A program made the position numbers and the translations under genes. Positions 1-64,000 of a stretch of DNA of 64,000 nucleotides are shown piece after piece; position 1 is the first letter of the stretch, and each line of letters opens with the position of its first letter. The notes under the pieces are model-generated. The model made no database searches. It saw only the letters and a program-made list of their open reading frames with translations, and was not told the DNA's origin. This stretch comes from Eledone cirrhosa (taxonomy: Eukaryota): positions 2,046,001 to 2,110,000 of the forward strand of contig OZ024740.1 of the NCBI GenBank assembly GCA_964016885.1. Direction: 5' to 3'.

Positions 1-632
1 GCTGTAGTAGGTTTTACTATATATTTAGGTAAGGCGGGTCTTCTCTGTTACTGAGTACCGCCAAAGATCTCGGTCCAGTGACACTGTCTTGGAGAGGTGT
101 AAGTGTGTGAGGTCGGAATTTATCAGCTCGTCCCAGGTTTTTCTAGGTCTGCCTATTCCGTGGCTACCGTTTATCTTTATTGCCCTGCACTTTGTTATAC
201 AGCTATCGACTTTCATGCGCATCACATGTCCATACCAACGTAGCCTTCTCTCGAGTAAACAACATCTGATCCCTCTTATTTCTAATTTTTTCCTTAGTTC
301 GTTTATGCTTTGCCGTTCACGTATATTACTATTACACATCCAGCGGAGCATGCAAGCTTCATTTCTCTCTAGTCTGCGTATATCCTCTGCACACAATGCC
401 CAGGTCTCACTGCCATGCAACATTGCTGTTCGTATGCAGGCATCGTACAACCTGCCTTTCATTTTTAGGGAGAACCCTTTAGCAGCTAATAGTGGTATAA
501 GCTCTCTGAACTTTTTCCAACCAGTTCTGACTCTAGCTACTGTACTTTCAGAGCACCCTCCCCCACTGCTGATTTTGTCACCCAGGTAGCGGAAGCTGTC
601 CACTATTTCTATAGAACCCTCTGCGCAGTTGA
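1..632 (-). mobile_element. 5'-truncated RTE-clade LINE (family A), RT C-terminus
   Basis: ORF 25..708 ([12 protein letters not shown]...RLRWYGHVMRM...GRPRKTW) is near-identical to the C-termini of the longer copies. The 5' truncation abuts (TA)n. Confidence 0.93.
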
Positions 633-673
633 TATATATATATATATAATAACTAGAAATTGATAAACATGAA

Positions 674-894
674 TGTAAAGTGGACGTGTAGGCGCCACAA
701 AAAAGCACCCAGCACTCACTGTAAACGAGGTTGGTGTTAGGAAGGGCATCCAGCTGTAGAAATCAAGGCAAATCAGTTCCTCTATGAGCAAGGCATGGTC
801 AGCCGACCAGACACTGCCCACAACAGGACAACCCGTCTAACCCATGCTAGCGTGGAAGAACGGACGTAAAACAGTGATGATGATGATGATGATG
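674..894 (+). mobile_element. RTE LINE 3' UTR fragment (family B) with (GAT)n tail
   Basis: Nearly identical to 46320-46509 and ends cggacgtaaaacagt(gat)n. Confidence 0.85.
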
Positions 895-1347
895 AATCAC
901 AGGAGATAATTTTTACAAGTATAATTTTTACAGGCACACATAGCTAGGTAGGTAACTAAATAAAATTAACCAGAACTTCAAAAATAGATACCTTATAATA
1001 TGATTAATCTGTATATATTCCATTAAAGAAATATATTTCACCAATTAATCGAATGGTAAACCATGGAGGCCAGTACTTGGATTTTCAACAAGGACCTATT
1101 CGTTAGAATCTTAGAGCTTATTTTGCGGGTGATATGGCGCATGTCTTTCTGGCATGACACCCATAATTTTGATTATCTTAATTTTGGATATATATATATA
1201 TACTTCAGAATAATAACAACTCCAGAAAAATTTTACTGTAGAGTGCTTTTAATCTATTGTAAAACTATATTCATTGAATAATCAATGAACCTCATTTATA
1301 TATATATATACATATATATATATACATATATATATATACATATATAT

Positions 1348-1510
1348 AAATGAGGTTGGTGTTAGGAAGGGCATCCAGCTGTAGAAAACAAGCCAGAATC
1401 AGTTCCCATATGAGCAAGACAAGGTCAGCCGACCGGACACTGCCCACAACAGGACAACCCGTCTAACCCATGCTAGCGTGGAAGAACGGACGTAAAACGG
1501 TGATGATGAT
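1348..1510 (+). mobile_element. RTE LINE 3' tip (family B) in (TA)n
   Basis: gaggttggtgttaggaagggcatccagctgtagaaa...cggacgtaaaacggt(gat)n. Confidence 0.85.
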
Positions 1511-1603
1511 ATGTATGTAAACGGTAAACAGAAATAACACCACAATCAGTACAGTATATGGAAGGGATATATTAGGTTAACACTTGATATAGTAGGAAGA
1601 GGG

Positions 1604-1639
1604 TCTTAACGTTTCAGACGCTAGTCCTTCATCAGAAGA
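1604..1639 (-). ncRNA. Minimal type I hammerhead ribozyme motif (Penelope pLTR remnant)
   Basis: The minus strand reads UCUU-CUGAUGA-A-GGAC UAGC GUCU-GAA-ACGU-U-AAGA. This gives both core boxes, stem I UCUU/AAGA, a 4-bp stem II and a palindromic stem III. Confidence 0.7.
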
Positions 1640-2593
1640 AAGAATGAGAAATAAGATAGATTGAAGGGACGGGTGGGAGGGAATTGGAAAAAATGTCTTT
1701 AGTTAAAAATAACAGGTCCATTCATGTTGACATCTCTTGCAAAACTGTTGGTGCTGGCGTTTCGTGTATGATTTAATTTTTAGAAAAGCAGATGATGGAG
1801 CATGTCTACCTGAAATGGAAAAGAAAACGTTTTGTAAAAAGAGCTATACTTGTGCATGTGTTTGTGTGTGTGTGTGTTATACATCCGTACGAAGGTAAGA
1901 AGAAATGTGTGTGTATGTAAGTAAAAGAGTGTGTGTGCATGTAAGTACGAAGCTATGATCAAAAGTATGTATCGGCATGTATTAGTAGTAAGAGAAGCTG
2001 CAAATGATGAAGAGAAAGCGATAGGAATCTAGGGGTGTGATAATGGACGGGGTATTATATATATACATATATATGTATGTGAATTTTGTATATCCAAAGA
2101 TATATGTTATGTGCAATAAATAAACATTTTGAACTGCTGTATCGTTTTAGGGGTAATGTGTTCTGTCCTTATATAAAATTGTAGTGTGATTTGAGAAAGA
2201 TAAGGCTGCTAAGCTCTTTGTCTCACTGGTGATTACATAACAGTATTTTAATTTGATGTTTTTTTTGGTTCTCTTTTTATTAAATGTTGTCTTTAATATT
2301 GTTAGAATAGATATATAAACTGTAGTATGTTACCCACTGTGTTGGTATCTCAAATAGTACTGCATTTCTATAGTCTTTGCTACATAACAGAGCTGTTATG
2401 TAGCAAATATAAATGTCTTATGCCTATACCAGCATGATACTAGAAACAACAACAAACACTTTTGTCAAATTGTATGTGTGTGTATATACATATATATATA
2501 ATTATCAACTTTTATGTGTGTATATATATATATAATTATCAACTTATTCTATATATGTGTCTCTCGACTTAATTGAAACGATAAGAAATTGAA

Positions 2594-2704
2594 ATCATTG
2601 TTATCACTTGAAGTAATTAGTAACAACCTCATCATTGTTATCACTTGAAGTAATTAGTAACAACCTCATCATTGTTATCACTTGAAGTAATTAGTAACAA
2701 CCTC
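2594..2704. repeat. 37-bp tandem repeat x3
   Basis: atcattgttatcacttgaagtaattagtaacaacctc occurs three times exactly. Confidence 0.9.
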
Positions 2705-2979
2705 AGGAGTTTTAAAAATCCACCAATGAAAAAAATTGTTATACGAAAGAATAGAATGTAAGAAGAAAATACAAGTGAAGTTGTATGTTCTCCAGACTTT
2801 AACAAACATGGTCTCGTTAGCCAACAACATATCAACCCACCCATATTAACTGTGTTAACATCACACTGGTGCAGGTCGCTGTTGTAACAATTGCACAACA
2901 GATGGTGTCACAGAAATACGCATGATTATTAAATATGATTGTGTAACTTCTGCTTTAACATTTATTTATACATACATAT

Positions 2980-3366
2980 AACAGAGAAGACCCGCCTTGC
3001 CAGTAGGCATCTCTAACAAAATACACCCCGTCCCGCCACCACCCCCACCCCATCCACACCACCCCGTTCTATGTAAAGTTATGTTGGTGCCGCGCCATCC
3101 AGGCCGAAACAAATGAGATCGTGTAGGTGTCACGACAAAAAAACACACAGTCCACGCTGTAATGTGGCCGTGTAGGCAACACGGTAAAAACCTCCCAGAC
3201 CCACACTGTAAATGTGGTTGGTGTTAGGAAGGGCATCCAACTGTAGAAAACCTGCCAGACAGTCCTATGCGAGCAAGACAATCACTCTTGCCTCAAGTGG
3301 GACTACCCCCGTCCAAACCCATGCAAGCATGGAACACGGACGTTAAACGTTGATGATGATGATGAC
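2980..3366 (+). mobile_element. RTE LINE 3' end (family A)
   Basis: Reverse complement of 29000-29410, ending cggacgttaaacgtt(gat)n. Confidence 0.9.
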
Positions 3367-5214
3367 ATACACATATATATATATAGGAAAAAGTATGACC
3401 CACTCTACTACCCTAAGTATTGAGTACTCTGGTGTGTTATGGTCCATCTGGTTCCTTACCACAATTCCTTTGTTATATATATAATCATCATCATCATAGT
3501 TCAACATCTGTTTTCTCTGCTAGCTAGCATGGGCTGGACATTCAGTCACAGACTGGTCAGTACTCAAGCAAAGCTTTTGACCTCCAAGTGGGTCCTGGGG
3601 CCCAACATACCATCCTACCTTGGTTGGATTTGAATTCAGACCTAAAACAAATTCTGTAAGGTATTTTGTCATATACTCTGCCTTGTAGGGAGTATGATGT
3701 TTTTACCTCCACCATCTTGTATTAAGGGGATTACTCCCTTGTCACATAGAGGTTGTCTCATTGGTTTGTGTAGAATTTATTGATGTATGATATGGCTGTC
3801 TTTGGTTATTTCCTCAAATCTATAAATTATTTTCTCAGATATATAAATTATTTTCTTAAATCTATAAATCATTTTCTCAAATCTATAAATTATTTTCTCA
3901 GATATATACATTATTGATGATGGTAGTCTCACATTTAGAATGAGTTGAAAAACTTGTTGGAATCATTTACCTTGTTTAGATTTTTAGCACTCCTAGAGGG
4001 AGTTTTTCTGTACTAATTGTTTGGATAATCTCAGTTGATCACCATGTTACATATGTGAGGATCTACCGTATTTCTATTTTAGTGTGCAGAGCATGTATCC
4101 TTAAAGTACTGTATATACTCAAATATAAGCCAACCCCTTGTTTTGTTTTAGAAATAGTCTATAAAAGTGGTTTGGTTTTTCGCCTGAGGCAACTAATCAA
4201 CACATTCTTTAGATGGTGCATATAAACCAACCTCCCATTTTACCAGTGATTTTTTGGTCGAGATCTTATATGACTGAAATTATTTCTCTTGCTTTTCCCA
4301 GTAGTTTTTAAAATTCAGATTCATTCCAATCTGCATTGTCTACAGTGTGCAAAAATTTTGATCAGTAGATTTTATGGTAGTTCTCTCCCTTTGTTGATTT
4401 TATATGTTTTTTTTAAACCTCGGAAAAACAAGTTATTCAACATATTATGTCATTGGGTTTGTATTTAGTATGCAGAACACTCATTTCAGTATTTTCTTTG
4501 CTCAGCCATATTGTTGACAAGGGGAATAACTTTGTATGAATTGATGGTTGTGTAAGAAGTCAATGTTATGTTGCTTTTCAGAGTAGACTCCACTGAATCT
4601 ATCAACACATCAATTGGAGGGTTATATATTTCATATATCAAGTCCACTACTTCTAGACTGAAGAAAACAAAATATAGAGGACTGCCATTAGACTGTCTGA
4701 CCAGGCTCATGTACAGCTGGTAATAGACCCAGGCCAGATGTAAAATATAGACCTCTAAAGCTAATAATTGTTTCTACTTTTAGCACAAGGCCAGCAATTA
4801 TCCCAGTGTATTACTGGTACTTTATTTTATCGACCCTGAAGCTCAGACCAGCTAGGAAATATAGGCCCCATTTCAAACTACTCATTAAGTATTTTAGTAT
4901 TAGTATTAAATACATATGATATATGTGTGGGTTGCATATATATATAGTGTACATATGTTTGTAAAACTTGGTTTAGTAGGCCCCTTCAAAATTGTAAGTT
5001 CATACTAACTAACCCACCTGGCTGTCTCCTCTCTGTTCTGGCCTCTATGTAACCTCTTCCTCTCACTACCAAAATTACCAAAGACATTGGACATGATGTT
5101 AAACTAATCTACACTTCTTGTTGTAAATTATTGTAATAGCTAAAAGTAGTGAATACTTTACAGTAGATTGTATCAACTACCAAAATATGTCTTCCTACTT
5201 TATCTTCTATACAG

Positions 5215-5305
5215 ACACTGCTGCCATGGAGAAGAACAGGCTAGAAGAAAAACAGAGATCAGCTCGGCGAGAACGGAAGAAAAAGAAAGAAGAATGGACA
5301 CCTGT
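5215..5305 (+). CDS. OSBPL1A: Penultimate coding exon of oxysterol-binding protein-related protein (ORP1/ORP2 type)
   Basis: Pyrimidine tract and acag acceptor, gtaagt donor. Encodes (D)TAAMEKNRLEEKQRSARRERKKKKEEWTP(V), the EKxRLEEKQR motif of the OSBP domain C-terminus. OSBPL2 is equally plausible as the closest human paralogue. Confidence 0.9.
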
Positions 5306-5364
5306 GTAAGTCTGAGATTAAGTTTCCTTTAACCCTTTAGCATTTAAACCAAAACACTTTATTT

Positions 5365-5510
5365 TGTGTTGCTCCAATACACTCAGCTGAGAATACCAGC
5401 AGTAGCTGGGGAGTTAATCTTGTGATAGACTGGTGTCCTGTCCAGGGAGGTTCTTGTACTTTCCGTCGTTTAAAGCCAAGTAAATCATGGGTAAACACTA
5501 GCCTGAACTA
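5365..5510 (+). mobile_element. Degenerate SINE fragment with CORE-like and Meta-like domain
   Basis: gttgctccaatacactcagctg...cttgtgatagactggtgtcctgtccaggg resembles the MetaSINE central domain. Confidence 0.45.
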
Positions 5511-5589
5511 ACTTATAACTAAGATATAATACCCAATGGTCTAAGCTTGACCATCAGGCATTATATTCTATAAAGAGTAAAGAGTAAAA

Positions 5590-5883
5590 TCCTTCAGTTA
5601 CTAATGACCATGGGATTTACACCTCCAAGACATAAATCTGGGCAAGGTTGTTTGTGGAAGACCAACAGTCGCCCATGCAAACCAGTCTCCCCTCTCAACA
5701 TCACTGATGTTTCCCAAGGGAAAGGTTGATACAATTTGGCACCAGTGATGCTGCAGCTCATTTCTACAGCTGAGTGAACTGGAGAAACATGATATAAAGT
5801 GTCTTGCTGAAGGATACAACACACTGCCTGGTCTTGGAATCAATCACAACCTCATGATTTCAAGCCCAACACTCTAACCACTG
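5590..5883 (-). mobile_element. tRNA-headed CORE-type SINE in OSBPL intron
   Basis: Minus strand has an A-box-like agtggttagagtg and the core gtgttgtatccttcagcaagacactttat...cactcagctgtagaaatgag, shared with 19701-19840. Confidence 0.75.
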
Positions 5884-5928
5884 TTATATTCTATATATTC
5901 ACTACAGTTCTGTTTGTCTTTATTTCAG

Positions 5929-6031
5929 ATGGTTCCATTATGGGATCCATCCAACCACTGGTAAAGAAGATTGGCTTTTCAACAAAGACTACTGGCAGCG
6001 TGATTGGTCAAGATGTCCGGACATATTTTGA
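5929..6031 (+). CDS. OSBPL1A: Terminal coding exon of ORP1/ORP2-type oxysterol-binding protein
   Basis: ttatttcag acceptor, phase compatible with the previous exon (GT|A=Val). Encodes WFHYGIHPTTGKEDWLFNKDYWQRDWSRCPDIF*, matching the WF...W...YW.R.....PDIF/Y end of OSBP proteins. Confidence 0.92.
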
Positions 6032-6891
6032 CCATGCTTCATTCTTCATTCTCCATATTTTCAATTTAGTCTAATGTTTCTTCTATAACAGTTCAATATG
6101 CGAATTGAGTTCCATGGAAGGAATGTCTTTTTTTTCTTTCTTCTTTGGTTGAGGGTACAGTGCAGATTGTGTCTGCATGCAAGCCCACACATCACCGTTA
6201 CAGCATCGTCTGCACTTTTAGGTGTTGCAGAGAATGTGTTGGTTTGTTACTCCCTGTAACTGTATCTTATACTACTACATGGACTAAATACACGTCATAT
6301 CACACATACAGCACTGTAATGTCATTGCTATAGATTTGGGGGGAAATCAATGATGGTTATTTAATTAGCAATACTATGAATAAATCACTCAGTTGGTATA
6401 TGTATATATATATATGTGTACCTGTGTTATAGTTATTGTTTTTTTATCTACAGACAAAATATAAAACATTAACTAAAGTAGAACTTAATATATTTTGTAT
6501 AGTATATTATTTATTATGTGTAAGTATATATATATATATATATATATGCGTGTGTTACATGTATATATGTAACATATATATGCATACTTACACGTATATA
6601 TATATGTGTGTGAGTGTATTCAAAAGCAAACACAGACAAAAAAATTCTATTAGTCAATCACCTTAACAGTGTATAAACATAGACAGGTTGATTACACACA
6701 CACATATATATGTATATAATAAATTTATATATATATATATTATAAAATAAATTTATATATATATAATAACATAAATTTATATATATATATATATAATAAA
6801 ATAAATTTATATATATATATATATATATATTAGGAAGTGAGATTTTTTTTACAAAATGAAAAATAACTAAGGTGTCCTACACGAGTGAAAG

Positions 6892-7180
6892 TATAAAGAA
6901 AAAAAGATGAAATCAAAAATGCAACTGGAGTCTTATTTTTTTTTAAATATATATATATTTATTTGGTTCCTTTACCGGTTTCGCAGTTCTTCTGCTTTTC
7001 AAAATTAGAGTTGAGATGGAGGGTCTGTGGTTTTTCAAAAACCACAGACCCTCCATCTCAACTCTACTTTTGAAAAGCAGAAGAACTGCGAAACCGGTAA
7101 AGGAACCAAATAAATATATATATATTTTAAAAAAAATAAGACTCCAGTTGCATTTTTGATTTCATCTTTTTTTCTTTATA
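6892..7180. repeat. 289-bp near-perfect palindrome of a Penelope-type pLTR fragment
   Basis: Arms mirror around a single C at 7036 (ggtttttCaaaaacc) with only a few mismatches. Confidence 0.92.
7067..7102 (+). ncRNA. Minimal hammerhead ribozyme motif, U3-A8 variant (mirror copy on - strand at 6970-7005)
   Basis: CUU-UUGAAAA-GCAG AAGAA CUGC-GAA-ACCGGU-A-AAG, followed by AATAAA. Confidence 0.6.
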
Positions 7181-7230
7181 TATATAGATATATCTATATC
7201 TAGATATAGAGATATATATACATGTATATG

Positions 7231-7299
7231 TCCAAACCCGTGGAAGATGGACGTTAAACGATGATGATGATGATGTATACATGTGTGTATGTATATACG

Positions 7300-7341
<42 letters not shown>

Positions 7342-7860
7342 TATATATATCATCATCATCATTTAACGTCCATCTTCCACGCTAGCATGGGTTTGGATGG
7401 GAATTATTTTCCCACTTAAGGCAAGATTGGTTGTCTTGCTCGTATAGGACTGGATGCCCTTCCTAACACCAACCACGTTTAGTGTGGACTGGAAGGTTTT
7501 TACCGTGTTACCTACACGGCCACATTACAGCGTGGACTGTGTGTGTTTTTTTTGTCATGACACCTACACGCCCTCATTTGTTTCGGACTGGATGCTGTGG
7601 TACCAACATAGCTTTACATTGGAAGGGGTGGTATGGATGGGGTGGGGCCAGGGTGTATTTTTGTTAGAGGAGCCTACTGACTGTAGGTTTCGCTTTGTAC
7701 TTAGTAATACAGAAGACCTGCCTTGCCTGTGTATCGCCAAAGATCTCGGTCCAGTGACATTGTCTTGGAGAGGTGTGTGTGAGGTCGGAATTTATCAGAT
7801 CGTCCCAGGTTTTTCTGGGTCTGCCTACTCCGTGGCTACCGTCTATTTTTATCGCCCTAC
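7231..7860. mobile_element. Two RTE 3' ends tail-to-tail around (TA)n (+ tip 7231-7274; - fragment 7351-7860)
   Basis: Both carry ggacgttaaa(c/t)(gat)n tails. The minus copy includes [24 protein letters not shown]. Confidence 0.85.
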
Positions 7861-8094
7861 CCAAACCTTCACATCACGGCTCCAAATAATTTCCATCTTT
7901 CAAATATTTTCTTCAATGTTAATCTCCACAAACTCCCCACCCCACACATTTCTGATGATAAAGAAGTGGTCCTCTTCTACTCAATTACTCTGGTTTACAT
8001 ATTTAATTGAAATTCACTGCCGAAAGATGGTTTACCCAGGTCCTGCCAAGGGTGGCACCTCCAGGCCATATTTGTTTTAAGCTTAAATTATTAT

Positions 8095-8352
8095 TAAGAG
8101 CTGTGGGTTGGTTGAATCAGTAAAGCTTCAGACAAGATGCAGTATTTGTAGATTTATTAAGTCTATTAACTTAGAACTGGAGACTAAACCGAAAGAAAGG
8201 AAGAATGCAAATACATATTTTATTCTGGCTCTTTACATTCTGTTGAGATCAGTTTTTCCTCTCGTACTTCCGGTGTTGATAAAAAAGTACCAGTCACGTA
8301 TTGAGGTTGATATAGTCAACTTACACTGTGCCCTAAATTAGAAACAATTATT
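8095..8352 (+). mobile_element. Degenerate Nin-domain SINE
   Basis: ttccggtgttgataaaaaagtaccagt...gttgatatagtcaac...tgtgccctaaattagaaacaattatt; same family as 48890-49030. Confidence 0.6.
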
Positions 8353-8956
8353 GTGTTGGGGGACTAAGATGAAAACTGGTTTAGTTTGGAATAAGGAGCG
8401 TCATTTTAGTCACACACACCTACCCTTCTTCCACCCATCTTTCTTTGCTTGCCATGTTTTTCTTATAACATAAAAAGAAATTTTCCTCTTATCCATATCA
8501 GAAGAAATATTTAAATGTGAATATTTTGATACATGTGTGTGTATATATATATATATAGGCTGGTCCAGTACCCTATAGTTTCTGTGAAAGATTCTCAGAA
8601 AAGAAAAGGACTTTTTTTCATATATATAAAATAGAAAAAATGAGGAAGTTTCGTTTACATATAAAAAAAATATTTGTGTATCGACCTGTTACACTTTTTT
8701 CTATTATACACTCTGTCCATAGAGTGGTTGATTTGGTACCAACACCAGTATTTCACCATACTATATATATATTTTTTCTCTTCCATGTCTGAGGATCTGG
8801 TTACATGCCAGGGAAACCCCAGTTTTAAAGGCTACTGGTTAGGCTTAATAAAATACACACTCATACATGGTATTGAGTACTCTTCCTGTTCATAAAAAAA
8901 TAATGGATATATAAACATTGGTGAGTTTGAAAATTAACACACAAAGTAATAGATTT

Positions 8957-9118
8957 ATAAGATGTAGGAAGCTGAGACACAGAAAATAGCTACAAATAGT
9001 CAGTTGCTATAAAATAATTTATTGAACTCAGTTTCTTTGTATCAGCTGGTGAGTCTTTACCTAATTTTTATAGCAACTGACTAGTTGGCTATTGTCTGTG
9101 CTTCCTAAATCTTCTTAT
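8957..9118. repeat. Imperfect inverted repeat (about 55-bp arms)
   Basis: Perfect core tagtcagttgctataaaaat / atttttatagcaactgacta, extended by taggaagc/gcttccta. Confidence 0.75.
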
Positions 9119-9125
9119 GGATATA

Positions 9126-9159
<34 letters not shown>

Positions 9160-10739
9160 AAAAAGCAAATTTGGTTAGCTGGTTACATAAATGTATTTGA
9201 GTTTTGAATATAATTATTCGATATAAAACTCATGAATATATATATATTAGAATGTGTTTAACATAGTATCTAAAATATACATTAACTGATCGAGCACTCA
9301 ATACTTGTGGGTAGAGTGTAAATTATATTTTTTAAGTAGAAAGATGCCAGTGACTTTGAAATATATATAGTACCTTAGTAACATACATAGTTTAGACACC
9401 AATAGAAGTGTGTGAGTTGTTCAATGTTGTTTAAGATGAAGAGTTGATATTTTCACATATTGTAAGTTGTGATAGATAAAACTGATAACGATGTCGCCAT
9501 CTTTCTCTTGATCAGAATGTGTTTAAGTTGGTATTACCTGATGGAATTGGTGTAGATAGATTTAATGACACTTCCCCCCACCACCTTCATGTGATGGTCA
9601 GTTTTATATTGTATATGTATTTATATTTTTATAGGTTGCATTTTACACACACATATGCATACTCTTTTACCTGTTACAGCCCATTGACTGTGGCAAACCA
9701 ATCCATCTACCTATAGATAGATGTATGAGGGGAAATTCACCAAATGTTTATGGTCAAATAGTTTCATCTCTTACCCAAAAAACACACTATGTTGTATAAC
9801 AAAAGGACAGCTAAACTGTCTTTTAATTATTAATAGGTAAATTAACACACTTCTGCCTTATAAGTTTCTACTAATTTCAGTGATTTCTAGTCCAGTTTTA
9901 CATCTGAGTGTTAAACAGTTTTAGTCTGATAACGTTGTAGCCTTCACACCTTTACACAAGCTTTATTTGTATATAGCTGCGGATCAGAACTATATAGAAG
10001 AAATAAATGTTTGAACACTGCATATAATAAACTCTACCTCCTTACACACTCCTATGTAAATATATCTGAATACAATCAAATATTTGAAGCACCTGTAGGG
10101 TAGAGGAATTATATTTCTATGACACCCTTATGTCCAGTTACATAACATTTTTAAAAGTATTTAATAAATTGCATATTTCTCTTTGTTTTATATATTTTTC
10201 TCCCTTCTGGCAGTTGGTATAAACCCAGTCTGAGTCAGAAGAAGAAATATTTGAAACAAGTTTTGCCTCTTGCAAGAAACCATTGGTAGAATACAGAATT
10301 TGTCACATTTGTTTGTGTGTCTGTTTGTATAAATGTGGATCAATGCGTATGTGTTTTTGAACAAGTCCAAAAGAACTGCTCACCATTCAAGCATTCATTT
10401 TTTGGCCTTAACAATTTGTTTCCTCATTCCAGTATCACAACCACCACTATAACTACTACCACCAAATAGTATCAGCAATCACTGAACTTTAGACTTTTTA
10501 TTTTTTGGCTGGAAGGATAACTTCCATTTTGTAGAATTTTTCATTTTTGCAAATCTAATTGCAAGGAAAAAAAAAAAAAAAAGTATTGATTGGTTCTATA
10601 GACTGACGTATCTCAAAGTTTGATTGGAATAAACAAATTCTAAGAAATCTGACTTTCTTTTATTTTATATATATTGTACTGATATTGTTTCGATGTATCG
10701 ATATTGTGACTCAAAACTCAAAATAAATCAGCATGAGGC

Positions 10740-12320
10740 AGATATAGACTCCATTAGCCATGGAGAAAGCAGCCCATCTAAGAGGGCAATGGGGGTAGAC
10801 GTGAGTTCCATAAGCTGAAATGTAAAGAACAAAAGGACATGTTCTATGAGGAACTTTTACAGATAACCTCACCATGACAGGCAGTACCAATTCATGGTTC
10901 AAGAAATGAAAAGAAAGTGAGGCACCTGGAATTTTGTGATAGAAATTTCAGGAAACTGGCCCACCACCTGATCACATAGCAGTCAGAAGACATAAGCCAG
11001 ACTGATTTCTTATCTGTAAGACGAGATAGATGCTAAGGCCTTCTCTGGGGAAGCATGCACCGCCCAATACAAGTTATTAGTGACATCAGAATAAAAGAGA
11101 CAGAACAAGATACACAGAAAATTATGGAGGTTAAAGGACCTTTCTGTTTAATATTGGTTTAGAAAGGCCCTTCAAGATGCATTGGGTGAGAGGGGAGATG
11201 AGTTAAATACATATGTCAGAGGACAACTGGAAATTCTTATGTGACAACCTATTGTGAACATCTTGTGACGTGAAGTGTTCCACATTACAAGGCAGTGTCT
11301 TAACACCACTGATGCTTGTAGAGAATGGGAGGAGGACCAGCTTTAGGGTTAAAGAAGCATGGTAAAGCTGTGGGACTGGCTGTCCATGGAAACTTCTCTA
11401 TGTAGGTCTGGTTCTTATAGCTGAATGAATAAGTTCCAACTATGGAAACAGAATTTGGAATCCAAGGGCTGAGAGAAACTAAGCCAAAACTTAAGTGCTA
11501 GTAAGTAGGAAAGAAGACAGGACCCTGCTCAATATGTAGAACAGGAGCAGGCATAAACTCTATAAAATGTACACAAGAGATGTAGTGAGATAATAAGAAG
11601 GGAGGACTTTGTATGTAGATGCACAGAGGTAATCATTGAGAAGAGCATCAGTGATATAAAACTTTTCCAAACACATGAAGGATCCATAGAAATGGTTGAT
11701 AGTCTGCTATCCAGGGGACTTAATTAGCAGTAGAGCATAATAGCTAGGATAGGATGGAAGAAGTTTAGAGAGCTACTCCCACTTGTCAACGAAATGTTTC
11801 TCCCTACGTACAGAAGGACTGTACGATGCCTGTGTGCAAAGTACGGTGTACATGATAGTGAAATATAGACAGGGACTGCAGAGGATATGTGTAGAAGAGA
11901 AATGAAGCAGTCATTTGATGTGCAATATAAATGTGAGAGAAAGGCAGAACTTGGCCAAAATGAGGGAGAAACTGGGTTTAAGAGGAATCCAAAGTGGTAT
12001 GCAGGAAAGAAGACTACTTCTGCCCAGGTTTTCCTTTGTCTACTCTCCTGGAGTTATCTTCTACTTGGAACTCCTGGCTCTTCTTTACCCAACTGTCATC
12101 ATCCATATCTATTATGTGTCGATACCAGCACCATCTTTATTTTTTTATTTCTCTTATGCCCAGTTTTTCATTCAACTCATCTCTGCTTCACCATTCATGC
12201 ACGAGAGGCAACTAAAATAGTTGGTGGCAGAAAGGGCATCTGGCTGTAAAATGCTGTCTCAAAACATCCCATCTAAACCCTTCTAACATGGAAAAAGGGG
12301 CGTAAAAATATTGAAATATG
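10740..12320 (+). mobile_element. Old, multiply deleted RTE LINE remnant
   Basis: Short blocks resemble KDx[17 protein letters not shown] and MCNINVRER in colinear order, with a degenerate RTE 3' end (ggcatctggctgtaaaa...catggaaaaaggggcgtaaaa). Confidence 0.7.
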
Positions 12321-12861
12321 ATAATAAAAGTGTTACGAGTTAACTTAACTAAGAATTGAACCTATAATAACAAAAAAGGTGTCATGACAATTTCTTTCTT
12401 TTAATTCCAACTCCAGCTCACAGTAATTGCACAAGCCCTTAGTGAACAAATTGAAGAGTTTCTGATTTTCTTTTTACTCTCAAGTATTAATAGATTTTTC
12501 AGAACTTGTAAAAATTAATTAATTCTTTGGGGGGAAAAAAAACTTTTAGATTATTAAACCTTTTTTTTTATTAATGTGAGATGATTTATTTTTATTCTCA
12601 TTTGCAAAGCATGTTGTGTTAAAAGTCTTGTCTAAGGACAACACGATACTTGTTGCAATACAAACCTGACAGTAAAAGTCACCAGTTTAGTATTCACCAG
12701 GTTTTCGACAAATGTTTATAAAGTTGAAAAATAAAGATCATTTTTTTTTTATATATAAATTCAGAGTCTCTTGGTAGGCTTCACTAGCTATTAATGGTCT
12801 CTAGAAAAGAGAAGAATAAAATGAAAAAAAAAAAAGATTTATAGGAAGTTTAGTATATTGA

Positions 12862-13496
12862 TATTACAGAGCTCTGGTGGGGCACATTTCACTGGGTATT
12901 ACAGAGCTCCGGTGGGGCACATTTCACTGGGTATTACAGAGCTCCAGTGGGGCACATTTCACTGTATTACAGAGCTCTGGTGGGGCACATTTCACTGGGC
13001 ATTACAGAGCTCTGGTGGGGCACATTTCACTGGGTATTACAGAGCTCTGGTGGGGCACATTTCACTGGGTATTACAGAACTCCAGTGGGGCACATTTCAC
13101 TGGGCATTACAGAGCTCTGGTGGGGCACATTTCACTGGGTATTACAGAGCTCTGGTGGGGCACATTTCACTGGGCATTACAGAGCTCTGGTGGGGCACAT
13201 TTCACTGGGTATTACAGAGTTCCAGTGGGGCACATTTCACTGGGTATTACAGAGCTCCAGTGGGGCACATTTCACTGGGTATTACAGAGCTCCAGTGGGG
13301 CACATTTCACTGGGTATTACAGAGCTCCAGTGGGGCACATTTCACTGGGTATTACAGAGCTCCAGTGGGGCACATTTCACTGGGTATTACAGAGCTCCAG
13401 TGGGGCACATTTCACTGGGTATTACAGAGCTCCAGTGGGGCACATTTCACTGGGTATTACAGAGCTCCAGTGGGGCACATTTCACTGGGTATTACA
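12862..13496. repeat. 35-bp minisatellite, about 18 copies
   Basis: Unit ttacagagctc(ca/tg)gtggggcacatttcactgggta, head-to-tail with no spacers. Confidence 0.95.
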
Positions 13497-13549
13497 CAAC
13501 AATGCAGCATCCTTCAACTTACATTTTACAAGTTAATTTTACGTTTGCT

Positions 13550-13619
13550 TTAAACAAAACCAATATTTGAACTCTCAACCTCTTCATCATCAATCTCCTT
13601 ACCAACAATTATCATGTAG
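13550..13619 (-). CDS. Probable terminal coding exon of unidentified minus-strand gene
   Basis: ttcaacag acceptor, phase 2 compatible with the upstream exon. Encodes (S)YMIIVGKEIDDEEVESSNIGFV*. Confidence 0.55.
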
Positions 13620-13890
13620 CTGTTGAACAAACACACTCTCTCTTCCTTTTCTCTTACTCTCATTTCAACCATCCTCTCACTTTGTTTCTTTTTCATCACT
13701 CTCTCTTCTATCTATCAGAGATGAGATAATTCTCTTGTGCTAGAGACAACAAAGGGTAGAGAGGACTCCTTAGTCTTAAAAGTGAAACATGTCTGGAATT
13801 GTCTCCCATTATTGAAGATGAATAAAAAATAATATTGGTTTATCAACAAATATTTTGTTTTCGATCTTGATAAACTCCAAATATACTGAC

Positions 13891-13949
13891 CTTAATTCCA
13901 AGGCTTCTAATTGTTTACATAACGACTCTTTCATTGCTAATTTGGCCAT
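13891..13949 (-). CDS. Coding exon of unidentified minus-strand gene
   Basis: Long pyrimidine tract and ccttag acceptor, gtcagt donor. MAKLAMKESLCKQLEALEL completes the motif begun in exon 15352-15459. Confidence 0.8.
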
Positions 13950-14063
13950 CTAAGGTAGAAAGAAGAAAATAATAAAATAAGTAAATATTTAAACATCTAA
14001 TTTTTTTCATACCAAAGCACCTGAAGCTGCCCCCAGTCCTACAATGAAAAACTGTTTTGCAGA

Positions 14064-15260
14064 CTGTAAAGTGGTAGTGTAGGTGTCACAACAAAAAACA
14101 CCCAGTCCACACTGTAAAGTGGTAGTGTAGGTGTCACAACAAAAAACACCCAGTCCACACTGTAAAGTGGTAGTGTAGGTGTCACAACAAAAAACACCCA
14201 GTCCACACTGTAAAGTGGTAGTGTAGGTGTCACAACAAAAAACACCCAGTCCACACTGTAAAGTGGTAGTGTAGGTGTCACAACAAAAAACACCCAGTAC
14301 ACACTGTAAAGTGGTCGTGTATGTTTCACAACAAAAAACACCCAGTACACACAGTAAAGTGGTCATGTAGGTGTCACAACAAAAAACACCCAGTCCACAC
14401 TGTAAAGTGGTCGTGTAGGTGTCACAACAAAAAACACACACTCCACACTGTAAAGTTGTCATGTAGGTGTCACAACAAAAACACTCAGTCCACACTGTAA
14501 AGTGGTCATGTAGGTGTCACAACAAAAAGCACTCAGTCCACACTGTAAAGTCACAACGAAAAACACCCAGTCCACACTGTAAAGTGGTCATGTAGGTGTC
14601 ACAACAAAAAGCACTCAGTCCACACTGTAAAGTCACAACGAAAAACACCCAGTCCAGACTGTAAAGTGGTCGTGTAGGTGTCTCAACAAAAAACACACAC
14701 TCCACACTGTAAAGTGGACATGTAGGTGTCTCAACAAAAAACACCCAGTCCACACTGTAAAGTAGTCATGTAGGTGTCACAACAAAAAACACCCAGTCCA
14801 CACTGTAAAGTGGTTGTGTAGGTGTCACAACAAAAAACACACACTCCACACTGTAAAGTGGTCATGTAGGTGTCACAGCAAAACGCCCCCAGTACACACT
14901 GTAAAGTGGTCATGTAGGTGTCACAACAAAAAACACCTAGTTCACACTGTAAAATGGTCATGTAGGTGTCACAACAAACAGCACCCAGTCCACACTGTAA
15001 AGTGGTCATGTAGGTGTCACAACAACCAGCACCCAGTACACACTGTAAAGTGGCCATGTAGGTGTCACAACAAAAAACACCCAGTTCACACTGTAAAGTT
15101 GTCATGTAGGTGTCACAACAAAAAGCCCCCAGTCCACACTGTAAAGTGGTCATGTAGGTGTCACAACAAAAAGCCCCCAGTCCACGCTGTAAAGTGGTCA
15201 TGTAGGTGTCACAACAAAAAGCCCCCAGTCCACACTGTAAAGTGGTCGTGTAGGTAACAT
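14064..15260 (+). repeat. 48-bp minisatellite (about 25 copies) derived from the RTE 3' UTR
   Basis: Unit ctgtaaagtggtcatgtaggtgtcacaacaaaaaacacccagtccaca matches the RTE 3' UTR at 24210-24305. Confidence 0.92.
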
Positions 15261-15351
15261 ACTTGATCTTTAAGCAATATAATTTGAGTGAGATGAGCCT
15301 GTTATTTTTAGCAGGTTGAGTGACCAACAAGATTATATTAAAGCCACATAC

Positions 15352-15459
15352 CTGGTCTTTATCAAGAGGCAGTCCAGCAGACTTCTGTTCTTCCAAAGCA
15401 TTAATTTGACGAAGTTTCTTCTGAAGACGTCGAATTATTTTGGCTTCGTCTTCAATTGA
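15352..15459 (-). CDS. Coding exon with an eIF2A/PYM-like KKLRQIxxLE...G..LD.DQ helical motif
   Basis: aaatcag acceptor, CAG|gtatgt donor, 108 nt, phase 0-0. Encodes SIEDEAKIIRRLQKKLRQINALEEQKSAGLPLDKDQ. Confidence 0.8.
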
Positions 15460-16570
15460 CTGATTTGTTAGAATAGATTGTAAATATATTTAGAAACAAC
15501 CAATCATATGGCTAACTAGTTACCACACAGACACACACTACACATCTTTCGACTAAAATAATATATAACTTTCTGTATATATTTTCTGAGTAAATCATTC
15601 ATCAAATTTAACGGTTAACAAACAAGATTGGAGTTATCTTTCCTTTTTCAATGGTGCAAACAAACATATTATAATATATGTATGATAAACTATATAACTT
15701 CGCTAAATTAACAATATTCTGAGAACATTTTCAATGTTGGAACAAAATATTTGAATCTACAAATTGTTCTCCTCTTACAACTTTAACTACGTGTTTTTTT
15801 TTTAATGTAAAATGCAAAATCAACATCCTTTGTAACTCAATATTAGAAATATAAACAACTAATAATTGTAACTTATTTCTATTTCAATAATACTTATACA
15901 TGCACAATTACTAATACATATAACCTATTGTAATGTAATAAGATAAAATCTACTTACAACCATAATTCTTCATATAATCTAATTGATTATATATACAATA
16001 TTATAACTCATAATATAGCTAAATAATTTTAAATTCTGGAATCATATTCCACCATTCCTGCAAATTGTTAATTCCTTTTAAATTAACGTAAATACAAGCT
16101 CTTCTTTCTTTTTCTTCTTCTTCCTACTCATATATACGATCATCACCACCATCATCATCATCATCATCGTTTAACGTCCATATTCCACGCTTGCATGGAT
16201 TTGGACGGGAGTTTTCCCACTTGAGGCAAGAGTGGTTGTCTTGCTCAGGACTGTCTGGCGGGTTTTCTACGGCTGGGTGCCCTTCCTAACACCAACCACA
16301 TTTACAGTGTGGGTCTGGGAGGTTTTTACCGTGTTACCTACACGGCCACATTACAGCGTGGACTGTGTGTTTTTTTGTCGTGACACCTACACGATCTCAT
16401 TTGTTTCGGACTGGATGTTGTGACACCAACATAGCTTTACATTGAAAGGGGTGGTGTGGATGGGGTGTGGGACGGGGGTGTATTTTGTTAGAGGTGCCTA
16501 CTGACTAGTAGGTTTCACTTTGTACTAAGGTAAGGCGGGTTTTCTCTATTACTGTGTAGCGCCAAAGATC

Positions 16571-19500
16571 TCAGTCCAGTGACATTGTCTTGGAAAGGTG
16601 TAAGTGTGTGAAGTCAGAATTTATCAAGTCGTCCCAGGTTTTACTGGGTCTGCCTATTCCGTGGCTACCGTCTATTTTTATGCCCTGCACTTTTTTTATA
16701 CAGCTGTCGTCTTTCATGCGCATCACGTGACCATACCAACGTAGCCTTCTCTCGAGTAAACAACATCTGATCCCTCTTATTTCTAATTTCTCCCTTAGTT
16801 CGTTTATGCTTTGCCGTTCACGTATATTACTATTACACATCCAGCGGAGCGTGCAAGCTTCGTTTCTCTCCAGTCTGCGTATATCCTCTGCACACAATGC
16901 CCATGTCTCACTGCCATGTAACATTGCTGTTCGTATGCAGGCATCATACAGCCTGCCTTTCATTTTTAGAGAGAACCCTTTAGCGGCTAATAGTGGTATA
17001 AGCTCTCTGAACTTTTTCCATCCTGTTCTGACTCTAGCTACTGTACTTTCAGAGCACCCTCCCCCACTGCTGATTTTATCACCCAGGTAACGGAAGCTGT
17101 CCACTATTTCTATAGAACCATCTGTGCAATGGAATGAGTTAGTAATCTGTGGGCACTTGCTGCTACTTATTGCACCAGAGCACCGGCCACATATAAAATC
17201 TATATTCTTAGTTAGCTTACCTGTGATCCCACTACATCTTTTATGTACCCATACTTTGCATTTGGAACATAAAATGGAGTTTCTGCCTACTCCTTTCCTA
17301 CACACTGAGCATGGCCATTTCCCAGATGGGACCGGTGCCCTATTTTCCTTCCTACAAACTAGAACTTTAGTCTTAGACAAGTTAACTTTAAGGCCTTTTG
17401 ATTCTAGGCCATGCTTCCATGTTTGGAATTTCTTCTCTAGTTCAGCCATTGATTCAGCTATGAGCGTTAGATCATCTGCATATAGGAGTTCCCATGGGCA
17501 GCCGGTCTTGAACTCCTCTGTTATAGCCTGAAAGGCAATAATAAATAGTAGGGGGCAAAGGACGGAGCCCTGATGAACACCAACTTTTACGCTAAACTCT
17601 TCACTATATTCGTTGTTAATTCTAACCTTGCTGACTGTTTCTTTATATATGGCTTGTATAGCTCTCACAAGCCATTCATCAACACCTAGTTTTCTAAGGG
17701 CCCACCAGATAATCGAGCGGGGTACTCTGTCAAAGGCTTTCTCCAAGTCAACAAAAGCTAAGTATAGGGGTTTACCTTTAGCTAGGTACGTCTCCTGTAG
17801 TTGTCGTACAATGAAAAGAGCGTCTGTGGTACTTTTTCCTGACACAAACCCGAACTGCATTTCATCTAGATCAATTCTCTCTCTGATTAGTTGCGCTATT
17901 ACTTTTTCTGTGACCTTCATGATCTGGTCGATTAATTTAATGCCTCTATAGTTACCCCTATCTAGGGCATCATCTTTACCCTTGTAGCAGTTAATGATGT
18001 TGCTGCTGCGCCAGTCCTTCGGAACGGCCCCATTCTGTACGACTTGGTTTACTATCCGGGTGACCATAGTGTGTCCCACCGTTCCAGATGCTTTCAGCAT
18101 TTCGGCAACTATTTCCGAAGGCCCGGCCGCCTTGCCCGTCTTCATGTCTTTGATTGCCTTACTTATTATACTACCTTCAACTTGCACTGCTGGTCCCTCT
18201 ATTGGGTCAATGTGGGGGAGACTGTCTTTCTCCCAATTATTCTCCTCATTTAGAAGCCTTTCGTAGTGACACTTCCAAGCTACCTTCTTATCAGCGTCAG
18301 TGATGGCAAGTACACCATCATCATTTAGGACACACTTCTCCCCGACAATATCACTGTTTTCCTTGACACATTGCCTAGCAATCCTGAACACCTCATGTTT
18401 TTGGTCCTCGCGTTGTAGAACATGCTTGAACTTTCTTTCCTCTGCTTCCCTTCTTGCAAAGTACACTTGTCTCCTAGCTTCCCTCCTGGCCACTTGATAG
18501 TCTTCTCTACTTCCCCCATCCCACCATGCTTTCCAAGCCTGCTTTTTGGCCTTGATTGACCTCTCCACCTTACTGTTCCACCACCAAGTTACTCTCCTCC
18601 TGCCTATAGGCCTGCTCCAGCCACAGGTTTCATCTGTCGCCTTCAGCAGGTTAGCTTTCAGGAATTCCCACTGTTCCTCTATAGTGTACGACTCTAATTG
18701 CTCTTCCTTAATATCAAAAGCATCAAGTAATATGCTTTTAAACTTATGACTGGCTGTGGGGTCCTTTAATTTCCATATTTTTCTCCTGAGGATAGTCCTC
18801 TTCTGTTGTCGAATACGTCTCGTCCTGACTATGAGGTCACTAATTATGAGTCTATGTTGAGACGTGCATTCTTCATGGGGGAGGGATTTAGTGTTTACAA
18901 CAGATACTCTGTCACGTCTCCTGGTAAGGATATAATCTACCTGGCTTGTGTGTTCCCCCGATCTATAGGTGATCAAGTGATTGTCTCGTTTTTTGAAGTT
19001 AGTGTTACAGATAGTTAAGTTATTTGCGTCGCAGAATTCCAGGATTCTGGAGCCTTCCTCATTTCTAGTACCAAACCCATAGCCTCCGTGGATTCCGTCA
19101 TAGCCGTCACAATGTTGTCCAACGTGACCATTTAGGTCGCCTGCAATAACTATATAGTCACTGTCGGTTATTTGGGAGGTAGCGAGCATCAGTGTCTCAT
19201 AGAAACTGTCTTTTATAGCGCCGGGCAGTCCGGATTGGGGTGCGTACGCAGATATTACTGTCACAGTAGTTCTATTGAGGACAAGTCTTATTTTAATTAT
19301 TCTGTCGTTCACTCTATTTACGTCTATTATCTTATCTGCCCACTTTTCTGCTACCATGATTCCTACCCCACCCAGCCCATTGTCATTTCCCACCCAGAAA
19401 AGCTTATAGCATCGTTCTTTACCCACGATGAATTTAGCCGACCCACCCCTCCACCTGGTCTCTTGGATACAACAAACATCGACCTCCTTACGTTCAAGCA

Positions 19501-19638
19501 TCTCTAGAACCTCGTTAGAGCGACCCTTTAAGGTGTCTACATTCATGGTACCAACTCTGAAGTTTTGGATTGCGTTTGGAGGGTGGGAGCGGTGGGGCGC
19601 GCGGCGGGGGGGGGGGGGGGGGGGGGGTATGTTAGCCA
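16571..19638 (-). CDS. RTE ORF: APE endonuclease + reverse transcriptase with inserted PHD-like finger
   Basis: APE motifs GTMNV, IQET, AGDLNGH, SQVDYI. RT motifs [32 protein letters not shown]. Premature stop (CGA>TGA) about 14 aa before the usual end. Start taken at MANIPP. Confidence 0.92.
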
Positions 19639-19700
19639 TCCGCGGCCGAAACAAAGAGGAGGAGTCCTCGCATTCTCGTCCATGAGCTGAATTTGTCTTT

Positions 19701-20043
19701 AGGCACATGGTTTAGTGGTTCGAGCATTGGCCTTGCAATCGAAAGGTTGTGAGTTCAATTCTCAGACCGAGTGATGTGTTGTTTCCTTGAGCAAGACACT
19801 TTATTTCACATTGTTCCAGTTTACTCAGCTGTAGAAATGAGATGATAGGGACTGGGGTCCATATCATTCCACTGCAAAGTGGTCGTGGAGGTGCCACGGC
19901 AAAAAAGCACCCAGCACTCACTGTAAATGAGGTTGGTGTTAGGAAGGGCATCCAGCTGTAGAAATCAAGCCAGCATCAGTTTCCGTCCCACCCTTGCAAG
20001 CAGGGAAAAAGCGGACGTAAAATGAAATGATGATGATGAATGA
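19701..20043 (+). mobile_element. tRNA-CORE SINE with RTE family-B 3' tail
   Basis: A box tggtttagtgg, B box gagttcaattct, CORE ccttgagcaagacacttt. The tail matches 46278-46420 and ends in (gat)n. Confidence 0.88.
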
Positions 20044-20404
20044 TTTGGCATTGTCACTGAGCGTCCAGATTTTTCTTTTCAACTCTCCAGAATTCCGTAG
20101 TCCATCCATCATATCGAAAGGCAACCAGGTAAGCGATAACATAGGCCTCTGACTTATGATTGGTCCACGTAATAATGGTGGTGCGTGCGGGTGGGTGGGA
20201 TTGATATTGGGTAGTTAGCGAGAAGGTTATGGTTTAAATAAGATCCCCGTATTTTGGGCATAATTTAACAAGCATAAAACAATAATACAAGATTTGTTTT
20301 GGAAAATACGCTAGAGTATCGAGTAGAAAGCAAGGATTGGATTCGGGGAAAAATGATAGAGAATGACGAATGGACTAAGGAATTAAAATGGTGAGAAGAG
20401 TGAA

Positions 20405-21003
20405 GAAATATTTGTACCTTACATTAAACCATGAAAGAAGCATCTGGAATAGGAATTGGCGAATATGATTTTCCTACTTGTAGGATTTATTTTATATATG
20501 TAGAGAGAGAGAGAGGGGGGGGGGGATTTGCGGCGAACCAGCATGATGTTGGTGGGGGTGAAGATAGGGGGGAGCAGAGGTTAAGAGTTTAAATACATAT
20601 ATCCTAATTATTTAAATTCTGCATAGCATCTAAAATAACGTTTTTTCAGCCCAATACCTCAACCTCATTTACATACTCATCTTAATAATTTGAAATATCT
20701 TACTTTTCTCTTCTCTATCCAAGGAAAACTTGAACCGTTAAGGTATGTCAAAATTTATAAAATTGGTTATATAATTGGTTATGTCAAAATTTATAAAACA
20801 AACTTTGTATTTTATCTGATGAAAGCGTACTAAAGTTTTGGTACCCTTGAAATATATATAATAGAATAAATAGGGTTTTATAAATATAGTTTCCATTTAT
20901 ATAATATCATTGAATATTATACTCCAGAAAACTGTCGAGTGCTCTGAATCAGTTATAAACATTTATATTTGTTGAATTACCAACAAATTGAATATCCCTT
21001 CTG
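20405..21003 (+). mobile_element. Degenerate Penelope-like 3' end / pLTR
   Basis: Remnant FKYIYPNYLN (like ..P.GLN at GIY-YIG ends), hammerhead motif and AATAAA. The segment 20910-20990 resembles 1205-1290. Confidence 0.55.
20812..20864 (+). ncRNA. Type I hammerhead ribozyme motif
   Basis: UUAU-CUGAUGA-AAG c GUACUAA..UUGGUAC c CUU-GAA-AUAUAUAU-A-AUAG, immediately followed by AATAAA. Confidence 0.65.
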
Positions 21004-21029
21004 CTATATATATGTATATATATATATAT

Positions 21030-24000
21030 CCCACTCTCCCAACTTCAGAGTTGGTACCATGAACGTAGGCACATTGAAAGGTCGCTCAAATGAGGTTGTA
21101 GAGATGCTTGAACGTAAAGAAGTTGATGTTTGTTGTATTCAAGAGACTAGGTGGAGAGGTGGGTCTGCCAGATTCATCGTGGGTAAAAAACGATGCTATA
21201 AACTTTTCTGGGTGGGAAATGACAATGGACAGGGTAGTGTAGGAATTATGTTAGCTGAAAAATGGGTAGATAAGGTAATTGATGTAAATAGAGTGAATGA
21301 CAGAATAATTAAAATAAGACTAGTTCTAAATAGAACTACTGTGACAATAATATCCGCTTATGCACCCCAATATGGTCTACCTGACGTTATAAAGGACAGG
21401 TTCTATGAGACGCTAATGCACACTAGCTCCCAAATAACTGACAGCGACTACCTAATTATTGCTGGTGATCTAAACGGCCACGTTGGACAACATAGTGATG
21501 GCTATGATGGAATCCATGGAGGGTATGGGGTTGGAAATAGAAATGAGGAAGGCTTCAAGAATCCTGGAATTCTGTGACACCAATAACCTGTCACACAAAC
21601 TTCAAAAAACGTGAAAGCCACTTGATCACCGATAGATCAGGGGAACACACCAGCCAGATAGATTATATCCTTACTAGAAGACGGGACAAAGTGTTTGTTG
21701 TAAACACTAAATCCATCCCCCGTGAAGAATGCACCTCCCAACATAGCCTAGTAGTAAGTGACCTCACAGTCAGAAATAGACGTACTCGACGACAGAGGAG
21801 GCCTACCTTGAGGAGAAGAATATGGAAGTTGAAGGACCCCATAGCTAGTGACAAATTTAAAAGCTTATTACTTGATGCCTTTGACAATAAGGAAGAGCAA
21901 TTAGAGACGTGCGATATAGAGGAACAGTGGCAATTCTTGAAAGTGAACCTGCTGAAAGCAACGGATGAAATCTGTTGCTGGAGCAGACCTATTGGCAGGA
22001 GGAGAGTAACTTGGTGGTGGAACAGTAAGGTGGAAGAGACAATCAAGGCCAAAAAGCAGGCTTAGAAAGTATGGCAGGATGGGGGAAGTAGAGAGCACTA
22101 TCAAGTGGCTAGGAGAGAAGCTAGGAGGCAAGTGTACCTTGCAAAAAGGGAAGCAGAGGAAAGAAAGTTCAAGCATGTTCTACAACGTGAAGACCAAAAA
22201 CGCGAGGTGTTCAGGATTGCTAGACAATGTGTCAAGGAAAACCGTGATATTGTCAGAGAGAAGAGTGTCCGTAATGATAACGGTGTACTTGCCCTCACTG
22301 ATACTGGTAAGAAGGTAGCTTGGCAGTGTCACTACGAGAGACTATTAAATGAGGAGAATAAGTGGGAAAAAGATAGTCTGCCCCAAATCGATCCAATAGA
22401 AGGACCAGCAGAGCAAGTTAAAGGTAGTATAATAAGTAAGGCAATCAAAGATATGAAGACAGGCAAGGCGGCTGGGCCTTCGGAGATAGTTGCTGAGATG
22501 TTGAAGGCATCTGTAATGGTGGGACATACTATGGTCACCAGTATAGTTAACCAAGTAATACAGAATGGGGTCGTACCAAAAGACTGGCGTGGCAGCATCA
22601 TCATTAACTGCTACAAGGGTAAAGGAGATGCTCTCGATAGAGGAAACTATAGAGGCATTAAGTATAGAGGAAACTATAGAGGCATTAAGCATGAAGGTCA
22701 CAGAAAGAGTAATAGCGCAACTAATCAGAGAGCGAATTGATCTAGATAAAATGCAGTTCGGGTTTGTGTCAGGTGAAAGTACCACAGATGCTCTTTTCCT
22801 TGTACGAGAACTACAGGACAAGTACCTAGCTAAAAGTAAACCCCTCTACTTAGCTTTTGTAGACCTGGAAAAAGCCTTTGACAGAGTCCCCCGCTCCATT
22901 ATCTGGTAGGCTCTTAGAAAACTAGGTGTAGATGAATGGCTTGTGAGAGCTATACAAGCTATATATAAAGAAACAGTCAGCAAGGTTAGAATTAACAATG
23001 AATATAGTGAAGAGTTTAGCGTAAAAGTTGGTGTCCATCAGGGCTCTGTTCTTAGCCCCCTACTATTTATTATTGCCCTTCAGGCTATAACAGAGGAGTT
23101 CAAGACCTGCTGCCCATGGGAACTTCTATACGCAGATGATCTAACGCTCATAGCTGAATCAATGGCCGAGCTAGAGAAGTATTTCCAAACATGGAAGCAT
23201 GGCCTAGAATCAAAAGACCTTAAAGTTAACTTGTCTAAGACTAAAGTCCTAGTTTGTAGGAAGGAAAATAAGGCGCCGGTCCCTTCCGGGAAATGGCCAT
23301 GCTCAGTGTGTAGGAAAGGAGTAGGCAGAAATTCCATTTTATGTCCCAAATGCAAAGTATAGGTACATAAAAGATGTAGTGGGATCACAGGTAAACTATC
23401 TAAGAACGTAGACTTTATATGTGGCTGATGCTCAGGTGCAATAGGTAGCAAGTGTCCACAGGATACTAGCCCCTTCTATTGCCCAGATGGTTCTATAGAA
23501 ATATTAGACACTTTCCGTTACCTGGGTGACGAAATCAGCAGTGGTAGAGGGTGTTCTTAAAGTACAGTAGCCAGAGTCAGAACGGGATGGAAAAAATTCA
23601 GAGCTTATACCACTGTTGGCCGCTAAAGGTTTCTCTCTAAAAATGAAAGGCAGACTGTATGATGCCTGCATACGAACAGCAATGTGACATGGCAGTGAGA
23701 CCTGGGCATTGTGTGCAGAGGACCTGCGTAGACTGGAGAGGAACGAAGCTTGCATGCCCCGTTGGATGTGTAATAGTAATATACGTGAACGGCAAAGCAT
23801 AAATGAACTAAGTGAGAAATTAGGAATAAGAGGGATCAGATGCTGTTTACTCGAGAGAAGACTACGTTGGTATGGACACGTGATGCGCATGAAAGACGAC
23901 AGCTGTATAAAAAAAGTGCAGGGCAATAAAAATAGACGGTAGCCACGGAGTAGGTAGACCCAGAAAAACCTGGGACGATCTGATAAATTCCGACCTCACA

Positions 24001-38152: not shown

Positions 38153-40855
38153 TTAATTGTAAGTTGTGATGTTGCTGTTCCACTCATATTTTCTATTTAA
38201 TTTTGGTTGTAATTCTTTTATGTTTATTGCCTCTGTAATTTGTCTAAACATTGCATCTTTTCTGTGTGTAGATTCTATTTTTATTTCTATGTTCTCTAAT
38301 TTACCCTTGTGTTCTATCTTAGCATGTTGGTAGAGTACAGATGATTCTTTATTATCTTGAAGGTCTCGCCAGTGTTCATTTATCCGTTCCCCTATACTAC
38401 GAGCTGTCTCACCTATGTACACTATATTTTTGTTTCTACATTGTCCTTCAGTACATCTTATGCTATACACTACATTTCTAGTTTTACAGTTAATATGGGG
38501 GCTTATTTTACAGGTTATACATTTCTTATCTATACATGAGGGTCTTTGAAACGGGTATGTCTTGCTAATAAGTGTTTTTACGGAGGTACCTGGTCTTTCT
38601 ACTATCTTAATATTGAGTTTATGCTTATTTAGGGCCCTTCTAAATTTGTAGGCTAGTTCGCCTCTAGGGGTTGTATCGATGAACATTACACTCTGGTATT
38701 TATTGCTATCATACCATGAGTTTATTCTATTGGCCTTGTTCCTAGTTCTTTCTACTCTATTCCAAGATTTGCTCCTATACAAGGGGCAGGTCCCATTTAT
38801 GTCATTATTTACCATTTTTTCCCATTTGGTTCTGGCTCCTCTATACACTCTGATTCTATCTCTCTGATTGTAGCCAGAGAACTGCATACGGTGGATGAAG
38901 TGTTGTATGTGTCTCTCTAGTTCTTCGGGGTTGCACATGCGGGACACATTTCTCATCACCCGTACCAAATCCGCAATCAGTATGTTGATTTTGGTATGGT
39001 CCGAAATGGCCGAGTTTCGGTGGATCAGATGTTTGGAAGTCATGGGTTTGGCATAATGGGAATGGAGGATTTGTTTTTGGTTGTTAATGGTATCTAAGCA
39101 GAGCTCTGTGTCTAGTACAGGTAATCGATGGTTGGGGTGTCTACTTGGGTAGTCTATAGTAACTCTAATGCTCTGGTGGATGGAGTTTGCTATTTGCTGG
39201 ATGCTTTCCATTGTGTTTTTCTCTAGTTCCTGACTGTTCTCTAGTGGGGGTGTCTTAACTACGATGTTTATATCATCTACGTAGCGGGAGTACATTATCA
39301 GGCTTAAGCTGTCTTCTAATTGTTCTTTAAGTTTAAGTCTACTGTCCCACCATACCATGAATAAGTTAGCTATGTCGCCTGCAATGCTAACACCAATGGC
39401 TGCTCCTTCCTCTTGGGCATATGTTTTTCCATTAAATTTGAACATATGTTCCTTAAGGGTTAATTTTATGCTGGCCCCTACCGCATGTGCAATCATTTTC
39501 TTCAGTTCATCGTGGTTTTCGGGTGTCCGTATGGCTCTGGTCCACCCGTTCCATCTATCTGTGTGGGTTTTCTTGGCCATTGAGGTAATGGTAGGTGGTC
39601 TGCCTCTTGCTGGTCTTGTAGGGCACAGGTTGCTAAGGTCATAAGAGTCTAGGTAACTATTACTATGGGTAAGCTTAAGTAGAAGTCCCAGCTCACTGGT
39701 ATCAATCCCACGGAACTCAACCTTGCTCTCGCTGATCATTTCGACGCATTTCTCCACAGCAAAATCCACGTCAATAGATGGATACAGGGACACAACATCC
39801 ATACTGCCTATTATGCAGTTTGTTAGGTCCCCAGATCGGTTACCCGCGCCGATTCTGCTGAGGAGGTCCTCCGTGCTGTCACACACATCTGGGGACATCT
39901 CAATGATGGGGCGTATGATCAGGGAGAGGAAGTAGGACAGTCTGTAGTTACTAGCAATGTTAGCCCCACAGACTGGTCGTGTTGGTGGTCCCGCGACAGG
40001 GTCCCAGCCCGTTTTATGGTCTTTACGAAGCCCATACAACGCCGGCACGTCATTGTTCCAGGCCTGGAAGTTGTTGGCAGTCCTTTTGTTGGGCTGCATT
40101 ATATTTGTCCACATCACCATATGGGCATTGAGGGTTTTTTCTCTATCCTCATGCTCCTGTGGTGTTACCTCTCTTGTGTTAGTGATGTGGGGTTGCATTG
40201 CCTGGATGTAGTTTGGCAGGCTGTCAACCGACATTCTGCCAGACTTGTCTGTTGGAAAGCATGCTATCTCTCCATTACGCGAGCGCTGCATGAGCTTACG
40301 CAAGCCATTTGCAGATTCTTCTCCCAGTTGCTGGGCCTCTATTCTATTATGCTTCTTGCTATACTGTTCTATAATATTTCTAAGTTCGGATTTAGCTATA
40401 CTAAATTGTGCCTCTGTTTGTTCATCGACCTGCGACGGCAACTGCGTGCGTTTGTTAAATGGCAAAGTCGTGGCGTGGACTCGTCGTAGGTCGAATGATT
40501 TATCAGAGGGGTTATAAAACGGAGAGTTCCAGGCTGCTGCTTTATGTGTACTAGTGCTATTGTTAGTTGTGTTGTTTCTATTTCCACCAACAGCAGCAGC
40601 CTCAGCTTCATGGTTGTTTCTATGTCTCTCATAATTACTCCTGTCTCTTTCCACTGGCTCAATGTTGTTATCTACCCTATTTTGTGTGTCTGTGTGTTCG
40701 TCTTGGTTATTCTCTTTGTCCTTAGTCTCCCATCTCCTTTTCCTTTTCCTTTTAATCCTATTACTTTCTCTTATTTCTCTGATTTCTGTGCTACTGTCAT
40801 TACTTGTTTTCTGTGTCTGTGTGTTTGTTAAGATTGTGGTGGTGGTGAGAGGCAT
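38153..40855 (-). CDS. Penelope-like RT + Cys linker + GIY-YIG endonuclease
   Basis: TDKSG, RPVCG, SMDVVSLYPSI, QEEGAAIG, RYVDD, LPVLD; linker CxxxxCxxC; NVVYSIRC...VYIGETAR...RINEH...EAINI...LN. Confidence 0.92.
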   Translation of the reverse strand: MPLTTTTILTNTQTQKTSNDSSTEIREIRESNRIKRKRKRRWETKDKENNQDEHTDTQNRVDNNIEPVERDRSNYERHRNNHEAEAAAVGGNRNNTTNNSTSTHKAAAWNSPFYNPSDKSFDLRRVHATTLPFNKRTQLPSQVDEQTEAQFSIAKSELRNIIEQYSKKHNRIEAQQLGEESANGLRKLMQRSRNGEIACFPTDKSGRMSVDSLPNYIQAMQPHITNTREVTPQEHEDREKTLNAHMVMWTNIMQPNKRTANNFQAWNNDVPALYGLRKDHKTGWDPVAGPPTRPVCGANIASNYRLSYFLSLIIRPIIEMSPDVCDSTEDLLSRIGAGNRSGDLTNCIIGSMDVVSLYPSIDVDFAVEKCVEMISESKVEFRGIDTSELGLLLKLTHSNSYLDSYDLSNLCPTRPARGRPPTITSMAKKTHTDRWNGWTRAIRTPENHDELKKMIAHAVGASIKLTLKEHMFKFNGKTYAQEEGAAIGVSIAGDIANLFMVWWDSRLKLKEQLEDSLSLIMYSRYVDDINIVVKTPPLENSQELEKNTMESIQQIANSIHQSIRVTIDYPSRHPNHRLPVLDTELCLDTINNQKQILHSHYAKPMTSKHLIHRNSAISDHTKINILIADLVRVMRNVSRMCNPEELERHIQHFIHRMQFSGYNQRDRIRVYRGARTKWEKMVNNDINGTCPLYRSKSWNRVERTRNKANRINSWYDSNKYQSVMFIDTTPRGELAYKFRRALNKHKLNIKIVERPGTSVKTLISKTYPFQRPSCIDKKCITCKISPHINCKTRNVVYSIRCTEGQCRNKNIVYIGETARSIGERINEHWRDLQDNKESSVLYQHAKIEHKGKLENIEIKIESTHRKDAMFRQITEAINIKELQPKLNRKYEWNSNITTYN

Positions 40856-41904
40856 TGAATGCGTGTGTGTTGTTGTTGATGTGTGTTGTTGTTGTCTCCG
40901 TGTGTGTGTGTGTTATCGTTGTTGTGAGTGTTGTTATTGTTGTTTGTGTTTGCGTGTCTGTTGTTGTATCTGGGTATGTTGCTATTGTTGTTGTTGATGT
41001 GTGTGTTGTTATTATTGTCTCCGTGTGTGTTGTTATTGTTGTTTGTGTCTGCGTGTCTGTTGTATCTGGGTATGTTGCTATTGTTGTTGTTATTGTTGTT
41101 TGTGTCTGTGTGTCTGTTGTTGTTGGGATGTGTGTTGTATATGTGTGTGCGTATATTGTTGCTTTTGTTTTTGATGCTCCAGCGTAGTTTCGTAAATGAT
41201 TTTTCTATTTCTGACAGACAACTAATCATATTTACCTTCTGGAATGTCGCAAATTTGGGTGGCAGACGTAACACCGACATTTCATTATTATCTATTTCCG
41301 TGTTTCCATAAATGTTGGTATTTTCATTGTTGAACTCTTCAGATAATGAGGTGTCGGCCATGTTGATACCGTCAATTTTGTCGGGATATCTATTGGTATA
41401 CTCTATAGTATCCCGATTTAGCTTTGCCTGTTTAAGCCACTTTAATTTTCTGTTAAAGTGCTTATTACATTCTTGAGTAATGTACTGTTCTTCGGGGCGT
41501 ATAAGGCTTATAAATGTTAGTTTTTCTGCTGGTGTGGTGATTTTAGATATTTCATCTATTAGGTTACGCTTTAGTTTTTCTTGATGACTTAATTCTCTAT
41601 AGATCTTCTTTTTTATGTTTAGAATTAAAGTTCGTTTTAGCCTATCTGCTTGTTTTTTGGTGAGTTGTAATCTTCTAACGTCGGTATTGATGGTGTTGGT
41701 GTAGATTCTAGAAGTGGTGCACAGTTTTATGAAGTGTAGTTGTCGAGATGTTATGGTTTTTCGTAGACAACAGAACATGGTGGTTTTCAGTATCTTGTTA
41801 GCCTGGCTAAGGCTTACGATATTTCGTTTCTGAATTTGTTTAGCAAGATTCTTTATCTGAAATCGTGTGTTGAAACCGATATTGTTATACTTTGGGAGGG
41901 TCAT
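40828..41904 (-). CDS. N-terminal part of the Penelope-like ORF, frameshifted from the RT part in a low-complexity tract
   Basis: LRLPPKFA...EIEKSFTKLRW is the typical PLE N-terminal motif. First ATG at MTLPKY. Confidence 0.75.
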   Translation of the reverse strand: MTLPKYNNIGFNTRFQIKNLAKQIQKRNIVSLSQANKILKTTMFCCLRKTITSRQLHFIKLCTTSRIYTNTINTDVRRLQLTKKQADRLKRTLILNIKKKIYRELSHQEKLKRNLIDEISKITTPAEKLTFISLIRPEEQYITQECNKHFNRKLKWLKQAKLNRDTIEYTNRYPDKIDGINMADTSLSEEFNNENTNIYGNTEIDNNEMSVLRLPPKFATFQKVNMISCLSEIEKSFTKLRWSIKNKSNNIRTHIYNTHPNNNRHTDTNNNNNNNSNIPRYNRHADTNNNNNTHGDNNNNTHINNNNSNIPRYNNRHANTNNNNNTHNNDNTHTHGDNNNTHQQQHTRIQCLSPPPQS

Positions 41905-44154
41905 GTTGCCAATAAGAAACACACGCACCAGTTGCTTTCACTTCAATTTAATTTATTAAATATTTATAAATTTACAAATTTATAAATCTCTGGCCGGCCG
42001 GCCGGCCCCACAACCAGACAGCTGCCTATATATATATAGTCACAGTTCTTTCGCCACACACCCCGTGACCCCCTCAGCGACTGGGGACCTCCCTCTTCGC
42101 CTCTGTGCCCCTCTTTCCTCCATCCCACGCCATTCTGTTTGTGTGTGGGTTGCGTGCTCAGTTTGCGCATGCGCCACATCCGGGTGTCTGTGTGTGTTTG
42201 TGTTCATTTTTCTATTTTTCTATTTATATTTTTCTATTTGTTTGTTTATTTATTTATTGTTGGTTGGTTGTTTGTTCTATGTGTGTGTGTGCTTTCATTT
42301 TGTCTTGTGTGTGTTTTCATTTTGTGTGTGTTTTCAATTGTAAGTTGTTTGTTCTATGTGTGTGTGTGTTTTCATTTTGTCCTTAATTGTAAATTGTGAT
42401 GTTGCTGTTCCACTCATATTTTCTATTTAATTTTGGTTTTAATTCTTTTATGCTTACTGCCTCTGTAATTTGCCTAAACATTGCGTCTTTCTTGTGTGTG
42501 GATTCTATTTTTATTTCTATGCTCTCTAATTTACCCCTGTGTTCTATCTTAGCATGTTGGTAGAGCACAGATGATTCTTTACTATCTTGGAGGTCTCGCC
42601 AGTGTTCATTTATTCGTTCCCCTATACTACGAGCTGTCTCACCTATGTACACTACATTTTTGTTTCTACATTGTCCTTCAGTACATCTTATGCTATATAC
42701 TACATTTCTAGTTTTACAATTAATATGGGGGCTTATTTTACAGGTTATACATTTCTTATCTATACATGAGGGTCTTTGGAACGGGTATGTCTTGCTAATA
42801 AGTGTTTTTACGGAGGTACCAGGTCTTTCTACTATCTTAATATTGAGATTATGTTTCTTTAGGGCCCTTCTAAATTTGTAGGCTAGTTCGCCTCTAGGGG
42901 TTGTATTGATGAACATTACACTCTGGTATTTATTGCTATCATACCATGAGTTTATTGATGAACATTACACTCTGGTATTTATTGCTATCATACCATGAGT
43001 TTATTCTATTGGCCTTGTTCTTAGTTCTTTCTATTCTATTTAGTAACCCTAAAGAAACATAATCTCAATATTAAGATAGTAGAAAGACCTGGTACCTCCG
43101 TAAAAACACTTATTAGCAAGACATACCCGTTCCAAAGACCCTCATGTATAGATAAGAAATGTATAACCTGTAAAATAAGCCCCCATATTAACTGTAAAAC
43201 TAGAAATGTAGTATATAGCATAAGATGTACTGAAGGACAATGTAGAAACAAAAATGTAGTGTACATAGGTGAGACAGCTCGTAGTATAGGGGAACGAATA
43301 AATGAACACTGGCGAGACCTCCAAGATAGTAAAGAATCATCTGTGCTCTACCAACATGCTAAGATAGAACACAGGGGTAAATTAGAGAGCATAGAAATAA
43401 AAATAGAATCCACACACAAGAAAGACGCAATGTTTAGGCAAATTACAGAGGCAGTAAGCATAAAAGAATTAAAACCAAAATTAAATAGAAAATATGAGTG
43501 GAACAGCAACATCACAACTTACAATTAAGGACAAAATGAAAACACACACACACATAGAACAAACAACTTACAATTGAAAACACACACAAAATGAAAACAC
43601 ACACAAGACAAAATGAAAACACACACACACACATAGAACAAACAACCAACCAACAATAAATAAATAAATAAACAAACAAATAGAAAAATATAAATAGAAA
43701 AATGAACACAAACACACACAGACACCCGGATGTGGCGCATGCGCAAACTGAGCACGCAACCCACACACAAACAGAATGGCGTGGGATGGAGGAAAGGAGG
43801 GGCACAGAGGCGAAGAGGGAGGTCCCCAGTCGCTGAGGGGGTCACGGGGTGTGTGGCGAAAGAACTGTGACTATATATATATAGGCAGCTGTCTGGTTGT
43901 GGGGCCGGCCGGCCGGCCAGAGATTTATAAATTTGTAAATTTATAAATATTTAATAAATTAAATTGAAGTGAAAGCAACTGGTGCGTGTGTTTCTTATTG
44001 GCAACATGACCCTCCCAAAGTATAACAATATCGGTTTCAACACACGATTTCAGATAAAGAATCTTGCTAAACAAATTCAGAAACGAAATATATATATATA
44101 CTTATATATATATATATATATATATATACTTATATATATATATATATATATATA

Positions 44155-44384
44155 TACTTAGTATACTAAGTATATATAGTATACTTAGTATATATAGTAT
44201 ACTTAGTATATATAGTATACTTAGTATATATAGTATACTAAGTATATATAGTATACTAAGTATATATAGTATACTAAGTATATATAGTATACTAAGTATA
44301 TATAGTATACTAAGTATATATAGTATACTAAGTATATATAGTATACTAAGTATATATAGTATACTTAGTATACTAAGTATACTT
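44155..44384. repeat. 18-bp AT-rich tandem repeat (gtatatatagtatact[a/t]a)n
   Basis: About 12 units, each containing the palindrome AGTATACT. Confidence 0.9.
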
Positions 44385-46509
44385 AGCTAGGAGGGAAGCA
44401 GAGGATAGAAAATTCAAGCATGTTTTACAACGTGAGGACCAGAAACAGGAGGTATTCAAGATTGCGAGGCAGTGTGTCAGAGATAGTTGTGATGTCATTG
44501 GAGAGAAGTGTATCCGGAATGATAAAGGTGAGCTTGCCCTCACAAGTGCTGAGAAGAAAGATGCATGGAAGAGTCATTATGATAGATTACTAAATGAGGA
44601 GAATGCATGGGAAGAAGAGACCCTACCCCACGTAGACCCTATAGAAGGACCAGCAGTACAAGTCAGCGGCAGCGTAGTAAGTAAGGCAATCAGAGATATG
44701 AAGATAGGGAAGGCAACCGGTCCATCGGGTATAGCTGCCGAGATGCTGAAGGCATCTGGTCTGTAGGTCACACTATAACCACACGTATCGTTAACCAGGT
44801 AATACTAGAGGGGGCCATACCAAAAGATTGGTGCAGTAGCATCATTGTCAACTGCTACAAAGGTAAAGGCGATGCACTAGATAGAGGAAACTATAGAGGT
44901 ATAAAGTTGATGGACCAGGTCATGAAAGTAACAGAAAGAGTTATAGCACAGCTGATTAGGGACCGGGTGAATATAGACGAGATGCAATTTGGGTTTGTAC
45001 CAGGGAAAGGCACCACTGATGCCCTCTTCCTTGTGAGGCAATTACAGGAAAAGTACCTAGCTAAAAGTAAGCCACTCTACTTGGCATTTGTCGACCTTGA
45101 GAAAGCCTTTGACAGAGTTCCACGTGCAGTAATCTGGTGGGCTCTTAGAAAACTAGGAGTAGATGAATGGCTTGTGAAAGCGGTACAAGCCATGTATAGG
45201 GGAGCAGTCAGCAAAGTTAGGATTGGCAATGAGTATAGCGAGGAATTTAGCGTACAGGTTGGGGTCCACCAGGGCTCTGTTCTTAGCCCTCTCCTGTTCA
45301 TCATAGTCCTGCAGGCAATAACGGAGGAGTTTAAGACCGGATGCCCATGGAACTCCTGTATGCCTCAAAGTCAACATGACAAAGACTAAGGTCCTTATAA
45401 GTAGACGAGAAAACAGAACCCAGATCCCCTCAGGGAAATGGCCTTGCTCAGTATGTAGGAAAGGTGTAGGTAGGAACTCCATTCTCTGCCCCAAATGCAA
45501 ACAATGGGTACACAAGAGATGTAGCGGGATCTCAGGAAGCTTAATTAAGAATGTAGGATTCACATGCAGCAGCTGTGCTGAAACAGCAAGCAAACAGCCA
45601 CAGGAAACAAGTACCACCAATCTCTGGGAGGGCCCTGTAGAAACAGTAGACAGCTTCTGCTACCTAGGTGACCGAATTAGCAACGGAGGTGGGTGCTCAG
45701 AAAGTACAATAACTAGGGTAAGAACGGGATGGAAGAAGTTTAGGGAACTACTACCACTGCTAGCTGCAAAAGGCTTCTCCCTCAGAATGAAAGGCAGACT
45801 GTATGATGCGTGTATCCGAACAGCGATGTTGCATGGTAGTGAGACCTGGGCGCTGAAGGTGGAAGACTTACGTAGATTAGAGAGAAACGAAGCCTGCATG
45901 CTCCGATGGATGTGTAACAGTAATATACGTGAACGACAAAGCATAAAGGAATTGAGAGAGAGACTGAGCATAAGAGGAATCAAATGGTGCGTGCAGGAGA
46001 GGCAGTTACGCTGGTATGGACATGTGATGCGTATGAAGGATGACAGCTGCATAAAAAGGTGCAGAGCACTAGAAGTTGATGGAAACCGCAGAGTGGGGAG
46101 ACCCAAGATGACTTGGGATGAGGTGATAAAAGCCGACCTTACCCAACTACACCTCTCAAAGTCAATGACACACGACCGTGACTTCTGGCGTCACGCAGTA
46201 ATACAGGGTACCCGACCTCCCATGGGTACATGCTGAAGCATATAAACAATATGCCCCCCCCCCCCCCCCACCGGAAGGTGGTCGTGGAGGTGCCACGGCA
46301 AAAAAGCACCCAGCCCACACTGTAAAGTGGACGTGTAGGCGCCACGAAAAAGCACCCAGCACTCACTGTAAATGAGGTTGGTGTTAGGAAGGGCATCCAG
46401 CTGTAGAAATCAAGCCAGATCAGTTCCTGTATGAGCAAGGCATGGTCAGCCGACCAGACACTGCCCACAACAGGACAACCCGTCTAACCCATGCTAGCGT
46501 GGAAGAACG
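44385..46509 (+). mobile_element. 5'-truncated RTE LINE (family B) with deletion of the YADD region, running into the gap
   Basis: ORFs 44907-45389 and 45376-46236 are homologous to but clearly diverged from family A, with a distinct 3' UTR. Confidence 0.92.
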
Positions 46510-46709
46510 NNNNNNNNNNNNNNNNNNNNNNNNNNNNNNNNNNNNNNNNNNNNNNNNNNNNNNNNNNNNNNNNNNNNNNNNNNNNNNNNNNNNNNNNNNN
46601 NNNNNNNNNNNNNNNNNNNNNNNNNNNNNNNNNNNNNNNNNNNNNNNNNNNNNNNNNNNNNNNNNNNNNNNNNNNNNNNNNNNNNNNNNNNNNNNNNNNN
46701 NNNNNNNNN
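46510..46709. other. Assembly gap (200 N)
   Basis: Run of n. Confidence 0.99.
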
Positions 46710-47599
46710 ACCATGGACATGTGGTTAGAATGTCTCAGGAAAGAATTGCAGGACCGATTTTACAGGCTAAACTAACTGAGAGGAGAAACCAGGGGTAGAC
46801 CCTGAGCAAGATGGTTGGATAACATCCATAAGCTTGGCTTGCATTGCTTGGGGATTCAGCTGGATCAGTTGGAACCCACTGGAAGGAGTGTTTGAGGGCA
46901 CTTCCTCCACAACCCTCCCAGGAATAAGTGGGCGCAGAAGTGTTTTTAGAACCATGTTAGTAATATTCTGCCATTTTGTTTGTTGTTGTTTAGCCCTAGG
47001 TTAGACCTAATCAAGCAGATTTATAATTAAAGGCAATCCAGTCATGATAAACCTATCATTTTTCCAAACATAATATCCCTATGACTACAGTATGCAATGT
47101 GTGTGTTTTTGTTTTAAGTAAGGTTGGATTTGGAGGAGATTTGGCTTGTTGTTTTTAGCATGTCAACATCCATGAAGGACCTCAGGGATCTACAAACAAA
47201 ACTCTAGGGTTCCATGAGATAAGGTGGTAGTTGGTGTCTTTTAATAAAATTTAATTTTTAAAATTGTTGGGTTTTTTTGTTATTTTATATGAATAAATTC
47301 TCACTGTAAAGGAATTTTTGTTCCATATTTGTTTCTGATTAAAATTAGGGTGGTGGAGATTGTCTATAAAATATAGTTTGGGGTTCAGCAATTTTTGGAA
47401 AATCCTATAAAGATTCCATGAAAAAAGAATCTAGAGAATATATTGTTGTATCTGTTGATTAAATGATTTAACCCTTTAGTATTTAATCCGGCCAGAATTC
47501 TCTCACCTCTTTCTGTTCAAACCAGTTGTAACCAGCCTCTCATATTATGTCAAGGTATTGTTCTTAAAATAGATAATATCAAAATCTCATAGATTCGAT

Positions 47600-48006
47600 A
47601 TTATGTGAGATAATTATGTAAGATAAAGCCTTCACTGTGAAAATATAATAGTATATATAAAGTAATGTAAATGCTAAAGGGTTAACTGGCTGCTCATACT
47701 TATGTTAAGGTATTGTTCTCAAAATAAATGATATCAAAATCTCAGATTTAATATTATGTGAGGTAAAGCCTTTACCGTGAAAATACAATAGTATATATAG
47801 AGTAATGTAAATGTTTTGTGAGGTAAAGCCTTTACCATGAAAATACAATAGTATATATAGAATAATGTAAATGTTATGTGAAGTAAAGTCTTTACCATGA
47901 AAATACAATAGTATATATAGAGTAATGTAAATGTTATGTGAGATATTATGTGAGGTAAAGCCTTTATCGTGAAAATACAATAGTAAATATAGAGTAATGT
48001 AAATGC
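47600..48006. repeat. About 60-bp tandem repeats
   Basis: ttatgtgaggtaaagcctttaccatgaaaatacaatagtatatatagagtaatgtaaatg, about 5 copies. Confidence 0.85.
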
Positions 48007-48117
48007 CAAAGATTTAACAGGTCATTATAGAGACTGTGTCACTTGAACTAAATTGCAGTCATAAATTATATTTTTCTCACATCTAAGAGATCTTTCAAGT
48101 ATTTTATGATAATATCA

Positions 48118-49520
48118 ACGGTGGTGGACAGAATTCTTAAATCATTTGACAAAATGCCTTTTGGTAATTAACTACAGTACTTTATGTTCTCAGTTCAAAT
48201 CTTACCGGGCTTAACTTTCCTTTACATCCTTCCGGGGTTGAGAGGATAAAGTACCAGTCATGTACTGGGGGTTAATTTAATCAACTAATCCCTGTAAAAA
48301 ATTTGCCTGTATATCAGTTGTTGTTGATGTTCTTCTTCTTTTCCTCCTCTTCTTCTTTTCCCACTTATCCCTGAGAGGGTTATGGGGACAGAGACAGAGC
48401 CCTCAAACACTCCTTCCTGCAGGTCATGTCAGTTCTAACTTACAAAGCTACCTTTTACAAGAATTTAATGTATTCAATAGGATTCTTAGAGTTGAAAATG
48501 GAAATATTGAAATTGTAAATAACCAAAATCTGAAATAATGTTATATCCTGCAGTCCTGTTGCATAATCCACTATTTGTAGACCAATCAGAATACTACAGA
48601 TTACTGTGTGGTGGGAAGGGGGGTTAAAGTTGCCAGGGGGAGGTTGTGGTGGTGATACAAGATTCTGTAACACACATGCCTTCCTCAGGGGGTAGCTTGC
48701 CTATTTCTGTTGGATTGTAGTATCGGTAGAGTGTTGGACACCATACTTTGCCAAAGTTAACTTTGCCTTTCATCCTTACAGGGTCAATAAAATAAAGTAC
48801 CAGTAATGAACTGAGGTTGATTTAATCAACTCTCCCCTCCCCTCAAAATTGTTGATTGTGTGTCTAAATCAGAACAATTATTATTGCCATTCTGAGTTCA
48901 AATCCCGCCGAGGTTAACTTTGCCTTTCATCCTTACGGGGTCGATAAAATAAAGTACCAGTAACGTACGGGAGTCAATTTAATCGACTTTCCCCTTCCCC
49001 CAAAATTGCTGGCCTTGTGCCTATAGTAGAAATCATTATTGTTGTTGTTGTTGTTGTTAATTGTCATTGGCAAAATCATTTGAACAGTGGAAAAAAATCC
49101 CTTCAAATATATAGTTACCTCTCTTTAATTTCTGAGTTCAAATTCCCTAAAGTCAACTTTATTTTTCAACTTTCCAGAGTCAGTTTTGCCTTTCACCCAT
49201 CCAAAGTCAATAACATAATGTACGAGTCATGTCCTGGAGTCAATATAATCAACTCTACCCCTACCCCCTCTCCTTACACACAACAACTTGTAGTTTTGTG
49301 TCTATGTTAGAAATAGTTTACACACACACACACACACACTCATACCAAAAAAAACAACATTTGTCTTTGTGGAATACCAGTAATTACTTACATCTCTTTA
49401 AGTTCTGAGTTCCAATTCCACTAAAGTCAACAATACATACCAGTCAAATACTGGTGTCAAATAAATTAACCATAAACCTTCTCCTCCGTGTCTGTGTTTT
49501 ATATCTATTGTAGAAATTGT
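48118..49520 (+). mobile_element. Cluster of about 5-6 same-orientation Nin-domain SINE copies
   Basis: Recurrent ttctgagttcaaatcc...aactttgcctttcatccttacggggtcgataaaataaagtaccag (best copy 48890-49030). Confidence 0.75.
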
Positions 49521-50426
49521 TGTTGGTTTCTAACAATTGAGCTAAGGTCACGGATATTTGGAGAAGAGTCCATCACTGTCATCATTGTTATCAAGTACTA
49601 GCAGAAAACCACCCTTTGGCTGGTTTTATGCTGGCATGTGTAGTGTGTATATTGATATTATATGCAAGTATGTATATATGCATGTACATATACAACAAAT
49701 AAAATCATAATTGACAATATAAACAGAAATTGAACGAAGACTGCGTTACACTGTCTTTTGTAATCAGTAAAGTAATCCATGATACATTAAAAAAAGACGA
49801 TATTATATATAAACTGCATTAGGAGAAAATTAGTGACAGAAATATATGAATGTTTATTTAAGTGATCGCTAACCAAAATTTTAAAGAAGTGAATCTTAAA
49901 ATAAGTGACAAAATTATTTATATTTAATCAAGAATAACGAAATTTAGTAGATAAATTATGTTAATATTCATTCATTATTTCTTCAAAGTAATCCAACTTA
50001 TTTTACAAACAGGATAAAAAAAATATATTCTGGACGCAGTCCCACACTCCTTACTTTATTATAGTTTAGATTGTCTGTCCTCAGCAGGTCCAATACTATG
50101 GATGGCTCTAATGTTATCGATGGTTAACCATGGGTATGAACATGGTAGTCCAACATGGAAATGATTGTACAATTGGTAAACCACAGTATGATTTGAACTC
50201 AGAATACAAAAACAGCCAGGACCAGAACTGCAAGGAATCCCATCAGGAACTCTGATTCTACAGTCTGCTATCCTGGACAACAGATTGGATTTAGACCTTA
50301 GGAGGTCCGGGGCACTTCAGGTTTTCGCCCCCCCCCCCTTCTCATACACAAAAAATAGAATACACAGCAAACCTCCCAATTTTACATCAAAGTTAGCTTG
50401 GCGCAAGTAATTGGAATGGAAAAGTT

Positions 50427-50457
<31 letters not shown>

Positions 50458-53361
50458 GGTTTAGCGTCCGTGTTCCACACTTGCATGGGTTTGGACGGGG
50501 GTTTTCCCACTTGAGGCAAGAGTGGTTGTCTTGCTCGCATAGGACTGTCTGGCGGGTTTTCTACAGTTGGATGCCCTTCCTAACACCAACCACATTTACA
50601 GTGTGGGGCTGGGAGGTTTTTACCGTGTTGCCTACACGGCCACATTGCAGCGTGGACTGTCTGGCGGGTTTTCTACAGCTGGATGCCCTTCCTAACACCA
50701 ACCACATTTACAGTGTGGGGCTGGGAGGTTTTTATCGTGTTGCCTACACGGCCACATTTACAGCGTGGACTGTGTGTTTTTTTGTCGTGACACCTACACG
50801 ATCTCATTTGTTTCGGCCTGGATGTTGTGGGACCAACATAACTTTACATTGAAAAGGGCGGTGTGGATGGGGTGGAGGTGGTGGGACGGGGGGGTGTTTT
50901 GATAGAGATGCCTACTGACTGTAGTAGGTTTTTACTTTGTATTTAGGTAAGGCGGGTCTTCTCTATTACTGAGTACCGCCAAAGGTCTCGGTCCAGTGAC
51001 ATTGTCTTGGAGAGATGTAAGCGTGTGAGGTCGGAATTTATCAGCTCGTCCCATGTTTTTCTGGGTCTGCCTACTCCGTGGCTACCGTCTATCTTTATTG
51101 CCCTGCACTTTGTTATACAGCTGTCGTCTTTCATGCGCATCACGTGACCGTACCAACGTAGCCTTCTCTCGAGTAAACAACATCTGATCCCTCTTATTTC
51201 TAATTTTTTCCTTAGTTCGTTTATGCTTTGCCGTTCACGTATATTACTATTGCACATCCAGCGGAGCATGCAAGCTTCGTTCCTCTCTAGTCTGCGTATA
51301 TCCTCTGCACACAATGCCCAGGTCTCACTGCCATGCAGCATTGCTGTTCGTATGCAGGCATCGTATAACCTGCCTTTCATTTTTAGGGAGAACCCTCTAG
51401 CGGCTAATAGTGGTATAAGCTCTCTGAACTTTTTCCATCCAGTTCTGACTCTAGCTACTGTACTTTCAGAGCACCCTCCCCCACTGCTGATTTTGTCACC
51501 CAGGTAACGGAAGCTGTCCACTATTTCTATAGAACCCTCTGTGCAGTTGAAGGAGCTAGTATTTTGTGGGCACTTGCTGCTACTTATTGCACCAGAGCAC
51601 CGGCCACATGTAAAATCTATGTTCTTAGTTAGCTTACCTGTGATCCCACTACATCTTTTATGCACCCATACTTTGCATTTGGGACATAAAGTGGAGTTTC
51701 TACCTACGCCTTTCCTACACACTGAGCATGGCCATTTCCCAGATGGGACTGCCGCCTTATTTTCTTTCCTACAAACTAGAACTTTAGTCTTAGCCAGGTT
51801 AATTTTAAGGCCTTTTGATTCTAGGCCGTGCTTCCATGTTTGGAATTTCTTCTCTAGTTCGGTCATTGATTCAGCTATGAGCGTTAGATCATCTGCGTAT
51901 AGGAGTTCCCATGGGCAGCCGGTCTTGAACTCCTCCGTTATAGCCTGAAGGGCAATAATAAATAGTAGGGGGCTAAGAACAGAGCCCTGATGGACACCAA
52001 CTTTTACGCTAAACTCTTCACTATATTCGTTGTTAATTCTAACCTTACTGACTGTTTCTTTATACATGGCTTGTATAGCTCTCACAAGCCATTCGTCAAC
52101 ACCTAGTTTTCTAAGAGACCACGAGATAATGGAACGGGGGACTCTGTCGAAGGCTTTCTCCAAGTCGACGAAAGCTAAGTATAGGGGTTTACTTTTAGCT
52201 AGGTACTTCTCCTGTAGTTGTCGTACAATGAAAAGAGCGTCTGTGGTACTTTTGCCTGACACAAATCCGAACTGCATTTCATCTAGATCAATTCTCTCTC
52301 TGATTAGTTGCGCTATTACTTTTTCCGTGACCTTCATGACCTGGTCGATTAATTTAATGCCTCTATAGTTACTCCTATCTAGGGCATCTCCTTTTCCCTT
52401 ATAGCAGTTAACGATGATGCTGCTACGCCAGTCCTTCGGAACAACCCCATTCTGTACGACTTGGTTAACTATCCGGGTGACCATGGTGTGTCCCACCGAA
52501 CCAGATGCCTTCAGCATCTCAGCAACTATTTCCGAAGGACCAGCCGCCTTACCCGTCTTCATATCTTTGATTGCCTTGCTTATTGTACTACCCTGGACTA
52601 ACACTGCTGGTCCCTCTATTGGGTCGATGTGGGGGAGACTGTCTTTCTCCCATTTGTTCTCCTCATTTAGAAGCCTTTCGTAGTGACACTTCCAAGCTAC
52701 CTTCTTATCAGCGTCGGTGATGGCAAGTATGCCATCATCGTTAAGTACACACTTCTCCCCGACAATATCACGGTTTTCCTTGACACATTGCCTGGCAATC
52801 CTGAACACCTCACGTTTTTGGTCCTCACGTTGTAGAACATGCTTGAACTTTCTTTCCTCTGCTTCCCTTCTTGCGAAGTACACTTGTCTCCTAGCTTCCC
52901 TCCTGGCCACTTGATAGTCTTCTCTACTTCCCCCATCCCGCCATGCTTTCCAAGCCTGCTTTTTGGCCTTAATTGACTCCTCCACCTTACTGTTCCACCA
53001 CCATGTTACTCTCCTCCTACCTACAGGCCTGCTCCAGCCACAGACTTCGTCTGCCACCGTCAGCAGGTTTGCTCTCAGGAATTCCCACTGTTCCTCTTAT
53101 ATTATATGACTCTAATTGCTCTTCCTTACTGTCGAAAGCGTCAAGTAATATGCTTTGAAATTTATTTCTGGCTATGGGGTCCTTTAGCTTCCATATTTTT
53201 CTCCTGAGGATAGTCCTCTTCCGCTGTCTAGTACGTCTCGTCCTGACTATGAGGTCGCTAATTATCAGTCTATGTTGGGAGGTGAATTCTTCATGGGGGA
53301 GGGATTTAGTGTTAACAACAGACACTCTGTCACGTCTTCTGGTAAGGATATAATCTACCTG
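50427..53361 (-). mobile_element. 5'-truncated RTE LINE (family A) with 704-aa open RT region
   Basis: ORF 50943-53057, (GAT)n tail, and a 112-bp UTR duplication at 50542-50766. Confidence 0.95.
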
Positions 53362-53699
53362 ATTATACATACAGGTATTATACATACAGGTATTAAATTC
53401 AGACATTCTAACCATCCTAAAACTAAAAAGCCCAGTAGAGGGCACAAATAAATTGGTACGGCCATTACTAGTGCCCCCCCCCCCCCCCCCCCCCACACAC
53501 AGTGCAGATTGGTTGGGGCAATTGTCCCCTTGTCCCCATTAAATCCATCCCTGAGAACCAGAGGTGGTTTCATGTAGTTTGGTATCAATAATGTTAATGA
53601 CATTGTAAGTGATGTGACACTTTCAATAGTGAAATCAGAAAGAACACATCAACCACTGTTTGGTGACATATTTCCACAATATCGTGTCACTTTAGAAGT

Positions 53700-54600
53700 A
53701 ATAATTGTTTCTAATGTATACATAAGACCAGTAATTTAGGAGAGGGGTTAAGTCTTTTAAATCAACCCTTATACATGACTGCTACTTTATTTCATTAACC
53801 CCAAAATTATGAAAAGCAAAATGATTTTCAAGACCCCACGGAAATCAACGTTGCCTTTCATCCTTCTGGGGTCAATAAAATAATCATCATCATCATCGTT
53901 TAACGTCAATCTTCCACGTTAGCATGGGTTTAGACAGGAATTGTCCTACTTGAGGCAAGATTGGTCAGGTGACCGTGTCTTGCTCATATAGGACTGTCTG
54001 GCAGGTTTTCTACGGCTGGATGCCCTTCCTAACACCAACCACATTTACAGTGTGGACTGGGAACTTTTTAGCATGTTACCTACATGGCCACATTACAGCG
54101 TGGACTGTTTTTTTGTCGTGACACCTACACAACCTCATTAGTTTGGACTGGATGTTTTGGTATCAACATAACTTTATGGAGAAGGGGAGGTGTTGGTGGG
54201 AGTGGGAGGATGGGGCAGTGGGTTGGGTGTATATTTGGTTAATGATAATTGTTTCTACTTTTGCCACAAGGCCAGCAATTAACCAGTATATTACTGGTAC
54301 TTTATTTTATCGAACTCATAAGGATGAAAGGCAAAGTTAACCTCGCCGGGATTTGAACTCAATAATAATGTTAATAATAATGGTTTCTGATTTAGGCACT
54401 AGGCCAACAATTTGGGGGTTGGGTGGGGAAAGTCGATTAAATCAACGCCAGTGCATGACTGGTACTTTATTTTATCAACCCCCGTAAGAATGAAAGGCAA
54501 AGCTAACCTCGGCAGGATTTTAACTCAAAACGTAAAGGGCTGTAATTCAATGCCACAAAGCATGTTGTCCGACGCTCTACCGATTCTGCCAATCTACTAC
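53700..54600 (-). mobile_element. Nin-domain SINE fragments and an RTE 3' end (53884-54230)
   Basis: actggtactttattttatc..ccc....gaatgaaaggcaaag at 54290-54360 and 54455-54530. (cat)n cgtttaacgtc at 53884. Confidence 0.75.
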
Positions 54601-56057
54601 CCTTTATTGGCCGTAAGGGTGCAGGACATTGAGGACAATACAAGGACTAAGGCAACACAATGTTGATGATAATTACAAGAAATTCAGAAATGTTTTCATT
54701 TTTTTTTTTTTTTTTTTTTTTAATTTTTAATGATTTGTAAAAGAAATTTTTTTAAAATTATCCACATTTTATACTGAAATATTTTGATTGTTTTAATTAA
54801 TTGTGTTTATATATTTTTTCCTTTTTGTAACTAATCTTGTAATATTTTTGTTCCATTCTTGTGTTATGTGAACTCTGCAGAGGTTTCAATTAACCATCAA
54901 ATATTTAACATCAAAACAGAATCTTCTAAAAAAAATCACTCAATAATTCTTGTTATATTATTAACTCCATGTTAAAAATATTTTCTATATTTCATCCAAG
55001 AATTTTCTATTATAACAATATATAATATCTATCATTATAATATATATATATAATTGTATTTATAATAATTTCAAAGAAATTTATAGAAATATCCAGATAT
55101 TGAATTTTTTTTTTTTTTAACATTAAAATTATATCAAAAATGTTTTTTTTTTATATATATATATATATATATAATTTATTTTTATTTATAAAACTAAACA
55201 AAAATCTCGCTTTCAAAAAATATTTTGTCCATGATATTTGGAAATTCTTTTTTTTTTTTTTTTTTTCATATTTTGTCTCAAAAGTTTTTATAGAATTCAG
55301 TTAGTTTCCAGCAGTTACATTGTAGTTAATTGACAGCCATGTTTGGTCGTCCAGACCAATTTACCACCTTATCAACTATAAAATAAATTGATGGCCTGAA
55401 AGAAACTTAATACAATATGTCTGGGTCACTGTAACATTTTACCTCTTGTTATTTGTCTTTTCCTGTATTTATTCTTGGCACTGCTCTATGGTTATTTAAC
55501 CAGCACTCTTTAATATGTCTGTCTCAATGGGAAATAGCTACATTAGTGTTAGTAGTGGCGATGGTGAAAGGAAAATAAAAATCCTCTGGCTCACAATATA
55601 ATTTCTTCTCATCTTGTCTATATTTAATTCTTTGCATTCCAAAAGTGAAATCTGGTGAAAATCTTCCTAAGTAATTACAATCGTAAAGGAATTTATTGTT
55701 CTCACAATAAATTGTTCTTTTCTTTTAATCTTCTCTCTCTCTCCATCTCTCTTTCTCCCTTCTCCCTCCATCTCTGTCTCCCCCTTCTCTCTCCATTTCT
55801 CTCTCCACTCTCTTTCTTCTATTCTTTCATTCATTTGTATGTTTGGTGGTGAAATATTGCCTCTCTTCTCTTATCCGTTTCATTAAATCCTCTACAATAA
55901 GGATAGAAAGAAAAAACAAAAGCAAAACATTTGACTTCCAAAATATAGGTAGAGAGAGTGACATGTTTATGTAGCTGTATGGAGCTATTGTCTATACACC
56001 ATACATGAGTGTGTACAATATACTTGTATAAATTACATGTATGTATAATATTAATAA

Positions 56058-56208
56058 CGCAGAGAATTGGCAGAGTTGTTAAGATGTCAGAATCCTTTAC
56101 GGTATTTGTTCCACCTCGTCTGTTCTGAGTTCAAATGCTGCCAAGGTCAACTTTGCCTTTCATCCTTTCAAGGATAATAAAAAAGTACCAGTCCAGTACT
56201 GGGGTAGA
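56058..56208 (+). mobile_element. Nin-domain SINE
   Basis: ttctgagttcaaatgctgccaaggtcaactttgcctttcatcctttcaaggataataaaaaagtaccagt. Confidence 0.7.
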
Positions 56209-56670
56209 TTCTTCCTCTGTAGAAAAACTCAGCTGTGTTCAGACCTGGAGCGGGCTGGGCTCCGCCAGGTTTAAAAGTGCCCTAGACACACCATACGACA
56301 GTGCCTCTATCACTCCACAAGGAGTTATGGGATCTTTATCCTATAATACAGATATATCTGAAATATTACAGCTTTTATTTATTTCATCAAATCCATGACA
56401 GTAAAATAAAAGTAAAATTGACTTCTCATATATAAGTATGTTTGTGTCTATGTCTGAGAGTACAACAAACTTGAAACTTGTACACATTCGATGTATGTAT
56501 AGTCCCTGCATATATATACATATATATATATGTATGTATATTACCATGCTTTTAAAAGACATTTTATAGAATTCATGCACATACATTGATATGTCTGCAG
56601 GGATTTCACCAGCAACGGAAGTTTTGTCACTGCTACAAAAGTGTTGTGAAATATTATTCTTTATTTTTAG

Positions 56671-57150
56671 CTCAGACAGTGGTGTACTCAAATGGACAAT
56701 GGCCACATTCCTGCAGGTCTCCAAGATATGTTCATCGCTCGTTCTTCAACATCCAAGTCAAACAGTTCAGAATACAAAGCTGTCCACAGTCACAGTAATT
56801 TACAGACACCAATGACTGCACCTTGTGTTTCAGGGCCACCAAATAGGAACATGTCTCCCCTAAATCACACTGTATCTATACCTGATGACTTTCAAATTGC
56901 CCAAATGGTAATCCCCTCCCAGGAAGAGGTTAATTATTTAAAAGCCGAAACATACCACAATATGCAGTGTCCACCTGCATCATATGCCAGTCCTAACTGC
57001 CTTATGCCAGCCATTCCATGTACACCAGATTATTGCACCAACAGCCATAACCAACCTTTTAATAAACATATGTACTGTAACCAACAAATGCATTTCCCTG
57101 TTCAAGACTTCAAATACCCATCGTTGCTTTCAACACATTTGGAACAATGA
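56671..57150 (+). CDS. CREBL2: Terminal coding exon of a CREBL2/REPTOR-BP-like bZIP protein
   Basis: ttctttatttttag acceptor, phase 0. LRQWCTQMDNGHIPAGLQDMF resembles, from recall, human CREBL2 YKQWCMAMDQGKIPSEIKALL directly after the bZIP. Open to TGA at 57150. Confidence 0.72.
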   Translation, partial: LRQWCTQMDNGHIPAGLQDMFIARSSTSKSNSSEYKAVHSHSNLQTPMTAPCVSGPPNRNMSPLNHTVSIPDDFQIAQMVIPSQEEVNYLKAETYHNMQCPPASYASPNCLMPAIPCTPDYCTNSHNQPFNKHMYCNQQMHFPVQDFKYPSLLSTHLEQ

Positions 57151-58811
57151 GTTTTACAAAAAGTTTCTTTTTACATTTACAAATACTCAGATTGAGTCAA
57201 TGTGTATAATGTAAACTTCATATCTTTGTGCCTTTAATGTGTGTATGTATGGATACACACACACATACCTGCACACCTACATACATCACATGCTGCATGT
57301 AATAACTACATGTACAGATATAAAATATATGCACATGCACACATAAAATATATGCACATGCACACATATAACTTAAAACATACACATCCACACATACAAT
57401 AACATCCATATCTACACATGCAGGCATACAGACATATCTACCTAGTTGATGCTGTGTAAATTCCAATGAGAGAGTCTTGTGTCAATGTTAGAACCCGAGT
57501 CTCTCTCTCTCTCTGTAAATTATAAAACCAGAATGCACACACACACACACACACATACATACATACATACATACATACATACATACATACATACATACAT
57601 ACATACATACATACATACATACATACATACTGTATGGATGGATGGATGGATGGATTTTATGCATTTGAAAAAGCAAACAAAGGAAGTATCCCACAAATTT
57701 GATAAAATTCTATTTATTTCATAAACACATTTCATGCCATATTTTATAAAATATTTATTCACAGTAAAATAATTATTTTTCCTTTTTTTAAAAAACAACA
57801 ATAATATTTTGATAAGAAAACAAAAACACAAAGATTTAATTTTTTTTGTTTTCATAAAGTGGAAAAAAGAAAAGAGATTTGGATCCAGAATACACAGTAC
57901 AGATCTTGTTAAAATCATGAACATTGGGAATTATGGAAGATTCTCTTATTGGAATTTTATTGGCATTTTATATCCAAATATGGAAGAAATATTTGTACTG
58001 ACCCCCCCCCCCCCCCCCAAAGACTTGAATTTTTTCAATTTTCTTTTTATTTATTATATTTATTTTTTTCTTCTTCAGTATCCAGGTGAACTAAATCATA
58101 ATAATCCCTTTTAATTCTGATGAAGTCAGTCCTTAATTTATATTGGAAATAATCTTAAATCAATAATTGCCAGCTTACTAAACTGTTGCAGAGGATTACA
58201 AGAGTTTTATTTTCTAGGATGCTAAATATTTTTTTGTGAACCTTAATTCTTGATGGAACTACATTATCTATCTGGCATGAACATATTACCAGCCTGACAA
58301 AGGCCATTCTACACATCTGGTGGGAATGGTCCCCTCAAACTCACTCATTGTTTTGTCTCTATTTATTATTATTTTTTTTTTTTGTTATCTCTTTTGTCAT
58401 CTCTTTTGTCTCTTATGGAAGAAAAAGAAAGCCTGTCTTTTGACTACATCAGAAATCCCATCATGGGGTTGATCATTCAGAGCTTATACGTGGAACTTTG
58501 TAACAGAATTACAGGCAAAGGTGAAGAATTCCAGTCCCTATTTTGTTTAACATAATCAAAATCTTGCAGCCTCTTAGTGTTGTTAATCAACATTACTAGA
58601 GCTTCCACATTTCTCTCAGAAAGCTTCTTGATTTACTCACAGTTTGTTCCATGCGTCATTCTTTTAAATCAAAATCTTATACGCACTAAGTTAGGATTTG
58701 GATTACTGGTATGTTGCAGTTCAAGAAAGAGACTTTCAACATAGAAATATCTTATAAGTTCACACACCTTATAAGTCATTACATATAGTAACTAGAGAGT
58801 TACTAGAGAGC

Positions 58812-58952
58812 AGATTGCTTGCATCTAAGGTTGCTTGCAGATTGCTTGCATCTAAGGTTGCTTGAAGATTGTTTGCATCTAAGGTTGCTTAAAGATTGCT
58901 TGCATCTAAGGTTGCTTGCATCTAAGCTTACTTGCAGATTGCTTGTATCTAA
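58812..58952. repeat. 27-bp tandem repeat
   Basis: agattgcttgcatctaaggttgcttgc, about 5 copies. Confidence 0.85.
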
Positions 58953-60030
58953 CATTGCTAACAAATTCAGAATCACTGAAAAAAACAAGGCCTTATCTAA
59001 CTTTTCTTTTTTAATGTTATTTTGAAATATTAAATAGAATTAAACTTTGCAAATTAATCAATTTCAAAAAAAATGTTGCAATGCGTGACGAGCAATTTTC
59101 TATTTTCTTTTTCTATTCTAAATCTTAGGCGGTAGACTTAATCTGTTGCTTGGTTTTGCCCCCTCCCACCACATGATTCCTGTGTGTCTTTAACAGAACC
59201 CACTCTCTTGCAAGCATTTAGACCAGATCTCTGGTTTGAGGAAAGTTTCCTATCTACCCACAAGTCTCAGAGGCCCTAAAAAGGGTCGTGAGCATTCCAC
59301 TCATTTCTGACTAAACAGTAAAAATTAAAAATTCTAAATTATTGTTATATCTGATAAAATATCATTATCAAAAATATGATTTCTTAACTCTACCAATCAG
59401 TTTGCTGACTAATGTATTTTGTTTAGTCTTGTTATCAAAACAAGACATTAATAAGAAAGGACGAGTGAATTCCATGTCTGTAAATCACACACACAATTCA
59501 CATTGTCTTGGGTAACTAACTTACACAAGAATTTTTATAATTTATTTTTGTAAACCTTCATCCTACAACCCACAACCATCTCTAAAGTAAAGACACCAGT
59601 TTCTCACACAAAACTGTTAAACAAATAACAATGTGATATTTCTTAATTTTTTAAAAATATATTATAAAGTTTGTCAATGAAATTTTTTGTTCCAAAGTGC
59701 TGTCTTAATTAAAGACAAATTATAAAAACACACAAAATAAAAATGAATTAAAGAATTTAATAAAAAATAAAATAACATTTTTGTAAAAAAAGAAATTTAA
59801 AAAAATGTTATTCGATATGTAAAATAATATAAGATATCTTTGATAAAATATTATTTAATATCAATGATTGATTATCTGAAATCAAAACTAATATATATGC
59901 ATGTATGTATATGTTTGTATATATATGTATATATGTATGTGCATATATAAGAATTATTTGAAAATTTTTATTTTATCTTCTCTTGAGTAAATCAAAGGAG
60001 TGTATATATATATATATACATACAAACACA

Positions 60031-60074
<44 letters not shown>

Positions 60075-60361
60075 ATTAAAGGCATTGGAGGGGTTGTGAA
60101 GGCCATGGGTTTAACCTCTTCCTCCAGTCCTAGCAAATACAAAAATGTTATGGTAAGTGTTGTTGGACAGTTCAATGTCTCAGAGTGACTAGCAGTCTCC
60201 GCTTTGTCAGAAATATTTGCATTGTCACCAGATTCCTCCCAAGATGGAACCAAATGTCACTGCAAAGCATTGAACCTTCCAATATTTATAACAAAAATAT
60301 TCTCCTCCACAAATATATTGAGCTCTCTCTTCCTTAGAAGTAGATTTTCCCACATCCAACG

Positions 60362-60392
<31 letters not shown>

Positions 60393-61032
60393 GTGTGTGT
60401 GTATGTCTATATATGTATGTTCTCTTCCTTCTCTTTTAATTCCTTAAATTCTTCCTTTAAAGTAACGGCTGCTTTTCAACAAAGGTAAAAAAATTCATTT
60501 ATTGGAATTTAGGTAACAACAATGGTAAAGAGTTACATGCTGAATTTTAGAGAAGTCTTGCATATTTTCACTGTTACTCTTACAGACTAAATTTGAGATG
60601 GTTAGTGATCAAATGGAAACAACATATGTCTGAGGGTATGTCCTGAAAAAGAATCGGCTCTGTCAGGTTTAAATGCCCAAGGCAAGCTGCTGTAGGCCAT
60701 AATGGTATTCCTATGATTTTTAAGAGTTGAAGAAAGAAGTGTATGCATATATGTACAAGACAAAGGGTTTGTAAATGTATCTATATGTGAGTGTGTATGA
60801 AAGAGCGAGGGGGTGGGGATTGTTCATGTGTCTAACTTAAATGTTCTAAAAAATGTAGTAAGCATGATACACCTGACCATTATTAAAATAAACTTTTATT
60901 TTTTCTTTTCATTTTTGCATGTTTGTTAACCCTTCTGAGTCCCCAATCCAATGACCCAGTACTCAACATGGGGCTCTAAACATTAGCCAATATATTCCAA
61001 ACCCATGCAAGCATGGAAGATGGACGTTAAAC

Positions 61033-61063
<31 letters not shown>

Positions 61064-61081
61064 CTTTCTATTTTCATCAGG

Positions 61082-61265
61082 GAAAATGGTACAAGAACTG
61101 TGCAAACATGGTTCTATAGTCAGGAAGTTCACTTCACAGTTGTGTGGTTTTAGGTTCAATCCCACTGCACAGTACCTTGGCCAAGTGACTTCTAGCATAT
61201 CCATGAGTTGACCCAAGTCTTCAGAGAGAAATTTGATAGATAGAAACTATGTGGAAGCCTGTCAA
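61082..61265 (+). mobile_element. Degenerate tRNA-CORE SINE preceded by an RTE 3' tip (60996-61062)
   Basis: ggttcaatccc B box and accttggccaagtgactt CORE. Confidence 0.6.
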
Positions 61266-61680
61266 AGGGATGTTCCTATTCTTGGGTAATAGTCATAATC
61301 CATTGCCTGGTTTAACACCTACCCTCATCTCTCCCTCTCTTTTAAATCATTGTTTCATAATAGAACAAAATTTAATTTTTATGTCCCTTCATCTTTCTCT
61401 CACCTATTTATTTATTTGTTTTTAAATATCTAAAATATACACACCAATATATTCATGTATATTGACTAATACACACACAAGCTGATACACATAGATATCA
61501 CACACAATCATGTATATTATTTAAGTAGAGAGAGCTCAATACAAACGTTCACAAGCCCTCACACACACTCTCACACACACACACACATACACATATATAT
61601 ATTTATGCCCAGAAAAATATAATACAAGTACCTATATATATATATATATTTACATTCATATATTTGTACATAGCACAAAT

Positions 61681-61719
<39 letters not shown>

Positions 61720-62264
61720 AACATTTTGTATCAATTTTGTAAATAAATAATCTATATTTTGCTTCAAATCTGACGTTTGTTTCTGACAATTGACCAAAGA
61801 TGTCTCTTGTTATCAACAACAATGTGGTTCATATTATTGAATGTGATAGAATTCTACCAAAATGCAATAACTACCTCCTAACAATTGTACATATTCTTGA
61901 TTACACAAATTTCCCACCTTCGTCCCCTTCACTCCACCCCACACACACAAATTCTTTGAAACAAAAGAACAACTAAAAGATAACATAACTTTCTCACCCC
62001 ACAAAAAAAAATTGGATAAAACTCAAAGAATTAATTATACAAAAGGAAATATTACACAAAACAAACTTACAGGGTTTATAAATTAAAGTACCAGTAATGC
62101 ACTGGGATAATTGCTGGCCTTCTGCCAAAAGTAGAAACAATTATTATACCAAAAGACACAAAGTGGAACAAATATCTCCCATGAACTAATAGGTTAAAAA
62201 TATTTATAAAATACCCAAATTAATTAATAATTAGAAATGTGTTGTAATCTTCTTAATGCCGAAT

Positions 62265-62635
62265 AAATAGAAAACAGTGTCATAGAGGCTATAGCAATGC
62301 AAATCAAACATTACGTATCAATAATTGCAATAACAATGATATTGAAAATTGGCTTTAAAATTTTTTTATTGTTCTTGGTATATTTCAGGTGAAGTTCCTA
62401 TTTTCAGATATGTGAAGAAAACACAACATTCAGGAAAACATCACAATGGATGTACATTAATTATATCTTTCTTGAGTTATTTTAACACTTTAGAAATAGA
62501 TTATTTCACCTGAAATATACCAGAAACAAATGTTTCTAAGGTTATATATTTGATAACTTTGTTATTGAAATTTGTTTATATTTAATATTCAATATGCATT
62601 ACTCTAACCTACTATAAAAACACTGCTTTCTAATT
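62265..62635. repeat. Old imperfect inverted repeat (MITE/foldback-like)
   Basis: Core tggtatatttcaggtgaa / ttcacctgaaatatacca, extending to tagaaaacagtgt / acactgctttcta. Confidence 0.7.
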
Positions 62636-62728
62636 AGTAACTATATATTTTTTATATATAAAAATTAAATAGATGAGGAAGCAACATAATTCCCTTAGTT
62701 AGGAGTGGCTTGAGGGGTGTAACTTGGT

Positions 62729-63625
62729 ACATCACCACCACCATCATCATCATTATCATTGATTTACGTCCATTTTTCCACACTTGCATGAGTTGGGTAG
62801 ATCCTTCTCAGAACAACATCTTTCCACTTGCTGCTTTCCTTCGTCATCTTCTCTGCCAGTCTTAGCAATTTGAGGTCAACTCTCACCACCTCTGCCCAGG
62901 TCTTTCTTGGTTTACCTCTACAGCGGCTTCCATCCACCAGCATTTCCTGGTATCTCTTCACCCAGCAATCATCATCCATGTACATCACATGTCCATATCA
63001 ACGTAGTCTTCTCTCTTGCACTCCACCTCAGATTTCTCTTAAACCTAGTTTCTCTCTCAGTTCATTCAAGCTCTGCCTTTCTCTCACATTTACATTGCAC
63101 ATCCAATGAAACATGGCTGCTTCATTTCTCTCCAGTCTACGCATGTCCTCTGCAGTCACTGCCTATGTTTTACTACCATGTAGCACTGCATGTCCTCTGC
63201 AGTCACTAACAATATTTTACTACCATGCAGCATCATACTTCACACACAGGCATCATATAAATACAATAAATGTTCTGTTTGAACTACCATACATACAATC
63301 CACTCCAATCTTACAACATAATTTCAGCCATTCCCGACTAGAACCATTATCTACTCTACATATAACACTCAATATCTTTACTACCCACTAATTTTTCCAC
63401 ACACATGTAAGATGTCTTTCTCTTAATGATCTACAAGAAACATCCTACAAACCAATCTCCAATCTTTTCTATCCCGGTTTCATTGAGTCCTTGCTTAACA
63501 AACACCACCACAAATTAATGCGTATTGAGTCCTTACTTAACAAACACCACCACTTCTTAGAGACCTTTTGTACTAACCTTTTTCAAGACTTAAACTTCTA
63601 CAGTTGTGATGAGAACTGTATTGTC
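62729..63625 (-). mobile_element. Old RTE LINE 3' fragment
   Basis: MMYMDDDCWVKRYQEMLVDGSRCRGKPRKTWAEVV, with a degenerate (gat)n tail. Confidence 0.8.
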
Positions 63626-63650
63626 AGCCTATGTCCATTTGTTTTCCATG

Positions 63651-63810
63651 CATGGTACAGTCCACCCTCATCCCACTACATGGTACAGTCCACCCTCATC
63701 CCACTACATGGTACAGTCCACTCTCATCCCACTACATGGTACAGTCCACTCTCATCTCACTACATGGTACAGTCCACCCTCATCCCACTACATGGTACAG
63801 TCCACCCTCA
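63651..63810. repeat. 28-bp tandem repeat x5.7
   Basis: catggtacagtccaccctcatcccacta. Confidence 0.9.
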
Positions 63811-64000
63811 GTATTGTCATATCCATCAGTACCAGTCTTTTTATTTCTTTGTCTGTCTCCTCAGCAGATTTGTTCTACATACGTCACTCAACCATTATTG
63901 TCCACACATATCACGACCATACATACATACACACATACATACACACATACACACATACATACATACACCCATGCTAGCGTGGAAGAACGGACGTAAAACG

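Follow-up and report, generated by a model that had tools for sequence, protein, structure and literature searches.

Endonuclease-bearing Penelope-like elements (PLEs) have been described with pseudo-LTRs, an inverted arm and a tail in one common arrangement, and the available text of the same paper calls the origin of their tandem and inverted structures undefined (PMC8557442). A minimal hammerhead motif is defined in PMC4209133, and in the available portions of PMC4209133, PMC8557442 and PMC11167929, all on PLEs, editing is unmentioned. Bursts of deamination are described in other systems. According to the accessible part of the review PMC8586724, ADAR-linked A>G hyperediting is found in RAV-1, avian leukosis virus, and in HTLV-2/STLV-3 in culture. 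Hyper-editing by ADAR is very high in octopus, and the available text of PMC5625713 gives the depletion of G at the 5' neighbour as a shared mark, with invertebrates preferring 3' A and showing a weak 3' G.

The window analysed here is a stretch of 64,000 nucleotides from Eledone cirrhosa (contig OZ024740.1, positions 2,046,001 to 2,110,000), and one PLE insertion within it carries a dense tract of A>G changes. Our reading, held with high confidence, is that RNA hyper-edited by ADAR was reverse-transcribed into the germ line, the RNA editing being deduced from DNA. In the comparison with the sources available in part, the case shares with ADAR-edited retroviruses the clustered plus-strand A>G in a reverse-transcribed element, attributed to ADAR acting on RNA; unlike the retroviruses, it is endogenous, non-viral and chromosomally fixed, is present in other samples and extends to at least 23 insertions (PMC8586724). 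With APOBEC-edited LTR elements it shares strand-biased deaminase bursts in genomic copies, polarised against the family majority (PMC4866542, PMC2873906); however, those are G>A changes from cytidine deamination of cDNA in vertebrate LTR elements, whereas here they are A>G and linked to a duplex, and the APOBEC screen of PMC4866542 filtered for G>A over A>G. Dense clusters and 5' G depletion are also common to the hyper-editing of repeat-derived dsRNA, which in PMC5625713 concerns transient RNA, whereas in the PLE it is found in DNA. In the open-access literature, we found no description of endogenous retrotransposon copies with fixed ADAR bursts, and ADAR is unmentioned in the available main text of a retrozyme preprint (10.64898/2026.07.22.740005).

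The element and its hammerhead

The A>G tract lies in the pseudo-LTR of a Penelope-like retrotransposon. The order of the insertion is TA repeat, pseudo-LTR A (37733-38160), ORF, tandem unit B, inverted arm C with a 60-base tail, and TA repeat. The features are given below in window positions; the TA repeats and hammerheads were read from the sequence, copy A was placed by sequence comparison and the switch zone by diagnostic sites.

37530..37732, no strand: TA-rich microsatellite, left end of the insertion
37733..38160, minus strand: copy A, the downstream pseudo-LTR, unedited, subfamily 1
37894..37938, minus strand: intact minimal hammerhead motif of copy A (helix I, CUGAAGA, helix II, GAAA)
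38153..40912, minus strand: 919-aa frame with reverse transcriptase and C-terminal GIY-YIG endonuclease, CX4CxxC linker motif before GIY-YIG
39428..39644, no strand: switch zone from subfamily 2 to subfamily 1, inside the reverse transcriptase coding region
40828..41904, minus strand: upstream open frame with its ATG at 41904, in another frame than the reverse transcriptase-endonuclease frame
41819..43040, minus strand: copy B, a 5'-truncated tandem unit (endonuclease end, 3' UTR, hammerhead) continuing into the ORF
41988..42135, minus strand: A>G tract of copy B, the upstream pseudo-LTR; G replaces 32 of its 65 A and nothing else differs
42038..42082, minus strand: minimal hammerhead of copy B, in which the core CUGAAGA reads CUGAGGG, predicted inactive
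43026..44091, plus strand: copy C, an inverted 5'-truncated arm ending in the 60-base tail (about 44031-44091)
43774..43922, plus strand: the A>G tract of copy B as it recurs in copy C, its inverted twin, with coordinates mirrored from B
44092..44385, no strand: TA-rich repeat, right end of the insertion

Pseudo-LTRs in partial tandem, an inverted 5'-truncated arm and a one-sided tail are all present in the window element. Within the available text of PMC4209133, PMC8557442 and PMC11167929, it has in common with endonuclease-bearing PLEs the reverse transcriptase with C-terminal GIY-YIG, the partial tandem and the inverted 5'-truncated arm, and with PLEs also the tail at one end, the TA-repeat target and the hammerhead in the pseudo-LTR. 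Two features set it apart from the PLEs described there, namely a tail of about 60 bases versus 30-40, and the split between the reverse transcriptase frame and the upstream frame. The window element has two frames, and in one other copy that was checked there is likewise only a 902-aa reverse transcriptase-endonuclease ORF from its ATG. The 919-aa frame matches RVT_1 (Pfam) weakly, under the cut-off (E 9e-4), and the GIY-YIG match, scored on the twin piece 43025-43525, is above the cut-off (E 3e-5). The linker reads CIDKKCITC in the translation and has the CX2-5CxxC form that, before the endonuclease, marks Neptune/Nematis; the CX4CxxC linker, as reported for these elements in the available part of PMC8557442, points to the Neptune/Nematis clade. 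An AAC/ACAC-rich stretch lies at 40828-41150, where the upstream frame and the reverse transcriptase frame fail to join, and a tandem duplication of about 47 bases is present at 42910-43003, near the inversion junction. Elsewhere in the window, several copies of an apurinic-endonuclease LINE are found at 17161-23450, 28990-30930, 31560-32250, 33570-37237, 44377-46236 and 51578-53097, some of them split by long TA repeats.

The hammerhead core and helices I and II were read from the sequence and folded (the fold was made on the subfamily-2 motif), and the hammerhead of copy B, with CUGAGGG, folds differently. The tract covers this motif, which the preliminary description had not noticed; the A>G changes break the ribozyme core of copy B and are predicted to leave it inactive. 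An Rfam search of the window returned no hammerhead match at E up to 5 and only microsatellite-driven matches to miRNAs.

The A>G tract, its direction and its presence in reads

The preliminary description had counted, on the plus strand, about 34 T>C, 2 C>T and 1 G>A between 37841-38020 and 41981-42160, and our recount of this alignment came close to it, with 32 T>C, 2 C>T and 1 G>A, in addition to two transversions (1 T>A and 1 T>G). The flanks, described there as nearly identical, are about 96% alike, because copy A, used for the comparison, belongs to another subfamily. We therefore refer to a parent state for copy B defined as the majority of 42 unedited copies of the same subfamily, with changes given on the sense strand of the element; relative to this parent, 32 of 65 A in 41988-42135 have become G and the tract differs in nothing else. 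Outside its tract, copy B is without edits, and over 1,083 bases aligned with its closest copy (L063), there are 32 A>G, 2 T/C, 1 transversion and no change in the reverse direction. At a background rate of 3 in 930, the chance that at least 30 of 62 A columns are changed is about 7e-58. Together with the comparison to the parent, this indicates that G is derived, that the insertion is young and that the change was a single burst. The edits of copy B that were scored are all found in copy C (30/30), which in the twin region (about 43774-43922) is identical to copy B except for one extra base.

The direction of the change can be judged at the level of the family. The genome has 8,635 matches to a 35-base form of the hammerhead motif in which each A may also be G, and among the first 100 listed, 96 are all-A, four are multi-G (two of these being copies B and C) and none is single-G. 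All 42 parents have A at most of the tract sites, and at least 41 of the 42 have it at every site. Copy A has many relatives at 99%, and the next best match of copy B, among 40 scored candidates, is at 90%. Since the family majority is all-A and the hammerhead core is intact in the A form, the A state is evidently ancestral and the G state derived. The A-to-G direction proposed in the preliminary description is borne out on both grounds, the consensus being the A form. The alternative named there was G>A deamination of cDNA in the other copy. In this converse view, the G-rich sequence would be the ancestor or a separate subfamily, and the A-rich copies would have undergone G>A deamination in an APOBEC-like manner. 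In vertebrates, LTR elements are known to be edited in this way (PMC4866542), but the motif counts and the parents contradict it for this locus, no other locus carries the pattern of copy B among the 40 candidates, the G form disrupts the hammerhead core, and the available text of PMC4866542 reports no such editing in 19 invertebrate genomes. Sense-strand G>A against the family majority, by which APOBEC-edited retroelements are recognised, was not found here, and we consider this explanation extremely improbable.

The G-rich form was also looked for in genomic reads. Over 42031-42066, raw reads with at least 99% identity reach a depth of 41, 32 and 14 in the three raw-read runs (3/3), with no other letters listed across these positions. 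These are Illumina RAD-seq reads from three samples of one study, possibly kin of the assembled animal, and among the edited loci the check covered that of the window. In a fourth run, available as contigs (99% identity), there is no cover at 41995-42138, and assembled contigs of three runs at 92% identity did not span the tract. An artefact of assembly or base calling might be suspected, as systematic mismatch clusters from sequencing error are known (accessible text of PMC2873906) and the contigs of two runs with the element failed to span the tract; against this, raw reads from all three other samples match it at 99% or more, and the two arms agree base for base, so that the probability of an artefact is negligible. 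The exact G-rich form is inherited DNA and no assembly error.

Recurrence in the family and the neighbour signature

When a hot-spot A was fixed as G in the search, 46 copies were matched and 26 of them carried 2-10 G. In the mirror search, with one T fixed as C, a second T>C change was present in only one of 45 copies, and at the best antisense site, more T>C changes were seen in two of 11, one being an edited hairpin (L282, see below). With one G fixed as A, none of the 100 matches listed (of 207) had more than three G>A, and these were mostly a shared subfamily variant. This G>A subfamily, recognised by two changes in helix II of the hammerhead and its loop, accounts for most of those 100.

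Clusters of A>G are present in 23 of 273 compared copies and clusters of T>C, G>A and C>T in none (0/273 each), in a set that is enriched for A>G by design, but to which the T>C search and the G>A search also contributed 30 loci each. This strict set omits 27 borderline copies; a looser rule gives 17 insertions among the 54 copies with the hot-spot G. The counts are those obtained with the majority parent; the nearest-parent method, which picked a poor parent for copy B (20 A>G there), found 21 such copies out of 273 instead of 23. Two apparent G>A clusters in the nearest-parent analysis came from edited copies used as parents, and disappeared with majority or unedited parents. A second search, excluding the hot spot, found 7-26 A>G in seven of seven held-out arms and added six insertions. 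By these comparisons, at least 23 insertions bear A>G bursts, versus a T>C burst in a single arm, an asymmetry between the strands in line with the preliminary description. The clusters consist of dense A>G only, on the transcribed strand, sense-strand transcription being deduced from the ORF. Two copies are edited over about 1 kb including the endonuclease, with 136 A>G in L146 (G000:C1:42,796,000-42,797,900) and 101 in L062 (G000:C22:15,915,100-15,917,200).

Because the edit patterns differ between the 12 insertions compared (Jaccard 0.05-0.44), they represent separate editing events. No sign that an edited copy had spread to a second generation was seen among these 12, whose highest overlap is 0.44. 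The pattern, neighbour and looser-rule analyses were run with simple-repeat columns (reference 601-765) and the TA tail masked. The copies with the GG of the second search comprise 11 with the hot-spot G (hand count) and seven without it, from which we estimate that roughly 0.4-0.5% of the family is edited.

The neighbours of the edited sites were compared next to those left unchanged. In 14 pooled insertions, A was edited after G in 59/275 cases, after A in 227/543, after T in 95/248 and after C in 73/292 (p 1.5e-6), and before G in 132/278 versus about 0.3 (p 5e-8); both pooled p-values are optimistic, as the same positions are reused across insertions. In the six held-out insertions, the depletion after 5' G repeats (11/65, p 0.012) and the enrichment before 3' G does not (19/53, p 0.32). 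The window copy alone has no significant bias (5' G 5/15, p 0.23; 3' G 8/14, p 0.55). Of the neighbour bias expected in the preliminary description, the 5' G depletion is thus found at the level of the family, but the 3' G enrichment is flat in the held-out set and the window copy by itself is non-significant. Since a preference for 3' A in invertebrates is reported in the available text of PMC5625713, and this is unmatched in the PLE copies, where 3' G is enriched in the main set and flat in the held-out one, the 3' result is ambiguous for the assignment to ADAR. Exons of adenosine-deaminase domains, which may be of ADAR, ADAD or ADAT1 type, are found at four places of the genome. The central proposal of the preliminary description, an ADAR-type A>G change on the sense strand written back by reverse transcription, is supported by the polarity, the strand, the 5' neighbour bias of the family and the reads. 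Direction, strand, recurrence with different patterns and presence in genomic reads are direct observations.

Duplex, templates and the insertion process

In nine of nine strict two-armed insertions, the arms share nearly all edits (e.g., 30/30, 91/91, 79 of 81 and 83). In L065/L066 (G000:C3:328,617,000-328,623,400), the inverted arm and both pseudo-LTRs around the ORF share about 11 A>G, some of which may be subfamily marks, and this suggests that one RNA was copied three times, by a jump or a circle. In L260/L261 (G000:C2:324,749,800-324,763,100), the arms share 26 edits and face each other across about 9.6 kb of other DNA, possibly an insertion-linked inversion. The simplest reading of these sequences, and probably the right one, is that one RNA or cDNA was used more than once per insertion.

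Copies B and C carry identical edits on opposite genomic strands, and for this reason their pairing with each other is not the cause of the edits; the arms of the window insertion were not the edited duplex, which belonged to a source RNA. A different situation is seen in L282 (1229-1760; G000:C15, about 40,036,230-40,036,760), an inverted insertion whose two arms have their A>G on one and the same genomic strand: the sense arm has 17 A>G, and the antisense arm has 15 changes that read as T>C in element sense. Its edits lie only in the paired part, with none in the unpaired 5' part or the tail, and it looks like the whole edited hairpin transcript of an inverted insertion, copied and re-inserted. 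No other arms of this kind were found in the antisense-site and looser-rule searches. The earlier suggestion that the inverted pseudo-LTRs of the element supply the dsRNA therefore fails for the window insertion and has support elsewhere, in L282. The loop of editing and retrotransposition suggested along with it has its support in this one whole edited hairpin, and no edited pattern is common to the 12 compared insertions.

A change of the DNA after insertion, in which adenines of a hairpin, cruciform or RNA:DNA hybrid were deaminated and gene conversion carried the result from arm to arm, would also account for the single genomic strand affected in L282, and B and C are near-perfect inverted arms. 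Gene conversion occurs between palindrome arms, and ADAR acts on RNA:DNA hybrids. However, in nine of nine pairs nearly every edit recurs in the other arm on the opposite genomic strand, the arms of one pair being 10 kb apart, the direct-repeat pseudo-LTR 4 kb away in L065/L066 shares edits too, and B and C still differ at 3 substitutions and several repeat lengths. Moreover, such damage should strike either strand of the element, and T>C bursts are seen in one arm versus at least 23 insertions with A>G. We consider this route improbable, with a small chance left to it, and only slightly smaller is the one we leave to misincorporation by the reverse transcriptase or an error-prone polymerase. 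Misincorporation would be strand-specific and insertion-linked, and the preference for 5' A/T also fits WA-type errors; the routes would be G placed opposite T at low dATP in second-strand synthesis, or polymerase eta at WA motifs. Yet 49% of A are changed with no other error and with sharp tract ends, the edits of L282 are in the paired part only and in both arms, and identical errors in two arms need fixation before the duplication.

Returning to editing of RNA, the partner strand has to be considered. The edits of L282 are confined to its paired part, as expected of dsRNA; in copy B, there is the coincidence of a boundary, as its tract starts at reference 826 and 26 of 106 family copies begin at reference 801-840. 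Within the DNA examined, 48 of 106 copies have an inverted partner. Given that the commonest 5' end of family copies lies at the tract edge and that such partners are frequent, the strand paired with copy B's source RNA was likely an antisense transcript of a short inverted arm, acting in cis or in trans. The 5' ends of family copies cluster just upstream of the hammerhead (26/106) and also at reference 711 (8/106). Over the final 85 bases of the pseudo-LTR, 11 insertions show almost no editing (2 of 241), and two held-out copies are edited there; the unedited end counts against a full antisense arm, which would pair there, and shielding by the protein of the element or a partner starting near reference 1000 are ideas to explain it. 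A self-contained hairpin was rejected as the substrate, as folding of the sense pseudo-LTR gave only short stems.

As for the template, the edits extend across the predicted hammerhead cleavage site, for which reason the simplest assumption is an RNA template that was uncut or re-joined. Unprocessed RNA is given as the main substrate in the available text of PMC11167929. When 18 long copies were compared, the window element matched subfamily 2 at 11 of 11 diagnostic sites down to 39644 and subfamily 1 at 38 of 38 from 39428, a single clean switch. By its diagnostic sites, the window element is evidently a subfamily chimera, made either by template switch or by later DNA recombination. The view that one insertion joins unedited and edited templates is retained in so far as two templates are joined at 39428-39644, but the 37841-38020 segment that served as the unedited version is of the other subfamily.

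In the proposed mechanism, an antisense transcript of a short inverted arm would pair with the RNA of the element along some 150 bases around the hammerhead, ADAR would deaminate the double-stranded part, about half of its A being converted, and the RNA of the element would stay uncut at the hammerhead of copy B. The reverse transcriptase of the element would then copy the inosines as G into germ-line DNA. Arms B and C would have identical edits because the edited RNA, or its cDNA, served twice in the insertion. The 1.7-1.9 kb downstream would derive from another template, unedited and of subfamily 1, either through a template switch or through recombination at a later time.

For the family as a whole, we lean towards a joint reading in which PLEs are a standing route that makes ADAR edits heritable DNA, the edits barcoding single RNAs; the inverted arm and both pseudo-LTRs arise by two or three rounds of copying of one RNA or cDNA, with the hammerhead uncleaved; and whole edited hairpin transcripts are occasionally re-inserted, and templates of different subfamilies are joined in a single event. 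The scale is small, at about half a percent of copies, and the spread of an edited copy was not seen among the 12 compared insertions. The tract would be a germ-line record of RNA editing, in which a usually transient change becomes an inherited burst of mutations, and it would imply that ADAR works on transposon RNA in the germ cells or the early embryo. Through the edits, a new copy would lose its ribozyme and encode an altered protein, which may be a route of restriction analogous to that of APOBEC in vertebrates. Shared edits tell which parts of an insertion came from one molecule, and in this way the formation of the tandem and inverted ends of PLEs, undefined in the available text of PMC8557442, becomes testable from genomes alone.
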